Source: Clostridia bacterium (lineage in GTDB: Bacteria > Bacillota > Clostridia > UBA1381 > UMGS1253). Taken from it: 64,000 nt of DNA. Within the stretch, counting starts at the first letter, position 1. Every line of letters begins with the position of its first letter. Positions 1-64,000 of the stretch are shown in pieces. The notes beneath the pieces are model-generated. The model made no database searches. It was not told the DNA's origin and was given only the letters and a program-made list of their open reading frames with translations. The DNA lies in assembly GCA_045636325.1 (NCBI GenBank), contig JAZTXH010000016.1, positions 12,034 to 76,033 on the forward strand. The letters run 5' to 3'. The translations under genes and the position numbers were made by a program.

Positions 1-387
1 GAAGGGCAAACTTTTAAAAAAGCAAAAGTAACCGATTTGTCAGTCAGAGAGCTTCATATTATAGATGCAATTGACAATTTAACGCAAAGCGGAAAAAACA
101 CAATGGCAAATGTGGCAAAGTTTTTGTCTGTAACGCCAGGTGCGTTTACGACTGCGGTAAACACTCTAGTTAAAAAAGGGTATGTTGAAAGAAAATACAC
201 CAATGAAGACCGCCGTATAATTTTTGTAACAATCACAGAGAAAGGTGAGGAGGTAAATAAAATACACGGTGAGTATCATAAGCAGATGGTTGAGTCGTTA
301 GACGAAGTGCTTGATGAAGAAAAGCTTGCGATTTTGTTAGAGTCTCTTAATAAACTTGGTGAATTTTTTAAAGAAAAGGCAGAATGA
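1..387 (+). CDS. MarR family transcriptional regulator (5' end runs off the window)
   Basis: The frame is open from base 1. The winged-helix MarR-like sequence includes 'NVAKFLSVTPGAFTTAVNTLVKKGYVERK...DRRIIFVTITEKG'. Confidence 0.8.
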   Translation, partial: EGQTFKKAKVTDLSVRELHIIDAIDNLTQSGKNTMANVAKFLSVTPGAFTTAVNTLVKKGYVERKYTNEDRRIIFVTITEKGEEVNKIHGEYHKQMVESLDEVLDEEKLAILLESLNKLGEFFKEKAE

Positions 388-392
388 AACAA

Positions 393-419
393 AAGGGGAG
401 ATTAAAAATCTTCCCTTTA
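393..419 (+). terminator. Hairpin after the MarR gene
   Basis: AAGGGGAGATT / AATCTTCCCTT stem followed by a T-rich tail. Confidence 0.45.
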
Positions 420-493
420 ACAGTATATAAAGTAAATATAAAATATTATTTTGGGTATAAATAATTTTAATTAACATACCTTGGAGGGATTAG

Positions 494-1348
494 ATGAGTT
501 TTGAAATTTTTACAGACACATCCTGTTCACTGGATTTAGACACATTAAATAAATATAATATTAAAGTTGTTGTTTCACCTATATTTATAAACGGGGAAGA
601 ATTTGTTATAAAAGATATAAATAAAGATATGCCTTATTTATATGAACAAATGAGAAATAAGGTAGACGTTAAAACTTCGCTTATAAATACAGATAAATTT
701 ATCGAGGCATTCGAGCCATTTTTAAAAGAGGGTAAAGATATTTTTTATACAGGTCTTTCGGGTGGCCTCAGCGGCACGTATTCTTGCGCTGTTACTGCGG
801 CGGAGCTTCTTAAAGAAGATTATCCTGAAAGAAAAATTATGGTAGCAGATTCAAAAAGTGTATCGTGGGGAATAGGACTCATTGTTATAAAAGCCGCTCA
901 GATGAGGCAGGAAAATAAGAGCATAGAAGAAATAAACGATTATGTTAATTTTGCTGCAGCAAGGATGAATCATATTATTATGATAGACGATTTGTATTAC
1001 TTAAAGCGTGGTGGCAGAATTTCCTCTGCGGAGGCATTTTTCGGAGAGCTTGCGAAAATCAAACCCCTTTGCGTTATTAACGGCGAGGGAAAAGTTGAAA
1101 TTACGGGAAAGGTATCCGGTAAAAAGCGTGCGCTTTCCAAAATTGTTGAGGATTCGCAAGGTCTTATTGAAACAGACGGCTTGATTGCCGTTGCTCACTG
1201 TGGATGCGATTACGATGCTTTAAGCCTAAAAGAAAAGGCGCAAAAAGTACTTTCAAACGAGATTATTATAGGTTATGTTGACCCGGTTATTTCAAGCCAT
1301 GCAGGCCCTGATGCGTTAGCTCTTATATTCATCGGAAAAGAAAAATAA
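494..1348 (+). CDS. DegV family fatty-acid-binding protein
   Basis: 284 aa. It has the DegV-like N-terminus 'FEIFTDTSCSL', the typical length, and a GGAGG RBS upstream. Confidence 0.85.
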   Translation: MSFEIFTDTSCSLDLDTLNKYNIKVVVSPIFINGEEFVIKDINKDMPYLYEQMRNKVDVKTSLINTDKFIEAFEPFLKEGKDIFYTGLSGGLSGTYSCAVTAAELLKEDYPERKIMVADSKSVSWGIGLIVIKAAQMRQENKSIEEINDYVNFAAARMNHIIMIDDLYYLKRGGRISSAEAFFGELAKIKPLCVINGEGKVEITGKVSGKKRALSKIVEDSQGLIETDGLIAVAHCGCDYDALSLKEKAQKVLSNEIIIGYVDPVISSHAGPDALALIFIGKEK

Positions 1349-1446
1349 AAAGGAAATCTATAAAAATTCACAGACCATTAGATGGCTGTAGTATAATATG
1401 TAAAGCATTTGAATAAAAGCTCAAGTGCCTTAAATTGATTTTTTTG

Positions 1447-1475
1447 TTGCAAAAGGAAAAAACTTATGGTAATAT
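1447..1475 (+). promoter_or_regulatory. Sigma-A-type promoter for glnA
   Basis: TTGCAA, 17-nt spacer, TAATAT, with TG immediately upstream of the -10. Confidence 0.45.
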
Positions 1476-1532
1476 ATATTTAAGTATTTAAGCTACGAAA
1501 AATTGATTTAATATTATAAGGAGAGGTGCTTT

Positions 1533-2957
1533 ATGAAAAAAACAGTACAGGATATTCTTAATATTATTAAAGAAAATGATATTAAGATGGTAGATTTTAA
1601 AATGGTTGACATTAACGGTCAGTATCGCCATGTTACCATTCCTGCCGGCAACTTTTCTGAAAAGACAATGAAAAACGGTATAGGGTTTGATGCTTCAAAC
1701 TATGGATATGCAGTGGTAGAAAAGAGTGATATGGTATTTATTCCTGACCCTGACACTGCGGTTATTGACCCCTTCTGTCAGATTCCTACACTGTCTATGA
1801 CAGGTAATGCAATGATTATTGATAATCCGGATAACAGGCCTTTAAACCAGTATCCGAGAAATATTGTGCATGCGGCCCAACAGTATATGAAGGATTTGGG
1901 AATAGCAGATGAAATGCGTATTTTGCCCGAGTTTGAGTTTTATCTCTTTGACCAGGTAGGATGGGAGGTTAGCCCCAATTCTATAGGAATGACGCTTGAT
2001 GCTTGTCAGGCACACTGGAACAGCGCTGTTGAAGGAAGCGGCACAGTTGTTTCAAAGCAGAAAAACTATCATGTTGCAAAGCCTTTTGACGTATCATATG
2101 AGGCAAGAAGCGAAATGTGTATGTTAATTGAAGAAGCAGGAATCAAGCTTAATTATCACCATCCTGAGGTTGGTGCGGCAGGTCAGTTTGAAATTGAGCC
2201 TGAGCTTGGAGAAATGACAAAAATGGCTGATGCCACAATGATTATAAAGTATATAATCCATAATGTTGCTAAGAAATACGGCATGTCTGCAACCTTTATG
2301 CCAAAGCCTGTTATGGGTGAGGCGGGTAATGGTATGCATGTTCATATGCTTTTGTTTAAAGATGGGAAACCCGTATTCTCAGATGATAACGGATATTCAA
2401 ACTTAAGCCGTGAGGCGCATTATTTTATGGGTGGTCTTTTAAAGCATATTGCGTCTCTTTGTGCTATCACAAATCCAAGCACCAACTCATTTAAAAGACT
2501 TGTTCCCGGATTTGAAGCACCCGTTACTGTTGGTTATGCAACATCCAATAGAAGTGCGGTTATCAGAATTCCTGCTTATGCAAAATCACCTGAATTAAGA
2601 CGTTTTGAATTAAGAAATCCAGATGCAACATGTAATCCGTATTTCTGTTATGCAGCAATTCTTATGGCAGGTCTTGATGGTATTAAAAATAAGATTGATC
2701 CTCACGAAAACGGATGGGGACCTTACGATATGAATCTGTTCCATTTAAGTGACGAAGAAAAGTCAAAATTAAAGCATCTTCCCGCATCGCTGGATGCAGC
2801 CCTTGACGCACTTGAAAAGGATAATGATTATTTAACAGCAGGCGGAGTATTCCCCAAAGAACTTATTGATAACTTTATCAAAACAAAAAGAGAAGAATGC
2901 CGTAAGATGTCTCAGATTCCTCATCCTGCAGAATTTGAAAAATACTATAATTTATAA
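1533..2957 (+). CDS. glnA: Glutamine synthetase, type I
   Basis: 474 aa. GS motifs 'FDASN', 'HHPEVGAAGQFEI' and 'NGMHVHM' are present, with a GGAGAGG RBS. Confidence 0.93.
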   Translation: MKKTVQDILNIIKENDIKMVDFKMVDINGQYRHVTIPAGNFSEKTMKNGIGFDASNYGYAVVEKSDMVFIPDPDTAVIDPFCQIPTLSMTGNAMIIDNPDNRPLNQYPRNIVHAAQQYMKDLGIADEMRILPEFEFYLFDQVGWEVSPNSIGMTLDACQAHWNSAVEGSGTVVSKQKNYHVAKPFDVSYEARSEMCMLIEEAGIKLNYHHPEVGAAGQFEIEPELGEMTKMADATMIIKYIIHNVAKKYGMSATFMPKPVMGEAGNGMHVHMLLFKDGKPVFSDDNGYSNLSREAHYFMGGLLKHIASLCAITNPSTNSFKRLVPGFEAPVTVGYATSNRSAVIRIPAYAKSPELRRFELRNPDATCNPYFCYAAILMAGLDGIKNKIDPHENGWGPYDMNLFHLSDEEKSKLKHLPASLDAALDALEKDNDYLTAGGVFPKELIDNFIKTKREECRKMSQIPHPAEFEKYYNL

Positions 2958-2963
2958 TAAATA

Positions 2964-3005
2964 AAGAAGCAAAGCATCCGAATTTTTTGGATGCTTTGCT
3001 TCTTT
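2964..3005 (+). terminator. Rho-independent terminator of glnA
   Basis: Perfect 16-bp stem AAGAAGCAAAGCATCC / GGATGCTTTGCTTCTT followed by a short T tract. Confidence 0.85.
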
Positions 3006-3390
3006 GACTGATGAACGGCACGACGAGCATTTATGGTTTTTATTTTCCTTAATTTAAATTAATTCATAAAATTTCAGGATACTGGCAATGAAACGGGAAT
3101 TTAAGAATATGTTCGTCGTATGCGTATAAAATTAGGGTTTGAAAGTAATATTTATTCGTTTCTTGAGGTGCAGACTTGAAAAATCATCCCGATTATAAAG
3201 AGGGATGAAATCTTGAGACTATAGGAATTATAAGTGACGGACTTTAAAAAAGCAAGGTTTTTCCATTATGCGTATGGCGTGTCTGATGGTAGTGATATTT
3301 TAAAAAACTTTGGCAACAAGTTTTTGCGTTTGAACCGTTCTCACAATTGTTAGATTCTTCGTATAAAAAAATTTTTTAGGGGGGGCAAGT

Positions 3391-3927
3391 TCATCTTCCC
3401 ATGTAACTTTTTGGGTTATTTATTTTATTTACCGCTGCCATAACAGAAGGAACTAAAATAAGCTGAATTATAATTCCGGGAATAGCATGTATAAATGCAT
3501 TTGTTAAAAATGCAGAAAGAATAAAAATTCCTTTTAAACTAAGCAAAATAAATTGTGTAACTCCCGATACGATCCTACCCGCAAGCATTGCAGGAATCAG
3601 TGACATGTAAACCCCGATAGTGTTTTTCCTTTTAAGGCTTTTATATATAATGCCAATCACAAACCCGTATGTAGCAAGCTCAAATGCCATTGAAATTGCC
3701 TGAGGATACATGACAGGCATTGAAAAAAGTGACGAGCGCAAAAGCGGAGTAATAAAACCAACTGTAATGCCGTATTGCCAGCCGCAAATAAGGCCGCAGA
3801 ACAAAATTGGAAGATGCATTGGCAAGAACATACTGCCAAGCTGACTAAGTTGGCCCGTTAAAAACGGAAGCACAAGTCCGATTGCAATAAACATTGCAGA
3901 AAGAACCAGTTTTTTTGTTTTGCTCAT
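3391..3927 (-). CDS. ECF transporter S component (substrate unknown)
   Basis: Multi-TM protein with an 'LPMHLPILFCG' motif typical of ECF S components. I placed the start at MSKTKK, behind a GAGGTGAG RBS. Confidence 0.7.
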   Translation of the reverse strand: MSKTKKLVLSAMFIAIGLVLPFLTGQLSQLGSMFLPMHLPILFCGLICGWQYGITVGFITPLLRSSLFSMPVMYPQAISMAFELATYGFVIGIIYKSLKRKNTIGVYMSLIPAMLAGRIVSGVTQFILLSLKGIFILSAFLTNAFIHAIPGIIIQLILVPSVMAAVNKINNPKSYMGR

Positions 3928-4013
3928 TTCACTCACCTCATTTTCTAAAAAGACTATTTTCAAGCGAATATAAACTAAAATATGGCTAAAATGTATTATT
4001 TATCGTTATTTTC

Positions 4014-5300
4014 TTATGGTTCCTCGGCTTCTTGGGTATCAGGATTGTTTTTTGCGGTTTCGCTGTCATAAAGGCGAATCATTTGGTCGATATTCCAGGG
4101 CATACGCATAAAATATTCTTTGCCCGCCTCTTTTGTGCCGAGCTCACTGTAGCAGTAAACAATTACATCTGTTACACCTTCGTTTTTAGCTTTGTTTAAA
4201 TATTTTGAAATTTCAGCAGTATCATCAAAGGCAAGAAGTGCGTGATTTTCAGCAAGAGCCTTTTCGTATTTATCTGAATCTGCCATAAACATAATTCCGT
4301 CTTTTTGCATAATCCGGTCTTTTCCAAGCTCTTTATCATAAATCATATATATTTTATCAATGGTTTTTGAGGTAATCTCTTTTGAAATTGCATCTAAAGA
4401 TGCATCTGCAATTTCTTTTACTTTTATATCCGTTTTTCTGCCGAAAGATTTTTTATGCGTGTCTATTTCTTTCGGAAGTTCAATTGACTTTAATGCCTTA
4501 CAGTTTTTAAATGCGTTTTTTTCAATTTTTTTAACCGAATCCGGAACAAATACAGAATAAAGTTGGTCACAGCCGTAAAATGCACGTGTGCATATTTTTG
4601 TTACGGCATTTGGGATATTAAGTGTCTGCACGCCATCACATTCTTCAAATGCACCCTCTGAAATTTCCTTTATACCTGCCGGAAGTGTCAGAGTTTCTAT
4701 AGCGCGGCAGTTTTTAAATGCATAGTCTTTAATTGATGTGATATTATCGTGAAGAAGTATATTTTTTAATGATTCACAGTTTTCAAATGTAGAATATGAA
4801 ATTTCATTTACCCTTGTGGGTATTGAAATATTATCAAGCTTTTTACAGTCAGCAAAACATCTTGCGCCTATTTTGTCTGTATTGGGGCTAAAGATTATCT
4901 CTTCAAGGGATACACAGCCCTTAAATGCATTGTCGGGAAGATATGTAACCGATTCTGGAATTAAAATGTTTTTTATTGACTTGCATTTTTCAAATGCGCT
5001 TATCCCAATTTTTTTAATAGATGCAGGAATAATAACTTCCTCTGCTGTTGTGCATTTGTAAAATGCTTTTTCGCCAATGGCAACAACCGGTTTTCCATCA
5101 TAGGTTTCAGGTATGGTTATAGTGTTATTTACGTCAAAAAGTGCGTGATTGTATGATACAACTCTGTAACCCCCTTCATAAGGCTCATACTTAAAGCTGG
5201 ATTTTCCGGGGATTATAAACAGTGCAATCACAATGGCTATTATAATAATTACTAAAGGCATCAAACTTCTTTTCTTTTTTGCTTGTTTTCTTTCTGACAT
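4014..5300 (-). CDS. Membrane-anchored leucine-rich repeat (BspA-like) surface protein
   Basis: N-terminal TM anchor, then about 23-aa repeats of the form 'I.IP.SV..I...AF..C..L..I'. Confidence 0.8.
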   Translation of the reverse strand: MSERKQAKKKRSLMPLVIIIIAIVIALFIIPGKSSFKYEPYEGGYRVVSYNHALFDVNNTITIPETYDGKPVVAIGEKAFYKCTTAEEVIIPASIKKIGISAFEKCKSIKNILIPESVTYLPDNAFKGCVSLEEIIFSPNTDKIGARCFADCKKLDNISIPTRVNEISYSTFENCESLKNILLHDNITSIKDYAFKNCRAIETLTLPAGIKEISEGAFEECDGVQTLNIPNAVTKICTRAFYGCDQLYSVFVPDSVKKIEKNAFKNCKALKSIELPKEIDTHKKSFGRKTDIKVKEIADASLDAISKEITSKTIDKIYMIYDKELGKDRIMQKDGIMFMADSDKYEKALAENHALLAFDDTAEISKYLNKAKNEGVTDVIVYCYSELGTKEAGKEYFMRMPWNIDQMIRLYDSETAKNNPDTQEAEEP

Positions 5301-5472
5301 AATATATCCTCCGACTAAACATATTTTTTGTTATTATATAGCAATTTTTAAAAAATGTCAATAGCGGCCTTAGTGTGCCTTTGAGTATATATGCGTAAAG
5401 ATAAAATCAATTTTACTTATAGATAAAAATGTGATAAAAATAGATTTGAATAAAAAAGGGGGGGTATAAAAA

Positions 5473-5650
5473 ATGAAGGCGCATAAAATTGCGGTAATCG
5501 GCGGCGATGATATCGGCGCGAAGCTATTGATGAGTGGGCTAAGGTTTTAAAAGAGGTTGCGGCTCTTTACAGAAGCTTTGATTTTAAATTTGCTTATTTC
5601 CTGCGGGGATGCGAGTATTACAAAAAATATCCAAGGCAAGTAAAAATATA
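5473..5650 (+). pseudogene. N-terminal remnant of a tartrate/isopropylmalate/isocitrate dehydrogenase family gene (frameshifted, truncated)
   Basis: 'MKAHKIAVIGGDDIG' is in one frame and 'EAIDEWAKVLKEVAALYRSFDFKFAYFLRGCEYYKKY' is in the next. The reading frame ends about 60 codons in, at the spoVG terminator. Confidence 0.55.
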
Positions 5651-5680
5651 GAGGGAGAGAATAAAAATTCTCTCCCTCTA
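5649..5680 (-). terminator. Terminator of spoVG (usable in both directions)
   Basis: TAGAGGGAGAGA / TCTCTCCCTCTA perfect stem flanked by A/T runs. Confidence 0.8.
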
Positions 5681-5684
5681 TATT

Positions 5685-5972
5685 TTACTCATCTGCTGCA
5701 TCTTCAGCTGAAAATTCCTGCGCTGCTTCGTGATACTTTTCAAGAATTGCTTCCTCAAGTTCGCGACGCGTAAGCGCGTTTATCGGATGTGCAATGTCTT
5801 TAAATTCACCCTCGGGTGTTTTTCTGCTGGGCATTGCAACAAAAAGCTTTTCGTTTCCTTCTATAACCTTGATGTCGTGAATCACTATGGCGTCGTCAAA
5901 AGTAACTGAAATTATAGCTTTCATCTTCCCTTCGGAATTCAGTTTTCTGACACGGATGTCTGTTATTTGCAT
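5685..5972 (-). CDS. spoVG: Septation protein SpoVG
   Basis: '[11 protein letters not shown]...[21 protein letters not shown]...[22 protein letters not shown]' is diagnostic. Confidence 0.95.
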
Positions 5973-6295
5973 ACGACCTCACCGCCTTATTAAATTCAGA
6001 CCGAATATCCTTTCTTTTTTCGTTATTAATCGGCCACTAACATATATATTATCCAATAAAACAATTTTAAAGTCAACAATTTTTAACATATTTTCTTTGT
6101 TAAACTTAATTTGTTAACAAAAAGTTTACAACTAATTATGAAAATATGTTAAAAACGCACAAAAGAAAAAAATTTTTACTATAGAAAAATTTTATTAAAA
6201 TGTAAAAAAACTGTTTTATTTTTCTGTTATTTAGTGTATAATAATATTTAAGGAATTTAATAAATATTTCTAATGGCTTCGAAAGGAATAAAAAT

Positions 6296-7675
6296 ATGAA
6301 TAATTTTTATCTTGAAAATATAAATCCAAATTCAAAAATTCACTTTGTAGGCATTGGCGGAATAAGCATGAGCGGTCTTGCAAGAATAGTTATGCAAAAG
6401 GGATTTCGTGTAAGTGGCTCTGACATATCAGAAAGTAAAACAGTTGTCGCCTTAAGAGAAACAGGCGCTGAGATTTTTATAGGGCACAAGGCAGAAAATG
6501 TTTTTGGTGCTGACCTTTTGGTTTATACCGCCGCAGTAAAGCAGGATAATCCTGAGCTTGTGTATGCAAGGGAAAACAATATTTCTTCAATTGAACGGTC
6601 AATGCTTTTAGGCGCTATAATGCGCGGCTTTAAAAACAGCATAGGTATTGCCGGCACACATGGTAAAACTACAACTACTTCCATGCTTTCTCATGTGCTT
6701 CTTGCATGCGAGCTTGACCCCACAATCACAATCGGCGGTGAGCTTGATGCTATCGGCGGAAACATACGGGTTGGTAAAAGCGATTACTTTTTAACAGAGG
6801 CTTGCGAATACCATTGTTCTTTTCTTGAGTTTTTTCCAAGTATTGCAGTTGTAACCAACGTTGATGCAGACCATCTGGATTATTTCCGCAATTTAGACCA
6901 CATCAAGCAGGTTTTCACAGATTATCTTGCAATTCCCGATGAAGACGGTTTTGCCGTTGTTTGCGGTGATGATAAAGATGCAATGGAGTGTATTGGCATG
7001 GTAAGAGGTGAAATTTTAACCTATGGCTTAAGCGATGAGAATACCTTTTGTGCTCAGAATTTAAAATTTAATGAAAAAGGCCAAGGCATTTTTGATGTTG
7101 AATATGATGGCGAAATTATTTCAGTTAAGCTTAATGTATCAGGTAAACACAATGTGTTAAACGCGCTTGCCTGCTTTGCCGTAGGATATGCTTTAGGGCT
7201 TGACGGAAAAAATGTAAAAGAGGGGGTTGAAGCCTTCAGCCTTGTGCATCGCCGTTTTGAAAGAAAGGGTTTTGTAAATGAAGCTTTGGTAATTGACGAT
7301 TATGCACATCACCCAACAGAAATCAGATGCACACTTGAAACTGCAAAAAATATTACTAAAGGTAAGTTGTATGTCGTTTTTCAGCCTCATACATACACAA
7401 GAACAAAAGCTCTTTTTGATGAATTTGAAAAAGCCTTTGATATGGCTGATGAAATTCTTTTTACAAATATTTATGCTGCACGTGAAAAGGATACAGGACT
7501 TGTAAATTCAGCACAACTTGCTGAGGCTGTAAAGAAGAGAGGTAAAATCTGCTTGTTTGTTCAAAGTTTTGACGAAGCTGAAGAATATATAAGAAAAAGT
7601 ATCTGTAAAGACGATTCTGTTATATGTATGGGGGCAGGAGATATATTTAAACTATCTGAAAGTCTAATCAAATAA
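6296..7675 (+). CDS. murC: UDP-N-acetylmuramate--L-alanine ligase
   Basis: 'HFVGIGGISMSGLA', 'GTHGKTTTTSM' and 'DDYAHHPTEI'. Confidence 0.95.
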   Translation: MNNFYLENINPNSKIHFVGIGGISMSGLARIVMQKGFRVSGSDISESKTVVALRETGAEIFIGHKAENVFGADLLVYTAAVKQDNPELVYARENNISSIERSMLLGAIMRGFKNSIGIAGTHGKTTTTSMLSHVLLACELDPTITIGGELDAIGGNIRVGKSDYFLTEACEYHCSFLEFFPSIAVVTNVDADHLDYFRNLDHIKQVFTDYLAIPDEDGFAVVCGDDKDAMECIGMVRGEILTYGLSDENTFCAQNLKFNEKGQGIFDVEYDGEIISVKLNVSGKHNVLNALACFAVGYALGLDGKNVKEGVEAFSLVHRRFERKGFVNEALVIDDYAHHPTEIRCTLETAKNITKGKLYVVFQPHTYTRTKALFDEFEKAFDMADEILFTNIYAAREKDTGLVNSAQLAEAVKKRGKICLFVQSFDEAEEYIRKSICKDDSVICMGAGDIFKLSESLIK

Positions 7676-8014
7676 TTATAAAAAGAAAATTATTGACACT
7701 GATACTTGAAATGTTTGTAATAGATTGGAGGTGTGTTTTCTTTTGATACACCTTATATTGTTATTAATATTTATATTGCAGTTAAAGTGGTAAATTCAGC
7801 CGGAAAGATAATTGACTTGGATTCAAATTTGTGTACGTATATAAAAAGCCTTTCTCGGAAAAAACGGTTCACAAAGGAACAAGAACCATTTACACTGTAG
7901 GATTTGACACCTTTGAATTTAAAAAGAAGAAAATAAATGAAGCATATACTTAGAAGTACGATTTGAATAAAATGGAATATAAAGTATTAGTGTATTATAA
8001 AACTCGTAAATTTT

Positions 8015-8045
8015 AAAGCCGATGAAGAAATCCTTCATCGGCTTT
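8015..8045 (-). terminator. Terminator downstream of the sugar ABC ATPase gene
   Basis: AAAGCCGATGAAG / CTTCATCGGCTTT stem. Confidence 0.75.
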
Positions 8046-8063
8046 AAATATTGAAATTTCCAA

Positions 8064-9173
8064 TTATAAAATAGAAACCTGTGTTTCTTTGTCAAACAAA
8101 TGAATTTTGTTAGGATCAAATGCAACCTTAAGAATGTCACCTGATTTAGCTGTTGTGTCAGGCTTAACTCTTGCTGTGCAACTTGTGCCTTCAATTGTAA
8201 GGTAAAGGTATGTTTCAGCACCCATCATTTCTGTGATTTCAACCTTAGATGTTACCTGTGTTCCAACATTTTCAGCAAGGAAAGCTTCCTCGTCATAAAT
8301 ATCTTCAGGACGGATACCCAAAACAACTTCCTTACCAACATAGCTCTTGTCAAGCGCTGCAGCCTTAGCAGCAGGAAGAGCAATCTTAGACTGGCCAACT
8401 GCCAAAACGATTTCGCCCTGACCTTCGTTTTCAACCTTAGCATCAATAAAGTTCATCTGGGGGCTGCCGATAAATCCTGCAACGAACATATTGCAAGGAT
8501 TAGAATATAGGTTAGCAGGAGAATCAACCTGCTGAATGATACCATCTTTCATAACAACGATACGGCTACCCATTGTCATAGCTTCTGTCTGGTCATGAGT
8601 AACGTAGATAAATGTTGTCTGTAACTTCTGATGAAGCTTACCAATTTCAGTTCTCATCTGAACACGAAGCTTAGCATCAAGGTTTGATAGAGGCTCGTCC
8701 ATAAGAAATACCTTAGGCTCACGCACAATAGCACGACCTAAAGCAACACGCTGTCTCTGACCGCCTGAAAGAGCTCTGGGCTTTCTGTCAAGCAAATGCT
8801 CAATGTCAAGAATAGCAGCGGCTTCATGAACTCGTCTCTTAATTTCTTCCTTTGGAGTCTTTCTTAATTTAAGGCCGAAAGCCATGTTTTCAAATACTGT
8901 CATATGAGGATATAGCGCGTAGTTCTGGAAAACCATCGCAATATCTCTGTCCCTGGGAGATACTTCATTTACAAGTCTTCCGTCAATCTTTAACTCACCG
9001 TCACTGATTTCTTCAAGACCTGCAATCATTCTAAGAGTTGTGGATTTACCGCAACCTGAAGGACCTACCAAAATAATAAATTCCTTATCTGCAATTTCAA
9101 GGTTAAAGTCGCTTACCGCAACAACACCACCAGCATATCTTTTATAGATACCTTTTAAACTTAAGTCTGCCAT
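8064..9173 (-). CDS. Sugar ABC transporter ATP-binding protein (MsmX/MalK/UgpC type), orphan
   Basis: Walker A 'GPSGCGKST', signature 'LSGGQRQR', and a C-terminal TOBE-like domain. No permease or binding-protein genes lie next to it. Confidence 0.9.
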   Translation of the reverse strand: MADLSLKGIYKRYAGGVVAVSDFNLEIADKEFIILVGPSGCGKSTTLRMIAGLEEISDGELKIDGRLVNEVSPRDRDIAMVFQNYALYPHMTVFENMAFGLKLRKTPKEEIKRRVHEAAAILDIEHLLDRKPRALSGGQRQRVALGRAIVREPKVFLMDEPLSNLDAKLRVQMRTEIGKLHQKLQTTFIYVTHDQTEAMTMGSRIVVMKDGIIQQVDSPANLYSNPCNMFVAGFIGSPQMNFIDAKVENEGQGEIVLAVGQSKIALPAAKAAALDKSYVGKEVVLGIRPEDIYDEEAFLAENVGTQVTSKVEITEMMGAETYLYLTIEGTSCTARVKPDTTAKSGDILKVAFDPNKIHLFDKETQVSIL

Positions 9174-9288
9174 TTTAAAAATTTCCCCTTTCTTGCATAC
9201 GCAAGTTATTTAACATATACCATTATACCATACTCTTTTTTAAATTCATAGAGGCTGATTCAATAAATTTTCACCCTATTTTTTAGTA

Positions 9289-9322
9289 AAATTGCACAAT
9301 ACTTGGAAACATTGTGCAATTT
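9289..9322 (-). terminator. Terminator downstream of the EF-G paralogue
   Basis: AAATTGCACAAT / ATTGTGCAATTT stem. Confidence 0.6.
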
Positions 9323-9330
9323 CTTAATTA

Positions 9331-11391
9331 TTAATCGTCTTTCTTCTTAGCGGCAGCCTCAGCAATTACCTTCTCGCAGACATTGGCCGATGCTTCTTCG
9401 TAACGCACGAACTCAAAGTTAAAACTGCCCCTTCCCTGAGACATAGACCTTAAGTCTGTAGCGTATTTATACATTTCTGCAACAGGAACTTCGGCATCAA
9501 CAGTTCCTGTTCCCATACCTAAAATTCTTCCTCGTCTCTTATTTATATCACCAATAACATCACCCATAAGAGTTTCGGGAACTGTTACCTGCAGATAGCC
9601 GATAGGCTCAAGCAATACTGGCTTTGCCTGAGTAAGCCCCGCCTTAAATGCAATTGATGCGGCTACTTTAAATGCCATTTCAGATGAGTCGACCGGATGG
9701 TATGAACCATCAAGCAATGTAGCCTTAAGACCTACAACCGGATAACCTGCCAAAACACCGTTTTCCATACAGTCCCGAAGCCCCTTTTCAACTGCGGGGA
9801 AATAGTTTTTCGGAACACTTCCGCCAAATACGCTTTCACAAAATTCCAAACCTTCACCATCTGACGGCTCAAATTCAATAACAACATGACCGTACTGACC
9901 GTGACCGCCAGACTGCTTCTTGTGCTTACCTTCAACCTTTGCCTTACCGCGTATTGTTTCACGATAAGCAACTATCGGCTCTTCAAGTTTAACACTTACG
10001 CAGTATTTCGTCTTGAGCTTGCTTACTATAATATCAATATGCTGTTCGCCTTGACCTGAAATAATAAGCTGATGGGTTTCTGTATTGTTTTCCACTGAGA
10101 ATGTGGGGTCTTCGTCTCTTAGCTTTGCAAGACCTGAACTTATCTTTTCTTCATCGCCCTTTGTAACAGGAAGAATTGCAAAAGAAATAACGGGCTTGGG
10201 ATAATCTACTCTTTCCAAAACTATATCACTGCCAACAGAGCAAAGTGTATCACCTGTAGCTGTAACTGCAAGTTTTGTTGTAGCGCCGATATCACCTGCA
10301 CAAATTTCATCTGTCTCAATCTGCTTCTTACCTTTTATAATATAAAGCTTACCTATTTTTTCATCCTTCATTTTTGAAGAATTATAAACTATGGAATCAC
10401 TCTTTACCTTACCAGAGAAAACTCTGAATATTGAAAGCTTTCCAACATAGGGATCAGAAACGGTCTTGAAGACAAGTGCCGCTAAAGGGCCGTTATCGTC
10501 AACCTTTAATACAACTTCATCACCCTTACTGTTATGAGTTGTCATATCTTCTCTTATTGTAGGTGGCTCCATATATTTAACAACAGCGTTAAGGTATGTT
10601 TCTATTCCGGCACCGCAGGAAAGCTCGCCTGCAAACACCGGAATAATAACACTGTCGTGAATACCCTGTTTAATACCCTTTTCAATTTCTTCTTTTGTAA
10701 AAGGCTCGCCTGTAAAATATTTTTCTAAAAGTTCTTCTGATGTTTCAGCAATCTGCTCAAAAAGCTGTTCTCTTACTGATACAACAGTATCCTTTAAATT
10801 TTCAGGAACGGGTGCGCTTGTGCATTTGAAATTGTCATACATATATGCAACTTCATCAACTATATCAACCATACCAAGAGTTTTTTCATTTTCAATAATA
10901 GGATATGAAAACGGAATAACAGCCATGCCGAAACGGCTCTTTAGCTGTTCTAAAACGCCCAAATAGTCAGAACGTTCATTTTCAAGTTTTGTTACAAACA
11001 TTGTTATAGGAAGCTTTTTTGAAACTGCATAACGAAATGCGTTTTCTGTTCCTACTCCAACACCTGATTTACCGCTGACAAGAATAGTAACATTATCCGC
11101 CCCGCAAAGACCCTCGCGCATACCGCCCACAAAGTCAAAAAAACCGGGAGTATCTATAACATTAATTTTACAACCTTTCCATTCAACTGGTGCTACTGCG
11201 GTTGAAATAGAAAAATTTCTCTTTGTTTCTTCCGGATCATAGTCTGTAGTTGTTGTTCCCTCAGCTACACTCCCCATTCGATCAATTGCGCCACTATGAT
11301 ACAGCATAGCCTCACATAATGTGGTCTTACCTGCTCTGCCATGTCCCGCAAGACAAAGGTTGCGTAGCTTATCTGCTGTGAATTTACTCAT
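9331..11391 (-). CDS. Elongation factor G paralogue (translational GTPase)
   Basis: 686 aa with 'AGHGRAGKTTL', 'DTPGFFDF' and EF-G domain IV/V-like sequence. It lies outside an rpsL-rpsG-fusA-tuf context. Confidence 0.85.
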   Translation of the reverse strand: MSKFTADKLRNLCLAGHGRAGKTTLCEAMLYHSGAIDRMGSVAEGTTTTDYDPEETKRNFSISTAVAPVEWKGCKINVIDTPGFFDFVGGMREGLCGADNVTILVSGKSGVGVGTENAFRYAVSKKLPITMFVTKLENERSDYLGVLEQLKSRFGMAVIPFSYPIIENEKTLGMVDIVDEVAYMYDNFKCTSAPVPENLKDTVVSVREQLFEQIAETSEELLEKYFTGEPFTKEEIEKGIKQGIHDSVIIPVFAGELSCGAGIETYLNAVVKYMEPPTIREDMTTHNSKGDEVVLKVDDNGPLAALVFKTVSDPYVGKLSIFRVFSGKVKSDSIVYNSSKMKDEKIGKLYIIKGKKQIETDEICAGDIGATTKLAVTATGDTLCSVGSDIVLERVDYPKPVISFAILPVTKGDEEKISSGLAKLRDEDPTFSVENNTETHQLIISGQGEQHIDIIVSKLKTKYCVSVKLEEPIVAYRETIRGKAKVEGKHKKQSGGHGQYGHVVIEFEPSDGEGLEFCESVFGGSVPKNYFPAVEKGLRDCMENGVLAGYPVVGLKATLLDGSYHPVDSSEMAFKVAASIAFKAGLTQAKPVLLEPIGYLQVTVPETLMGDVIGDINKRRGRILGMGTGTVDAEVPVAEMYKYATDLRSMSQGRGSFNFEFVRYEEASANVCEKVIAEAAAKKKDD

Positions 11392-11601
11392 GATGAATAC
11401 CTCCCATATGCTTTATTTTAATCCGTATAAACGAATAACAAGCGTTATAATAACACTGACTTTTATGATATTCTGCAAATACCCTTTGTTTTCCTACCTA
11501 AATTTTTAACAATATTATGCATTTTTTTTATGCAATATTGCTAATTTTTTAACTTTTATATTTTGTGTTGACGTGCAAAATGAATTTAAACCCTTGCACT
11601 A

Positions 11602-11631
11602 TTGATTTTTGCGTGCATTTTATTGTATAAT
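11602..11631 (+). promoter_or_regulatory. Sigma-A-type promoter of the metF operon
   Basis: TTGATT, 18-nt spacer, TATAAT. The spacer ('GTGCATTTT') resembles the promoter upstream of the long element at 32503-32531. Confidence 0.5.
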
Positions 11632-11655
11632 AACATTAAAATAGTTTTTATTTTT

Positions 11656-11698
11656 AGCCTGACAGAAGTTATTAGATTCGTATAGCTTATCTCAGGCT
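11656..11698 (+). repeat. Miniature copy (A) of the CTGACAG/CTGTCAG hairpin family, in the metF leader
   Basis: AGCCTGACAGAAG...GATTCGTATAGCTTATCTCAGGCT. The right half is near-identical to the terminal arm of the long copy at 32461-32485. Confidence 0.6.
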
Positions 11699-11722
11699 AA
11701 CCGAATGAAAGGGCTGTATAAA

Positions 11723-12580
11723 ATGAAAATAAGCGAACTTTTTAAAGACAAGAAGCAAACCTTATCCTTTGAAGTTTTTCCGCCGAAAACAAGCGAAACA
11801 TTTGATACAATAAGCGATGCAATTTCCAAAATAGCATCCATTAAACCGGATTATATGAGTGTTACATATGGTGCCGGCGGAACAAATAGCGGTTTTGCAA
11901 AGCAGATTGCCGCAATGATAGCAGATTATAGTGTTATATCTCTGTCTCATTTGACCTGTATTGGAACAACTAAAGATTATATAAAAAATCATTTATCTGA
12001 ATTAAAGGCGTTGGGCGTTGATAATATTCTTGCCCTTCGAGGGGACTTGCCCGACGGTAATAAAAATGCGGTGGGTGCCTTTAAACACGCAAACGAACTT
12101 ACCGAGTATATAAAATCCGTGGGTGATTTTTGCGTAGGCGGTGCATGCTATCCCGAGATGCATCCCGAATCAGAAAATATGAAAACAGATATTGAGAACT
12201 TAAAGAGAAAAGTTGATGCAGGCTGTGATTTTCTTGTTACGCAAATGTTTTTTGATAATAATATATTTTATAAATACCTATTTAAAATCCGTGAATTGGG
12301 AATAACCGTTCCCGTTGTTCCGGGAATAATGCCTATTACAAATGCAAATCAGATAAAGCGAACCTGTGCTCTTTCAGGAACAAGACCTCCCTCAAAATTT
12401 ATGGCAATTCTTGATAAATTCGGTGATAATGAAAAGGCGATGCGTCAAGCAGGAATTGCATATGCAACAGAGCAGATTATAGACCTTTTAGCAAATGGTA
12501 TCGGGCATATACATGTTTATTCCATGAATAAACCCTTTGTGGCAGAAAATATACAGAATAATCTTTCAGATATTATTTAA
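11723..12580 (+). CDS. metF: Methylenetetrahydrofolate reductase
   Basis: 'LSFEVFPPKT' and 'GVDNILALRGD'. I chose the MKISELF start; an alternative in-frame ATG lies at 11705. Confidence 0.9.
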   Translation: MKISELFKDKKQTLSFEVFPPKTSETFDTISDAISKIASIKPDYMSVTYGAGGTNSGFAKQIAAMIADYSVISLSHLTCIGTTKDYIKNHLSELKALGVDNILALRGDLPDGNKNAVGAFKHANELTEYIKSVGDFCVGGACYPEMHPESENMKTDIENLKRKVDAGCDFLVTQMFFDNNIFYKYLFKIRELGITVPVVPGIMPITNANQIKRTCALSGTRPPSKFMAILDKFGDNEKAMRQAGIAYATEQIIDLLANGIGHIHVYSMNKPFVAENIQNNLSDII

Positions 12581-12594
12581 AGAGGCTGATAATC

Positions 12595-13266
12595 TTGTTT
12601 TGCAAAGCTTATAGTAAAAACGAAATAAAAATAGATAAAGCCGAAATGCTTCGGTATGCATGTTCAAAAAATGCAGATACCGATGATTTGTATTCTTCGG
12701 TTTTTGACGATGCAGTAAAAGCGGCAATAAATTTAGCCGAGCCTAAAGTTATTTATGAATTTTTCCCCATAAGCGTAAGAAATGACACAGTCAATTTTCC
12801 TGACTTTAGTGTAAAAAGCAAAAACCTTTCAAAAAATATGCACGCATCAGATATGGGAATAATTTTTGCCGCAACTTTAGGCATCAAATCAGAAAGAGAA
12901 CTTATAAAAAGAAAAACGGACAGCACATCTTTAGTTTTCATTAATGCTGCGTTTACGGCAATTTTAGAAGATATTATAAACCGTACATTTTTGGAGCTGA
13001 GAGAAATGCTTGCGAAAGAAAACAGATTTTTGCGCCCCCGTTTCAGCCCTGGTTACGGAGATTTTGAGCTCTTATTTCAAAAAGATATTTTCCGCGCACT
13101 TGACCTTGAGCGCAGAATGGGTATGGCCCTTACCGAAAATCTTTTTATGATACCGTCAAAATCCGTTACGGCAGTTTGTGCTGTGTCGAAAACAAACCAG
13201 ATGTGTCAGCTTTCGGGCTGCGAAGCATGCAACAAGAAAAATTCATGTCAGTTTTGCAGAATATAA
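12595..13266 (+). CDS. Stand-alone methionine synthase activation (AdoMet-binding, Met_synt_B12-like) domain protein
   Basis: 'RPRFSPGYGDFEL' signature and a Cys-rich C-terminus. TTG start 8 nt after AAGAGG. Confidence 0.7.
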   Translation: MFCKAYSKNEIKIDKAEMLRYACSKNADTDDLYSSVFDDAVKAAINLAEPKVIYEFFPISVRNDTVNFPDFSVKSKNLSKNMHASDMGIIFAATLGIKSERELIKRKTDSTSLVFINAAFTAILEDIINRTFLELREMLAKENRFLRPRFSPGYGDFELLFQKDIFRALDLERRMGMALTENLFMIPSKSVTAVCAVSKTNQMCQLSGCEACNKKNSCQFCRI

Positions 13267-13306
13267 AACTTATAGAAAGAAACAAAAAAGAAAGAAAGTG
13301 ATTAAT

Positions 13307-15703
13307 ATGACTGTTCTTGAAAAAATCCTGTCAGGACTTGTGTTTATTGATGGCGCTATGGGAAGCCTTTTACAGAAAGGAAATTTTTTAAAGCCCGGCG
13401 AATTTGCAGAAAATTTAAATATCACAAATCCTGATACAATAAAAGATATACACCTTTCATATCTTCAAAGCGGTGCGGATATAATCTTAACAAATACATT
13501 TGGAGCAAATCCGATAAAATTTGAAAATTACGAAGAAATTATTATAAATGCCGTAAAAATTGCAAAAACGTCTATATCGGATTATGGCAAAGAAGATAAG
13601 TATGTTGCTCTTGACATCGGACCTACGGGTAAGCTTTTAAAGCCTTTGGGTGATTTGGACTTTGAAGATGCGGTAGATGTTTTTAAAAAGGCAATAAAGG
13701 TTGGCGTTGATGCAGGAGTTGACCTTATTATGCTTGAAACCTTAAATGACAGTTATGAAACAAAGGCGGCTGTGTTAGCGGCAAAGGAAGCCTGCGACAT
13801 TCCGATTTTTGTTTCTAATGTGTATGATGCGAGTGGGAAGCTTATGACCGGTGCAGATGCTCTAGCAATGGTTTCCATGCTTGAGGGGCTTGGCGTTGAT
13901 GCAATCGGTATGAACTGCAGTCTTGGCCCGGTGCAGATGAAAGGCCTTGTAAGCGAAATTTATAAATGTGCATCAGTTCCTGTAATAGTAAGTCCCAATG
14001 CGGGACTTCCCCGTTTTGAAAACGGACAAACTGTGTACGACATTTCCGCCGAAGAATTTGCAGAGCATATGAAAGATATTGTAAATTCAGGCGCACGTAT
14101 TATCGGAGGCTGTTGCGGAACGACACCCGAATATATAAAATGCACATATGATGCAGTTAAAACTATACCACCAAAAAAAATTGAAAAGAAAAACAATGTA
14201 TGCATTTCTTCTTATACCCATGCGGTTTTATTTAAAGATACTCCCATTATAATAGGAGAGCGTATAAACCCGACCGGTAAGGCGCGCTTTAAGCAGGCAC
14301 TCAGAGAAAATGATATTGACTATATTTTAAATGAAGGTATAACTCAGGCGGACCGCGGAGCGCATGTGCTGGATGTTAATGTGGGATTGCCTGAAATATA
14401 CGAAAAAGAAGTGTTGAAAAAAGTTGTTTATGAGCTTCAGACAGTAACTGACCTGCCACTGCAGATTGATACCTCCGATTTTGATGCAATGGAGGCAGCA
14501 ATGCGAATTTATAACGGCAAACCACTTGTAAATTCTGTAAACGGCAAGCAGGAAAGCATGGACAAAATCTTTCCCCTTGTTAAGAAATACGGCGGATGCG
14601 TTATAGCTCTTACATTGGATGAAAACGGAATTCCCGAAACTGCCGAGGGCAGGTTTGAAATAGCGAAAAAAATTATTGCCCGCGCCGCTGATTACGGAAT
14701 TGATAAAAATAATATTATTGTGGACCCTCTTGCACTTACAATCAGTGCAGATAAAACATCTGCTGTAACAACACTTCGCGCAATACATGATATAACAAAT
14801 ATTTTAGGTGTTAAAACGAGCCTTGGTGTTTCAAATGTTTCGTTTGGCTTACCAAACCGCCCGCTGATAAATTCAGCTTTCTTTACAATGGCATTGTATA
14901 ACGGACTTTCGTGTGCAATAATAAATCCATCATCAGTTGAAATGATGTCAGCTTATTACAGCTTTACGGCTCTTTCAGGACTTGATGATAAATGCGAAAA
15001 ATATATAGATTTTGCATCAAATATCACATCTGAGGTAAAGCTTAGTCTGTCTGGTGACACAAAAGACGAGAGCTTGCGAGAGAGCTCTCTTTCATATGCT
15101 ATAATAAAGGGAATGAAGGAAATGGCGGCTCAGTGTGCAAAAGAGCTTTTGCAATCCACCTCTACTCTTGAAATAATAGACAATCACATTATTTATGCAT
15201 TAAATATTATGGGTGAAGGCTTTGAAAAAAACACAGTTTATCTTCCTCAACTTTTAATGAGTGCCGAAGCTGCAAAATGTGCATTTGAAGTGATAAAGCA
15301 AGCAATGCCCTCAGATGGTAAAAAGGACGCCGATGCATTTTGCATTGTTATAGCCACCGTTAAAGGCGATATTCACGATATAGGGAAAAATATAGTAAAG
15401 GCTTTGCTTGAAAACTTCGGTTTTAAGGTGATTGATTTGGGTAAGGATGTTGCCCCTGAAAAGGTAGTAGAGGCGGCAAAGAAATATAAAGCGCCCCTTG
15501 TGGGCTTGAGCGCACTTATGACCACAACTGTGCCCGCAATGGAAGAAACCATAAAACAGCTAAAACAAGAGTGCCCGTGGTGCAAAACAGTGGTCGGAGG
15601 AGCAGTGCTTACCCGCGACTATGCAAATTTAATACATGCTGACCGTTACGCAAAGGATGCTATGGAAACTGTGCGTTATGCAGAAGAATTAAAAAACAAA
15701 TAA
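13307..15703 (+). CDS. metH: Cobalamin-dependent methionine synthase lacking the activation domain (Hcy-binding, pterin-binding, B12-binding)
   Basis: 'GGCCGTTPEYI', the pterin-binding region, and the 'GDIHDIGKN' DxHxxG B12 motif. Start placed at MTVLEK. Confidence 0.9.
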   Translation: MTVLEKILSGLVFIDGAMGSLLQKGNFLKPGEFAENLNITNPDTIKDIHLSYLQSGADIILTNTFGANPIKFENYEEIIINAVKIAKTSISDYGKEDKYVALDIGPTGKLLKPLGDLDFEDAVDVFKKAIKVGVDAGVDLIMLETLNDSYETKAAVLAAKEACDIPIFVSNVYDASGKLMTGADALAMVSMLEGLGVDAIGMNCSLGPVQMKGLVSEIYKCASVPVIVSPNAGLPRFENGQTVYDISAEEFAEHMKDIVNSGARIIGGCCGTTPEYIKCTYDAVKTIPPKKIEKKNNVCISSYTHAVLFKDTPIIIGERINPTGKARFKQALRENDIDYILNEGITQADRGAHVLDVNVGLPEIYEKEVLKKVVYELQTVTDLPLQIDTSDFDAMEAAMRIYNGKPLVNSVNGKQESMDKIFPLVKKYGGCVIALTLDENGIPETAEGRFEIAKKIIARAADYGIDKNNIIVDPLALTISADKTSAVTTLRAIHDITNILGVKTSLGVSNVSFGLPNRPLINSAFFTMALYNGLSCAIINPSSVEMMSAYYSFTALSGLDDKCEKYIDFASNITSEVKLSLSGDTKDESLRESSLSYAIIKGMKEMAAQCAKELLQSTSTLEIIDNHIIYALNIMGEGFEKNTVYLPQLLMSAEAAKCAFEVIKQAMPSDGKKDADAFCIVIATVKGDIHDIGKNIVKALLENFGFKVIDLGKDVAPEKVVEAAKKYKAPLVGLSALMTTTVPAMEETIKQLKQECPWCKTVVGGAVLTRDYANLIHADRYAKDAMETVRYAEELKNK

Positions 15704-15914
15704 GAGTATTTATATAAAAGCTACAAAACCCCTCTTTTAAGTCGGTTGCTTATTGTCGCTTTTGCATCGCTTTTGCAACTTTTTTCCGGTAAGTTATATT
15801 GACAGCTTTACATTATTGTAAAATTAATTGCGAAAAAAACATAAACGTGATACAATTAGCGGACAAGGCATTATTTTATATTTTTTAATATTGTTTTATA
15901 AGGAGAGACCTTTT

Positions 15915-17288
15915 TTGAATATTATTATTGTTGGTTGCGGAAAGGTTGGTACAACTCTTGCAAAAGAGCTTGCCGCCGAAAAGCACAGTATAGTTTTAAT
16001 AGATACAGATGAAGAAAAGCTTGATGAGATTTCAAACTCACTTGATGTTATGTGCGTTGAAGGAAGGGGCGAATCAGTTGCGGTTTTAATTGAAGCAGGC
16101 GTTGAAACCTGTGACCTTTTAATTGCAATGATGCGCTCCGATGAACTAAATCTTTTAACCTGCCTTATAGCTAAAAAATTAGGCACAAAAAACACCATAG
16201 CCCGTGTGAGAAATCCCATATATGCTGACGCTATTAATCTTATTAAGGATGATTTGTGTCTCAGTATGCATATTAATCCCGAGCTTGCGGCGGCAAATGA
16301 AATTTCAAGACTGTTGCGTTTTCCATCTGCGATTCAGGTTGAAACTTTTGCTAAGGGCAAGGTGGAAATTATGAAATACAAAATTCCCGAAGGCTCTGTT
16401 TTAAATGAGCTTCGCGTTTATCAGCTGCATTCCAATTTAAAGCTGTCTGTTTTTATTTGTGCAGTTGAGCGCGGTAGTGACGTATTTGTTCCCGCCGGCG
16501 ACTTTGTATTAAAAGCAGGGGATATAATTTCTTTTGTGGCTCCAATCCGAGTTGCAAATGAATTTTTTGCCCGTATGGGAGCCTCTTTTTCTAAGATAAA
16601 AGATGTTGTTATTCTCGGGGGTGGCAGACTTACTTATTATCTTACAAGAAACCTTATTGAATCGGGAATTCATGTGAAAATAATTGAAATAGACAAGGCA
16701 CGTTGTGAAGAACTTTCAGAGCTTTTGCCCGAAGCAATTATTATTCATGGTGACGGTACGGATAACTATCTGCTTCACGAAGAGCATATTGATGATGCAG
16801 ATGCGGTACTCAGCCTCACCGGAGTTGACGAACAGAATGTATTAATGTCAATTTATGCATCACAACAGGTGCCAGAAGCAAAAATAGTTACTAAAATAAA
16901 GCATTTTGACTTTGACGATATTTTAAGGGGTATGCCTATCGGGAGTGTTGTTTATCCAAAGCACATTACTGCGGATTATATATTGCGTTATGTGCGTGTG
17001 ATGCAGAATTCATGGCATTCAAATATGGAATCACTTCACAGAATTGTTGATGACAGAGTTGAAGCACTGGAATTCAGAATCAGACAGCATACACCGCTTA
17101 ATGGTATACCATTTTCTAAATTAAATATTTCAAAAGGTACACTTGTCGCATGCATTACTCGTTACGGGGATACATTTACTCCCTGCGGTAATGATGCAAT
17201 TCAGCTGGGAGATACAGTTATTGTAGTAACAATACACAAGGGAATCAGCCGTCTTGAACAGATTTTAGACGACGGAACGGAGGAATAA
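15915..17288 (+). CDS. trkA: Trk potassium uptake system NAD-binding protein TrkA
   Basis: TTG start behind AAGGAGAG. 'IIIVGCGKVGTTLA' Rossmann fold and a duplicated RCK architecture. Confidence 0.88.
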   Translation: MNIIIVGCGKVGTTLAKELAAEKHSIVLIDTDEEKLDEISNSLDVMCVEGRGESVAVLIEAGVETCDLLIAMMRSDELNLLTCLIAKKLGTKNTIARVRNPIYADAINLIKDDLCLSMHINPELAAANEISRLLRFPSAIQVETFAKGKVEIMKYKIPEGSVLNELRVYQLHSNLKLSVFICAVERGSDVFVPAGDFVLKAGDIISFVAPIRVANEFFARMGASFSKIKDVVILGGGRLTYYLTRNLIESGIHVKIIEIDKARCEELSELLPEAIIIHGDGTDNYLLHEEHIDDADAVLSLTGVDEQNVLMSIYASQQVPEAKIVTKIKHFDFDDILRGMPIGSVVYPKHITADYILRYVRVMQNSWHSNMESLHRIVDDRVEALEFRIRQHTPLNGIPFSKLNISKGTLVACITRYGDTFTPCGNDAIQLGDTVIVVTIHKGISRLEQILDDGTEE

Positions 17289-18731
17289 ATGAACGGTAAG
17301 TTAGTAATAAAGCTTAATTGCTATATATTGCTGTTTAATGCTTGCGTAATGCTTCTCCCCTTATTGGTAGCTTTGATATATAAAGAAAAATCAGGCCTTG
17401 CTTTTTTGCCCGCGATTCTTATAGCTTTGGCAATTTCAGTTCCCGTTTTAATTTTTTTAAAACCAAAAAACAAAGATATTTATGCTAAAGAAGGGCTGAT
17501 TACCGTAGCACTTGCATGGATTATATTAAGCTTTGTAAGCGGATTGCCTTTCTTTTTTTCAAAGGAAATCCCAAATCTTATAGACTGTTTTTTTGAAACA
17601 GCTTCCGGATTTACAACCACCGGCGCCACAATTCTTACAAATGTTGAAGCCTTAAGCCGATGCATGCTTTTCTGGAGAAGTTTTACTCACTGGATTGGCG
17701 GTATGGGTGTTTTGATGTTTGTTATGGCTCTTGCTCCATTGGCAGGAAACCATAACATGCAGCTTATAAAGGCAGAATCAGCAGGCCCTAAAATTGAAAA
17801 GCTTATGCCTAAAGCAAATACAACTGCAAAGGTTTTATACGGAATGTATGTCGGACTTACGGCTTTGCAGATTATATTTTTGCTTATAGGAAAAATGCCG
17901 CTTTTTGATGCAATAACCACTGCCTTTGGAACAGCCGGCACTGGTGGCTTTGGAATAAAAAATGACAGTCTTGCATCATACAGCATATATATCCAGTCCG
18001 TTGTAACGGTGTTTATGATTTTGTTTTCCATAAATTTTAATATGTATTTTTTTCTTATATTCAGAAAATTTTCAAGCATTTGGAAAAATGAAGAGTTGCG
18101 CACATTTGTATGCATTGTTTTTGCATCAATTTTGCTTATAACACTAAACAATTTCAAATTGTTTTCCTCACTGGGCGGTGCAATTCATCACAATGCATTT
18201 ACGGTTGCCTCTGTTATATCTACCTCGGGCTTTGCGACGGTTGATTTTAATTTGTGGCCTGAATTTTCAAAAGCAATACTGTTTATTTTAATGTTTGTGG
18301 GTGCCTGCGCAGGGTCAACCGGCGGTGGAATGAAGGTTTCAAGATTTATAATACTTGCAAAGTCACTCAAAAAAGAATTTATGCTGCTTATTCATCCGCG
18401 GAGTGTAAAAACTATTAATCTGAACGGAAAAAAGTTGGAAAACGATGTTGTAAAAAGAGTAAATTCATATATGATATGCTATCTTTTAGTATTTGTGGCA
18501 TCTTTTATCATTATTTCACTTGATAAATTTAATTTTGAAACTAATGTCACAGCTATTGCCGCTACGCTTAATAACATCGGTCCCGGTTTTGCTTCTGTAG
18601 GACCTGTTGAAAATTTTTCAGGATTTTCATGGTTTTCAAAATTAGTGCTTTCTTTTGATATGATATGCGGAAGGCTTGAGATTTTCCCCATGATGATTTT
18701 ATTTTTGCCTACAACATGGCGTAAAATGTAA
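17289..18731 (+). CDS. trkH: Trk-type potassium transporter membrane subunit TrkH
   Basis: 480-aa polytopic protein with 'GFTTTGAT' and 'GTGGFG' selectivity-filter-like motifs. It directly abuts trkA. Confidence 0.9.
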   Translation: MNGKLVIKLNCYILLFNACVMLLPLLVALIYKEKSGLAFLPAILIALAISVPVLIFLKPKNKDIYAKEGLITVALAWIILSFVSGLPFFFSKEIPNLIDCFFETASGFTTTGATILTNVEALSRCMLFWRSFTHWIGGMGVLMFVMALAPLAGNHNMQLIKAESAGPKIEKLMPKANTTAKVLYGMYVGLTALQIIFLLIGKMPLFDAITTAFGTAGTGGFGIKNDSLASYSIYIQSVVTVFMILFSINFNMYFFLIFRKFSSIWKNEELRTFVCIVFASILLITLNNFKLFSSLGGAIHHNAFTVASVISTSGFATVDFNLWPEFSKAILFILMFVGACAGSTGGGMKVSRFIILAKSLKKEFMLLIHPRSVKTINLNGKKLENDVVKRVNSYMICYLLVFVASFIIISLDKFNFETNVTAIAATLNNIGPGFASVGPVENFSGFSWFSKLVLSFDMICGRLEIFPMMILFLPTTWRKM

Positions 18732-18751
18732 AATTGTATAATAAAAAAACA

Positions 18752-18796
18752 CTCCTGTGACAGAATAATATAAGCTGCTACAGGAGAATTTTTTTG
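18752..18796 (+). terminator. Terminator of trkAH
   Basis: CTCCTGT...ACAGGAG stem followed by a T7 run. Confidence 0.7.
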
Positions 18797-18822
18797 TATT
18801 TTTGGAGGAATATAAAATCCTC

Positions 18823-18851
18823 TTTACAAAAACAAAAAAGTGTGATATTAT
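18823..18851 (+). promoter_or_regulatory. Sigma-A-type promoter in front of the large noncoding tract
   Basis: TTTACA, 17-nt spacer, TATTAT, with TGn extended -10. Confidence 0.45.
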
Positions 18852-18859
18852 ATACAATA

Positions 18860-19515
18860 GAATAGTGTATTTTACAGGCATCATAGAAAATGCGGCGGTG
18901 CAGTATTCTAGTCAGTTCTACTTGCTTTGAAGACGGGCCTAAAAATCCGTTAAAGGGCATATCGATGAAGTTTCTGGTGCTAGCTTTGAACGCCCAGTTC
19001 GGGGTTGGTGCTGGAAGTTAAGGTTATGGGGCGGCCTGCAATGGCATGCAGTTACTGACCCCCATTTCCGTGGAGACCTATTCTTGTGGCTGCCCCTGAG
19101 TCTTAGACTTAAGTCTTACTCAAGCAGTTACGGCTTAGGATTAAACCTGCATATCGGTGCTTTTCTGCGCTGGGTGCAGAGTAGCCTGCCTTGAGTGAAA
19201 TAAGAGGGATAACGGACAAACACTTGTCGCATCGGCCAATGCGTGAGCGTTATTGCTGTTTGAAACTTGTTTTGCAAAAGAGGATAGGAGCAAGTGTGAC
19301 TGTAGAGGAAAACTCCTAGGCTGTTGCTCTATCAGACATTTAAAGGATTGAAATGCGGACTGAGTGGCAGTCAGGTCACAAATGCGGTAACGTATTAGTA
19401 AAGTGTTTTAATGGGAAACCTCCTCTTTGGCGACATTGAGGAAACGCTTTGGGAAATCCTACCTGACCTTAAGCCGCAAAATTTACTTTAGGTGTTACCC
19501 CGCATTCTCTATGCT
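18860..19515 (+). ncRNA. ole: Large structured ncRNA, most likely OLE RNA (ends approximate)
   Basis: About 650 nt with no ORF. It is visibly more G+C-rich than its flanks and has many local and long-range complementary segments. The small membrane protein, dxs and tlyA follow it directly, which is the canonical OLE neighbourhood. Confidence 0.72.
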
Positions 19516-19545
19516 GCCTGTAATTTTTTAAAGTGGTGAATTATT

Positions 19546-20136
19546 TTGGGAAAAAGAAAAAGTTTAAAGGTTAAAAGCTCAGCCGGAAATATTAAGGTAA
19601 GTAATAAATGGACTGTGATTGTAACAATTCTTGCATTTGTGTTGTCTGTTATTTTTACAATTATAACAGACAGTGCCGAAAAGCTGCCGAATTTAGTAGC
19701 TATTACGGTGCTTTTTGTTATAGTTCTTTTAAGCATTATGTTTGATATGCTTGGTATGGCGGTTTCTACTGCAACAGAAGAGCCTTTTCACGCAATGGCA
19801 GCAAAAAAAAATCCGCAGGCAAAGGTTGCTATAAAAATTATCCGTTCTTCACAGCAGCTTTCAAGCCTTTTTAATGACGTTATAGGAGATATTGCCGGTA
19901 TTATATCAGGTGCTATGAGTGCGGCGATTGTTGCAAAAATTGCGACTGGCACAAGCGGAATAAATATGGTAATTGAGCTTTGTATGACAGGGCTTGTAGC
20001 GGCGGTTATGATTGGCGGGAAGGCTGCAGGCAAGGGTGTTGCCATGACAAATAATAACACAATAGTTTATATTATGAGTAATGTTATTTACTTTTTTACA
20101 AAACCATTTTCACTATTTAAAAGAAAAAAACGTTAA
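19546..20136 (+). CDS. oapA: Small polytopic membrane protein, candidate OLE-associated protein OapA
   Basis: 196 aa with four predicted TM segments and a basic N-terminus. The call rests on its position between the large ncRNA and dxs. The start (TTG) is uncertain. Confidence 0.6.
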   Translation: MGKRKSLKVKSSAGNIKVSNKWTVIVTILAFVLSVIFTIITDSAEKLPNLVAITVLFVIVLLSIMFDMLGMAVSTATEEPFHAMAAKKNPQAKVAIKIIRSSQQLSSLFNDVIGDIAGIISGAMSAAIVAKIATGTSGINMVIELCMTGLVAAVMIGGKAAGKGVAMTNNNTIVYIMSNVIYFFTKPFSLFKRKKR

Positions 20137-20152
20137 AGCTGGTGCACAAAAA

Positions 20153-22015
20153 ATGTACAAAATTTTAGATAAAGTCGATTCTCCCAGCGATTTAAAAGCA
20201 CTTTCTTTTAAAGAACGCACGGAGCTTTGCTCAGAAATAAGGTCATTTTTAATAAATTCAGTTTCAAAAACCGGAGGGCATCTTGCATCAAATTTGGGTG
20301 TGGTAGAGATAAGTGTGGCACTTCACAGTGTTTTTGATATGCCCGAAGATAAAGTCGTTTTTGATGTAGGCCACCAGTGCTATACCCATAAAATTCTTAC
20401 GGGAAGAAAGGGTTTGTTTAAATTTTTAAGGCAGGAGGGTGGGCTTTCGGGATTTCCGAAAATAAACGAAAGCAAATATGACAGCTTTAATACCGGACAT
20501 AGCTCAACTTCTGTTTCTGCGGCATTAGGTCTTGCAAGAGCAAGGGACTTGGCGAATAAGGATCATAAGGTTATTGCACTTATAGGTGATGGTGCCATGA
20601 CGGGAGGCCTTGCATACGAGGCGCTTTGCGATGCGGGAAATTCAAACACAAACCTGATTGTGATTTTAAACGATAATGAAATGTCGATAACAAAAAATGT
20701 GGGAGGCTTAAGTGAGCATCTTTCAAGGCTTCGTACGCAGCCGTCATATGTTAAAACAAAGTCGGCAATTGAAAAGCTTGTTTTAAAAATGCCTAATGGT
20801 AAAGTTATTCACTCGGGTATGCGAAGAATAAAAAATTCCTTTAAGCGCGCTTTAATGCAGAAAAACATATTTGAAGAGCTGGGCTTTACATATCTTGGAC
20901 CTATAGACGGAAATGATTTGAAAAAGGCAGAGCAGATGCTCCTCCGTGCAAAAAATACAAAGGGTCCGGTTATTGTGCATATGTGTACCATTAAGGGAAA
21001 AGGCTATGCTCCGGCAGAGGAAAAGCCTCAGAACTTTCATGGTATTTCAAAGTTTGATGTTGATACGGGAAATGTTATAAGGGATAAAGTAAGGGCAGAT
21101 TATTCTGCAATTTTTGGTAGGCAGATTGTAAATCTTGCCCGCAAAAATGAGAAAATAGCGGTGATTTCACCGGCGATGATATTGGGCTCAGGACTTAAGA
21201 AATTTGCAAAAATTTATCCTGACAGAATGTTTGATGTTGGCATTGCAGAGGGCCATGCGGTTACATTTGCCGCAGGTCTTGCAATTGGCGGATATGTGCC
21301 TGTGGTGAGCGTTTATTCATCATTTCTGCAACGAGCATATGACCAGATTGTGCATGATGTTGCAATGCAGAATCTACACGTTGTGTTTGCAATTGACAGG
21401 GCAGGTGTTGTTGGTGCAGATGGTGAGACTCATCAGGGTGTTTTTGATATAGCATTTATGAATCATATTCCGAATATGGCAATTCTTGCGCCTGCTTGCT
21501 TTAAAGAGCTTTCTAAGATGCTTGACTATGCTGTAAATGAGCATAACGGCCCAATTGCAGTAAGATATCCGAGAGGAAATATGCAGTGTACGGAAATTAA
21601 TGAAGCGTTTGAATTTGGCAAGGCCTTAGTGGTTTATGAAGGCTCGGATATTACGATTGTTGCGGCAGGACCAATTTTAAAATATGCCTGCGAGGCAAAA
21701 GAGCTTTTGGAAAAGGAAAATATAAGTGCAGAAATAATAAATATAAGAACTATAAAGCCTATAGATGAAGAAACTATAATAAATTCCGCTAAGAAAACTA
21801 AAAAAGTTATAGTAATTGAAGATGGTCAGGACTTTGGAGGCCTTGCAAGTGCTGTTGATAGAATTATTGTTGAAAACTATGTATCGGCAAAGGTTGAAAA
21901 AAGAGGCTTTTGCAGCTTTGTTTCACAGGCAGGGCAGGAAAGAATATATGAAAAAAGCGGTATGACGTCTTCTGAAATTTTTAAAAGCGCGCAAAAAATG
22001 TGCAGAGGTGAATAA
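20153..22015 (+). CDS. dxs: 1-deoxy-D-xylulose-5-phosphate synthase
   Basis: 'GGHLASNLGVVE', 'IGDGAMTGG' and 'DVGIAEGHAVTFAAG'. Start placed at MYKILD. Confidence 0.95.
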   Translation: MYKILDKVDSPSDLKALSFKERTELCSEIRSFLINSVSKTGGHLASNLGVVEISVALHSVFDMPEDKVVFDVGHQCYTHKILTGRKGLFKFLRQEGGLSGFPKINESKYDSFNTGHSSTSVSAALGLARARDLANKDHKVIALIGDGAMTGGLAYEALCDAGNSNTNLIVILNDNEMSITKNVGGLSEHLSRLRTQPSYVKTKSAIEKLVLKMPNGKVIHSGMRRIKNSFKRALMQKNIFEELGFTYLGPIDGNDLKKAEQMLLRAKNTKGPVIVHMCTIKGKGYAPAEEKPQNFHGISKFDVDTGNVIRDKVRADYSAIFGRQIVNLARKNEKIAVISPAMILGSGLKKFAKIYPDRMFDVGIAEGHAVTFAAGLAIGGYVPVVSVYSSFLQRAYDQIVHDVAMQNLHVVFAIDRAGVVGADGETHQGVFDIAFMNHIPNMAILAPACFKELSKMLDYAVNEHNGPIAVRYPRGNMQCTEINEAFEFGKALVVYEGSDITIVAAGPILKYACEAKELLEKENISAEIINIRTIKPIDEETIINSAKKTKKVIVIEDGQDFGGLASAVDRIIVENYVSAKVEKRGFCSFVSQAGQERIYEKSGMTSSEIFKSAQKMCRGE

Positions 22016-22835
22016 AGTGGCGAAAAAGGTTCGTGTGGATGAACTTTTGGTAAGGCGTAATCTGGCGGCGGATGAAAATCATGCAAAGGCTTTGATTATG
22101 ACGGGAATCGTGTATAATGGTGAAGTAAGAATAAACAGCGGTGCAGAAAAGGTAAGCGAAGAAACTTACATAGAAGTGCGTGACAAGGGACAAAAATACG
22201 TAAGTCGCGGAGGTCTTAAGCTTGAAAAAGCGATGAATAGATTCACTATTAATTTAAATGGAATAGTTTGTATGGATATTGGTGCATCCACTGGAGGTTT
22301 TACGGATTGTATGCTTCAAAATGGTGCAAAAAAGGTTTACAGCGTTGATGTGGGCTATGGTCAGCTTGCATGGAAGCTGAGATGTGACGAGCGTGTTGTG
22401 AATATGGAGCGCACAAGTATAAAAAATGTAAATTCAGGTGTTCTGGGTGAAAAAATAGAATTTGCATCGGCAGATGTTTCGTTTATATCTTTAAAGCATG
22501 TGTTTGGTGCGGCAAAGGAATTTATGTCAGGGGGTGCACATATGGTGGCACTTATAAAACCCCAGTTTGAGGCAACTTATGAAGAAGTGGGTGAAAAAGG
22601 CGTTGTGCGTGACCCCAAGGTGCATATTAAAACCATAAAAAATGTGATTGAGTATGCCACGCAAAACGGGTTTTCAAGCCTTGATTTAACCTTTTCGCCA
22701 ATAAAAGGACCTGAAGGAAACATAGAATATCTTTGTTATTTAAAAAGAACAGATAACCCTGAAAATTATATAACGGAACAAAAAATTACAAATACGGTGG
22801 CCGAGGCGCACGAATCAAGCTTGTCAAGGCATTAA
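22008..22835 (+). CDS. tlyA: TlyA family rRNA (cytidine-2'-O)-methyltransferase
   Basis: S4-like N-terminus 'RVDELLVRRNL' and the FtsJ motif 'DIGASTGGFTD'. An alternative GTG start lies at 22017. Confidence 0.88.
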   Translation: MNKVAKKVRVDELLVRRNLAADENHAKALIMTGIVYNGEVRINSGAEKVSEETYIEVRDKGQKYVSRGGLKLEKAMNRFTINLNGIVCMDIGASTGGFTDCMLQNGAKKVYSVDVGYGQLAWKLRCDERVVNMERTSIKNVNSGVLGEKIEFASADVSFISLKHVFGAAKEFMSGGAHMVALIKPQFEATYEEVGEKGVVRDPKVHIKTIKNVIEYATQNGFSSLDLTFSPIKGPEGNIEYLCYLKRTDNPENYITEQKITNTVAEAHESSLSRH

Positions 22836-22859
22836 AAATACCGAGAGCGGAGGAATTTT

Positions 22860-23069
22860 ATGTATTCGCCGGATATAGATAAAAAATGTACCACATGTCA
22901 GTTTGGAAATCTGGTGGTGGGTACCTTGGATGTAATGTGTATCAAATATGGCATTGTGCCTCACGATTACATTTGTAAAAAATATAAATACGATATTTTC
23001 AAGAAAAAAGTAAAGCGTAGAAAGCCCGTCGATAAAGAGTTTGAATCCGAAGATTTTTCAATTGATTAA
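22860..23069 (+). CDS. Small Cys-containing hypothetical protein
   Basis: 69 aa with a GGAGG RBS, followed by a strong terminator. I recognise no family. Confidence 0.55.
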   Translation: MYSPDIDKKCTTCQFGNLVVGTLDVMCIKYGIVPHDYICKKYKYDIFKKKVKRRKPVDKEFESEDFSID

Positions 23070-23096
23070 ATAAAATGAGCAGAAAATATAAAAAAT

Positions 23097-23134
23097 AAAA
23101 GACGACAATTTATATTGTGAATTGTCGTCTTTTA
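23097..23134 (+). terminator. Rho-independent terminator
   Basis: AAAAGACGACAATT / AATTGTCGTCTTTT. Confidence 0.85.
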
Positions 23135-23391
23135 ATTGTGTAACGAAAAGCGTACAATTGTCACGCATATTATCCTGCTGCTAATTTGCTTGTCAAAACG
23201 AACAAAAAATTTATATTGAATTTATGCAAAGTGTATATTGGTATAAAAATTAGATAAAATAATACAAATAATTTTGCTGAAAGGGGATTGACTTAATTAA
23301 AAAAAGTGTGTAAAATAAATATGAACGTAGCAATTTTTTAACGAAAAATTATAAAATTGCGCTGACAACAATTTTTTCTGAGGAGGAAACA

Positions 23392-26300
23392 ATGATGAAA
23401 AAAGTATCAAAGGTGCTTAGCCTTGTTTTAGCAATATGCATGTTATTAACTTGTGTTACAGTGCCCGCGTTTGCAGCTAAGAAAGAAGAAAAAGTCGTAG
23501 CTGAAGAAGTTGTAGCCGAAGTAAAAGTTAAGACAATTGATGATTACCCGGATGAAGCTTATCTAATGGATGCAAACGACAAAAATAGCATTGAGGATAT
23601 AAGCAAAAACCTCAAGGCAGTAACAACAAACACAAACGAGAATGCTTATTCAGCAGAATGGTCTCTTAAGAGCATAAAGCAACTTCAGCTTTCGGCTATT
23701 AAGGATATTAACGGCTTTGAAACTGTTGAATTTTATTTGTACGGTGATGAAAAGCATCCCACAACATTAAAATTTACTGTTTGGGCAAACGACCCTGATA
23801 CCGATGGCAGCGATTATTACGATGCAGGTAACTTTGAGGTTAAGCCGGGCTGGAATAAATATTCATTCAGCCTTTCAGAAATGCTTAACAAGAAGACTCG
23901 CCAGCCTAAGTCTATGGACAGCATAGATAACATCTCTATCTGGGCAACAGGTTGGGATCTTGACGCTAAAAACGATCTTGAAAACACAGTTTTATACCTT
24001 GACAGCGTAAAGCTTATAAAAGGCGAAAAACTTTTGACTGTTCCTAAAGTTAAAGTGCCTGAAACAGAAGCGGGTACAGCTAAGTATCTTGAATATGATT
24101 TTGAGGCAGAGGGAACTGATGCAACAAAGGGTATTATTCTTGCCCCCAAGTCAAACAAAATTGAAGTAAGAAAAAATAAGAATAATCATTTTCTTTCCAT
24201 TATGGGTCAGGAGACAACTGATAACTGCTTTGCTGACATCACAGGAATTAAGTACACCCGCCGTTATATGGTAATTCAGGGTGATTTTATGATTGAAAAC
24301 CTTGGTGGTTCTGTTCAACTTGCAACAATTAAAGACGGGACAAATGCACAGACTTACTTTGCCGGAGTTAATAAAGACGGTAAAATTACAGGTAATGGTA
24401 AATTCTTTGGCACAGCGGAAGAGGGTAAGTGGTTTAATCTAGCAGTTTGTGCGGACTTTGACAGTCTTGTATACACGGTATATATTGACGGAAAAGAAGT
24501 AATGAAGGATGTTCCTTTTAATAATCAGAATTCTTCATATATGACATATTACCGTGCATTTGTAGGTCCTAATTGCAAAACAATTCTTAACATTGACAAC
24601 CTTAGAGTATATGATGGTAAAACACCGGCTGATTACGTAAAGGCTGTTGACACTCCAAAACCAAGAAAAATAGACCTTGACTCTGTTATAAGCAAGACAC
24701 CTGCATATAAGCAGGTTATGGCTAATGCAGTATCAGAAGTTAAGGATGCCGTTTGCTTAAAGGTTAACTCTCCTTACGCTCTTGTTCGTCACGAGCAGAA
24801 GGCTATAGACGTAAACAATAAAGAGGTTTCTCCCTTTATTATTAACGGTAGAACTTTAGTTCCCGTTAGATTTATTGCAGAAGCTTTTGGAGCTGAAGTT
24901 GGATGGGACGATGCAACAAGAACTGTTACAGTAAAAAAGGATTCAGAACTTCTTACACTTGTAATTGGTTCAAATGTTTTAAACAAAAACGGTCAGGAAA
25001 TCATAATCGATGTTCCTGCCGAAATCTATAACGAAAGAACAATGCTTCCTCTTCGTGCAGTAACAGAAAACCTTGGCAAAAAAGTATTCTGGGACGATAT
25101 GGGACTAATCATTATCTCTAATAATGAAATTAACTTTACAAAAGAAAATGACCTTGAAAAAATGCTTGATATCATGGCAGGATTTACTTATGAAAGACCC
25201 GGTGCAGAAAAACTATTGGCCGACATCGTGGCTAAAACACCGAATCATCCCAGACTTCTTGCAACAGCTGAGGATTTTGCAAGAATCAGGAATTTAATGA
25301 GTTATGATGAAAATATCCAGAGTTGGGTATCAAGATTAATGAAAACAGCTGACAAGTATGTTACAGCAGCTCCCGACGAAGCAGAGCATACATACGCAGC
25401 CGATGCAGGTGGTAGACTTGCAAACAGCTGGAATATTCAGTCAAAGGCAACAAGCATGGGCATGGCTTATCAGCTAACAGGTGATAAAAAATATATTGAT
25501 GCTATTTGGTATACACTTGAAGATTTGTGTGACAAATCTAAGTGGGAGCATTGGCATCCCGGTCACTTCCTAAACGCAGCTGACGTTATATGGGGTGTTG
25601 CAATTGCATATGACTGGATGTATGACGGCTGGTCTGATTCACAGAGGGCAATAATCGAAGAAGCTCTTTTCGATTGCGGTGTTGAAGATTCTATTACAGC
25701 ATATCATGGTGCATCAGATTATCTTTCACCCCCCATGGGTCAGTTTCACAGAAGTGGTTGGTGGTCGCAGGGTAACAACTGGAATGCAGTTTGTAACTCA
25801 GGTGTAATGGCTGCGGGTATTGCAATGGCTACACACGAAAAATACGGTAAATATGCTATCCAGTGCGTTGATTATGCACTAAACGCTATGGAAATCGGTC
25901 TTCGTTGTTACGCACCTGATGGCGGTTACGAAGAAGGTGTTGGCTATTGGTCATACGGCACAAATCATGCTATTATGCTTATGGAAGCTCTAAATAAAGC
26001 AACAGGCACAAACTATGGTTTGTCTGACGCTCCCGGCTTTAGTGTTACATATGTAACACCTTTGTATATGGAAAGTAAGCAGGGTTCATTTAACTACTCA
26101 GACACCACCGTATCAAGAACAGATACAGCTTCACTTTTTTGGTTTGGTAAAGAATATTGTAACGCTCAGGTTAACGGCATAAGATTCAACGAGATTTCTA
26201 CGGCTGAAAAAGCTTCTTCTTACAAAGATATTCTATGGTACAATCCTGAAAACATTGACAAGAATGCAAGTTTGGTATTAGACTATAAGTTCTTTGGCAC

Positions 26301-27732
26301 AGATACATTTACAATGCGTTCGTCATGGACAGATGCTAACCAGTTATTCGGGGGTATTCATGGGGGCTCAAACACAACTAACCACTGTAACATCGACTCC
26401 GGAGTATTCATTCTTGATTCACTTAACACACGTTGGTTTATAGACCTTGGTTCTGATAACTACAATCTTCCCAACTACTGGTCAACAGGTGCAGGTGGTA
26501 AGAGATGGAAATACTATACACAGCGTGCAGAAGGTCATAACTGTTTCGTTATCAATCCTAACGAAAAAGAAGATCAGGTAATTGATTCTGTATGCCACAT
26601 CACAGAGCTTGTATCCAAGCCCCGTGGTGCATACGGCAAGGTAGACCTTACACCTGCATATGCTACAGATGTAACAAAGGCAACTCGCGGTATGATGTTT
26701 ACAGCTAACAGAAAAGCGGCTATTGTTCAGGATGAAATCACAATGAAGGCTCCTTCTGAGTTTTGGTGGTTTGCTCATACAAAGGCTGAAATTGAAGTTG
26801 CAGCCGATGGCAGAAGCGCAATCCTTACACAGGGTTCTAAGAAGCTTCATGCAGCAATCGTATCTGACAATCCGAACTTTAAGTTTACGGTAATGGATGC
26901 GGTATCACTACCCACATCGCCTGTTCCTGAAAAATCTGATACTCAGAAAGAAAAATCAAGAGAAGACATCAGAAAGCTTGCTATTCATGACAGTGGCGTA
27001 TCAAATGTAAATCTTGCAGTTGTATTCCAACCATTGGTTGGCGATATGGCAGAGTATACATATACTTACACAAATCTTGATAACTGGTCTATTCCGGACG
27101 GTGAAATTTTAACACCCCAGCTTACAGAACTTAAGGTAGAAGGTCAGACAATTGAAGGCTTTAATGCTAAAGTGACAAGCTACGAGGTGGTTCTTCCCTT
27201 CGGCACAACTCAGGTTCCTGAAATCGTGGCAACAGCTGATGCTTTAAGTAATGCAGTTTTAACACCTCCCACTGCAATTCCCGGAACAGCTACAATTAAG
27301 GTTATGAACAATGAAGACGCTAGCATGTATTCTGTATACAATGTATTAATGAGAGCTGCAGAAGAAGTCGAAATTGAAGTTTCTGACGCTCAGGAGGGGA
27401 ATCCCGGTCAGCAGTGTATTGATAAAGACCTTTCCACACGCTGGGCTGTTGAAAATGAAGCGTGGGGAATCTTCCGCTTTGCAATTCCGAAAACAATTTC
27501 TTCTGTTTGGCTTGCAACATGGAAAGCTGCTGAAAGAAAGCTTATCTTTGATATCGAAGTATCTGAAGACGGAGAAAACTTTACACAGGTTTGGAGCGGC
27601 CAAACTACTATTGATAAAGACGAACTTGAAGAAATCAAGATTCCTGCTGGCACATACAAGGCTGTGAAGATTAAGCTTCACGGCACAACAACAGGTACAT
27701 GGAACTCAATTCTTGAGGTAGAGTTTAAATAA
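23392..27732 (+). CDS. Large secreted multidomain protein: signal peptide, LamG-like region, copper-amine-oxidase-N-like stalk repeats, heparinase II/III-like lyase core, cadherin-like beta sandwich, F5/8 type C (discoidin) domain
   Basis: 1446 aa. It has a signal peptide, 'INGRTLVPVRFIAEAFGAEVGWDD' and 'ERTMLPLRAVTENLG' repeats, a Trp/His-rich lyase-like core, and a C-terminal discoidin-like 'DKDLSTRWAVE'. Confidence 0.75.
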   Translation: MMKKVSKVLSLVLAICMLLTCVTVPAFAAKKEEKVVAEEVVAEVKVKTIDDYPDEAYLMDANDKNSIEDISKNLKAVTTNTNENAYSAEWSLKSIKQLQLSAIKDINGFETVEFYLYGDEKHPTTLKFTVWANDPDTDGSDYYDAGNFEVKPGWNKYSFSLSEMLNKKTRQPKSMDSIDNISIWATGWDLDAKNDLENTVLYLDSVKLIKGEKLLTVPKVKVPETEAGTAKYLEYDFEAEGTDATKGIILAPKSNKIEVRKNKNNHFLSIMGQETTDNCFADITGIKYTRRYMVIQGDFMIENLGGSVQLATIKDGTNAQTYFAGVNKDGKITGNGKFFGTAEEGKWFNLAVCADFDSLVYTVYIDGKEVMKDVPFNNQNSSYMTYYRAFVGPNCKTILNIDNLRVYDGKTPADYVKAVDTPKPRKIDLDSVISKTPAYKQVMANAVSEVKDAVCLKVNSPYALVRHEQKAIDVNNKEVSPFIINGRTLVPVRFIAEAFGAEVGWDDATRTVTVKKDSELLTLVIGSNVLNKNGQEIIIDVPAEIYNERTMLPLRAVTENLGKKVFWDDMGLIIISNNEINFTKENDLEKMLDIMAGFTYERPGAEKLLADIVAKTPNHPRLLATAEDFARIRNLMSYDENIQSWVSRLMKTADKYVTAAPDEAEHTYAADAGGRLANSWNIQSKATSMGMAYQLTGDKKYIDAIWYTLEDLCDKSKWEHWHPGHFLNAADVIWGVAIAYDWMYDGWSDSQRAIIEEALFDCGVEDSITAYHGASDYLSPPMGQFHRSGWWSQGNNWNAVCNSGVMAAGIAMATHEKYGKYAIQCVDYALNAMEIGLRCYAPDGGYEEGVGYWSYGTNHAIMLMEALNKATGTNYGLSDAPGFSVTYVTPLYMESKQGSFNYSDTTVSRTDTASLFWFGKEYCNAQVNGIRFNEISTAEKASSYKDILWYNPENIDKNASLVLDYKFFGTDTFTMRSSWTDANQLFGGIHGGSNTTNHCNIDSGVFILDSLNTRWFIDLGSDNYNLPNYWSTGAGGKRWKYYTQRAEGHNCFVINPNEKEDQVIDSVCHITELVSKPRGAYGKVDLTPAYATDVTKATRGMMFTANRKAAIVQDEITMKAPSEFWWFAHTKAEIEVAADGRSAILTQGSKKLHAAIVSDNPNFKFTVMDAVSLPTSPVPEKSDTQKEKSREDIRKLAIHDSGVSNVNLAVVFQPLVGDMAEYTYTYTNLDNWSIPDGEILTPQLTELKVEGQTIEGFNAKVTSYEVVLPFGTTQVPEIVATADALSNAVLTPPTAIPGTATIKVMNNEDASMYSVYNVLMRAAEEVEIEVSDAQEGNPGQQCIDKDLSTRWAVENEAWGIFRFAIPKTISSVWLATWKAAERKLIFDIEVSEDGENFTQVWSGQTTIDKDELEEIKIPAGTYKAVKIKLHGTTTGTWNSILEVEFK

Positions 27733-27750
27733 TAACTGTTATAAAAATCA

Positions 27751-27785
27751 AGAGCATACTGCACGAATTGCAGTATGCTCTTTTC
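27751..27785 (+). terminator. Terminator of the large secreted protein gene
   Basis: AGAGCATACTGCA / TGCAGTATGCTCT followed by TTTT. Confidence 0.8.
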
Positions 27786-27790
27786 AATGA

Positions 27791-27821
27791 AAAAACCGCA
27801 CATACAAAATGTGCGGTTTTT
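27791..27821 (-). terminator. Terminator downstream of tRNA-Arg
   Basis: AAAAACCGCACAT / ATGTGCGGTTTTT, symmetric with A/T tails. Confidence 0.75.
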
Positions 27822-27822
27822 C

Positions 27823-27899
<77 letters not shown>

Positions 27900-27930
27900 A
27901 CATATTAATAACTTCAAATATTATAACACA

Positions 27931-28014
27931 ATAAAATGCGTTTGTCAAACAAATTTTTTTAAAAATTTAAAAAATGTTAAATTTAATAATAATTGATTGA
28001 CAAACGCATTTTAT
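27931..28014. promoter_or_regulatory. Mirror-image duplicated promoters (18-nt perfect inverted repeat) driving tRNA-Arg leftward and the LOG gene rightward
   Basis: ATAAAATGCGTTTGTCAA (27931-27948) and TTGACAAACGCATTTTAT (27997-28014). Each provides TTGACA plus spacer. The minus-strand copy is followed by TATAAT at 17 nt. Confidence 0.55.
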
Positions 28015-28075
28015 TTATATAATATATAATTAGAAGCATTTTTTATGCATACAATTTAACAAGGAGGTAGATTTT

Positions 28076-28651
28076 ATGAATATATGTGTATACGGAGCAT
28101 CGAGCAATATTATAGATAGAAGCTTTATTGAAAAAACAGAGGAATTTGGAAGAAAGCTTGCATTACGCGGTCATGGAGTTGTTTTTGGTGGCGGTGCAAA
28201 CGGCCTTATGGGTGCAGTTGCAAGGGGAGCATATGAAAAGGGAGGTAATATTACAGGTGTTGCACCAAGCTTTTTTAATGTTGATGGTGTGCTTTTTGAG
28301 AATTGCGATAAGCTTATTTATACTGAAACAATGCGTGAGCGTAAGCAAACTATGGAAGACTTGGCTGATGCCTTTGTGGTGACTCCCGGCGGTATAGGAA
28401 CGTTTGAAGAATTTTTTGAAATTTTAACACTAAAACAGCTTGGAAGACATTGCAAGGCCATTGTTATTTATGATATGAACGGATATTATGACACTATGGA
28501 AAAAATGATGGAAGAAGCGGTAGAAAAGAATTTTATGAAACAGTCCTGCAGAGAGCTGTATTTCTTTTCAGAAGATGCAGACGAAATAATAGAATATCTT
28601 GAAAATTACTCAGGAAAACATCAGGGAACCACGCATTTTAAAAACATATAG
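28076..28651 (+). CDS. LOG family (TIGR00730) nucleotide 5'-monophosphate nucleosidase
   Basis: 'VVFGGGANGLMG' and 'TPGGIGTFEEFFE'. Confidence 0.88.
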   Translation: MNICVYGASSNIIDRSFIEKTEEFGRKLALRGHGVVFGGGANGLMGAVARGAYEKGGNITGVAPSFFNVDGVLFENCDKLIYTETMRERKQTMEDLADAFVVTPGGIGTFEEFFEILTLKQLGRHCKAIVIYDMNGYYDTMEKMMEEAVEKNFMKQSCRELYFFSEDADEIIEYLENYSGKHQGTTHFKNI

Positions 28652-28751
28652 CAAAAAATTATGTAAACTAAAAATTTTCATTGATTTATAAACGAAAAAG
28701 AGTTATAATGTAATTTAGCTAGTGATGAAAATAATACAAAGGGGTATACAT

Positions 28752-29756
28752 ATGAAAAGAATGATAAGTGCCATATTGGCTGTTATTATATTGAGCAGCT
28801 TCATTTCGGGCTGCAATAACAGCGTAGTTATAAATAATGTTGGGGTTGATGGGCAAAAGTATAATATTGCCGTGATTTCTGCGGGCGAGAGTAACGATGA
28901 GTATAATGGTTTTTTTGATGGTATATATGAGATTTTCAGAGAAATAGGTTACAGTGTGGATAAATATGCCGCTGTGGGAGACGAAGAATATCTGGAAACG
29001 ATTCTTAATGATTCTTTAAAAGGCGGATATATAGGTGTTATTTTGTATGACCTTAGCGAATATGCACAAGAGTATGTAAAAAAAGCTCAGGAAGCAGGGA
29101 TATATGTAGCGTTGTTTAACAAAACCGACTATACTCATGACGGAGTTGCTAATATTTGTTATGATCAGGAGTCTTTGGCTGGAATATCGGTTGATGATTT
29201 GATTAAACGCTACAAGGAAGACTTGGGTGCAGAGAAAACCGTTGTAAAAGCATGGTATGATGAAAATAATACGGTAAATGCAAAACGTGCAAAAATATTT
29301 GATGAAAAGATGCAGGCGAACGGCATACCTGTTAGCGTAAATGCGTATGAGTACAGCCTTAATTTGAAATCAGGATTATCCAGAAATGTAAAAAGTCAGA
29401 TTTACGGACTTTCACAAACGGGAACGAACTATATCTGGGTTGTGGATGACACAATGGCACTTATGATAGCTGAATTTCTTAAAAGCGAAAGTATTAATAA
29501 TGCGGTTGTTATTAACATAGGGGTGACACCGAAAAGTATAAAAAAAATGTTTGACTATGAAACATACTGGCCTGCGGCAAGCGTTGTGAGTTATACCACT
29601 ACCGGAAAGCTGTGTGCCAGGGAGCTTGTGAAAACTATAGAAAACAAGCCTATAGAAAAAGTAACATTTGTCCCTGCATTTATGCTCTATAGCAGTGAAC
29701 TTGATGAAAATGTGACGATTGAAGTTATTGATGAAAAGGCAGTAGAACAGATGTAG
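28752..29756 (+). CDS. Lipoprotein, periplasmic-binding-protein (sugar-binding/LacI-like fold) candidate
   Basis: Lipobox 'FISGC'. Start placed at MKRMIS. The fold assignment is tentative. No adjacent ABC genes. Confidence 0.5.
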   Translation: MKRMISAILAVIILSSFISGCNNSVVINNVGVDGQKYNIAVISAGESNDEYNGFFDGIYEIFREIGYSVDKYAAVGDEEYLETILNDSLKGGYIGVILYDLSEYAQEYVKKAQEAGIYVALFNKTDYTHDGVANICYDQESLAGISVDDLIKRYKEDLGAEKTVVKAWYDENNTVNAKRAKIFDEKMQANGIPVSVNAYEYSLNLKSGLSRNVKSQIYGLSQTGTNYIWVVDDTMALMIAEFLKSESINNAVVINIGVTPKSIKKMFDYETYWPAASVVSYTTTGKLCARELVKTIENKPIEKVTFVPAFMLYSSELDENVTIEVIDEKAVEQM

Positions 29757-29762
29757 TTTAAT

Positions 29763-29799
29763 TTACCTCTCATTTTATAGATGAGGGGTAATGTTTTTT
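29763..29799 (+). terminator. Rho-independent terminator
   Basis: TTACCTCTCAT / ATGAGGGGTAA followed by a T run. Confidence 0.75.
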
Positions 29800-29966
29800 A
29801 TACTATATTATTAAGAGGGAACATAACCTTTTATAACATATAATAAAAATGCATAATTTTTTAAATGTGCGTGAAAATAAATTGTATATTAAGTGAAATG
29901 ATATATTTACAAACTAAAGTGTTATACAAAAAAAGTATGTTTTGGTAAAAAAACTGAAAAAATCTA

Positions 29967-29995
29967 TTGAAAAAAACTGAAAAAAGGTATATACT
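29967..29995 (+). promoter_or_regulatory. Promoter of nifS-nifU, embedded in two AAAAAACTGAAAAAA direct repeats
   Basis: TTGAAA, 17-nt spacer, TATACT. The repeats lie at about 29947-29962 and 29970-29985. Confidence 0.4.
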
Positions 29996-30037
29996 ACTAT
30001 AGGTAGAAATTTAATTTTAAGAAATACAGGTGAGACT

Positions 30038-31213
30038 ATGGGCAACAGAATATATATGGATAATGCCGCAACAACACCTATAAAAGAGGAAGTTTTACAG
30101 GCAATGCTTCCTTACCTTACACAGGTGTACGGTAATGCATCTTCAATATATAAAACAGGCCGCGAGGCAAAAGCGGCGGTAGATGGTGCAAGAGAGACAA
30201 TTGCAAAAACTCTTGGCGCAAAGGAACGCGAGGTTTATTTTACCGCTTGTGGAAGTGAAGCTGATAACTGGGCAATAAAGGGTGTGGCTATGGCAAAACG
30301 CAGCAAGGGTAATCATATAATAACATCTGCCATAGAACATCATGCGGTGCTTCATACATTGGAATATCTTGAAAAAAACGGTTTTGAGGTTACATATCTG
30401 CCCGTTGATGAAAACGGCATGATAAGTATAGATGATTTGAACAACGCTATTAAGGATACCACAATTCTGATTACCATTATGTTTGCAAATAACGAAATTG
30501 GAACAGTCCAACCCATTAAAGAAATTGCAAAAATTGCCAAGGAACATAAAATACTGTTTCATACAGATGCTGTTCAGGCTTACGGACATTTGCCTATTGA
30601 TGTTAAAGAAATGGGCATCGATATGCTTAGTATGTCAGCCCATAAAATATATGGTCCTAAAGGTGTCGGCGCACTTTATGTGAGAGGCGGAATAAAATTA
30701 GAAAACTTTATGCATGGCGGTGCGCAGGAAAGGGGCAAGCGTGCAGGTACTGAGAATGTGGCTGGCATTGTAGGATTTGCAAAGGCGGCTGAGCTTGCAT
30801 TCTCCGAGCTTGATGAAAATATAAAAAGACTTACCGCAATGCGTGACAGACTTATTGCCGGAATAGAAGAAAAAATTCCATATATTAAGCTTAACGGACA
30901 CAGAAGCGAAAGACTACCTAATAACGTTAATTTCTCTTTCAGATATATAGAGGGAGAGGCGCTTTTATTAATGCTTGATATGAAAGATATTGCAGCATCT
31001 AGCGGAAGTGCGTGCACGTCAGGTTCACTTGACCCGTCACACGTTTTGCTTGCTATCGGGATTCCTCATGAAATAGCTCATGGATCACTTCGTTTAAGCC
31101 TTGGTGACTTTACAACTGATGAGGATGTGGACTATATTTTAGAGGTGCTTCCCGGAATAGTTGAAAGGCTTCGCCAGATGTCACCTTTATATGAAGAAGT
31201 GGAAAGGAGATAA
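30038..31213 (+). CDS. nifS: Cysteine desulfurase NifS
   Basis: PLP lysine '[10 protein letters not shown]' and active-site 'SSGSACTSG'. Confidence 0.93.
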
Positions 31214-31218
31214 AAAGT

Positions 31219-31653
31219 ATGTACAGCGAAAAAGTTATGGACCATTTTGCAAACCCCAGAAATGTCGGCGAAATAGAAAATGCCAGCGGTGTCGGTCAGG
31301 TGGGTAATGCAAAATGCGGAGATATTATGAAAATTTATCTTGATATCGAAGATGATATTATAAAAGATGTTAAGTTTAAAACCTTTGGTTGCGGAGCGGC
31401 GGTTGCAACAAGCTCAATGGCAACCGAACTCGTTAAGGGAAAATCTGTTGAAGAAGCATTAAAGCTCACAAATAAAGCGGTTATGGAAGCACTTGACGGT
31501 CTTCCACCGGCGAAAATTCACTGCAGTGTGTTGGCTGAAGAGGCAATTCATGCCGCAATTAAGGATTATTATGAAAAAACAGGCAGAGATACAACTGAGC
31601 TTGAAGCTAAGTGTAGCGGATGCTGCTCAACATGTACAAAACATCACGAATAA
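31219..31653 (+). CDS. nifU: Fe-S cluster assembly scaffold NifU/IscU
   Basis: 'GNAKCGD', 'FGCGAAVA' and 'KIHCSVLA'. Confidence 0.92.
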   Translation: MYSEKVMDHFANPRNVGEIENASGVGQVGNAKCGDIMKIYLDIEDDIIKDVKFKTFGCGAAVATSSMATELVKGKSVEEALKLTNKAVMEALDGLPPAKIHCSVLAEEAIHAAIKDYYEKTGRDTTELEAKCSGCCSTCTKHHE

Positions 31654-31660
31654 AAACTGG

Positions 31661-31698
31661 CAGAAAGATAAGTGCCCTCAAAAGTATTTAAGCTTTTG
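31661..31698. terminator. Bidirectional terminator between nifU and tadA
   Basis: AAGTGCCCTCAAAAG / CTTTTGAGGGCACTT. Confidence 0.85.
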
Positions 31699-31728
31699 AG
31701 GGCACTTTAAGTTTGACAATTTTTATCT

Positions 31729-32196
31729 TTATATATTTTTTCTTGATTTTCTTATGTTTTTAAAAAATTCCGTTAAAAAAGGTGAGCATTCGTCTTTTAA
31801 AACTCCTCCTGTTACGGATACATTATGGTTAAACAGACCGGGCAGAAATAAATCGCATACAGAGCCTGCTGCTCCTGCTTTTTTATCAAATGCACCAAAA
31901 TATACGTTTTTAATTCTGCTTTGAATAATGGCACCGCTGCACATGGGGCATGGCTCTAATGTTATATATAAATCGCAATCTTCAAGACGCCAGCTGCCAA
32001 TTTTTTTGTTTGCTTTTTTAATAGCAAGAAGTTCAGCATGATTTATCGTAAGTTGTTTTGTTTCGCGAAGGTTATGTGCTTTTGAAATTACTTCGCCGTT
32101 ATACACAATTACTGCACCTATTGGGCATTCGCCTTTTTTTTCTGCCTTTTTTGCTTCGGTCATTGCAAGCTTCATAAACTTTTCGTTGTAAGCCAT
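31729..32196 (-). CDS. tadA: tRNA adenosine(34) deaminase
   Basis: 'HAELLAI' and 'PCPMCSGA'. Start placed at MAYNEKFMKLAM behind AGAGAGGGG. The longer ORF-track N-terminus runs into the repeat element. Confidence 0.9.
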   Translation of the reverse strand: MAYNEKFMKLAMTEAKKAEKKGECPIGAVIVYNGEVISKAHNLRETKQLTINHAELLAIKKANKKIGSWRLEDCDLYITLEPCPMCSGAIIQSRIKNVYFGAFDKKAGAAGSVCDLFLPGLFNHNVSVTGGVLKDECSPFLTEFFKNIRKSRKNI

Positions 32197-32223
32197 ATAC
32201 TTCAAAGCCCCTCTCTTCGGATT

Positions 32224-32485
32224 AGTCTGACAAAAGTTATACAAAACTGCCTTGAAAGGCGCAATTTCGGCATATTTTAGTTTGTTACCATTGACAGGAA
32301 CTAGTCTGCCTGTTTCCGGTGTACCAAAATTTGATCGTTTTAAAGAGTGCAAATTTTAAGCGAGATGGTTTTTGTTCAAATAATTCAAAAACGTAACTAA
32401 TACTTTGAGTATTTGCGAGTATTTTAACACAATTTGAGCAAAAATCTGTTGCATAAAATTGGATTCGTATAGCTTCAGTCAGGCT
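32224..32485 (-). ncRNA. Long copy B (262 nt) of an unnamed structured element closed by a CTGACTGAAGCTATAC / GTATAACTTTTGTCAG stem
   Basis: It has no credible ORF and aligns block-wise with 33970-34223. A promoter lies about 18 nt upstream and tadA lies 28 nt downstream on the same strand. Confidence 0.55.
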
Positions 32486-32502
32486 AAAGAACATTTTTAT
32501 AT

Positions 32503-32531
32503 ATTTTACCACAAAAAAATGCACATATCAA
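32503..32531 (-). promoter_or_regulatory. Sigma-A-type promoter driving element B and tadA
   Basis: Read on the minus strand: TTGATA, 17-nt spacer, TAAAAT, with TGG extended -10. Confidence 0.55.
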
Positions 32532-32671
32532 GCACTATGTGTTTTTGATAAAAACACATAGTTTGTGAAATATCACCAAAATAAACTTTTGGTTTTGAGT
32601 TATTATGCTAAATGAAAGTGTAGTTTTTACAAAAAATAGTCTTTGAAATGTGACAAATTTGTGAAAATTAC

Positions 32672-32701
32672 TTGACAATAAATATTAATATCCGATATAA
32701 T
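32672..32701 (+). promoter_or_regulatory. Promoter of sigH
   Basis: TTGACA, 18-nt spacer, TATAAT. Confidence 0.5.
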
Positions 32702-32776
32702 GTGTATATGCATCATATACAAGGGTTTGTTTTTTGCCGTATTTGTATATGGGAGTTTCCGTGGGGTGAGAAAGGT

Positions 32777-33406
32777 ATGGGAACAGACAAAACACAGAGC
32801 CGGTACAGGCCTTTGACAGATGAGGAAGTTGTTAGTTTAGCTCAAAATGGTGATGAGCAGGCGGTTGAACACATCCTTGAAAAATATAAGGCACTTGTTA
32901 AGGCGCGTGTAAGGGCGTATTTTCTTATGGGAGCAGATAAAGAGGACTTGCTTCAGGAGGGTATGATAGGGCTTTTTAAAGCTATAAGAGATTTTTCTGA
33001 AGAGAAGCAAGCCAGTTTTGCCGGCTTTGCAGACCTTTGTGCAACCAGGCAGATTGTTACTGCAATTAAAACTGCAACAAGACAGAAGCATATGCCGCTT
33101 AACAATTATGTTTCGCTCAATAAACCGGTATATACGGATGAATCGGAGCGTACGCTTTTGGATTCAGTTTCGCAGGCGGTTGTGTCAGATCCTGAGCAGA
33201 TTGTTATTAATGAAGAAGAATATAATCGTATTTCAATGAAGATATTAAGCAACTTGTCAAGCTTCGAAAGAGAAGTGCTGGAGTTGTATCTTCAGGGCAA
33301 AAGCTATAATGAGATAGCGACGCAACAAAATCGTTCAGCGAAATCTATAGACAATGCTCTTCAGAGAATAAAAAAGAAGGTAGAAGCAAGCCTTGAAGAA
33401 GAGTAG
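32777..33406 (+). CDS. sigH: RNA polymerase sporulation sigma factor SigH
   Basis: 'LVKARVRAYFLMGADKEDLLQEGMIGLFKAIRDF' and the region 4 HTH 'SYNEIATQQNRSAKSIDNALQRIKKK'. Start placed at MGTDK. Confidence 0.9.
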   Translation: MGTDKTQSRYRPLTDEEVVSLAQNGDEQAVEHILEKYKALVKARVRAYFLMGADKEDLLQEGMIGLFKAIRDFSEEKQASFAGFADLCATRQIVTAIKTATRQKHMPLNNYVSLNKPVYTDESERTLLDSVSQAVVSDPEQIVINEEEYNRISMKILSNLSSFEREVLELYLQGKSYNEIATQQNRSAKSIDNALQRIKKKVEASLEEE

Positions 33407-33523
33407 AAAATCTATATTTGCAAAATAATACCGCGTGGCGGGATTATTTATATTATTTCCAAAGGGTTGGATATTGTGGTAGCTACTCCTTTGGAATCAA
33501 AAATTCAAAGTGAGGGGATACCA

Positions 33524-33793
33524 ATGTACGAAGACAAAACTTTAGTATGTAAGGATTGCGGAAATGAATTCGTGTTTACAGCAGGTGAGCAGGAATTCTA
33601 TGCGGAGAAAGGCTTTGAAAATGAGCCTACTCGTTGTAAAGATTGCAGAGTTGCAAGAAAAGCAGCTATTCGTCAGTCCAGAGAAATGCATGAAATTATT
33701 TGTGCAGATTGTGGTGCAACAGCTCAGGTTCCGTTTAAACCTAAGAACGACAGACCTGTATATTGCAGTGCTTGTCTTGAAAATCACAGATAA
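33524..33793 (+). CDS. Zinc-ribbon (zf-trcl-like, two CxxC...CxxC units) protein
   Basis: 'CKDCGNEFVFTAGEQEFYAEKGFENEPTRCKDCR' and 'CADCG...PVYCSAC'. GAGGGG RBS. Confidence 0.75.
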   Translation: MYEDKTLVCKDCGNEFVFTAGEQEFYAEKGFENEPTRCKDCRVARKAAIRQSREMHEIICADCGATAQVPFKPKNDRPVYCSACLENHR

Positions 33794-33814
33794 TTTGATT
33801 TTTAGACCAAATAT

Positions 33815-33845
33815 GACCATCGCTTAAAGGCGGTGGTCTTTTTTG
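33815..33845 (+). terminator. Rho-independent terminator
   Basis: GACCATCGC / GCGGTGGTC followed by T6. Confidence 0.8.
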
Positions 33846-33861
33846 TGTTAAATAACTTTTT

Positions 33862-33915
33862 TGTGACAGAGGAGTTAACAAGCAAGAATGTGACAGAGGA
33901 GTTAACAAGCAAGAA
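33862..33915 (+). repeat. Perfect tandem duplication (2 x 27 bp) immediately upstream of a promoter
   Basis: TGTGACAGAGGAGTTAACAAGCAAGAA occurs twice with no spacer. It ends 4 nt before the -35. Confidence 0.9.
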
Positions 33916-33919
33916 AATA

Positions 33920-33949
33920 TTGACATTGGGGACTAAGTTGTGATACAAT
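33920..33949 (+). promoter_or_regulatory. Sigma-A-type promoter driving element C and the yybS-gdpP-rplI-dnaB operon
   Basis: TTGACA, 18-nt spacer, TACAAT, with TGA extended -10. Confidence 0.6.
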
Positions 33950-33969
33950 ATATAATACCTGTGATTTAA

Positions 33970-34223
33970 CCCGACAGAAGCTATACGAACCTGATTTTCG
34001 CTCGAACGGTGTTAAAATACCCTCAGATACTAAAAGTATTAACTGAGGTTTCGCTTTGTCTGGCACAAAAATCATCTCGCTTAAAATTCTTTGACCTTAA
34101 AATGATGAAATTTTGAGTAGATTTTAGTGCGCTAGATGCAGGCAGTTGCCTATCAATTACAGCAAATCAAAATATGCCGAAATTACTCCTTTTAAGGAAC
34201 AGAGCGGATAACTTCTGTCAGGA
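33970..34223 (+). ncRNA. Long copy C (about 254 nt) of the unnamed structured element
   Basis: It is closed by GACAGAAGCTAT / ATAACTTCTGTC and contains internal hairpins (CCTCAG-ATACT...AGTAT-CTGAGG; TCCTT-tt-AAGGA). It has no ORF. It sits between the promoter and the yybS start at 34273. Confidence 0.55.
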
Positions 34224-34272
34224 TAATGGAGATTTAGTATTTATGTGCTAATTTTATTTGGATGGAGATTTT

Positions 34273-35220
34273 ATGAATAATAAAAATATTATTGAGATTT
34301 TTACAGCAGATGCAATAATTCTGGCGGCTATGTTTATATTTGGTTTTTTTGATTTAGGAGAAATCGGAATTGTGTTTTCGGCGGGTGCTCTTTCATTTAT
34401 AATGCTTAGAGGGAATTTGTTTTCTGTTGCTCTTAGTGTGGTTTTGGTGTTTGCCGCAGATTTTGCAAGTATGCTTTCCTTTAATTTTATAAACAGCATT
34501 ACGGTATGCATGTGTGCTTTTGGCATAAATTTTGCAATCCGTGCAAAAATGGGAATTTTAAGCACAACTGTTTCGGGCATTGTTGGAATATTTGCGGCAA
34601 TAGCGGTATTTTTTGCAGTGGCCGAGATTTTTAAAATTGAAGGTATGCAAATTTCAGACATAAGAGCAATAAAAGAAGAAATAATCAAGGTTATTGACAA
34701 CATTATGGTACAAAGCGGATTTGATAAGGCATATTCACCGACAGAAGCGGTAAAATTAAAGAATCTTGCATCAATGGTTATGTTTCCGGTAAGCCTTATT
34801 TCGGTGGCTGCGTTTATTTCTTATTACTCTGTTTGCGTAGTAAAGAAAATGTTTAAAATTGTAAAAAGCGACCTTTGTGCAAATATCTCAGATTTTTCAC
34901 ATATAAGGGCTGAAAGAATGTGCCTTGCTATATGGATTGTATCATTGGCGCTATTTTCCGGATTTGAAATGAAAAATCAGGTTATAAGTGCGGCAGGATT
35001 TTGTATGTTATACATTCTGTCTGCTTTTTATGTAATATGCGGCATCAGCATTTTGTGGTATTTTATGAAAAGGAAAACAGGAGTGGGAAGAGTACTGTAT
35101 GGTATGTTTATAATTTTCGGAGTTTTTTTTATGACACCTACACTTTTTATAGCAGGAATTGTGGACTCGTTTGTCAATATAAGAAAACTAGGGAACAGGA
35201 GAGGTGAAAATGAGCAGTAA
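34273..35220 (+). CDS. YybS-like (DUF2232) polytopic membrane protein
   Basis: Multi-TM protein. Its position directly upstream of gdpP-rplI-dnaB matches the Bacillus yybS-yybT-rplI-dnaC arrangement. Confidence 0.7.
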   Translation: MNNKNIIEIFTADAIILAAMFIFGFFDLGEIGIVFSAGALSFIMLRGNLFSVALSVVLVFAADFASMLSFNFINSITVCMCAFGINFAIRAKMGILSTTVSGIVGIFAAIAVFFAVAEIFKIEGMQISDIRAIKEEIIKVIDNIMVQSGFDKAYSPTEAVKLKNLASMVMFPVSLISVAAFISYYSVCVVKKMFKIVKSDLCANISDFSHIRAERMCLAIWIVSLALFSGFEMKNQVISAAGFCMLYILSAFYVICGISILWYFMKRKTGVGRVLYGMFIIFGVFFMTPTLFIAGIVDSFVNIRKLGNRRGENEQ

Positions 35221-37252
35221 AAGAAAAAGGAATAAGCATTTTATAAATATGCTTTATCAGGCAACGTCTGTTGCTACATGGTGTATACTTTTATGTGCGG
35301 TTATTACATTTTTGCTTGCTGGCGGAAATAAATATTTTATATATCTTGCAATTATGGAGGCTATAGTTTTTGTTGTATTGATTATGCTCAAATTCCTTGA
35401 AAAGAAAAGGCGTTTGAGTGATGTTTCGGACTACGTGTCTCAGCTTAATAAACATATGGATACTGCAACAAAGGAATCTTTGGTAAATTTCCCCTTTCCG
35501 ATGGTTGTTGCACATCTTGATGGTAAGGTTTCCTGGTATAATCAAGGGTTTGCAAAAATAGTTGAGGGCGAAGTGCTTTTTGAAAAGTATCTTTCAGAGG
35601 TTATCACGGGGCTTAAGTGGAGTGACGTTTTAAGAATGCATGAGGGGATTTCACTTACCGTTAATTACCGCCAGAGGATATATAGCGTAATGGGAAGTAT
35701 TATAAAGCCTGACTCCAAAAAGGAAAAAGAGGGTGAATACCTTGTTTTGCTGTATTGGCTGGATGAAACAGAAAAGAAAAAGGTTATTGAAAAATACAAC
35801 GATGAAAAAATGGACATCGGAATTATTATGATTGACAATTATGACGATGTTTTAAACGGAATGGAAGACTGGGCAAGACCGAGACTTATCTCAAAAATTG
35901 ACCAGAAGGTAAATGAATGGGCAAAGCCGGTTGGAGGAATATTAAAAAAGCCTGACCGTGACAGATATCTTTTGTTTTTTGAACATAAGAATCTTTCAAC
36001 TCTTATTGAAAAGAAATTTGAAATTTTAGACTGGATACGAGAGATTAACGTGGGTAATAAAACTCAGGCTACCGTAAGTATAGGAATTGGTACCGGTGGT
36101 GAACATATAAACAGTAACGATGAGTATTCAAGAACTGCACTTAATATGGCACTTGGTCGCGGTGGTGATCAGGCTGTTATTAAAGACGAAAATCAGTTTA
36201 AATTCTATGGCGGAAAAACAAAAGAGCATGAAAAGAGTACAAGAGTAAAATCGAGAGTTATTGCAGAAGCTTTAAGGCAGCTTATAATGAGTGCTGAAAA
36301 GGTAGTAATTGTAGGTCATAAAAATCCTGACCTTGATTCTATCGGTGCAAGTGTGGGGCTTTCGAGGGGTATAAAAAACAGAAATAAGCCCGTAAAAATT
36401 ATTTGCGGAGCACACAATTCTTCGGTTGACGGCGTTTTAGAGGCGGCAAAGGCGGAAGAAGGATATGACGGTATGTTTATTACAGCTGAAGAGGCAAATG
36501 AATATGTAGATAAAAATAGCGTTGTTATTGTTGTGGACACTCACAGACCTGTGCTTATGGAAAATTCTGATATTCTTGAAAAGGCAGGAGATGTGGTATT
36601 AATTGACCACCACAGAAGAAGCACTGATTTTATTACGGGGTGTTCTTTGGTATATCATGAGCCTTATGCATCGTCAACAAGTGAATTGGTAACTGAGCTT
36701 TTGCAGTATATGGATAATAAAGTTTCTCTTACCAAGTCGGAGGCGGAAGCTCTTTATGCAGGCATTTGTATGGATACAAAGAATTTTACATTTAAAACCG
36801 GTGTAAGAACATTTGATGCGGCATCATTTTTAAGAAAACATGGTGTTGATACTGTAAGAGTTAAAAAGATGTTTCAGGTGGATATGGCACATTATAACAA
36901 TCGTGCGCAGATTGTGGCAAATGCGAGATTTGTGCATGAGGGAATTGTTATGGCTATATGCGAAAGGTTTATAAACGATACAAATCTTGTGGCGGCGCAG
37001 GCAGCAGATGAGCTTTTGAAAATTGAAGATGTAGAGGCATCATTTGTTGTTGCCAAAGATGAGAATAACACAATTGTTGTAAGCGGTCGTTCGTGGGGCG
37101 GAATTAATGTGCAGGTAATACTTGAAAAAATTGGCGGCGGCGGGCATATGACTGTTGCCGGCGCGCAGCTTAAAGATATTGCGCTTTCAGAAGTTTCAAG
37201 TAAGCTGGAAAGCGCTTTGGAAGAATATCTTGAGGAAAGAAGTAATCAATGA
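35210..37252 (+). CDS. gdpP: GdpP/YybT-type DHH/DHHA1 c-di-AMP phosphodiesterase (2 TM, PAS-like, degenerate GGDEF, DHH)
   Basis: 'DLDSIGA', 'VDTHR', 'IDHHRR' and 'GGGGH'. Two N-terminal TM helices. Confidence 0.88.
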
Positions 37253-37266
37253 ATCGGAGGAATAAA

Positions 37267-37716
37267 ATGAGAGTAATATTGTTAGCAGATGTTAAAGGTC
37301 AGGGCAAGAAGGGTGATATTAAAGAAGTTTCAGACGGATATGCAAGAAACTTTTTATTGCCTAAAAAGCTTGCTACACTTGCAACAAATGAGAATTTAAA
37401 TGCAATAGAAGGAAAAAGAGAAGCAGCAGCTTTCCATAAAGGAAAAGAAATAGAAGAAGCAAATATTTTAAAAGAAAAGCTTTCTAAAATCAGCGTTAGT
37501 CTTAAGGCTAAAGCCGGTGATGGCGGACGTCTGTTTGGTTCTATTACAAATAAAGATGTTGCTGAAGGCCTTAAGATGCAGCATCATATTATTATAGACA
37601 AAAAGAAATTTTCACTTCCTGACGGAGGTCTTAAAAACATTGGTGCAACTGAAATTGATGTAAAGGTTTATCCTGAAATTTCGGCTAAACTAAAGGTTGT
37701 TATAGAAGCAGAGTAA
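37267..37716 (+). CDS. rplI: 50S ribosomal protein L9
   Basis: '[36 protein letters not shown]'. Confidence 0.95.
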
Positions 37717-37753
37717 TAAGAAAAAGTCAATTTTTTGGCGGAGGGGAGTTATT

Positions 37754-39094
37754 ATGGATTCTGTAGGAAAAACTATGCCTTACAGCGTCGAGGCTGAGCA
37801 GTCTGTGCTTGGTGGTGTTTTAATTGATTCAAACAGTATAGCAGTTGTAAGTGAGATAGTAAAAGAAAGCGATTTTTATTTTGAACATAACAGAAATATA
37901 TTTGCAGTTATGCAGGATTTGTTTAACTCAAACCAACCGATAGATATTGTTACGGTTTCTGACTTACTGACAAGAAAAGGTCTGCTTGATAAAATTGGCG
38001 GAGTAAGTTATCTTTCGTCTATTGCATCTGCAGTTCCCACGACGGCGAATATAACACAGTATGCAGAAATTGTTTCCCAGAAAGCTACACTAAGAAAGCT
38101 TGTTGATGCGGGTAGCACTATTATGAATCTTGGCTATGATGCACCTGATGGTGTTGAATCAGCAGTAGTTCAGGCAGAAAAGGCTATTTTTGATATAACA
38201 CAGAATAATGATTCAAGCGGAGTTGTTCACATTCGAGAAGTTTTAGGCGATAGCTTTAAAATGATGCAGGAAATGGCAGATAAAAAAGGAAAGGTTTCCG
38301 GTGTGCCCACCGGATTTGGATATCTTGATCAGATGACAGCGGGTCTGCAGAAAAGCGACCTTGTTTTAATTGCCGCAAGACCGGCAATGGGCAAAACAAG
38401 TTTTGCTTTAAATATTGCCCAAAATGCGGCTATAAGAAACGGCATCACAACTGCTATATTTAATCTTGAAATGAGCCGCGAACAGCTTGCTAATCGTATA
38501 ATATGCGGAGAAGCTATGGTAAGCGGTAATAAGCTTAAAGAGGGAAGCCTTGATGCTGAAGACTGGATAAGAATAGGCGAAAACCTTGCACAGATTGAAA
38601 AAGCTCCTTTATATATTGATGACTCTTCATCGGTAACGGTGTCGCAGATAAGAGCTAAATGCAGAAGACTTAAGCAAAGGCATAATCTTGGACTGGTTGT
38701 TATAGACTATCTTCAGCTTATGCAGGGTAATGGGAGAGATGAAAACCGTCAGAATGTGGTAGCTGATATTTCCCGTTCATTAAAAATACTTGCAAAAGAG
38801 CTTAATATTCCTATAATCACACTTTCGCAGCTGTCCCGTGGTCCGGAAAGCAGGTCGGATAAAAGACCTATGCTTTCAGATTTGCGTGAATCCGGCGCGA
38901 TAGAGCAGGATGCTGACATAGTAATCTTTTTATACAGGGATGAGTATTACAATCCTGACAGTGCAGAGCAAAACATTGCAGAGTGTATTATAGCAAAACA
39001 TCGTAATGGTGAAACGGGTACAATTAAGCTTTGGTGGGATGGTGCGCACACCAGATTTATGCATTTGGAAAGGCAGTATAATGAGGAAGAATAG
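37754..39094 (+). CDS. dnaB: Replicative DNA helicase DnaB (DnaC in Bacillus nomenclature)
   Basis: 'PYSVEAEQSVLG', 'AARPAMGKTSFALN' and 'SQLSR'. Confidence 0.95.
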   Translation: MDSVGKTMPYSVEAEQSVLGGVLIDSNSIAVVSEIVKESDFYFEHNRNIFAVMQDLFNSNQPIDIVTVSDLLTRKGLLDKIGGVSYLSSIASAVPTTANITQYAEIVSQKATLRKLVDAGSTIMNLGYDAPDGVESAVVQAEKAIFDITQNNDSSGVVHIREVLGDSFKMMQEMADKKGKVSGVPTGFGYLDQMTAGLQKSDLVLIAARPAMGKTSFALNIAQNAAIRNGITTAIFNLEMSREQLANRIICGEAMVSGNKLKEGSLDAEDWIRIGENLAQIEKAPLYIDDSSSVTVSQIRAKCRRLKQRHNLGLVVIDYLQLMQGNGRDENRQNVVADISRSLKILAKELNIPIITLSQLSRGPESRSDKRPMLSDLRESGAIEQDADIVIFLYRDEYYNPDSAEQNIAECIIAKHRNGETGTIKLWWDGAHTRFMHLERQYNEEE

Positions 39095-39118
39095 AAGCTT
39101 TAATGAGGTAGTGTATTT

Positions 39119-40510
39119 ATGAGCAGCGATTCAGACAAAAAAAAGCTTGATTTTGAAAATAAATTAAGTTTATATATCAGAAAAAACAAACTTTTAAAAA
39201 AGGGTGACAGGGTGCTTGTCGCTCTGTCAGGCGGAAGCGATTCTGTTTGCCTTATAAAGTCGCTTTTAAATTTAAAAGAAGAATTTGATATAAGTCTTGT
39301 TGCGGCTCATGTAAATCATATGATAAGGGGAAGCGAAGCTGATCGTGATGAAGAGTTTGTAAGAAAGCTTTGCAAAGATTCTGATATAGAACTTGAAGTT
39401 TTAAAAAAAGATGTGCCGGCAATTTCAAAAAAGGAGAAAAAAAGCCTTGAGCTAGCGGCGCGTGAAGTGCGCTATGCTTTTTTTGAAAGTGTTTTAAAAG
39501 CAAAAGGCATAGACAAAATTGCTACGGCTCATAATAAAAATGATAATGCAGAAACAATTGTTATGAATTTTATGCGGGGCAGCGGCCTTGGAGGACTTTG
39601 CGGTATTGATGCAGTGCGGGGCAATATTATACGCCCGCTATTGTGCATGGATAAAGAGGAGATACTTTCGTATATTTCAGAAAACAACTTAGAATATATT
39701 ACAGACAGCACAAATCATTTGTGTGACTACACCAGAAACCGAGTAAGGCTTGAAATGATAGAATATATAAAGAAGCATTTTAATCCTAATTTTGTTAATA
39801 CACTTACCAATTCATCGGATATTATAAGAGAAGAAAATGATTATATCAATCTTGAGGCAGAGAAGATTAAAGATGAGTATATAGGCTTAAAAAATGGGCA
39901 GGTTTTTCTAGAATTTAAAAAATTAAAAAAACTGCATAAGGCTTTGCGGTGGCGCATAATAAGAAAAGCTGTTAAAATGGCTTTGGGGGACCTTTATGAT
40001 ATTGGACTTGATGCAATAAAAAGGATAGACAGTCTTGAAGGCGGAAAGACTGATGTGGGTTTTGGTTTTAAGGCACATTTAAGCTATGGAAGACTTTGCT
40101 TTGAAACTGATACAATTAAAGAGTATGAATATGCGCTTTCTTGTCCGGGTAGCGTGAGAATAGCCGAATGCGGAGGAGAAATTGAGTTAAGTATTATAAA
40201 AAAAGAAGAAATAAAAGAAGAAATAAAAAAAGAGAAAAACTGTGTTTATTTTGACTTTGATAAATTAGACGGATTAAAGGTAAGAAACCGCAGAGACGGT
40301 GATGTTATAAAAACCGATGGGGGAAGCAAAAAATTAAAAAAGCTTTTTACAGATGAAAAAATACCTGTGTTTGTAAGAAGCCGCATACCTGTTGTTGTAA
40401 GTGGGGAGAATGTTATATGGGTGTGTGGGGTAAGGCGTTGCAGTGAATTTAAGGTTACGCCTGATACAGACAGAGTGATTAAAATAAAGTATAATACAGC
40501 GGAGGAATGA
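39119..40510 (+). CDS. tilS: tRNA(Ile)-lysidine synthetase
   Basis: PP-loop 'VALSGGSDSV' and the C-terminal TilS domain. Confidence 0.9.
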   Translation: MSSDSDKKKLDFENKLSLYIRKNKLLKKGDRVLVALSGGSDSVCLIKSLLNLKEEFDISLVAAHVNHMIRGSEADRDEEFVRKLCKDSDIELEVLKKDVPAISKKEKKSLELAAREVRYAFFESVLKAKGIDKIATAHNKNDNAETIVMNFMRGSGLGGLCGIDAVRGNIIRPLLCMDKEEILSYISENNLEYITDSTNHLCDYTRNRVRLEMIEYIKKHFNPNFVNTLTNSSDIIREENDYINLEAEKIKDEYIGLKNGQVFLEFKKLKKLHKALRWRIIRKAVKMALGDLYDIGLDAIKRIDSLEGGKTDVGFGFKAHLSYGRLCFETDTIKEYEYALSCPGSVRIAECGGEIELSIIKKEEIKEEIKKEKNCVYFDFDKLDGLKVRNRRDGDVIKTDGGSKKLKKLFTDEKIPVFVRSRIPVVVSGENVIWVCGVRRCSEFKVTPDTDRVIKIKYNTAEE

Positions 40511-40514
40511 AAAA

Positions 40515-41066
40515 ATGAATATTCATAAGGACATTGAAAGTGTATTGCTTTCTGCAGAGCAGCTTAAAGCACGCACAAAGGAGCTTTCCGATGAAATAAA
40601 TAAAGATTATAAAGGGGAGGAAATTATCCTTATAACACTGCTTAAAGGCGGAGTTATGTTTTCGGTGGATTTGATGCGCATGCTGGATATGCCGGTTGAG
40701 ATAGATTTTATGAGCGCATCAAGCTATGGCTCATCAACCACAACATCGGGAACCGTTACAATAAAAAAAGATCTTGACAGCTCTATAGAAGGCAAAAATG
40801 TATTAATTGTAGAAGATATTATTGACAGTGGTACAACTTTGAAATGCATAGTTGAAATACTTAAAAAAAGAAACCCGAAATCAATTGAAATATGCACGAT
40901 TCTTAATAAACCGTCAAGAAGAAAAGTTGATGTGGATGTTAAGTACATAGGATTTGAAATACCTGATGAATTTGTGGTAGGCTACGGACTTGATTATGCA
41001 CAGAAACACAGAAATTTACCTTATGTGGGTGTTTTAAAGCGCTCTGTGTATGAAAATAAAGAATAA
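40515..41066 (+). CDS. hpt: Hypoxanthine phosphoribosyltransferase
   Basis: 'VLIVEDIIDSGTTL' PRPP motif. The tilS-hpt-ftsH synteny is conserved. Confidence 0.93.
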   Translation: MNIHKDIESVLLSAEQLKARTKELSDEINKDYKGEEIILITLLKGGVMFSVDLMRMLDMPVEIDFMSASSYGSSTTTSGTVTIKKDLDSSIEGKNVLIVEDIIDSGTTLKCIVEILKKRNPKSIEICTILNKPSRRKVDVDVKYIGFEIPDEFVVGYGLDYAQKHRNLPYVGVLKRSVYENKE

Positions 41067-41170
41067 TTTATGAATATTTTGTGAAACATTTAATAGAAAT
41101 ATTGTATTTGAAGTGTGTTTATGGTAGTATTCTTATTTGTGAAAGTTTTACAGCATAAGGAGCTGATATT

Positions 41171-43219
41171 TTGAAGAACAGGTTAAGTAAGATTTTATTT
41201 TATGTGGCAGTGTTTTGTACCATTGTTGCAATGATTTATGTGTTTTCTGCGCCTGAAGTGCCACAGGAAATAAAGATATATTCCGACCTACAGCTTGAAA
41301 TTAAAAACGGAAATGTTAAAAAGCTTACTGTAAGCGGAAATTATGCCGAGGCTGAATTGAAAAACGGAAATGTGATTGAGGTTGAGATACCGAATGTGCT
41401 TGTTTTCAATGAAGACCTTGGTGAAGAAATAAGAAAACAGGTTGAAAACAAAACACTTGTGTATGATACAAAAGCACCGGAGTCACAGCCGTGGTGGCTG
41501 TCAATCCTGCCGATGCTTGGCACAATGTTTATTTTCATTATAATATATTTCTTTATTATGAGCAAAGCTCAGGGCGGCGGAAAAGCAATGAATTTTGGCA
41601 AAAGCAAAGCAAGAGTTATGCTTGACGGTAAAAACAAGGTTTTGTTTACTGATGTTGCCGGTGCCGATGAAGAAAAGAGCGAGCTTGAAGAGATTGTTGA
41701 ATTTTTGAAAAATCCTAAGAAATTTACAGAGCTTGGCGCAAAAATTCCGAGAGGTGTGCTTTTGGTGGGGCCACCGGGAACAGGTAAAACGCTTTTGGCA
41801 AAGGCTGTTGCAGGTGAGGCGAATGTGCCGTTCTTCAGCATAAGTGGCTCTGACTTTGTGGAGATGTTTGTTGGTGTGGGTGCATCAAGAGTGCGGGACC
41901 TTTTTGAACAGGCAAAAAAGAACAACCCAAGTATAGTATTTATAGACGAAATTGATGCTGTGGGCCGTCACAGAGGCGCAGGTCTTGGGGGCGGACACGA
42001 TGAAAGAGAGCAGACTTTAAACCAGCTTTTGGTTGAAATGGATGGTTTTGGTGATAATGCAGGTGTAATTATAATTGCAGCCACAAACCGCCCGGATATA
42101 TTAGACCCAGCGTTGCTCAGACCGGGAAGATTTGACCGTCAGATAGTGGTGGGCGCACCGGATGCAAAAGGCAGGGAAGAAATATTAAAGGTGCATTCAA
42201 AGGGTAAGCCTTTGGGCGATGATGTTGATTTGGCAGTGGTTGCGAAGTCTACATCAGGCTTTACGGGGGCAGATTTGGCAAACCTTATGAATGAGGCCGC
42301 ATTGCTTGCGGCAAGAAATAATGAAAAAATTATCCGTAACCGTCATCTTCAGGATGCTATGATGCGTGTGGCAGTTGGAACTGAGAAAAAATCAAGAAAA
42401 ATAAGTGAGCATGAAAGAAAGCTTACAGCCTTTCATGAGGCAGGTCATGCAGTTGTAAGCAGATTTTTACCCACTCAGGACCCGGTGCATGAGGTTTCAA
42501 TTATACCCCGCGGTATGGCAGGCGGATATACAATGCATATTCCCAAAGAGGATATATGGTATTCATCAAAGAACCGTATGCTTGAAGATATTGTTAGTCT
42601 TCTTGGCGGACGTGTGGCAGAAAAGCTTACATTAAATGATATAAGCACAGGTGCATCAAACGATATTGAAAGAGCAACTGACATTGCCCGCAGTATGGTT
42701 ACGCAGTACGGCATGAGTGATGTTATAGGGCCTATTAAATACGGCTCATCACAGGAGGTTTTCCTTGGTAAAGATTTCGGTCACAGCCGTGATTACAGTG
42801 AAAACGTTGCGGCACAGATTGATGAAGAAATAAAGCGTATAATCAATGAGTGCTTTGGCAAATGTGAAAAAATTCTTTCTGAAAACATAGAAATTCTTAG
42901 CAGTGTGGCAAATTACCTTATGGAACACGAAAAAATTACAGGTGAAGAATTTGACGCGATTTTTGAGGGCAAGCTTGAAGAGTATGAGCGTCTTTTGAAA
43001 GAAAGGGAAGAGAGAGAAAAAAAGGAAGCAGAGGCGCTTGTTTTGCGTAAGGCTGAAGAAGAAAAAAGACTATCTCAGGAAAGAAAAATTCGTGAAATGC
43101 CACCAATGGTATTTGCGCCAATCGGTGACTTTGAGCGGAAGCCTGAAGAAACAGAAGAAACTCAGCCGAAAGAAGATGATGAACAAAAGACTGATGATTC
43201 ATCTAACGGAAACGATTAA
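41171..43219 (+). CDS. ftsH: ATP-dependent zinc metalloprotease FtsH
   Basis: '[11 protein letters not shown]', 'HEAGHA' and two TM segments. TTG start. Confidence 0.95.
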
Positions 43220-43289
43220 GATTTTAATTTTTCCTATCTTAAAAGGTGTGGAAAAGTTATATAAATAATGTATAAAGGAGTTTATAGTT

Positions 43290-43487
43290 ATGATTACAAA
43301 AGATATGATTATTGCGGAGATTCTTGAAATTGATGAAGGATTGAGCGAATTTTTGCTTAATATGGGAATGCATTGTTTGCATTGTCCGTCAGCAGTTGGT
43401 GAATCTTTAGAGGATGCATGTGCTGTCCATGGTGCAGACTGTGATGCATTGGTTGCTGAAATGAATGCGTATCTGGAGAGTAAATAA
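43290..43487 (+). CDS. DUF1858 / hybrid-cluster-protein-associated redox disulfide domain protein
   Basis: 65 aa with 'GMHCLHCP' and 'ESLEDACAVHG'. Confidence 0.75.
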   Translation: MITKDMIIAEILEIDEGLSEFLLNMGMHCLHCPSAVGESLEDACAVHGADCDALVAEMNAYLESK

Positions 43488-43533
43488 TTTTAAAACTGGC
43501 GGGTGCTGTGGAGGTGTTCAATCCGCAGCACAT

Positions 43534-43582
43534 AGCCGACAGGAGAAATGATTTTTAGTGTGATTTTTGTTTCTGTCAGGCT
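43534..43582 (+). repeat. Miniature copy (D) of the CTGACAG/CTGTCAG hairpin family
   Basis: AGCCGACAGGAGAAA...TTTCTGTCAGGCT, intergenic. Confidence 0.5.
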
Positions 43583-43617
43583 AAAACAAACACTTCGCGT
43601 TTGCGAGGGAGGTTATT

Positions 43618-44880
43618 ATGAGCGGGATTTTAAACAGAATTAATCTGATGATTTCCAGATACCTGTCAAATCGGTTGCTTATGCGTGAACAGGGGATACT
43701 TCTTGGTGTTATGGCATGTATGCTTACTGCAGGGGCATTTTCTGCGGCGTTTATAAATATTTTTCTTTATGAATTTGCAAATAGCGTTAATTATGACGGA
43801 TTATACGCAGTTGCACGATACAATATGCTTTCATCTGTATTTATGATGGTTTTCTGTATAGTGGCAGGAATTGTTGTTAAACGCATTACCTATAAGCGGA
43901 GTATGACGGCAGGTGCTGTAATTCATATTATATTTTATGTTTATATTATAATGTTTGCCCGCAATCCTCAAGAGCATATTACTTTTATGGCTATGCTTTC
44001 AGGTATGGGAACAGCGTTTTTTTACCTTGCGTATAATTCACTGATTGATGTTATGGTAGGCAATGTTTCAAAAAAGCAGTACATAATGTTTCAAAGCATT
44101 ATTTCTATGACAGCGGGAATTATTTTTCCTCTTGTGTCGGGCATTATTGTGTTTATGCTAAAGGAAATTACCGGATATATTACGGTTTTTATTATATGCA
44201 TTTTACTTTGCGTTGCGTGCATGGTGCTTTGCATTATGATACCTGAAGTACCGGGGCAAAGCAGGAGAACGTATTTTGCAGGTGTTTTGATAAAGTCTTA
44301 TGTTTCAAAACAGTACAGAGCGGCTTCAATAAGCGATTGTATGCGTGGAATAAAAGAAGGAATTCTTATGTTTCTTTTGCCGGTTGTGATTGTAAGAACA
44401 ACTGAAAATGCCTTTATGGTGGGGTTGTATGTATCTGCATGTACTGTAGCGGCAATATTAGGAAATTTATTACTTGAGAAATTTGATGTGATGAAATATC
44501 CTTATATAAAAATGCTTTTTGCTATTTTGGTGCAAAGCGGAGCGGCGGTTGTGCTTGTGTTCAGACTCAATATATATGTTATATTTATTTTCGGCATTAT
44601 AAATGCATTTTTCGGACCGATGAGTATGGCACCTGTCAATGTGCAGTATTACAAAGCTTTAGAGGCAGCGGGCACAAATTTAAACAAAAAAACGCTTGAA
44701 ACATCCTGCGTAAAAGAGATTCATTATAATTTCGGAAAAATTATTGCAATATTATTGCTTGGGCTATCAATTGCAAACACCGCAGGTATGTTTGTGTTAA
44801 TAAGCATATTTTTTGCTTTGCAGGTGATAACGTGGATAAGCTGCGTATTAGCAAGAAAGGCTGAGAGTAACGGGCAGTAA
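43618..44880 (+). CDS. Polytopic membrane protein, MFS-like transporter
   Basis: 420 aa with about 12 hydrophobic segments. I recognise no diagnostic motif. Confidence 0.55.
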   Translation: MSGILNRINLMISRYLSNRLLMREQGILLGVMACMLTAGAFSAAFINIFLYEFANSVNYDGLYAVARYNMLSSVFMMVFCIVAGIVVKRITYKRSMTAGAVIHIIFYVYIIMFARNPQEHITFMAMLSGMGTAFFYLAYNSLIDVMVGNVSKKQYIMFQSIISMTAGIIFPLVSGIIVFMLKEITGYITVFIICILLCVACMVLCIMIPEVPGQSRRTYFAGVLIKSYVSKQYRAASISDCMRGIKEGILMFLLPVVIVRTTENAFMVGLYVSACTVAAILGNLLLEKFDVMKYPYIKMLFAILVQSGAAVVLVFRLNIYVIFIFGIINAFFGPMSMAPVNVQYYKALEAAGTNLNKKTLETSCVKEIHYNFGKIIAILLLGLSIANTAGMFVLISIFFALQVITWISCVLARKAESNGQ

Positions 44881-44921
44881 ATGTTGATGCTTGCTTTGGC
44901 TATGAAAGGAACAGTGAAGTT

Positions 44922-46046
44922 ATGATTCTAAAAAATGTTACATATTTAAATGACAGTTTTAAGTTTGAAAAAGGCGACATATCTATAAATGACGGAAAAT
45001 TTGAAAAGATAGCGGTATCGCTTGCAGATGACGGCGAATGTATTGATATGTCAGGCAAAAGGATTATACCCGGATATGTTAATATGCATATGCACGGGGC
45101 GGTGAATCAGGGCGTTGATAATACAGACTATGAAGGATATAATAAATTGGGAAGATATCTTGCATCCACCGGAACAACTTCTTATCTTATGGCGCCGACT
45201 ACATGGCTTAAGGATGATTTAATGAAATTTGTTTCTGTTATTAAAGATGCTATAGAAAGAAAGCCTGAAGGGGCTAACCTTTTGGGAATCAATATGGAAG
45301 GGCCGTATCTTTCTGAAAAATACAAAGGTGCACACCGTGCTGATTGGCTGAGAACACCTCTCCAAGTTGATTTCGATGAAGTAAACGAAGCATCCGGCGG
45401 CCATATTATGATAACAACTTTGGCACCTGAAATAGACGGTGGTATTGAATTCGTTAAAAAATATAAAGACAGGGTAAAAATATCTTTAGGTCATACGGCG
45501 GCAAATTTTGAGTGTTGCATGGAAGCATTCAATGCAGGCGCAACCCAGATTACCCATATGTTTAACGCTATGCCATCAATTCATCACAGAAATTTAAGCC
45601 TTATTGAAGCGGCTTTTGAGGCGGGCGCAATGGTTGAGCTTATATGTGATGGAGCACATGTTGACAAAACAACTGTGAAAATGGCTTACAAAATATTTGG
45701 CGATGATAAAATAATAGTTATTAACGACACGGAGAAATTTGCAGGGCTTCCTGATGGAGAGTATTTTAACGGATATTCAAAGTTGATTGTAGCAGATGGT
45801 GTTGCAAAGCTTGAAAATGGCACAATAGCTGGTGGTTCAGCCCCCATTCACACCTGTGTTAAAAATCTTATCAGCTGGGGAATCAGTACAGAATCAGCAG
45901 TTAAAATGGCAAGCTATAACCCGACAGTTGCTCTTGAAATAAAAGGCAAGGGTATAATAAAGGAAGGTTATGATGCAGATTTTAATGTTGTTGATGAAAA
46001 TTTTGACATTACAGATGTATATATTGGCGGAAAGCTGTTTAAATAA
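44922..46046 (+). CDS. nagA: N-acetylglucosamine-6-phosphate deacetylase
   Basis: 'PGYVNMHMHG' and 'HMFNAM', with amidohydrolase length and pattern. Confidence 0.85.
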   Translation: MILKNVTYLNDSFKFEKGDISINDGKFEKIAVSLADDGECIDMSGKRIIPGYVNMHMHGAVNQGVDNTDYEGYNKLGRYLASTGTTSYLMAPTTWLKDDLMKFVSVIKDAIERKPEGANLLGINMEGPYLSEKYKGAHRADWLRTPLQVDFDEVNEASGGHIMITTLAPEIDGGIEFVKKYKDRVKISLGHTAANFECCMEAFNAGATQITHMFNAMPSIHHRNLSLIEAAFEAGAMVELICDGAHVDKTTVKMAYKIFGDDKIIVINDTEKFAGLPDGEYFNGYSKLIVADGVAKLENGTIAGGSAPIHTCVKNLISWGISTESAVKMASYNPTVALEIKGKGIIKEGYDADFNVVDENFDITDVYIGGKLFK

Positions 46047-46066
46047 ATTTTAAGGGGGAAGTTAAA

Positions 46067-46378
46067 ATGGCAGAAAAAAAGGCAAAAAGCAAGCTTTTAA
46101 TGTATAAGGATAAGCCGCTTGTGAGACAGGGTGAAAATATTTTTTACGGAAATCCTGCAGACAAGTTTATAGTATCATTTGTTTTAAGTGATTTTAAAAA
46201 GGTTGGTCAGGTTGATGTGGCAACAAAGGTTGTTATTCAGCTTCAGCAGAACGATTCTTACCTTAACATTAAAAATAAGCTAATTAAAAAAGCACAGCGA
46301 GATAATTTGTGGGCGGCACTTGATATAGGGGCATTTTGGCTTGAGGACGCACTGTCATATGTAGCAAAGCAGAACTAA
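46067..46378 (+). CDS. Hypothetical protein
   Basis: 103 aa with a GGGGGA RBS, followed by a terminator. Confidence 0.55.
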   Translation: MAEKKAKSKLLMYKDKPLVRQGENIFYGNPADKFIVSFVLSDFKKVGQVDVATKVVIQLQQNDSYLNIKNKLIKKAQRDNLWAALDIGAFWLEDALSYVAKQN

Positions 46379-46385
46379 AACAAAC

Positions 46386-46422
46386 GGGCAAACCATTTTT
46401 TATGATGTGGTTTGCCTTTTTT
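46386..46422 (+). terminator. Rho-independent terminator
   Basis: GGGCAAACCA / TGGTTTGCC followed by T6. Confidence 0.8.
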
Positions 46423-46733
46423 ACGCTTTTTTATTGTTGAATATCTTCAAGAGTATTGTTTTTTCGGATGATTTTAAATAAATTACAGCTCATAAAAAGG
46501 TTAAAACATATAAAATAAATCTGAAAAAGTCTTGAAAATATTACACAAAAATGTATTATAGAAGATATAAAAAAACAAAGCGTGTAATAATTTAAATATT
46601 AAAAAGCTATAAAAGTGCTGAAAGATAAACAAAAATCAACAAAGATAAAAGCAGTCGATTGTAGTAAATTAACAAAAAAATGTATAGAAATTTACAATTG
46701 TTACAAAACTATTAAAAAAATTGTTAAATATGT

Positions 46734-46762
46734 TTGACAAATCAAGTTTTCTATAGTAAAAT
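46734..46762 (+). promoter_or_regulatory. Promoter of the SH3b-NlpC/P60 gene
   Basis: TTGACA, 17-nt spacer, TAAAAT. Confidence 0.5.
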
Positions 46763-46806
46763 TATATGTGTAATTTAGTGAAAACTTTTTTGGAGGGCAT
46801 GCTCTT

Positions 46807-47829
46807 ATGAAGAGATTACGAAAGATAACTACAATAGTTGCAACTGTTGCTACAATTGCTATAGTTCCCGTTCTTTCTGCATTTGCGGCAAGCGGTGTTG
46901 TTAATACAGCAGTGCTTAATGTAAGAAGCGGTCCCAGCACAGATTATGGTGTTGTAGGTCAGGTTTGCTCAGGTACATCAGTGGAAGTTTTGGAAAGCAG
47001 TAATGGCTGGTACAAAATCGGATACGGCTCCGAAACAAGCTATGTTGACGGAAGATATATTTCGCTTTCATCAGCAGAAGACAGCGTTGCAGAGTATTAT
47101 AAAGACAATAAATACGGTAAAGTTACAGCAAGCACACTTAACATTCGTTCAGCTGCGTCAACAAACAGTAGTATTGTTGGCAGTGTAGAAAATGGTGCTT
47201 CTGTTGAAATAGTAGGCAAGCAAGGCGGTTTTGTTATTGTTAAGTATGACGGTCAGGAAGGCTTCCTTTCTGAAAATTATATTGAGTACATCACAAAGAG
47301 CCAGTATGATGAGGCAACCGCTCCGGCTCCTGAACCCGTTGAAGAGCAGAGAGTTCAGGCTGCTCCTGTAGCGGCGTCTTCAACACCTAAGCCGGCTGCA
47401 GTAGCTACACCTAAGCCCACACAGGCTCCTGCACCTGCGCCCGTTCCTATGAGCAGCACAGGTAACGCAGTTGTAGATGTTGCTATGCAGTATATTGGTG
47501 TTCCTTATGTGTACGGTGGAACGACGCCCAGCGGTTTTGATTGCTCAGGTTTTACAAGATATGTATACAGACAGCTTGGATACTCACTAAACAGAACTGC
47601 TGCTGCTCAGGCAAGCAACGGTACTGTTGTTGCAAGCAAGGCGGACCTTCAGCCAGGTGATTTGTTGTTATTCCGTTCTTCAAGTGGTAGCGGAATCGGT
47701 CATGTTGGTATTTATATTGGCGGGGGCAATATGGTGCACGCACCTAAGCCTGGTTCTTATGTAAAGGTTGCAAGCATTAATACAAGCTACTACTCAACAA
47801 GATATGTAGGCGCAAGAAGATTTTTCTGA
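46807..47829 (+). CDS. Secreted peptidoglycan hydrolase: 2x SH3b, Pro/Ala-rich linker, NlpC/P60 (C40) peptidase
   Basis: Signal peptide, 'LNVRSGPSTDYGVVG' and 'LNIRSAASTNSSIVG', the catalytic 'FDCSGF', and 'GHVGIYIG'. Confidence 0.9.
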   Translation: MKRLRKITTIVATVATIAIVPVLSAFAASGVVNTAVLNVRSGPSTDYGVVGQVCSGTSVEVLESSNGWYKIGYGSETSYVDGRYISLSSAEDSVAEYYKDNKYGKVTASTLNIRSAASTNSSIVGSVENGASVEIVGKQGGFVIVKYDGQEGFLSENYIEYITKSQYDEATAPAPEPVEEQRVQAAPVAASSTPKPAAVATPKPTQAPAPAPVPMSSTGNAVVDVAMQYIGVPYVYGGTTPSGFDCSGFTRYVYRQLGYSLNRTAAAQASNGTVVASKADLQPGDLLLFRSSSGSGIGHVGIYIGGGNMVHAPKPGSYVKVASINTSYYSTRYVGARRFF

Positions 47830-47846
47830 TAAATAAAGTAATATTT

Positions 47847-47887
47847 AACCGGAGTGTTTAAAAAAGAACGCTCCGGTTGTTTTTTTC
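47847..47887 (+). terminator. Rho-independent terminator
   Basis: AACCGGAGTG / CGCTCCGGTT followed by a T run. Confidence 0.8.
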
Positions 47888-47965
47888 TGCACAAGGGTAT
47901 TGAAAATTAAATACATGTAATGTATAATAAAATGAGTTGATATTTTTTAAATTAAACATAATGTT

Positions 47966-48724
47966 TTGCAAAAATCTGGATTAGTGGTGATAAATGTGGC
48001 AGAGCGCATAGATGATTTGAAACTTAACAATTTAAAAATTATACAGGATACGGGGGGCTTTTGTTTTGGAATTGATGCTGTGCTTTTGTCATATATTGCT
48101 GAAAATCCAAATTTAAAAAGTTATATGGATTTGTGTTCAGGCAATGGTATCGTTCCTATTTTACTTGCAGGAAAAACCAATGCAGAAAAAATAGTGGCGG
48201 TTGAAATTCAGGAAAAACAGGCGATGCTTGCAAAGCGCAGTGTAGAGTTAAATGGGCTTGAAGATAGAATATACGTTTATAATATGGATTTAAAAAACGT
48301 GCCTGACGTGTTTGAAAAGGCATCTTTTGATGCTGTAACATGTAATCCACCCTATATGAAGTGTGATAAGGGTATAATAAACGGCAGGGGCGATAAGGCC
48401 ATTGCACGCCATGAAATAATGTGCACCTTAGAAGATGTTATATCGGTTTCGGCTGAGGTTTTAAAGCCGAAAGGGAATTTTTATATGGTACATAGACCTA
48501 AAAGACTTGTTGATATATTTTGCATTATGAGAAAATATAAAATTGAGCCTAAAAAAATGTGGATGGTGCATCCGTCTAAAGATAAAAAAGCAAATATTGT
48601 CTTGATTGAAGGACTTAAAAACGGCGGGGAGGACCTTAAAATGATGGAGCCTATTTATGTATATGACAATGTCGGAAATTATACTGATACAATAAACAGA
48701 ATTTACAGAAGGGACGGGAGATGA
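47966..48724 (+). CDS. tRNA (adenine-N6)-methyltransferase-like SAM-dependent methyltransferase (YabB/TrmN6 type); start uncertain
   Basis: 'DLCSGNGIV' SAM motif and 'CNPPY'. Confidence 0.75.
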   Translation: MQKSGLVVINVAERIDDLKLNNLKIIQDTGGFCFGIDAVLLSYIAENPNLKSYMDLCSGNGIVPILLAGKTNAEKIVAVEIQEKQAMLAKRSVELNGLEDRIYVYNMDLKNVPDVFEKASFDAVTCNPPYMKCDKGIINGRGDKAIARHEIMCTLEDVISVSAEVLKPKGNFYMVHRPKRLVDIFCIMRKYKIEPKKMWMVHPSKDKKANIVLIEGLKNGGEDLKMMEPIYVYDNVGNYTDTINRIYRRDGR

Positions 48725-49566
48725 CGCAAATGAATGAATACGGAACACTTTTTTTGTGTGCAACACCCATAGGAAACTTAGGGGATATTACATCCAGGTG
48801 CATAGAAACTTTGCGCGAAGTGGATTTAATTGCGGCAGAAGACACAAGACAGACATTAAAGCTTTTAAATCATTTTGAAATAGACACAAAAATGACAAGC
48901 TATTACGAGCATAATAAAATTGAAAAGGGTATTCTTTTAATAGAGATGCTTAAAGAGGGCAAAAACATTGCGGTTGTGTCTGATGCGGGCACGCCTGCGA
49001 TATCTGATCCGGGTGAAGATTTGGTAAAGCTTTGCATACAGCATGGAATTAAGGTAAGTCCTGTGCCTGGGGCAGTAGCAGGTATAAGTGCACTTATATC
49101 ATCAGGACTTCCAGCGGGTCGTTTTTGTTTTGAGGGTTTTCTTTCAATGAATAGAAGACAGAGAAAAATTCATTTAGAGGAAGTAAAAAATGAAAAACGC
49201 ACAATGATTTTTTATGAAGCGCCTCATAAATTAAAGTCTACACTAAAGGATTTTTATGAAACCTTTGGAAACAGACGAATTTGCATTGCTCGCGAAATAA
49301 CCAAAAAATTTGAGGATATAACTCTTACGGATTTGCAAAGTGCAAATGAAAAATATGAACAGACGATTCCGAAAGGAGAGTTTGTTTTGATTATTGAGGG
49401 TGCACAGGAAGTTAAGGAAAAAAACAGCTTTGAAAACCTTACATTAAGAGAACATGTGGATATGTATATGCGGCAGAATATGAGTGAGACCGATGCAATG
49501 AAAGCTGTTGCAAAAGACAGAGGTATAAGAAAAAGCGAGGTTTATGCCGAGCTTAAGAAAAAGTAA
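48721..49566 (+). CDS. rsmI: 16S rRNA (cytidine1402-2'-O)-methyltransferase
   Basis: 'GTLFLCATPIGNLGDIT' and 'AGTPAISDPG'. Confidence 0.92.
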   Translation: MTQMNEYGTLFLCATPIGNLGDITSRCIETLREVDLIAAEDTRQTLKLLNHFEIDTKMTSYYEHNKIEKGILLIEMLKEGKNIAVVSDAGTPAISDPGEDLVKLCIQHGIKVSPVPGAVAGISALISSGLPAGRFCFEGFLSMNRRQRKIHLEEVKNEKRTMIFYEAPHKLKSTLKDFYETFGNRRICIAREITKKFEDITLTDLQSANEKYEQTIPKGEFVLIIEGAQEVKEKNSFENLTLREHVDMYMRQNMSETDAMKAVAKDRGIRKSEVYAELKKK

Positions 49567-49580
49567 TCGGAGTAAATGGT

Positions 49581-50456
49581 ATGAAAAAGTCATTAACTTT
49601 AATTTTATCAATAATTGTTGTTTGCATATGGGCGGCAATGATGATTTTTGGTTATGGAGAAGAAGAAACAAATATTGTTTCAGACGTTACATCCGATATA
49701 TATGGAGAAATGCTTGTTCATTATATTGATGTGGGGCAGGGCGACAGTATATTTGTAAATTTGCCTAACGGGGAAAATATGCTTATTGATACGGGGGAGG
49801 CAGAATATGAAGAAAAGGTTGAAAGCTATATAAGAAACTGTGGAGCGGAAAGGGTTGATTATATGGTGCTTACTCATCCTCATTCTGACCATATTGGAGC
49901 ATCTGCTCATATTATAAGAAGCTTTGAAATAGGAAAGCTTTTTATGCCTGACAAGATAAGTACGTCATCTGCTTTTGAAAAATTGCTTGAGGCTATAGAG
50001 GAGAAAAGTTACTTGCCGATTGTGGCAGAAGCAGGGGTAAATATACTTTCCCAAAACGGACTTGATATACAGATTATATCGCCGTCGAGGGATGACTACG
50101 ACAGTGTTAATGATTATTCTGCGGTAGTAAAGCTTACATACAAAAAGAATTCGTTTTTATTTATGGGCGATGCAGAGCGCAAGGCAGAAAATGAAATTTT
50201 AGAAAATAATTATGATGTGAGTGCGGATGTGATAAAAATCGGGCATCACGGCTCGTCTACATCTTCTTCTAAAAAGTTTATCTGGGATGTCGCTCCGAAA
50301 TTGGCGGTTATAAGCCTTGGAGAAGATAATTTCTACGGTCATCCCCATAAAGAAGTAAAAAAGCTTTTAAAGGATTTAAAAATTCCTTATCTGCGTACAG
50401 ATGAAGAGGGAGATATAGTAATAAAGAGTGACGGTGAAAATATAACAGTAATGTAA
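49581..50456 (+). CDS. Membrane-anchored MBL-fold hydrolase (ComEC C-terminal-domain-like)
   Basis: 'YIDVGQGDS' and 'LTHPHSDHIG'. N-terminal TM segment. Confidence 0.8.
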   Translation: MKKSLTLILSIIVVCIWAAMMIFGYGEEETNIVSDVTSDIYGEMLVHYIDVGQGDSIFVNLPNGENMLIDTGEAEYEEKVESYIRNCGAERVDYMVLTHPHSDHIGASAHIIRSFEIGKLFMPDKISTSSAFEKLLEAIEEKSYLPIVAEAGVNILSQNGLDIQIISPSRDDYDSVNDYSAVVKLTYKKNSFLFMGDAERKAENEILENNYDVSADVIKIGHHGSSTSSSKKFIWDVAPKLAVISLGEDNFYGHPHKEVKKLLKDLKIPYLRTDEEGDIVIKSDGENITVM

Positions 50457-50460
50457 ATAA

Positions 50461-50494
50461 AAAATCCTGATACTTTAAAATATCAGGATTTTTT
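50461..50494. terminator. Bidirectional terminator
   Basis: AAAATCCTGATA / TATCAGGATTTT. Confidence 0.8.
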
Positions 50495-50495
50495 A

Positions 50496-51539
50496 TTAAT
50501 CCAAATCGTACATATATGCGCTCTTATCACGTAATACATGAAGGTTGTCAAGTGATGCACCGGTTCCCTTTGCAACACAGCAAAGCGGATCGTCTGCCAA
50601 ATGAACATCAATACCTGTTTTCTCCATCAAAAGTTTGTCAAGGCCGTTAATCATAGCACCGCCGCCGGTCATAACAATACCGCTTTCGGAAATATCGCCA
50701 ACAAGCTCGGGTGGTGTTCTCTCTAATACATAATGAACGGCGTCAACGATCTGAATTGCAACCTCGTCTAATGCGCCTCGGATTTCTTCGGATGAAACAA
50801 CCAAAGTTGTGGGAAGTCCGGTTACAAGTGAACGACCGCGTATCTCCATTGTTTTTTCTTCATCCATTTTATAAACACTGCCGATGGTCTTTTTTAGTTC
50901 TTCAGATGTTCTGTCACCAATAACAACACTGTAGGTTTTGCGGATATATTTAATGATTGCTTCGTCAAACTTGTCACCTGCAACCTTTATTGAATTGCTT
51001 ACAACTGTTCCCCCAAGTGAAATTACGGCAATATCAGAAGTGCCGCCGCCAATATCAACAAGCATACATCCGCATGCACGGCTTATATCAATTCCTGCAC
51101 CGATAGCAGCCGCAATAGGCTCTTCTATAAGGTATACATGCCTTCCGCCGGCCTGAGTAGCAGCATCGATTACAGCTCTTTCTTCAACCTCTGTAACACC
51201 ACTGGGAACACAAACCATAATTTTTGGTTTAAAAAGTCTGTTTTTAGTAACCTTACGAATAAAATATTTAAGCATCATTTCTGTTATGGAGTAATCAGAA
51301 ATAACACCCTCACGAAGCGGACGCACAGCAACTATATTACCGGGAGTTCTTCCAAGCATTTTCTGTGCTTCTTCACCAACGGCATAAAGCTTTCCTGTGT
51401 CTTTATCAATTGCAACAACGCTTGGCTCGCATAGAACAATGCCCTTATCCTTTACATGAACAAGAACAGAGGCTGTTCCAAGGTCTATTCCAATATCAGA
51501 GGTGCCAAAAAAGCTACTTATTTTATCAAAAAAATTCAT
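50496..51539 (-). CDS. mreB: Rod shape-determining actin homologue MreB/Mbl
   Basis: 'IGIDLGTASVLV' and 'DIGGGTSDIAV'. Confidence 0.93.
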   Translation of the reverse strand: MNFFDKISSFFGTSDIGIDLGTASVLVHVKDKGIVLCEPSVVAIDKDTGKLYAVGEEAQKMLGRTPGNIVAVRPLREGVISDYSITEMMLKYFIRKVTKNRLFKPKIMVCVPSGVTEVEERAVIDAATQAGGRHVYLIEEPIAAAIGAGIDISRACGCMLVDIGGGTSDIAVISLGGTVVSNSIKVAGDKFDEAIIKYIRKTYSVVIGDRTSEELKKTIGSVYKMDEEKTMEIRGRSLVTGLPTTLVVSSEEIRGALDEVAIQIVDAVHYVLERTPPELVGDISESGIVMTGGGAMINGLDKLLMEKTGIDVHLADDPLCCVAKGTGASLDNLHVLRDKSAYMYDLD

Positions 51540-51801
51540 ACATAAATTCCTCCCCAGAAAGTAATTAAAAAACCTCTAATTTAATTATATACCAAAATGC
51601 CTTTTTGTCAAGTAAAAATCAACATAATGGTTTAAAAAAGTCTGCCTTTTTATACATATTAAAAAAATATCAAAAAATTATTTACTTTTTGCAAAATACT
51701 TGGTAAAATATATATGTTAGAATGAAAAGGAATAGCGGTTAAACTATAAAATTAAAATATGTTTCTGTGCCGGGGAGTCGGCAAAGGAAAGGAGAATTTT
51801 T

Positions 51802-52671
51802 ATGAAAGTTCGTAAGGCGGTTATTCCCGCAGCGGGTTTGGGAACAAGATTTTTACCAGCCACAAAGGCTATGCCGAAGGAGATGCTTCCGATTGTTGAT
51901 ACGCCTACAATTCAGTATATTATTGAGGAGGCGGTTGCAAGCGGAATAGAAGATATTATTATAATAACAGGTCGAACAAAGCGTGCAGTTGAAGACCATT
52001 TTGATAAAGCATATGAGCTTGAAACAGAGCTTGAAAAACACGGAAAGAAAGAGCTTTTGAAAGTGGTTGACGATATTTCAAATATGGCAAACATTCATTA
52101 TGTACGCCAGAAAGAGGCAAAAGGCTTGGGCCATGCTATTTACTGCGCAAAAACATTTGTGGGTAATGAGCCGTTTGCGGTTTTGTTAGGTGATGATATT
52201 GTAAGCAATGATAAGCCATGTATTGGGCAGATGATTGAAAAATTCAATGAATACGGCTCAACTGTGCTTGGAGTGCAGACTGTTGATAAAAATGATGTTT
52301 CAAAATATGGTATTATTGCAGGTGAAAAAATAGGTGACAGATTGTATAAGGTAAGTGATATGGTTGAGAAGCCGGCAGTAGAGGTTGCACCATCAAATGT
52401 TGCTATTTTAGGAAGATATATAATAACACCTGAAATATTTAATTGTATAGAGCAGACCGCAGCGGGCACAGGCGGTGAAATTCAGCTTACGGATGCTTTA
52501 AAGCTTCTTGCAAGCAAAGAAGATGTTTATGCCTATGACTTTATCGGCAGAAGATATGATGTGGGTAACAGAATGGGCTTTTTGGAGGCTACGGTTGAAT
52601 ATGCATTAAAGCGTGACGCTTTGCGTGATGACTTTGTAAAATACCTGAAAAACATAGTTTCTGAATATTAA
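51802..52671 (+). CDS. galU: UTP--glucose-1-phosphate uridylyltransferase
   Basis: 'VIPAAGLGTRFLPATKAMPKEMLPI'. Confidence 0.93.
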   Translation: MKVRKAVIPAAGLGTRFLPATKAMPKEMLPIVDTPTIQYIIEEAVASGIEDIIIITGRTKRAVEDHFDKAYELETELEKHGKKELLKVVDDISNMANIHYVRQKEAKGLGHAIYCAKTFVGNEPFAVLLGDDIVSNDKPCIGQMIEKFNEYGSTVLGVQTVDKNDVSKYGIIAGEKIGDRLYKVSDMVEKPAVEVAPSNVAILGRYIITPEIFNCIEQTAAGTGGEIQLTDALKLLASKEDVYAYDFIGRRYDVGNRMGFLEATVEYALKRDALRDDFVKYLKNIVSEY

Positions 52672-52680
52672 TATGTCTGC

Positions 52681-52712
52681 GGCGACAGGAAAATGAAAAT
52701 TTCTGTCAGGCT
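52681..52712 (+). repeat. Miniature copy (E) of the CTGACAG/CTGTCAG hairpin family
   Basis: GGCGACAGGAAAATGAAAATTTCTGTCAGGCT, between galU and hslO. Confidence 0.5.
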
Positions 52713-52740
52713 TTATTAAAAGTTGAAAGGAAATGAAAAA

Positions 52741-53631
52741 ATGGCAGATACAATACTAAGAGGCGTAAGTGCAGACGGAGCAATAAGAATTTTTGTAGCT
52801 GAAACAACTGATATTGTTAACCGTGCAGTGAACATACATAAAACGTTTCCAACGCCTACAGCGGCGCTTGGTCGTCTGCTTACGGCAGCATCAATGATGG
52901 GATGGATGCTTAAAGGCGATAAGGACACAATAACACTCAGAGTAAAGGGCGATGGGCCTATAGAGGGTGTTATTGCAGTAGGTGATTCTAATGGTGATGT
53001 TAAGGGGTATGTGGTTAACCCTTCTGCAATAGTTGAGCATAAATATCCCGGTAAGCTTGATGTGGGTAAGGGAATAGGACAGGGAACATTAAGCGTAATT
53101 TGCGATTTGGGTCTTAAAGAGCCTTATGTTGCGCAGATGGAGCTTGTGTCAGGTGAAATTGCAGAGGATATTACGGCATATTATGCCACAAGTGAACAGG
53201 TGCCGTCAGCAGTTTCACTTGGAGTTTTGGTGGATACAGACGGGTCTGTTATAAAAGCGGGAGGCTTTATTTTGCAGCTTATGCCTGAAGCGACAGAGGA
53301 AACTGCTGTGCAGCTTGAAAAGAATCTTGCAAATGCAAAACCGATTACAACAATGCTTTCCGAAGGCATGACGTTAGAGGATATCGTTTTCAGCGTAACA
53401 GAAGGATTTTCAATGATTATCAGCAACAAGGAAGTGTGTAATCCTGAGTATAAATGTGACTGCACAAGAGAAAGAGTTGAAAGAGCGCTTATCAGCATGG
53501 GTAATAATGAAATGGAAACTTTGATTAAAGAAGAAGGAAAAGCAGAACTTACCTGCCAGTTCTGCGATAAGGTATATAATTTTAACAAGCGGGAGTTAGA
53601 AAAATTGCTAAAACACTGCGCTGAAAAATAA
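52741..53631 (+). CDS. hslO: Hsp33 family redox-regulated chaperone
   Basis: C-terminal zinc centre 'CDCTRE...CQFCDKVY'. Start placed at MADTIL. Confidence 0.9.
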   Translation: MADTILRGVSADGAIRIFVAETTDIVNRAVNIHKTFPTPTAALGRLLTAASMMGWMLKGDKDTITLRVKGDGPIEGVIAVGDSNGDVKGYVVNPSAIVEHKYPGKLDVGKGIGQGTLSVICDLGLKEPYVAQMELVSGEIAEDITAYYATSEQVPSAVSLGVLVDTDGSVIKAGGFILQLMPEATEETAVQLEKNLANAKPITTMLSEGMTLEDIVFSVTEGFSMIISNKEVCNPEYKCDCTRERVERALISMGNNEMETLIKEEGKAELTCQFCDKVYNFNKRELEKLLKHCAEK

Positions 53632-53748
53632 AAAGCAAGAAAAAACGAGAAAAATATAAAAAAAGTTTGATTTAATTGAAAATCGCGGTATATATTAAAA
53701 AAATGCTTAAAAACACATAAATATGCGCTGAAATGAAGAAAATATGTC

Positions 53749-53777
53749 TTGACAAAATAAATAAAATTTAGTATAAT
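53749..53777 (+). promoter_or_regulatory. Consensus sigma-A promoter of the tRNA cluster
   Basis: TTGACA, 17-nt spacer, TATAAT. Confidence 0.65.
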
Positions 53778-53807
53778 AGTCAATGTCGTTTGAGAGAATG
53801 ACAAAAT

Positions 53808-53883
53808 GGGAGTATAGCTCAGCTGGGAGAGCATCTGCCTTACAAGCAGAGGGTCACAGGTTCGAGCCCTGTTACTCCCACCA
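53808..53883 (+). tRNA. tRNA-Val (TAC)
   Basis: Hand-folded cloverleaf with anticodon loop CTTACAA. CCA encoded. Confidence 0.92.
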
Positions 53884-53886
53884 TTT

Positions 53887-53963
53887 GGCCCGGTAGTTCA
53901 GTTGGTTAGAACGCCAGCCTGTCACGCTGGAGGTCGTGGGTTCGAGCCCCATCCGGGTCGCCA
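53887..53963 (+). tRNA. tRNA-Asp (GTC)
   Basis: Anticodon stem CCAGC/GCTGG, loop CTGTCAC. CCA encoded. Confidence 0.92.
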
Positions 53964-54016
53964 AATCATTCTTTATGAGTAAGTAGTTGTTGAGTTTTTT
54001 TGAGCTCAGCAGGTAT

Positions 54017-54092
54017 GCCTCTGTAGCTCAGTCGGTAGAGCAAGGGACTGAAAATCCCTGTGTCGATGGTTCGATTCCGTCCGGAGGCACCA
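54017..54092 (+). tRNA. tRNA-Phe (GAA)
   Basis: Anticodon stem AGGGA/TCCCT, loop CTGAAAA. CCA encoded. Confidence 0.92.
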
Positions 54093-54098
54093 AACTAT

Positions 54099-54173
54099 GC
54101 GGGAGTGGCTCAGTGGTAGAGCGTCACCTTGCCAAGGTGAACGTCGCGAGTTCGAATCTCGTCTTCCGCTCCA
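54099..54173 (+). tRNA. tRNA-Gly (GCC)
   Basis: Anticodon stem TCACC/GGTGA, loop TTGCCAA. CCA encoded. Confidence 0.92.
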
Positions 54174-54183
54174 ATTTTTTGAT

Positions 54184-54213
54184 ACAAAAGGTGCATATTA
54201 TTGCACCTTTTGT
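54184..54213 (+). terminator. Hairpin between tRNA-Gly and tRNA-Cys
   Basis: ACAAAAGGTGCA / TGCACCTTTTGT. Confidence 0.5.
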
Positions 54214-54236
54214 ATTAGAATATAATAAGTGAATAA

Positions 54237-54310
54237 GGCGCCATCGCCAAGTGGTAAGGCACGGGTCTGCAACACCCTTATCCCCAGTTCAAATCTGGGT
54301 GGCGCCTCCA
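54237..54310 (+). tRNA. tRNA-Cys (GCA)
   Basis: Acceptor GGCGCCA/TGGCGCC, anticodon loop CTGCAAC. CCA encoded. Confidence 0.88.
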
Positions 54311-54316
54311 GAATTC

Positions 54317-54349
54317 GCGGTCAAAATAGATGCAATCTGTTTTGACCGC
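54317..54349 (+). terminator. Terminator of the tRNA cluster
   Basis: GCGGTCAAAA / TTTTGACCGC followed by ATTTTT. Confidence 0.7.
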
Positions 54350-54520
54350 ATTTTTACGCACTTTTCGGGCAATTTTCAAAAATCCCGTTTGAATAAAAGA
54401 CAGTAGATGCACCCACCGTTTCTACCAGTCTTGAACCAGAGACAACGGCATAAATCCTATAAAAATTTGACTTGACTACATAAAAGATGCAAGTTACAAC
54501 ATACAGGATACGAACCCTAA
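54337..54520 (+). repeat. Left bipartite direct repeat of the island
   Basis: CTGTTTTGACCGCATTTTTACGCACTTTTCGGG... and CTACATAAAAGATGCAAGTTACAACATACAGGATACGAACCCTAA, separated by about 90 nt that are absent from the right copy. Confidence 0.8.
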
Positions 54521-54612
54521 CACAAATTAATACAGATAAATGAAGGCGATAATTTCAGAAATGAAGTTATCGTCTTTTTTTATACCCAAAATTACAGGAA
54601 GGAGGAAACCTA

Positions 54613-55284
54613 ATGAATGTAGAAAGATTTTTGATTCAAGTAAAGAAAAACCTGCCGCAACATGAAGGTGTAATTACTTGGCTTGAAGATTCAGCATTAA
54701 AGGTTGGATATGGAGATTCAGGAAGTTTTGAAATCAGATATCCCGGAGGCATTTGTTATAATGCCGCAACTGAGAAGACCGATGAGTTTTACAAATTGGT
54801 CGAAGAAGCTGATAAAGCTTTCAAAACAGTTAAGGAATATATTGATTTGATGGACAAGGCTCCAGAACTCACAGCGAGAGACTTCAATATGCCATATAAG
54901 TTACTTGCAGAATTCAACGGAGTTGTACTTGGCGGAATTGAGCATCGGTCAAACAACACCTTTGAATTCACAACGTGGTCATACGCAGACAATTCTTTAT
55001 ATCACGGTCATTACTTTGACAATTACGAAAAAGCGAAGGAAGATTTCGCAGTAAGATCAGGATTGCTTCAATCAACAAAATTGTTTACGGACAAAGAGAT
55101 GATGCAGATATATCGTTGTACAGAAGATACATTAAACAACGGATATGAGTTGTCGAGTGAGCAGACTGAGGTATTAGAGCAGGTACAGGAGAAGATTAAG
55201 GAATCTATTCCGAACTTTGATGAAAAGCTTCGTGAAGAGATTGATCAGGAATGCGAAGAAGAAATGGAAATAAAAATGTATTAA
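54613..55284 (+). CDS. Hypothetical protein (acidic C-terminus)
   Basis: 223 aa with an AGGAAGGAGG RBS. From memory it resembles cargo proteins of Firmicutes conjugative elements; this is unverified. Confidence 0.6.
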   Translation: MNVERFLIQVKKNLPQHEGVITWLEDSALKVGYGDSGSFEIRYPGGICYNAATEKTDEFYKLVEEADKAFKTVKEYIDLMDKAPELTARDFNMPYKLLAEFNGVVLGGIEHRSNNTFEFTTWSYADNSLYHGHYFDNYEKAKEDFAVRSGLLQSTKLFTDKEMMQIYRCTEDTLNNGYELSSEQTEVLEQVQEKIKESIPNFDEKLREEIDQECEEEMEIKMY

Positions 55285-55299
55285 ATGGAGGTAAAACAA

Positions 55300-55719
55300 A
55301 TGCAAGAAGGAACAAGAGTATTAGCAGTTGCGTTGTCTAATGATGTATTTGATAAGTTAGATGACTATGTAAAAGAAATGCAGGTAACCAAGAAACAATA
55401 TGTTGCAGACCTTATAGAAAAGGATTTGGAACAGAAGCTTCAGCAGAAGCAGGAACCTGCAAAACAAATTGAGGTGAGACAGGCTCCCGATGGACAACAG
55501 GTTTGGGGCCGAGCAGAGGTCATAAATGCTTTGGATAGGTTTATGATTGAAAATGGCAGAATTCCTACACAGAAAGAATTCAAGAACGAAAACGGACTTC
55601 CGTCATACAATGCCGCAGGAAGAGCATTAGAAGTTTCTCCGGCAGAGTATTTGAAGGAGCGTTTCGATGAAGTTATGGCAGAGCAGCAGGAAGAAGCCGG
55701 GATGGGAATGAGTATGTAG
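55300..55719 (+). CDS. Hypothetical protein with a ribbon-helix-helix-like N-terminus and a C-terminal region resembling a homing-endonuclease-associated repeat
   Basis: Start at MQEGTRV behind GGAGG. 'ENGRIPTQKEFKNENGLPSYNAAGRAL'. Confidence 0.55.
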   Translation: MQEGTRVLAVALSNDVFDKLDDYVKEMQVTKKQYVADLIEKDLEQKLQQKQEPAKQIEVRQAPDGQQVWGRAEVINALDRFMIENGRIPTQKEFKNENGLPSYNAAGRALEVSPAEYLKERFDEVMAEQQEEAGMGMSM

Positions 55720-55781
55720 GCGGTATGTTCTATAAAAGAATGTACCGTCTTTTTTATTTTGAGAAATGGAGTGATTTGTAA

Positions 55782-56216
55782 ATGGTATCAAACGATTGTA
55801 AAGAAAAGTGCAGAGATTTTGGAATGCTCGTAGAGAACATAATCTGCATGGCAGATTGCTACGATGAGCCAATTGAAAAGTTCAGAAAGAGTATGTTCTA
55901 TAAACCGGAATTCGAGGACAGAGAAAAAATCATCCTTGATATGATTGATACAAGCAACAGAGTATCGGAAGAAATCAAACTTCTTTCTGTTGAAGACTTA
56001 AGAAAGCTTCAGGATGAATATGGAATTGAGTTAATCGGTTATACGGATATGCTTGCGACAGCGCTTCGAAAGGAGCCGTATTCCAATGACGATGTTAAAT
56101 ACAAGTGTGATGCGATAATGTCAATTGTGCTTGATATGCTGCATCGGGAATTAAGAGAGGATACAGTATATCAAAGGTTGGCAGAAGGAGTTGAACACGA
56201 AAATGTACAAGTTTAA
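55782..56216 (+). CDS. Hypothetical protein
   Basis: 144-aa ORF with no recognised motif. Confidence 0.5.
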   Translation: MVSNDCKEKCRDFGMLVENIICMADCYDEPIEKFRKSMFYKPEFEDREKIILDMIDTSNRVSEEIKLLSVEDLRKLQDEYGIELIGYTDMLATALRKEPYSNDDVKYKCDAIMSIVLDMLHRELREDTVYQRLAEGVEHENVQV

Positions 56217-56565
56217 CTTTTATCATACCAGGCCTGAAAACTTCTTTCGTAATGACAAGGCGGAGCAGACAAAAGGGCTTGTCGGATACCTAAGAGGTGA
56301 TTTCGGCAGAGATGGGAAAGAGTTTCATCATACTTGGTTTAACAACAACGAGAAGCTGAACAACGAAAGCTTCAAGGAAGATTTCGATAAGATAATGGAA
56401 ACCTTGCGTGAAAGACTTCTGACGGATAGGGATTGGATGAGAAGTGTTGCATACAATCATCCCGAAGCAAAGATCGTAAGTCAGAGTACATCATCATACG
56501 GAATGTTTGTTGAAACAGAAAGGTATGGTGCATTAAAGACAATTCACGGCAAAGCCAATTCATGA
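56203..56565 (+). CDS. Hypothetical protein, possibly a truncated N-terminal fragment of a larger mobile-element protein
   Basis: It overlaps the previous stop by 14 nt. Start at MYKFNF after AAGGAG. It ends abruptly, followed by 150 nt of noncoding sequence. Confidence 0.45.
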   Translation: MYKFNFYHTRPENFFRNDKAEQTKGLVGYLRGDFGRDGKEFHHTWFNNNEKLNNESFKEDFDKIMETLRERLLTDRDWMRSVAYNHPEAKIVSQSTSSYGMFVETERYGALKTIHGKANS

Positions 56566-56688
56566 CAACGGAGTTGTCAAATCATTAGCTTATTTTTATG
56601 GATTGAGAACTTTTTGTGGAATTTAATTTTAAATAAAAAGGTAGATAGCAAGCAGTTTGAAACCAAAATGAATTGCATATAAAGCAAT

Positions 56689-56719
56689 AGCACCTGATCA
56701 TATTATTAAATCAGGTGCT
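56689..56719. terminator. Hairpin terminator overlapping the XRE gene stop
   Basis: AGCACCTGAT / ATCAGGTGCT. Confidence 0.65.
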
Positions 56720-56918
56720 ATTCTTTTTCAAATTTAATAATATCTTCGACTTTACAATCAAGAACATAGCAAAGTGCATCAAGCGTTTTCGTGCTAATTG
56801 CTTCACCTTTTTTTATGCGATGAAGCGTGTTGGCAGAAAAACCCTGTTTGAAGATTAAATGGTATTCTGTTAACCCTTTTTTAAACAAAGTATTATAAAA
56901 TGGTTTATAACTTATCAT
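56718..56918 (-). CDS. XRE family helix-turn-helix transcriptional regulator
   Basis: 66 aa, 'GFSANTLHRIKKGEAISTKTLDALCYVLDCKVEDII'. Start placed at MISYKP behind GGTGA. Confidence 0.85.
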   Translation of the reverse strand: MISYKPFYNTLFKKGLTEYHLIFKQGFSANTLHRIKKGEAISTKTLDALCYVLDCKVEDIIKFEKE

Positions 56919-56954
56919 AAACATCACCAATTTAATTTTACCATACTCAAAGTA

Positions 56955-56983
56955 TTGACAATACTCAATAAATTGAGTATAAT
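56955..56983 (+). promoter_or_regulatory. Consensus promoter of the GGDEF gene, overlapped by a 20-bp palindromic operator
   Basis: TTGACA, 17-nt spacer, TATAAT. The spacer is the palindrome ATACTCAATAAATTGAGTAT (56961-56980). Related half-sites lie at 56943-56955 and 57000-57008. Confidence 0.6.
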
Positions 56984-57075
56984 TATAAAAGCGAGCAATG
57001 AGTATTGAAAGGACATAAGTTTAAACAATACACATATATCTACATAATGATAACACAAAATAAGTGGGGTATAAG

Positions 57076-57648
57076 ATGAAAACATTATTAGTATTGACAA
57101 CAATTATAACAGGAATACTTATAGTTATTATATTAAAACTTTTGTTAAAAATTCAGACTCTTACTAAAAAATTTAAATATGTTGATGAAGCAAATATGTG
57201 GCATAAACTTGCCATTACAGATGATTTAACAGGGACATATAATAGAAATGCTTATAATTTATATATAGATAGAAACAAAATAAATGTGAAACGAAAATTA
57301 AGAGGAATTATTCTTTTTGATGTGGATGATTTAAAAACAATTAATGATACTCAAGGCCATCTGGCGGGGGACGTTGTATTGAAGAAAGTTGCGAAAATTT
57401 TGACAGAAGTTTTTTCTTCTCCCGAATATAGCGTTTTCCGTATAGGCGGAGATGAATTTTCTGTTTTATCTGAAGGTGTTTGTGAAAAGATAATTATTGA
57501 GCATTTGATTGCTTTAAAAAAGCGTCTTAAGGATGATGGTGACATAAGTTTATCTAAAGGATATTCAATGATTAAAGACAATCCAGAAGAAGCGTTTAAG
57601 TATGCAGATGAAATGCTTTATGGGGATAAAAGATCTAAGAAATTATGA
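57076..57648 (+). CDS. Single-TM GGDEF-domain diguanylate cyclase (minimal, no sensor domain)
   Basis: One N-terminal TM helix, 'DDLTGTYNR', and an intact 'RIGGDEF' motif. Confidence 0.85.
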   Translation: MKTLLVLTTIITGILIVIILKLLLKIQTLTKKFKYVDEANMWHKLAITDDLTGTYNRNAYNLYIDRNKINVKRKLRGIILFDVDDLKTINDTQGHLAGDVVLKKVAKILTEVFSSPEYSVFRIGGDEFSVLSEGVCEKIIIEHLIALKKRLKDDGDISLSKGYSMIKDNPEEAFKYADEMLYGDKRSKKL

Positions 57649-57808
57649 AGCTTTATATTAGAGAGTATTTAAAATTTTAGAAAGGTATTTTGATGAAATA
57701 GAGTGGCATATTTACTTGTGACAAGGTATATTTATATTCGGCTTTGCCTAGTTATATTGTACTTCGCACAATTAAGTGCAAATATAATATCACTAAAATA
57801 TTCTGCAA

Positions 57809-57910
57809 CTGTTTTGACAGCATTTTTACGCACTTTTCGGGGGTTTCAAAAATTTGATTTACCTACATAAAAGATGTAAGTAAGACATACAGGATACAAA
57901 TCCTATAATA
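57809..57910 (+). repeat. Right bipartite direct repeat of the island
   Basis: CTGTTTTGACAGCATTTTTACGCACTTTTCGGG... and CTACATAAAAGATGTAAGTAAGACATACAGGATACAAATCCTATAA. Confidence 0.8.
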
Positions 57911-57975
57911 AATCATCATAAAACTATCCTCTGATAAATATAATTATTTACAAATTATATTTATGGGGGGTATAT

Positions 57976-58506
57976 ATGAAAAGGTCAGTTATAATATGGC
58001 AGGTTGCAGGTTTTATGTTCACATCTGTTGTCGGTGTTTTATTTCATTTTCTTTTTGATTTTACAAATGGAAATGTTTTAGCAGCACTTATTTCTCCGGT
58101 TAACGAATCAATATGGGAGCATACGAAACTTATGTTTTTTCCTATGCTTTTGTTTGCAACCATTCAAAGCCGTTTTATGAAAGAAAAAAATATAAATTTT
58201 TGGTGTATAAAGCTTATCGGGATAGTAACGGCGGTTGTGTTAATTCCTGCGTTTTATTATATTTTAAAAAGCATACTTGGTGTTGTACCTGACATAGTGA
58301 ACATTGTAATATTTTTTGCAGTTGCCTTTTCGGGATATCTTTTAGAAACAATTCTTTTAAATAAGAATTTTATAAACTGCAAGCATAATAATGTTGTGGT
58401 TCTTATTCTGATTTGTATAATAATAGGATATGTGGTTTTAACGTTTGTGCCACCGCACGTTCCGCTTTTTGAAGACCCCGTTAATAACACTTACGGATAT
58501 ATGTAA
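57976..58506 (+). CDS. Polytopic membrane protein (DUF6512-like)
   Basis: 176 aa with 5-6 TM segments and 'NESIWEHTKLMFFP'. The family name is from memory. Confidence 0.6.
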   Translation: MKRSVIIWQVAGFMFTSVVGVLFHFLFDFTNGNVLAALISPVNESIWEHTKLMFFPMLLFATIQSRFMKEKNINFWCIKLIGIVTAVVLIPAFYYILKSILGVVPDIVNIVIFFAVAFSGYLLETILLNKNFINCKHNNVVVLILICIIIGYVVLTFVPPHVPLFEDPVNNTYGYM

Positions 58507-58750
58507 AAACAGTAAGAATATATAAATTTTTAATTTATGTACAATGGTGTAAAACAAAGTTAAGGTAATAAAATGCTTTCTAATATGCAAGTTGACCGTA
58601 TTTAATGTATCAGTCAGGTGTTTTAAAAAAATAGAAAAAACAATGCGGACTTATCATTTGAGTTAGATTTGTAAACAAATAATAAACTGGAAAGTATTCC
58701 ACTTGAAAAAAAGTCAAAAATATTTTATAATAAATATACGGAGGTGGCTT

Positions 58751-61018
58751 ATGAAAAGGTTTATTTTATTTGTTTTGTGCATCTTTTCAATTGTAGGTTT
58801 AAATGTTAACAGTGCAGTTGCAAAAGAGATTTATAAAGTTGTTAATACTGAAGATATTGCACCGGGAGTAACGCTTACAAGAGTTAATGCTTTTTACAGC
58901 GGATACGACCTTACATATTCATATATAACAGCGGACCTTACTAATTCGGGAGTTGGTTTATCGCTTTTAAAAAGCAGTAAGGGAATTAATGAAAGAGAAA
59001 CTGTAGAAAATCTTGCAAAAACAGAGGATAATATAATTGCGGCTATAAATGCAGATTTTTTTGCAATGAGTAATAACAGTTATAGTCAGGGGATAGAATA
59101 TAAGGACTCTAAGCTGTTGCAGTCGCCTATTGATACTGCGGCCTTTGCCGGTGGATTTTTATATGATAATAAGCTTTTGCTTTCAAATATAGATTTTCAT
59201 ATTATGATTGTGGCACCCGATTTGGAGTATCGGGAGGTTTACAGGCTGAATAAGCCTATGGAGCTTTACGGAGCACTTTTAATGTATACTGCAGATTATA
59301 ATGATGGATGCTCACCGGCACCCGGGGACGGTGTTGTGGAGATGATAGTAGAAGATGATGTTGTTATTGGGTTTAACCGCACAAAGACACCGGTAAAAAT
59401 TCCTGAAAACGGATATGTGCTTGAAATATCGGAAATGGACCCGTTTTTAAGCGGACATTTCAAAGAGGGGGACACGGTAAAAATTGAAACGTACATTACC
59501 CCTACCCTTGAAAATCTTACAATGGCATTCGGCGGGGGGAGCCTTCTTTTAAAAGATGGTCAAATTGTTAAATTTACAAATAATGCTGCCGGGAATAACC
59601 CAAGAAGTGCAGTAGGCACTGACAAAAGCGGAACAAAAATATATCTTATGGCGGTTGATGGCAGGCAGACTAAAAGCCGCGGTGTAAGCCAAACTGAGCT
59701 TGCAGAGCTTATGAAAGAAATAGGCTGTACAGAGGCGATGAACCTTGATGGTGGCGGCTCAAGCTATATGGTTTCGAAAGCGTGGGGTGAAAAAGGATTA
59801 AAAACTGTTAACAACCCCATTGAGACAAGAAAGGTTATAAATGCAATAGGTGTAAAAAGTGATGCGAAAGGAAACGGAAAGCTTGAAAGCTTAAAGCTTG
59901 AAATTGATAATAGTTGCATTTATTCAGGCGGTAAAAGTATACTTAAGGTGAGCGGGGCGGACAGTGCGTATAATCCGGTTACGATTGATAAAAAAGCACT
60001 TGAGTTTAATTATGCCAGTCTTATAGACAAAGATTTGAATTTTTCCGCTGAACACGGCGGTGTTTATGAGATATATGCAATCTGTGCTGGAGTAGAGTCA
60101 AATACTGTTAAGGTAACAGTGGTTGAAGATATTACAGGCATAGATCTAGCTGCAGTTTATGAGCTTAAAAAGCCTGAGGATACATTGGCGATTGACATAC
60201 GGGTGTATGATGCTTGCGGAAATTACGTTTCAGCACCATGGCAAGATTTTAAAATAAGTATAGACGGTGATGCGGCAGAGTTTAAAGATGGCAAATTAAT
60301 TGCAAAAGAAGAGGGCGAAGCTATTCTTAAAGTGAAAAAAGGAAGTGTTGAAGCCTACAGCAAGATAAAGGTTGCAAGCGGAGGTAAGGTATATACAAAG
60401 CCTCAGGATGTTGTTTTGGACTCTGTCAATAAAAAAGTAGCAAAGCCCGAAAAAACTTTTGTATACACTGCGCTTAATGATACAGAAAAGACCTTGTATG
60501 ACGTTTTATACACAAAGAGGCTTGCAAAGATTTTGAAAAGTTATGAAAGAGTAGGGATTCTGGGAAATCAGGTGCACCCCGAATTTGACAATATATATTG
60601 CGTAAATTACGATAAATATATGTGCCTTAAAAAAGACGGCACAATCTTTTTGAGCCTGCCAACTAAAAACGGCTCTGTAAGAAGCGCAGATTCTTCGGCT
60701 TATGATAAAATAAGAGCAGATTTAAGCAAAGCTGATGAAAAAAATGTGTTTGTTACAACTGACGGATATTTTAACTTAAGCGGAACAGAATTTGAAGCAT
60801 TAAAAGCTGTTTTAAAGGAAAGCGGAAAGAATGTTTTTGTTATTCAGCGCGGAGGTTCAAATTCTGTAAAAATTATTGATGGTATAAGATTTTTTACAGT
60901 GTCTGACAATAAAAAATATTCCGATTTGCTTGATGCAACAAAAAGCCTTAAAATGCTTGTTTTTGAAATAAAAGAAGATAAAGTTTATTACACATTTGAA
61001 AATGTGTTCGAGATTTAA
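58751..61018 (+). CDS. Secreted phosphodiester glycosidase (NAGPA-like) family protein with Ig-like domains
   Basis: Signal peptide. 'PRSAVGTDKSGTKIYLMAVDGRQ' and 'AMNLDGGGSS'. Start at MKRFIL behind GGAGGTGG. Confidence 0.8.
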   Translation: MKRFILFVLCIFSIVGLNVNSAVAKEIYKVVNTEDIAPGVTLTRVNAFYSGYDLTYSYITADLTNSGVGLSLLKSSKGINERETVENLAKTEDNIIAAINADFFAMSNNSYSQGIEYKDSKLLQSPIDTAAFAGGFLYDNKLLLSNIDFHIMIVAPDLEYREVYRLNKPMELYGALLMYTADYNDGCSPAPGDGVVEMIVEDDVVIGFNRTKTPVKIPENGYVLEISEMDPFLSGHFKEGDTVKIETYITPTLENLTMAFGGGSLLLKDGQIVKFTNNAAGNNPRSAVGTDKSGTKIYLMAVDGRQTKSRGVSQTELAELMKEIGCTEAMNLDGGGSSYMVSKAWGEKGLKTVNNPIETRKVINAIGVKSDAKGNGKLESLKLEIDNSCIYSGGKSILKVSGADSAYNPVTIDKKALEFNYASLIDKDLNFSAEHGGVYEIYAICAGVESNTVKVTVVEDITGIDLAAVYELKKPEDTLAIDIRVYDACGNYVSAPWQDFKISIDGDAAEFKDGKLIAKEEGEAILKVKKGSVEAYSKIKVASGGKVYTKPQDVVLDSVNKKVAKPEKTFVYTALNDTEKTLYDVLYTKRLAKILKSYERVGILGNQVHPEFDNIYCVNYDKYMCLKKDGTIFLSLPTKNGSVRSADSSAYDKIRADLSKADEKNVFVTTDGYFNLSGTEFEALKAVLKESGKNVFVIQRGGSNSVKIIDGIRFFTVSDNKKYSDLLDATKSLKMLVFEIKEDKVYYTFENVFEI

Positions 61019-61050
61019 AAAAAAGCCTTACAAAAAGCAAGGCTTTTTTT
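61017..61050. terminator. Bidirectional terminator
   Basis: AAAAAAAGCCTT / AAGGCTTTTTTT. Confidence 0.8.
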
Positions 61051-61080
61051 GATAAAATACTGTAAAATCTATAGAAAAAC

Positions 61081-61911
61081 TTATCTATACAAGCCTTTCA
61101 GCAATTTAATCTCTTTTGCATACCCATCAAGTTCGTTTGGAGTTTCTAAAATCATTGGCAGATTTTTTAAATATTTATTATTAATCACCTTTTCGAAGGT
61201 TTCAATGCCAAGTGAGCCTTCGCCGATTTTTGCGTGCCTGTCTTTATGTGATGAAAAGGGATTTAAGCTGTCATTTAAATGCAGGGCACAAAGTTTATTT
61301 ATGCCAATAATTTTATCAAAATCTTCTAAACATGCATCAAGATTTCCGTTTATATCATATCCCCCGTCATAAATATGGCAGGTGTCTAAACATACACCAA
61401 TTTTATCTTTTAATTCAACATTGTCAATTATACTTTTTATTTCTTCAAATCGGCTTCCGATTTCACTGCCTTTGCCTGCCATTGTTTCCAAAAGAACAGT
61501 TGATTTAATATTGGGATTTAAAACACGGTTAAGCAAATCTGAAATTTGCTTTATGCCGGTAGCAACACCCTGACCGACATGACTTCCGGGGTGAAAATTA
61601 TAATAATTTTCACCAAGAAGATTTAGGGTATTTAAATCTTCTGTCATCATTGTAAATGCAAGCTTTCGTATGACTTCATCAGCTGAGCAGGCATTCATTG
61701 TATATGGGGCATGGGCAACAAGTTTTGCAAAGTTATTTTCCAAAAGAAAAGCTTTTAAGGCAGTAGCATCAGATAAATCTACTTCCTTTGCTTTGCCGCC
61801 GCGGGGATTTCTTGTAAAAAACGCAAAGGTATTTGCCCCAATTTGCTCTGCGACCTTGCCCATATTTAAAAAGCCTTTTGAAACTGATAAGTGACAACCT
61901 ATATTAAGCAT
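61081..61911 (-). CDS. nfo: Deoxyribonuclease IV (endonuclease IV)
   Basis: 'IGCHLS', 'NTFAFFTRNPRGG', 'VCLDTCH' and 'LHLNDS'. Confidence 0.92.
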   Translation of the reverse strand: MLNIGCHLSVSKGFLNMGKVAEQIGANTFAFFTRNPRGGKAKEVDLSDATALKAFLLENNFAKLVAHAPYTMNACSADEVIRKLAFTMMTEDLNTLNLLGENYYNFHPGSHVGQGVATGIKQISDLLNRVLNPNIKSTVLLETMAGKGSEIGSRFEEIKSIIDNVELKDKIGVCLDTCHIYDGGYDINGNLDACLEDFDKIIGINKLCALHLNDSLNPFSSHKDRHAKIGEGSLGIETFEKVINNKYLKNLPMILETPNELDGYAKEIKLLKGLYR

Positions 61912-62164
61912 AAAATCAATCCTTTATTACTTTATTTTTTTATTATAGCAGATAATTTAAGCACGTGTCAATAACGGGATTGGCTTTTAAAATCAGAAAA
62001 ATTTTGCAAGCAAATTTTATTAAAGTCGGATTTTGTCAGTCAAAAGACAATATATGACAAAATTAGTGCGAAAACATGGCAGGAGTTTTTAATTTAATAT
62101 AAAATATTTAAAAAGTATAAAAATTTTATACCCAAAAAACTTATTTAAACAAGAGGAGATAAAA

Positions 62165-62500
62165 ATGGAAATTGTTTACAACCCGCAGAAAAAAGTGCTT
62201 GTGGTAAAGCTTATTAAAGCAATAGACCATCACACAGCAAAAGAAATAAGGCAAACGGTGGATTTGTATTTTGCAGACACAAAGGCAAATCACATAGTGT
62301 TTGATTTATCTAAGCTTGAATTTATGGACAGTTCAGGAATAGGATTGATAATGGGAAGATATAAATTTATTTCTCCCATCGGCGGAAAAGTAATTCTTTC
62401 TGGAGTAGATGAGCAAACCGATAGAATTATGAAAATATCAGGTATTTATAAAATTGCAGGACACGCACGAAGCGTATCGGAAGCTATCGAAATGCTTTAA
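62165..62500 (+). CDS. spoIIAA: Anti-sigma F factor antagonist SpoIIAA (STAS)
   Basis: 'DLSKLEFMDSSGIGLIMGRY'. Operon with spoIIAB and sigF. Confidence 0.92.
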   Translation: MEIVYNPQKKVLVVKLIKAIDHHTAKEIRQTVDLYFADTKANHIVFDLSKLEFMDSSGIGLIMGRYKFISPIGGKVILSGVDEQTDRIMKISGIYKIAGHARSVSEAIEML

Positions 62501-62513
62501 GGAGGGTAGAAAA

Positions 62514-62939
62514 ATGAAAAACCAAATGATTCTTGAATTTGATTCCCTTTCGGAAAATGAAAGTTTTGCAAGAATTGCCGTTGCATCTTTTGTTATTCCC
62601 TGCGACCCTGAGCTTGAAATTTTATGCGATATAAAAACTGCAGTTTCAGAGGCGGTTACAAATGCCGTTGTGCACGGTTATAAAAATAGTGCTGAAGGTA
62701 AAATTACGATTGCCTGTGATTTGGAGGACGGTCTTTTAAGGGTTCAGGTTAGCGATAAGGGTAAAGGAATTGCAGACATAAAAAAGGCAATGGAGCCTAT
62801 GTATACCGAAGATGAATCCGGAGAGAGAAGCGGCATGGGATTTACGGTTATGAGTGTGTTTATGGACAGCATAGATGTAAAAAGCACACCTGATAAAGGT
62901 ACTGATGTTTATATGACAAAGCGTATTTGCAGGCGGTAA
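62514..62939 (+). CDS. spoIIAB: Anti-sigma F factor SpoIIAB (serine kinase)
   Basis: 'AVSEAVTNAVVHGY' and 'GMGFTVM'. Start at MKNQMIL behind GGAGGG. Confidence 0.92.
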   Translation: MKNQMILEFDSLSENESFARIAVASFVIPCDPELEILCDIKTAVSEAVTNAVVHGYKNSAEGKITIACDLEDGLLRVQVSDKGKGIADIKKAMEPMYTEDESGERSGMGFTVMSVFMDSIDVKSTPDKGTDVYMTKRICRR

Positions 62940-62950
62940 GGGGTGCTTTG

Positions 62951-63634
62951 GTGAAAAGTGAAATTGAAGTTAAAAAAAATGAAAAAGAGGCTTTATTTAA
63001 CGCACATAAAGGACTTATTTTAAGCATTGCAAAAAGATTTTCGGGGCGCGGCGTCAGCATAGAAGAGCTTTTTCAGATTGGATGTGTAGGTTTTTTAAAA
63101 GCAACTGCCGGCTATGAGAAAAATTACGGAACAAAGCTTTCTACATATGCAGTGCCGTTCATAATGGGAGAAATTAAAAAGTTTTTTCGTGATGACGGTC
63201 AGATAAAGGTTTCAAGAAGCGTAAAAACATTGTATCTTAAAATCTGTGCGGTAAAAGACGGATACATAAAACAGTATGGAACAGAACCGGATGTTTCATA
63301 TATAGCACAAATTCAAAAAGTAAGCCCCGAGGATGTGTGGCAGGCACTTTTATCAATGAGCCATGTGTCGTCTATTTATGATGAAGATGGCAGGGTAACT
63401 GACACTGTGCTTAAGGTTTCGGATAATTCGCAGGAAAATATATGCGACAGAATAAGCATAGAAGAGGCACTTAAAAAATTACCGCCTATGCTTTTAGCTG
63501 TTATACAGAAAAGGTATTTTTTAAATATGACACAAAGTCAGACAGCAAAAATATTAAATACCAATCAGGTGCAAATTTCAAGACTTGAAAAAAAGGCTAT
63601 AGCATTATTAAAGGGAATGCTTGGAGATGAATAA
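62951..63634 (+). CDS. sigF: RNA polymerase sporulation sigma factor SigF
   Basis: 'LFQIGCVGFLKA', 'TYAVPFIMGEIKKFFRDD', and region 4 'TQSQTAKILNTNQVQISRLEKKA'. I chose the GTG start at 62951; the ORF is open from 62927. Confidence 0.9.
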   Translation: MKSEIEVKKNEKEALFNAHKGLILSIAKRFSGRGVSIEELFQIGCVGFLKATAGYEKNYGTKLSTYAVPFIMGEIKKFFRDDGQIKVSRSVKTLYLKICAVKDGYIKQYGTEPDVSYIAQIQKVSPEDVWQALLSMSHVSSIYDEDGRVTDTVLKVSDNSQENICDRISIEEALKKLPPMLLAVIQKRYFLNMTQSQTAKILNTNQVQISRLEKKAIALLKGMLGDE

Positions 63635-63666
63635 AAAGATTTTACGAATTGTTTACAGTATGTTAA

Positions 63667-63695
63667 TTGACTTTAATAAAAGCAATGTGTATAAT
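63667..63695 (+). promoter_or_regulatory. Consensus extended -10 promoter directly after sigF
   Basis: TTGACT, 17-nt spacer, TATAAT, preceded by TGTG. Confidence 0.5.
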
Positions 63696-63774
63696 TAAAA
63701 TGCAAAGAAAAAGTGAGAGCTGCCTGTAAAAACTCTCCCCTCAAAATTCCCTTAAATTTTTTGTTATATATATA

Positions 63775-63804
63775 TTGACTAACATACCACTTATTTGGTA
63801 AAAT
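63775..63804 (+). promoter_or_regulatory. Second sigma-A-type promoter
   Basis: TTGACT, 18-nt spacer, TAAAAT, with TGG. Confidence 0.45.
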
Positions 63805-63845
63805 AATACTTGAAGGTGGCTTAACTTATTTCTTTGAAATAAAAG

Positions 63846-63896
63846 CTCCTTTTGCCTAACGGAAAATATTGTGTCCGCAGGCCGAGGGAGTTTTTT
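63846..63896 (+). terminator. Leader hairpin plus T6: candidate transcription attenuator upstream of the last gene
   Basis: CTCC..GCCT..CGG / CCG..AGGC..GGAG followed by TTTTTT, located 38 nt before the ATG at 63935. Confidence 0.45.
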
Positions 63897-63934
63897 AGTT
63901 CGTATAAGAACAACTAAAGGGAGGTATAATTGTA

Positions 63935-64000
63935 ATGAGAAAAAGTTCAAAAGAGTTAATGAATTACTGGATTGAAAGTGATGTGCTTTCAGATTCAGAA
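63935..64000 (+). CDS. Unidentified CDS, 5' fragment (runs off the window)
   Basis: An AAGGGAGG RBS sits 10 nt upstream of ATG. The frame 'MRKSSKELMNYWIESDVLSDSE' stays open to the window end. Confidence 0.5.
   Translation, partial: MRKSSKELMNYWIESDVLSDSE

Follow-up and report, generated by a model that had tools for sequence, protein, structure and literature searches.

A full-length OLE RNA gene followed by oapA, dxs and tlyA in a member of the Bacillota, with trkA-trkH as its upstream neighbor

Introduction

Between trkH and a gene for a small membrane protein, the 64-kb stretch of DNA analyzed in this study (referred to as the window) contains a G + C-rich tract in which no long open reading frame is found. 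A preliminary description of the window, made from the sequence alone, had read this tract as the gene of an OLE RNA, and had pointed out that its upstream neighbor, the trkA-trkH pair, is not the one commonly described for this RNA. The locus therefore raises the questions of whether the tract is a complete OLE RNA gene, from which promoter and with which genes it is transcribed, and whether its position beside trkA-trkH has any meaning.

OLE (ornate, large, extremophilic) RNA is a structured bacterial RNA of approximately 600 nt that acts at the membrane together with the protein OapA. Its function and structure have been described in several studies (PMC12265935, PMC12286853, PMC7936274, PMC11332333). 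An abundant and stable transcript, OapA-dependent localization at the membrane and stress phenotypes have been reported in model species only, and Halalkalibacterium halodurans, Clostridium acetobutylicum, and C. botulinum were used here as the model species for homology transfer. The family is well documented: a search by Fernando and Breaker of the GTDB genomes assigned to the Bacillota gave 2,822 OLE matches, and the collection of Kretsch et al. comprises 8,585 non-redundant OLE sequences.

In this study, an OLE RNA was taken to come from a Bacillota host, typically anaerobic or extremophilic, to carry near-invariant nucleotides at approximately 25% of its positions, and to fold into approximately 25 base-paired substructures backed by covariation. 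Its helices P1–P3 were taken to close the RNA and to join domain 1 to domain 2, with P3 and P3.1 amounting to approximately 12 bp or more. For the protein partner OapA, approximately 200 aa, four predicted transmembrane helices and a basic cluster were used as criteria, in addition to the two strictly conserved aspartates of a DxxxD motif (PMC11332333, PMC7936274).

Results

Identification of the OLE RNA gene

The window was analyzed with cmscan against all 4227 Rfam families, among them the OLE covariance model that had been suggested as a check in the preliminary description. The tract matched the OLE family (RF01071) with 483.2 bits, compared to a gathering score of 50 (E = 1.1e-138), and the match of 639 nt covered positions 1–616 of the 616 positions in the model (Table 1). 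The score is approximately 10 times the gathering score, and the ends of the match fall no more than 20 nt from those proposed in the preliminary description, whose reading of the tract as an OLE RNA gene was thereby supported. The window RNA carries 234 of the 249 highly conserved nucleotides of the RF01071 consensus (upper case in the model), and 160 columns are invariant in an alignment of 40 OLE RNAs in which it is included.

The composition and coding content of the tract also agree with what had been noted from the sequence. The G + C content is 0.43–0.49 across 18900–19500, and 0.47 for the RF01071 match as given by cmscan, vs 0.30–0.39 in the flanks. The only ORFs of at least 60 aa that touch the tract are the three on the minus strand that had been described as clipping its ends (18699–18884, 18778–18960, and 19509–19736). 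None of this length lies in the core of 18961–19508 on either strand, where the largest internal ORFs are 42–50 aa. Size and G + C enrichment are the only properties that would suit a different large structured RNA, such as ROOL, GOLLD, raiA or a group II intron, or a protein gene missed in annotation. The probability of such an identity is negligible, as no ORF above 50 aa is present inside the core and neither these nor other large RNA families reached the threshold anywhere in the window, including ROOL, GOLLD and group II introns, which had been put forward beforehand as the possible competitors of OLE. The remaining Rfam matches in the window were six tRNAs only. These results support the tract as an OLE RNA and a canonical member of an already known family.

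Table 1. Position of the OLE RNA, its structural elements, and the neighboring features in the window.
Feature	Position	Strand	Basis
Intrinsic-terminator-like hairpin and U-run, ending the metH-trkA-trkH side and separating the OLE unit	18752–18795	+	
Promoter-like site	18823–18851	+	-35 TTTACA (18823–18828), 17-nt spacer, extended -10 TGaTATTAT (18843–18851)
OLE RNA gene, full-length type	18879–19517	+	RF01071 match, conserved nucleotides, pairs, covariation
OLE structured core, P1 5′ strand to P1 3′ strand (616 nt)	18890–19505	+	Model/alignment pairs
P1 5′ strand, closing the whole RNA	18890–18899 with 19497–19505	+	9 bp, C18896 bulged; not in Rfam model
P2 5′ strand (GCAG..UCUAG)	18900–18911 with 19316–19324	+	9/9 canonical
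P3/P3.1 5′ strand	18913–18928 with 19287–19302	+	15/16 positions canonical
P4 hairpin	18932–18951	+	6/6 pairs; A-rich loop L4
Joining region J4/4a/5, AAAGGGCAUAUCGAUGAAG	18952–18970	+	Nearly every position invariant in 40 OLE RNAs
P5 hairpin, conserved loop GCCCA (18992–18996)	18971–19017	+	20/20 pairs canonical
P6/P6.1 hairpin, conserved loop AAUGGC	19022–19069	+	12/14 canonical
J6/7, CCGUGGAGA	19068–19076	+	Conserved as CCGYGGAGR in alignment
P7 hairpin, lengthened (63 nt)	19077–19139	+	-24.7 kcal/mol, z = -4.2
P8 hairpin	19147–19179	+	12/13 canonical
P9 long arm, terminal palindromic loop GGCC (19235–19238)	19188–19284	+	30/35 canonical
3′ domain (domain 2): hairpins 19305–19315 and 19325–19334, multi-helix domain 19335–19496	19305–19496	+	
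P13 hairpin, 9 bp, GNRA loop GCGA (19430–19433)	19421–19442	+	Within domain 2
Predicted ribosome-binding site of oapA, GTGGTGA	19535–19541	+	Conserved in relatives
oapA, predicted membrane partner of OLE RNA (196 aa, TTG start)	19546–20136	+	Invariant residues, hydrophobic segments
dxs (1-deoxy-D-xylulose-5-phosphate synthase)	20153–22015	+	DXP_synthase_N at 1.5e-116
tlyA (rRNA cytidine-2′-O-methyltransferase)	22008–22835	+	TIGR00478, 231.9 bits (cut-off 185.8); FtsJ
Clade-specific 69-aa ORF, last gene of the unit	22860–23069	+	Four cysteines, basic stretch
Strong terminator hairpin ending the OLE-oapA-dxs-tlyA-ORF unit, then U-run	23096–23133	+	-21.5 kcal/mol, z = -7.45

Conservation of the fold

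In the window sequence, 144 of the 159 base pairs of the RF01071 model are canonical. An alignment of 40 full-length OLE RNAs (the window RNA and 39 others) was made, and helices P1, P2, and P3, which the Rfam model omits, were derived from it and named by matching them to the domain description in the text of PMC12265935. Together with the Rfam model they give a projected structure of 192 pairs in 24 helices. Over these 192 pairs, 86.2% of the cells in the 40 OLE RNAs are paired, vs 40–45% when the partners are slid by 1–3 columns. Compensatory change was found in 130 of the 192 pairs, and none of 500 shuffles reached any of the observed measures.

In the projected structure, P1 and P2 would close the molecule, and P3 would link the 5′ domain (P4–P9) to the 3′ domain (P10–P15). 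Lyon and Breaker have proposed P3 as the helix that crosses the membrane (PMC12265935). Across the 40 sequences, P1 is 90.9% paired with compensatory changes at seven of eight pairs, and P3 shows such changes at 12 of 16 pairs. P2 is 100% paired, and one of its nine pairs covaries (UA 23, CG 12, UG 5). Pairing reaches 99.1% in P5, where 11 pairs covary, and 93.6% in P8, where 10 do. The CTGCA..TGCAG complementarity noticed earlier near 19040–19055 turned out to be a real OLE helix, P6.1, which is 99.5% paired in the 40 sequences with three of five pairs covarying. In the multi-helix part of the 3′ domain, 44 of 47 pairs are canonical.

The only structural peculiarity of the window OLE RNA is an extension of P7, which carries a 19-nt insertion relative to RF01071 (19102–19120) that forms an extra nested stem-loop. 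The length of P7 varies widely among the 40 aligned OLE RNAs (columns 214–290).

A further pairing had been suggested between AAATGCGGTAAC (19380–19391) and GTTACCCCGCATT (19494–19506). The two segments are complementary in the window sequence, where they could form 11 bp with a 2-nt bulge, but the pairing was rejected as a conserved OLE helix: 54.8% of the cells pair in the 40 OLE RNAs vs 36–43% in the slid controls. In the conserved fold, 19497–19505 pairs with the 5′ end to form P1, 19486–19496 pairs with 19335–19345, and 19378–19399 forms a local hairpin. The complementarity can be traced to the distal half of P1, which in this clade reads AUGCGG/CCGCAU and by chance repeats the AUGCGG of the hairpin at 19383–19388.

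Loops and junctions with assigned roles

The elements to which roles have been assigned in the literature were located in the window RNA. The A-rich loop of L4, which forms dimer bridge B1 in cryo-EM structures (PMC12286853), is present as CCUAAAAA at 18938–18945 and is invariant in all 40 sequences; the L4 element CCUAAAAAUCC is present at 18938–18948, and the L6 element CAAUGGCAUG at 19039–19048. The palindromic GGCC of L9.3 is known to make the kissing-loop dimer bridge B3 (PMC12286853). Thus, the predicted dimerization elements L4, L5/L6, and L9.3 are all present in the window RNA.

J4/4a/5 has been proposed as a site of OapA and as one strand of a kink-turn (PMC12286853, PMC12265935), of which J6/7 is the second strand, and the kink-turn itself has been proposed as the binder of OapC (PMC12286853). 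OapB recognizes the GNRA loop of P13 (PMC7936274), and the P13 GNRA hairpin of the window RNA is a predicted OapB-binding element. Among the 62 ORFs scanned, all of them within the 64-kb window, neither oapB (ybzG, KOW motif) nor oapC (k-turn binder, L7Ae family) was found. Species with a full-length OLE RNA are expected to carry both genes somewhere in the genome and to be devoid of mpfA.

oapA, dxs, and tlyA downstream of OLE

The first gene downstream of the tract begins 28 nt past the RF01071 match. Its product contains all of the residues that are invariant in 97 ORFs located directly 3′ of OLE, namely, D67, D111, V112, G114, D115, G122, G158, K159, and K163. The DxxxD motif reads D111-V-I-G-D115, and both aspartates are 100% conserved in the 97 ORFs. 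Hydrophobic stretches were found by Kyte-Doolittle hydropathy only, at residues 18–77 (read as two segments), 112–134, and 137–160. Both termini are basic, with MGKRKSLKVK... at the N-terminus and ...FKRKKR at the C-terminus. The only domain detected was a weak match to CNNM (PF01595) at residues 56–188, with 23.5 bits against a cut-off of 28.4 (E = 5e-5); the weak relationship of OapA to CNNM has already been published (PMC11332333). A sequence search of the PDB gave no match for this protein at an E value of 1 or less. In total, 1821 homologues were found, and those with names come from Clostridia or Oscillospiraceae MAGs. Judged by these sequence features, the gene is a bona fide oapA.

The downstream order of small four-transmembrane protein, dxs, and tlyA given in the preliminary description was borne out by the domain matches. 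The ORF of dxs as listed starts at 20081, and the ATG at 20153 is its likely start; the dxs genes of relatives encode 616–621 aa and begin 15–20 nt past the oapA stop. For comparison, further OLE loci, 120 in all and from different GTDB species, were gathered by a conserved 33-nt pattern. Genes 3′ of OLE in these loci included oapA in 99, dxs in 75, and tlyA in 59. All of the loci with a taxon name belong to the Bacillota. The window itself encodes SpoVG and a spoIIAA/spoIIAB/sigF-like cluster, and these genes, together with the named OapA homologues, indicate an uncultured, spore-forming, Clostridia-like host within the same phylum.

The closest relatives of the locus were gathered via OapA homologues and are the metagenomic loci L125, L122, L127, and L129, in which the OLE RNA shares 89.5, 87, 78.6, and 80% identity, respectively, with that of the window. 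These relatives bear on the possibility that the tract is a decaying, non-functional remnant of an OLE gene, to which the 15 of 249 highly conserved positions that differ from the Rfam consensus and the 15 of 159 model pairs that are non-canonical could be attributed. However, most of these differences are common to other OLE RNAs or are compensated, as with the U-G pair 18907–19320 in P2, and all helices and landmark loops are present in the window RNA. The neighboring oapA is unbroken and encodes every invariant residue, no frameshifts and no helix loss were seen, and the relatives at 78–90% identity retain the fold. Decay of the gene is therefore considered extremely unlikely.

Promoter, terminators, and extent of the unit

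Upstream of the tract, the hairpin at 18752–18786 has a folding energy of -19.3 kcal/mol (z = -3.5), and none of 200 shuffles folded as well. Its stem consists of CTCCTGTG.CAG and CTG.CTACAGGAG, followed by TTTTTTT, in agreement with the terminator that had been proposed to insulate OLE from trkH. The promoter of the form TTTACA-17-TATTAT that had been assigned to OLE is the best match to the promoter consensus in the region (10/12, with an upstream TG). The motif CTTTACAAA...TGnTAT(T/A)(A/T)T is common to the window and to all four closest relatives, whereas the DNA 5′ of the motif is unrelated in each. This conservation of the motif next to differing upstream DNA supports an autonomous OLE-oapA-dxs-tlyA unit in the clade. 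The OLE RNA is probably made from this sigma-A-type promoter of its own, at the head of a unit that would comprise OLE, oapA, dxs, tlyA, and the small ORF.

The window shares the GTGGTGA sequence in front of oapA and the TTG start of the gene with L125 and L122, and L127 has similar sequences. Between OLE and oapA, no terminator-like site was found on the forward strand by a simple terminator scan with a loop limit of 8 nt, a limit at which the scan also missed both terminator hairpins of Table 1, which were recovered by folding. With a gap of only 28 nt and no terminator in it, OLE would make up the 5′ portion of a primary transcript shared with oapA, and it could be argued that the tract acts mainly as a cis-acting structured 5′ leader controlling oapA-dxs-tlyA instead of as a free-standing RNA. 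Members of the OLE family, however, are abundant membrane-localized RNAs that bind proteins and dimerize in vitro (PMC12265935, PMC12286853). In most species OLE lies in the middle of an operon, 3′ of ispA, and not at a 5′ end, and a conserved fold of 600 nt with approximately 25 helices far exceeds known leaders in size. A role mainly as a leader is accordingly regarded as very improbable, and a free-standing OLE RNA that shares its primary transcript with oapA is the preferred reading.

The unit is closed by a 69-aa ORF, for which only 7 homologues were found among 5.8 billion proteins and which lies behind tlyA in the OLE operon in every case where its context was read. Its product might join the OLE ribonucleoprotein as a novel partner specific to this lineage, of the type of a zinc-ribbon-like RNA binder, as opposed to an unrelated hitch-hiker beside tlyA, but we consider such a partnership unlikely.

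The upstream neighbor trkA-trkH

The trkA-trkH pair is present upstream of OLE as described previously, with trkH located at 17289–18731. The pair was also correctly judged to be unusual in this position. In the comparison set, 95 loci have 1.2 kb or more of DNA 5′ of OLE. Their immediate upstream ORF is the usual ispA (polyprenyl synthetase) in 66 and DUF212 in 16; the rest are singletons, and TrkH never occurs. Flanking by ispA, with or without xseAB, on the 5′ side and by dxs-tlyA on the 3′ side is frequent for OLE RNA genes but is not a defining trait, and the window has the 3′ half of this arrangement only. Neither TrkA nor TrkH was found near OLE in any of the 120 other loci, of which 88 have at least 1.7 kb and 75 at least 3.2 kb of upstream DNA. 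Conversely, a Pfam scan of the 62 ORFs in the 64-kb window found no ispA or xseAB, and mpfA, nadK, argR, and recN were likewise not found among these ORFs by Pfam. In the four closest relatives, the immediate upstream genes differ from one another and encode SLH proteins, a fucose isomerase, an ACT-domain protein, and a rubredoxin (on the other strand).

These data bear on a possible functional link, in which the OLE ribonucleoprotein would be coupled to Trk potassium uptake through co-regulation or shared cation homeostasis. The idea draws on the end of trkH only 148 nt 5′ of the OLE match on the same strand, on the ties of the OLE ribonucleoprotein to Mg2+ homeostasis, and on the resemblance of OapA to CNNM Mg2+ transporters. 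Yet trkH and OLE are set apart by a terminator hairpin and by a conserved promoter distinct from that of trkH, the adjacency recurs neither in the 120 other loci nor in the four relatives, each with a different gene 5′ of OLE, and in the literature searched no paper was found that connects OLE RNA with potassium transport. The functional link was therefore rejected, and a connection between OLE and Trk potassium uptake is nearly excluded. No functional signal attaches to the adjacency, since even the closest relatives do not keep it. The trkA-trkH pair is a separate terminated unit that was placed beside OLE by a lineage-specific rearrangement, and its position is accidental.

Discussion

We estimate a probability of approximately 0.96 that the tract encodes a full-length OLE RNA which has its own promoter, heads an OLE-oapA-dxs-tlyA-ORF unit, and functions as in the model species. 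By analogy with these species, the OLE RNA would be transcribed together with oapA and processed, and it would bind OapA dimers at the membrane, OapA being encoded immediately 3′. Homodimers may form via the A-rich loops of L4, the contacts of L5/L6/L7, and the GGCC kissing loop of L9.3, and OapB and OapC might be recruited at the P13 GNRA hairpin and at the J4a/5-J6/7 kink-turn, respectively. The resulting membrane-bound ribonucleoprotein would be expected to aid the tolerance of short-chain alcohols, cold, excess Mg2+, and poor carbon sources. These expectations regarding expression, processing, dimerization, protein binding, membrane localization, and stress function are drawn from the literature on the model species, and they apply to an RNA whose family membership, intact fold, landmark motifs, linkage to oapA, and conserved promoter and ribosome-binding sequences were observed directly.

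This OLE copy has every canonical feature and is of little importance past its correct annotation. It adds a lineage with a self-contained OLE-oapA-dxs-tlyA unit that has a probable promoter of its own and is detached from ispA, which shows that the linkage of oapA, dxs, and tlyA is what stays constant in the OLE neighborhood and that the genes upstream can vary freely. The locus is only mildly new, in the apparently autonomous operon of the clade and in the clade-restricted cysteine-rich ORF at its end, and in nothing else. It also illustrates that an OLE RNA can be recognized by a sequence-only reader from an ORF gap, G + C content, and gene context.

Several known systems can be compared with this locus. 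ROOL and GOLLD resemble OLE in being large, highly structured, non-coding, and homo-oligomeric in vitro (PMC12286853). Unlike OLE, they are often phage-associated, they form 8-mer or 14-mer cages, and they are unrelated to OLE in sequence and fold. The predicted OapA shares its weak match to PF01595, below the cut-off, with the CNNM (DUF21) domain of the Mg2+ transporters MpfA, CorB, and CorC. In contrast to these transporters, it has no CBS or CorC domains, it appears to have four and not three transmembrane segments, and it carries the OapA-specific DxxxD motif.

With the reduced OLE variants, the window RNA shares the family and the conserved core nucleotides. In these variants, P7, P8, and P9 are shortened or absent; variant 2 lacks P7 and P8, and in variant 1 the OapB site at the P13 tip is often missing. 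The window RNA, by contrast, has a long P7 (63 nt), P8 and P9 at full size, and an intact P13 hairpin with its GNRA loop. It is therefore not a reduced variant, and the presence of P8 excludes variant 2.

The closest counterpart is the full-length OLE RNA of Halalkalibacterium halodurans and Clostridium acetobutylicum, with which the window RNA shares the full model coverage, helices P1–P15, the elements L4, L5, L6, and L9.3 (GGCC), the strands of the J4a/5-J6/7 kink-turn, and the P13 GNRA hairpin, as well as oapA directly 3′ followed by dxs and tlyA. It differs from the full-length OLE of these named species on the upstream side, where ispA and xseAB are replaced by trkH behind a terminator, and in its 19-nt P7 extension, its terminal 69-aa ORF, and a clade-conserved sequence that probably serves as its own promoter. 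In H. halodurans, OLE has been reported inside one long polycistronic transcript, whereas the OLE RNA of the window is predicted to start its own.

Gene content of the OLE unit

A small conserved ORF was the end gene of the OLE-oapA-dxs-tlyA unit in every context read. Its product measured 69–71 aa across the window and three metagenomic OLE loci of the closest relatives (L125, L122, and L129), with four invariant cysteines, a strongly basic stretch (KKYKYDIFKKKVKRRKP), and DFSID at the C-terminus. No Pfam or NCBIfam family was assigned to this ORF, and only seven homologues were present in a set of 5.8 billion proteins. The ORF was not found in L127, a further locus of a close relative, or in the 120 OLE loci from different GTDB species.

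The mechanically listed dxs ORF, running from window position 20081, overlapped oapA by 56 nt. Because dxs in relatives encodes 616–621 aa and begins just past the oapA stop codon, the true start is probably the ATG at 20153 (Met25 of the listed ORF), which lies a few nucleotides 3′ of an AGGAG motif.

The gene immediately 5′ of OLE was ispA in 66 of the 95 GTDB loci with upstream DNA, and the second most common was a same-strand gene for a DUF212/divergent PAP2 family protein (16/95). Such a membrane phosphatase-like neighbor suits the OLE cluster, whose theme is isoprenoids and membranes.

Repeated hexamer in the OLE RNA

The hexamer AUGCGG occurred three times in the window OLE RNA (18890–18895, 19353–19358, and 19383–19388), and the first and third copies are possible rivals for the sole CCGCAU (19500–19505). 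L125 retains this same-strand competition, but L122, L127, and OLE RNAs at greater distance lack it, and it is therefore probably coincidental.

Surrounding genes

Features of the window and of related OLE loci
Feature	Location	Strand	Remark
Small ORF, window	22860–23069	+	conserved ORF
Small ORF, L125	10276–10485		conserved ORF
Small ORF, L122	10333–10548		conserved ORF
Small ORF, L129	6001–6210		conserved ORF
metF, 223-aa ORF, metH	11705–15703	+	methionine/folate cluster upstream of trkA
Secreted protein, 1446 aa	23392–27732	+	Cu_amine_oxidN1 (stalk-like), heparinase II/III C-terminal, F5/8 type C domains
tRNA genes	53808–54307	+	five genes
Four ORFs, 124–223 aa	54613–56565	+	3′ of tRNA genes
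spoIIAA-spoIIAB-sigF-like operon	62165–63634	+	spoIIAA, STAS; spoIIAB, anti-sigma kinase
spoVG	5685–5972	−

In the cluster preceding trkA, metF encodes MTHFR, and metH carries homocysteine-, pterin-, and B12-binding domains without its own activation domain. The separate 223-aa ORF weakly matched the activation domain of B12-dependent methionine synthase, and together the two look like a split MetH. Rfam detected no riboswitch at this cluster at the gathering threshold.

Past the OLE operon terminator, the next transcription unit opens with the gene for the 1446-aa protein, probably a surface polysaccharide lyase. The four ORFs adjoining the tRNA genes matched no Pfam family except for a weak homing-endonuclease-repeat match, and this segment may be integrated or mobile.

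By its sporulation gene content, the host is an endospore former. The presence of the spoIIAA-spoIIAB-sigF-like operon and spoVG is consistent with the published correlation of OLE with sporulation genes.

Follow-up and report, generated by a model that had tools for sequence, protein, structure and literature searches.

The MITEs described from bacteria, a class of non-autonomous DNA transposons, possess terminal inverted repeats (TIRs) with 5'-TA-3' at their termini, are accompanied by a target-site duplication, are defined by the comparison of filled and empty sites, and give rise to transcripts with long stem-loops (PMC2229807). A TA-targeting precedent in the Firmicutes is RUP, the repeat unit of pneumococcus, whose mobilisation by IS630-Spn1 has been proposed (PMC2229807, PMC3049150). 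Correia/NEMIS elements from Neisseria are often co-transcribed with their neighbours, their paired ends are substrates of RNase III, and promoters can arise from them (PMC2229807, PMC3049150). The ERIC/IRU elements of enterobacteria are also co-transcribed with flanking genes, and can change mRNA stability in an orientation-dependent manner (PMC2229807).

The DNA considered here is a 64-kb window, by which we mean the whole stretch that was analysed (64,000 nucleotides). An earlier note, made from the sequence alone, had described two related elements with a long closing stem in the leaders of tadA and of yybS-gdpP-rplI-dnaB, and had read them mainly as a structured leader or small RNA, with a mobile promoter-proximal element as the fallback. 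The finding itself is real, and its interpretation is partly supported. The presence of terminal inverted repeats, a 2-bp TA duplication, several copies and no coding capacity makes it very probable that the elements are copies of a MITE of approximately 255-260 bp, to which a third, deleted copy of 41 bp also belongs.

The agreement of these features with the published account of bacterial MITEs supports this reading (PMC2229807). As with RUP, the host belongs to the Firmicutes, and the element is non-coding, has terminal inverted repeats, inserts at TA in intergenic DNA and would yield a transcript with paired terminal repeats (PMC2229807, PMC3049150). RUP, however, is 107 bp long, is present in approximately 110 copies per genome, has a known parent insertion sequence (IS) and is enriched between convergent genes, whereas the present element is 255-260 bp long with a non-palindromic interior, and its three known copies all lie upstream of genes and within the window. 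With Correia/NEMIS it has in common the TIRs, the TA duplication, sites that are filled in one genome and empty in a related one, and size variants arising from internal deletion (PMC2229807, PMC3049150); the latter are proteobacterial elements of 107-155 bp with 24-bp TIRs and hundreds of copies, bear no sequence relationship to it, and have RNA effects that were demonstrated experimentally, while any such effects of the present element are putative. ERIC/IRU elements are likewise small, TA-flanked and bounded by inverted repeats (PMC2229807), but are approximately 127 bp long, occur in a different host group and are unrelated in sequence. Classic bacterial MITEs measure 100-200 bp; the present element is longer and less hairpin-like, and its interior is non-palindromic. 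It has no known parent, and it resembles none of the retrieved elements in sequence. Palindromic elements derived from IS200/IS605 (PATE type) have neither TIRs nor a target duplication, carry subterminal hairpins, and insert on the 3' side of a defined tetra- or pentanucleotide. An element of this type is ruled out by the TIRs and the TA duplication.

The copies and their ends

The coordinates of the elements, their target-site duplications and the surrounding host features are collected in Table 1.

Table 1. Coordinates in the window of the three elements and of the neighbouring host features.
Feature	Position	Strand	Remarks
Copy A, full length	32225-32484	minus	260 nt; tadA 5' leader; left end faces promoter
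Copy A left TIR	32464-32484	minus	GCCTGACTGAAGCTATACGAA
Copy A right TIR	32225-32245	minus	...TTTGTATAACTTTTGTCAGAC
Copy A TA duplication, promoter side	32485-32486
Copy A TA duplication, tadA side	32223-32224
Copy B, full length	33969-34223	plus	255 nt; yybS-gdpP-rplI-dnaB 5' leader; left end faces promoter
Copy B left TIR	33969-33989	plus	ACCCGACAGAAGCTATACGAA
Copy B right TIR	34203-34223	plus	...GCGGATAACTTCTGTCAGGA
Copy B TA duplication, left	33967-33968		TAA if the element starts at 33970
Copy B TA duplication, right	34224-34225
Mini copy	11657-11697	minus	41 nt; two terminal repeats back to back only; end-pattern matches
Mini copy TA duplications	left 11655-11656, right 11698-11699
tadA	31729-32196	minus	tRNA adenosine deaminase, downstream of copy A; Pfam MafB19-deam, dCMP_cyt_deam_1
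yybS-like gene	34273-35220	plus	DUF2232 membrane protein (Pfam, ORFs); first gene past copy B
gdpP	35204-37252		next after yybS-like gene
ORFs taken as rplI and dnaB	37249-37716 and 37754-39094		by gene order in L106
tadA promoter, sigma-A type	32503-32531	minus	10/12 matches with TG; TA site from 17 nt after -10 box
yybS operon promoter, sigma-A type	33920-33949	plus	11/12 matches with TG; TA site from 18 nt after -10 box
metF promoter-like site	11602-11631	plus	mini copy TA site from 24 nt after -10 box

Alignment of the two full-length copies, A and B, shows that they are homologous, with 74.7% identity over aligned bases and 65.5% when gaps are included (180 matching, 61 mismatching and 34 gap columns). 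The local alignment score of 131 compares with 19.0 +/- 2.6 for dinucleotide shuffles (z ~42). The reverse complement of 32224-32485 had been reported to align with 33970-34223 over its whole length, and this end-to-end alignment is confirmed, as are the near-identical blocks listed in both copies; the homology stands, but the target-site duplications shift the exact limits to those in Table 1. Four identical runs of at least 12 nt occur in the alignment where 1.8 are expected (P = 0.09), a clustering without clear excess over chance. Conservation of blocks between copies of only 75% identity could reflect some constraint. At aligned positions A and B differ by 25%, and host intergenic DNA differs from that of the related contigs L002 and L003 by only approximately 5-18%; the two copies thus stem from already diverged master copies and not from a local duplication.

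Imperfect terminal inverted repeats of 16-21 nt bound copies A and B and the mini copy, with the consensus GCCTGACnGAAGCTATAC ... GTATAACTTyTGTCAGGC. In copy A, 16 of 21 positions of the left repeat match the reverse complement of the right end. This pair of terminal repeats is the closing stem that had been described for A and B, and it is real: the degenerate end pattern CYGACNRAAGYTATMC occurs six times in the window against 0.72 expected, a number reached in none of 100 shuffles. In each of the three copies the left end is distinguished from the right in the same manner (AAGCTAT versus AAGTTAT), in which the copies resemble insertion sequences with imperfect inverted repeats. No ORF is common to A and B in any of the six frames, in agreement with the earlier judgement that neither copy has a credible one. 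A protein-space search with the pseudo-ORFs and stop-free translations of the element returned no homologues and no candidate for a parent transposase.

The mini copy is an internally deleted member of the family. It sits in the metF 5' leader, oriented opposite to that gene, is 87% identical to the left end of copy A over 30 nt, and is predicted to fold into a hairpin of -16.6 kcal/mol (z -4.5). The copy number is three in the window, plus a doubtful fourth remnant at approximately 52672-52711.

Outside the window, no further members were found in approximately 185,000 species-representative genomes, JGI metagenomes, IMG/VR, plasmids and phages. Searched by BLAST, neither PLSDB plasmids nor INPHARED phages contained a match to copy B, and a two-ended pattern found none in JGI metagenomes and IMG/VR. 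The left-end pattern CYGACNGAAGCTATACGAA matched genome contigs seven times, in each case by chance and without a right end or an nhmmer match. Matches to the internal block plus right end (77 metagenome, 11 viral), to the left end plus block (two viral) and to the TIR pattern (43 viral) included none that was homologous by nhmmer or had paired ends. A weak nhmmer match in the related contig L106 (E = 2e-4) proved to be a different element of approximately 300 nt with 36-nt inverted ends, and not a family member; its similarity to A and B does not rise above shuffles (z 0.3-0.5), one reverse-strand comparison giving z 4.2. As marks of a plain MITE, the earlier note had named inverted repeats, target-site duplications, many copies and an autonomous IS. 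The repeats, the duplications and extra copies were all found, but no autonomous IS or transposase with these ends was present in the window, in the relatives' contigs or in the public collections scanned by end patterns.

Filled and empty sites in related contigs

The insertion sites were compared with those in related metagenome contigs, namely L002 and L003, whose flanks are 82-97% identical, and, for the mini copy, L112, the closest relative. The related contigs derive from Hadza and other metagenomes. At copy A, the blastn comparison shows the 294 nt of window positions 32198-32491 to be represented in L003 by no more than 31 nt. The segments on either side of copy B, 32492-33969 and 34224-34697, are directly adjacent in both L003 and L002, overlapping by 3 nt, such that 254-255 nt are missing. 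As the junction sequences show, every filled site has a TA to the left and to the right of the element, and the empty sites have a single TA: GGATTA[element]TAAAG at copy A becomes GATTAAAAG in L003, the empty site of copy B reads GATTTAATGGAG in both L002 and L003, and ATTTTTA[41 nt]TAACCG at the mini copy becomes GTTTTTAACTAAACG in L112. TA is the sole duplication that fits all three copies; a TAA reading is possible for copy B alone, where it is equally good.

The same holds more widely. In all eleven further or same-lineage contigs with SigH homologues (75-91% identity), the tadA-sigH spacer is short, at approximately 290-340 nt, and the zn-yybS spacer measures approximately 100-210 nt wherever the downstream gene is present on the contig; nhmmer detected the element at neither site in these contigs. 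In none of the related contigs examined do the orthologous leaders carry the elements.

Both promoters proposed earlier were detected, but they are not the elements' own. The tadA promoter sequence is kept in L003 and L002, which are both without copy A, the yybS promoter TTGACAT...TGnTAAAAT is kept in the same two contigs, and the metF promoter-like site is kept in L112. They are therefore promoters of the host genes and older than the insertions. All three insertions lie 16-23 nt past a -10 box, within 5' leaders. Downstream of copy B, the assignments of rplI and dnaB follow the order DUF2232, GdpP, L9, DnaB present in L106.

Duplication of TA by a 2-bp staggered cut is a signature of the IS630/Tc1-mariner group. 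The 2-bp TA duplication, the one feature that bears on the choice of enzyme, thus suggests that a transposase of this type mobilises the element in trans. By analogy with other MITEs, the ends would be the binding and cleavage sites for this transposase, which a full-length insertion sequence located at another place in the genome, or in the community, would provide. Integration is at a TA dinucleotide in the local context TTTA^A via a 2-bp staggered cut, and the TA is duplicated on repair. Placed at roughly +10 to +17 relative to host promoters and lacking a terminator, the copies would probably be co-transcribed within 5' untranslated regions, where their paired ends would make a long stem, as in known MITE transcripts. 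A putative effect on the expression of tadA, yybS-gdpP-rplI-dnaB or metF may be neutral.

RNA structure, leader context and rival readings

The proposed sense strands fold with -56.7 kcal/mol (z -2.8) and -64.4 kcal/mol (z -3.2), and the antisense strands fold better, with -70.2 kcal/mol (z -4.2) and -72.2 kcal/mol (z -4.0), which fits symmetry at the DNA level and not a selected RNA. The compensatory change reported for one hairpin (TCCTT/AAGGA versus GCCTT/AAGGC) is present, and is the single compensatory pair among 42 predicted consensus pairs of the two full-length sequences. In both copies the helix CUUAAAAUU/AAUUUUGAG, with its U-G wobbles, can form on the strand proposed as sense, but the argument for strandedness built on it fails overall, since the antisense strands fold better. 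At gathering thresholds, Rfam 15 gave no match in the region (6S, SRP, RNase P, tmRNA, T-box, riboswitches, raiA and others), so that the earlier statement that no RNA family could be assigned holds against all of Rfam, 6S included. At E<=10 there are scattered matches to unrelated families far under the gathering score, two of them partly overlapping the elements; these involve models of eukaryotic snoRNAs or miRNAs and, in one case, of a proteobacterial sRNA. The window also contains an OLE RNA.

An undescribed family of structured RNA, a riboswitch-like leader or small RNA selected upstream of housekeeping genes, is a highly improbable explanation. Both strands do fold below shuffled controls, the compensatory hairpin exists, the wobble-paired helix can form, A and B are co-oriented with their downstream genes, and in size (approximately 200-270 nt) and long closing stem the elements resemble 6S RNA, the large Bacillus-type SRP RNA, raiA and other structured RNAs in Rfam 15. 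Unlike these, however, they have no relevant covariance-model match, even at E<=10, are not conserved at orthologous loci, and end in transposon-type repeats at exact, TA-flanked boundaries, while the 41-nt derivative retains the ends only. The empty sites in all related contigs largely refute this explanation, and with the lack of any strand-specific folding advantage and the single compensatory pair, the main reading of the earlier note is not supported, whereas its fallback, a mobile promoter-proximal element, was essentially right. Since copies A and B lie 1484 bp from each other, inverted, on either side of sigH and the zf_Tbcl gene, they might instead form a composite transposon that imported the sigH and zinc-ribbon genes, or the elements might be ancestral and have been precisely deleted in relatives. 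These possibilities are scarcely credible, and were rejected on synteny and on the separate TA duplication of each copy: the order tadA-sigH-zn-yybS is the same in the element-free loci of L002, L003 and L106, and the DNA between the copies is 87-97% identical to that of relatives. If the elements were ancestral, precise losses would moreover have had to recur in several lineages and at all three sites, and every loss would have had to leave exactly one TA.

The remaining alternative accepts a MITE but holds that it has been co-opted: it would preferentially land or persist in the first ~10-20 transcribed nucleotides after sigma-A promoters as a portable structured 5'-leader RNA module, acting as a stability or RNase-processing element or as an added internal promoter, and thereby place the unrelated housekeeping operons tadA, yybS-gdpP-rplI-dnaB and metF under a common post-transcriptional influence. 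All three insertions share the spacing from the -10 box noted above and lie upstream of the ribosome-binding site, and by a rough estimate the chance of three random insertions being so placed in those intergenic regions is ~1%, although this estimate was made post hoc on only three insertions. Copies A and B share their orientation relative to the downstream gene, but the mini copy is oriented oppositely. There is no terminator inside A and B and, as had been claimed, no terminator-like site between them and the downstream start codons. An extended -10 motif resembling TGnTAAAAT lies within a block conserved in both copies (GTGTTAAAATAC), but block conservation is not significant (P = 0.09), and again folding is better on the antisense strands. 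In other bacteria, Correia, ERIC and BIME elements influence co-transcribed mRNAs (PMC2229807, PMC3049150); relatives of the present host, however, express the same genes without the element. Co-option thus appears unlikely.

A probable MITE family in a gut-associated lineage

The elements appear to belong to a family of MITEs that has not been described before, carried by an uncultured Clostridia lineage associated with the gut. The finding is real, yet fairly ordinary. Its value lies in annotation, as a well-folding, promoter-proximal insert of 260 nt with a closing stem and no ORF mimics a new riboswitch or small RNA, and the comparison of filled and empty sites in close relatives provides a quick means of discriminating between a transposon insert and an RNA. 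The promoter-proximal placement seen for all three copies would, if true genome-wide, be modestly interesting as an instance in which MITEs remodel the 5' leaders of essential genes.

Filled and empty insertion sites

Copies A and B lie among genes for TadA, a SigH-type sigma factor, a zf_Tbcl zinc-ribbon protein, a DUF2232 (YybS-like) protein and GdpP; the next two ORFs, beyond gdpP, are presumed to be rplI and dnaB, as gene order in the related MAG contig L106 suggests. The zinc-ribbon protein, of 89 aa, is identically encoded on six metagenome contigs of related organisms, against which positions 31600-34700 were compared by blastn. In two contigs, positions 32492-33969 and 34224-34697 are contiguous (387-1847 and 1845-2318 in L003; 1015-2476 and 2474-2949 in L002), so that exactly copy B (254-255 nt) is absent. 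Similarly, L003 has 31 nt in place of the 294 nt at 32198-32491, which contain copy A. Both copies have TA at each side when the site is filled and one TA when it is empty, in flanking DNA 82-97% identical between the window and L002/L003. These filled and empty sites are the decisive result for the nature of copies A and B.

In further contigs compared (L001 and L104-L111, with SigH homologues at 75-91% identity), the tadA-sigH spacer is ~290-340 nt, against 580 nt in the window, and the spacer between the zinc-ribbon gene and yybS, where the contig includes the downstream gene, is ~100-210 nt, against 480 nt. A two-copy profile found no match at either site in these contigs.

Features of the window and, in the last row, of contig L106
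Feature	Position	Strand	Remarks
Promoter-like site	11602-11631		Mini copy sits between it and metF
Mini copy, 41 nt	11657-11697	-	TA-GCCTGACAGAAGTTATTAGATTCGTATAGCTTATCTCAGGC-TA; filled, GTTTTTATTTTTA[41 nt]TAACCGAATG; empty in L112, GTTTTTGTTTTTAACTAAACG
OLE (ornate large extremophilic) RNA	18879-19517	+	Full-length; 483 bits, gathering score 50; E = 1e-138
Isolated tRNA gene	27826-27899	-	
Longest tadA ORF	31729-32352	-	207 aa, TTG start; extends into copy A
tadA start backed by homologues	32196		ATG, 155 aa (relatives 156-161 aa); risk of over-extension into MITE copy A by automatic gene callers
Copy A, 260 nt	32225-32484	-	Filled, GGATTA[GTCTGAC...GTCAGGC]TAAAG; empty in L003, GATTAAAAG
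Near-perfect palindrome CACTATGTGTTTTTGATAAAAACACATAGTTTGTG	32534-32566		Between divergent tadA and sigH promoters; may be operator or bidirectional hairpin; accounts for a spurious mir-460 Rfam match
Perfect tandem duplication, GTGACAGAGGAGTTAACAAGCAAGAA x2	33864-33915		26-nt unit directly 5' of yybS promoter -35 box; unrelated sequence in L002 and L003; could be recent slippage or duplicated regulator site
Copy B, 255 nt	33969-34223	+	Filled, GATTTA[ACCCGAC...GTCAGGA]TAATGGAG; empty in L002, GATTTAATGGAG, and L003, GGTTTAATGGAG
Intergenic hairpin	52672-52711		Ends in TTCTGTCAGGC; CGACAG partner upstream
Five-tRNA gene cluster	53808-54307	+	
Repeated 110-190-nt upstream region	54337-54560 and 57809-57960		Probably duplicated promoter or leader region; common blocks 97% and 88% identical, 85-nt indel; one follows tRNA cluster; each precedes an operon (starts 54613 and 57976)
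Palindromic element, ~300 nt	L106 8068-8370		36-nt inverted ends, two long internal hairpins; MFE -142 kcal/mol, z -12.9

Homology, ends and family

The reverse complement of 32224-32485 aligns end to end with 33970-34223, as the earlier note had judged by eye, with 180 identities, 61 mismatches and 34 gap columns (74.7% identity over aligned bases, 65.5% with gaps counted). Because the local alignment scores 131, whereas dinucleotide shuffles give 19.0 +/- 2.6, the homology of the two copies is beyond doubt. Every conserved block listed previously was found in both, as was the terminal stem, and the supposed lack of a credible ORF agrees with the finding that no ORF is conserved between them. 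Identical runs of at least 12 nt number 4 against 1.8 expected (P = 0.09), hardly a strong indication of patchy constraint. The copies differ at 25% of aligned positions, whereas host intergenic DNA differs from element-free relatives by only ~5-18%; therefore, neither copy was derived from the other at the locus. This divergence indicates that both descend from master copies already diverged beforehand, which implies a larger or older family elsewhere.

The degenerate end pattern CYGACNRAAGYTATMC has 6 matches in the window against 0.72 expected (0/100 shuffles). Copies A and B account for four of them, one at each end, and the other two stand back to back at 11659-11695, forming a mini copy that joins a right end to a left end without the interior, with a predicted hairpin fold of -16.6 kcal/mol. 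Its neighbor was assigned as metF from the MTHFR domain on homologues. In L112, the closest relative (MetF 92% identical) and from the same sample as L003, the mini copy site is empty, with a single TA. The left end reads AAGCTAT and the right end AAGTTAT in all three copies; a constant difference of this kind between the two ends is typical of insertion sequences whose inverted repeats are imperfect.

Bacterial MITEs are defined by terminal inverted repeats (TIRs), a target-site duplication, lack of coding sequence and multiple copies (PMC2229807). The elements described here are very likely a MITE: they have TIRs and a TA duplication proved by empty sites, are non-coding, and occur in three copies within the window, including a deletion derivative, which supports the mobile-element alternative raised from the sequence alone. 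Duplication of a TA target is a hallmark of the IS630/Tc1-mariner group. The nearest Firmicutes precedent is the pneumococcal RUP, which has been linked to IS630-Spn1 (PMC2229807, PMC3049150). Given the TA duplication and this precedent, an IS630/Tc1-mariner-type transposase would mobilise the copies in trans; no parent element was found in the window, the relatives' contigs or public collections.

The host belongs to an uncultured Clostridia group whose best named SigH relatives (e.g. Xylanivirga) are only ~61% identical, and the related contigs are of gut and other metagenomic origin. The left-end pattern gave 7 matches in species-representative genomes, all by chance; in JGI metagenomes and IMG/VR the two-ended pattern had no match and looser patterns gave chance matches only. 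Copy B matched no plasmid or phage, and the element's stop-free translations found nothing in protein space. The profile also matched L106 weakly, at an extremely palindromic element that turned out to be unrelated. On one side of it is a pyruvate:ferredoxin oxidoreductase operon, on the other an FMN riboswitch (119.8 bits) that precedes an ECF riboflavin transporter; the element has the look of a separate MITE family, without significant similarity to the window's element. The window hairpin ending in TTCTGTCAGGC, the same 11 nt in which the MITE right end terminates, lacks clear TA flanks and could be a decayed fourth mini copy, a chance match or a terminator.

RNA structure and position in host leaders

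The earlier note had also proposed a structured RNA, which the data do not support. Its "closing stem" consists of the two terminal repeats. Folding energies are -56.7 kcal/mol (z -2.8) and -64.4 (z -3.2) for the proposed sense strands, and more favourable for their complements, at -70.2 (z -4.2) and -72.2 (z -4.0), in part because a C-A mismatch of the terminal stem is there a G-U pair. The compensatory change described in an internal hairpin is present, but is the only one among the 42 pairs of the consensus fold, with one-sided changes in 3; resting on two sequences, these changes carry no statistical weight. Likewise, the helix CUUAAAAUU/AAUUUUGAG does keep U-G-wobble pairing on the proposed sense strand, but is a palindrome of A/U runs. 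As anticipated, the copies could be assigned to no known RNA family: Rfam 15 gave no match at gathering thresholds, and relaxing the cutoff to E<=10 brought up only scattered matches to unrelated families, chiefly eukaryotic snoRNA and miRNA models, with scores well short of gathering. Nothing in the data on copies A and B requires a selected RNA structure.

Both sigma-A-like promoters described previously (32503-32531, minus; 33920-33949, plus) were matched, and the claim that no terminator precedes the downstream genes held, with no terminator-like site between either copy and the next start codon. However, the tadA and yybS promoters are conserved in relatives without the element. Rather than being the elements' own, they are those of the host genes, and copies A and B inserted themselves downstream of them, ahead of the ribosome-binding site.

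Each of the three insertions falls within a 5' leader, 16-23 nt past a -10 box; the full-length copies share the orientation of the downstream gene, and the mini copy is opposite to it. If insertion were random within the three intergenic regions, such placement would have a ~1% chance, a rough post-hoc estimate with n=3. Pneumococcal repeats, by contrast, are concentrated between convergent genes (PMC3049150). Possible reasons for the placement seen here are a TTTA^A target preference within A+T-rich leader DNA, selection against insertion at other sites, or real affinity for promoter-proximal DNA.

Since the insertions stand ~10-17 nt into the transcripts, without a terminator, the element is probably co-transcribed passively as part of the tadA, yybS operon and metF leaders. 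Its paired ends could affect the processing or stability of these leader transcripts; Correia, ERIC and BIME elements influence RNA processing or stability (PMC2229807, PMC3049150).
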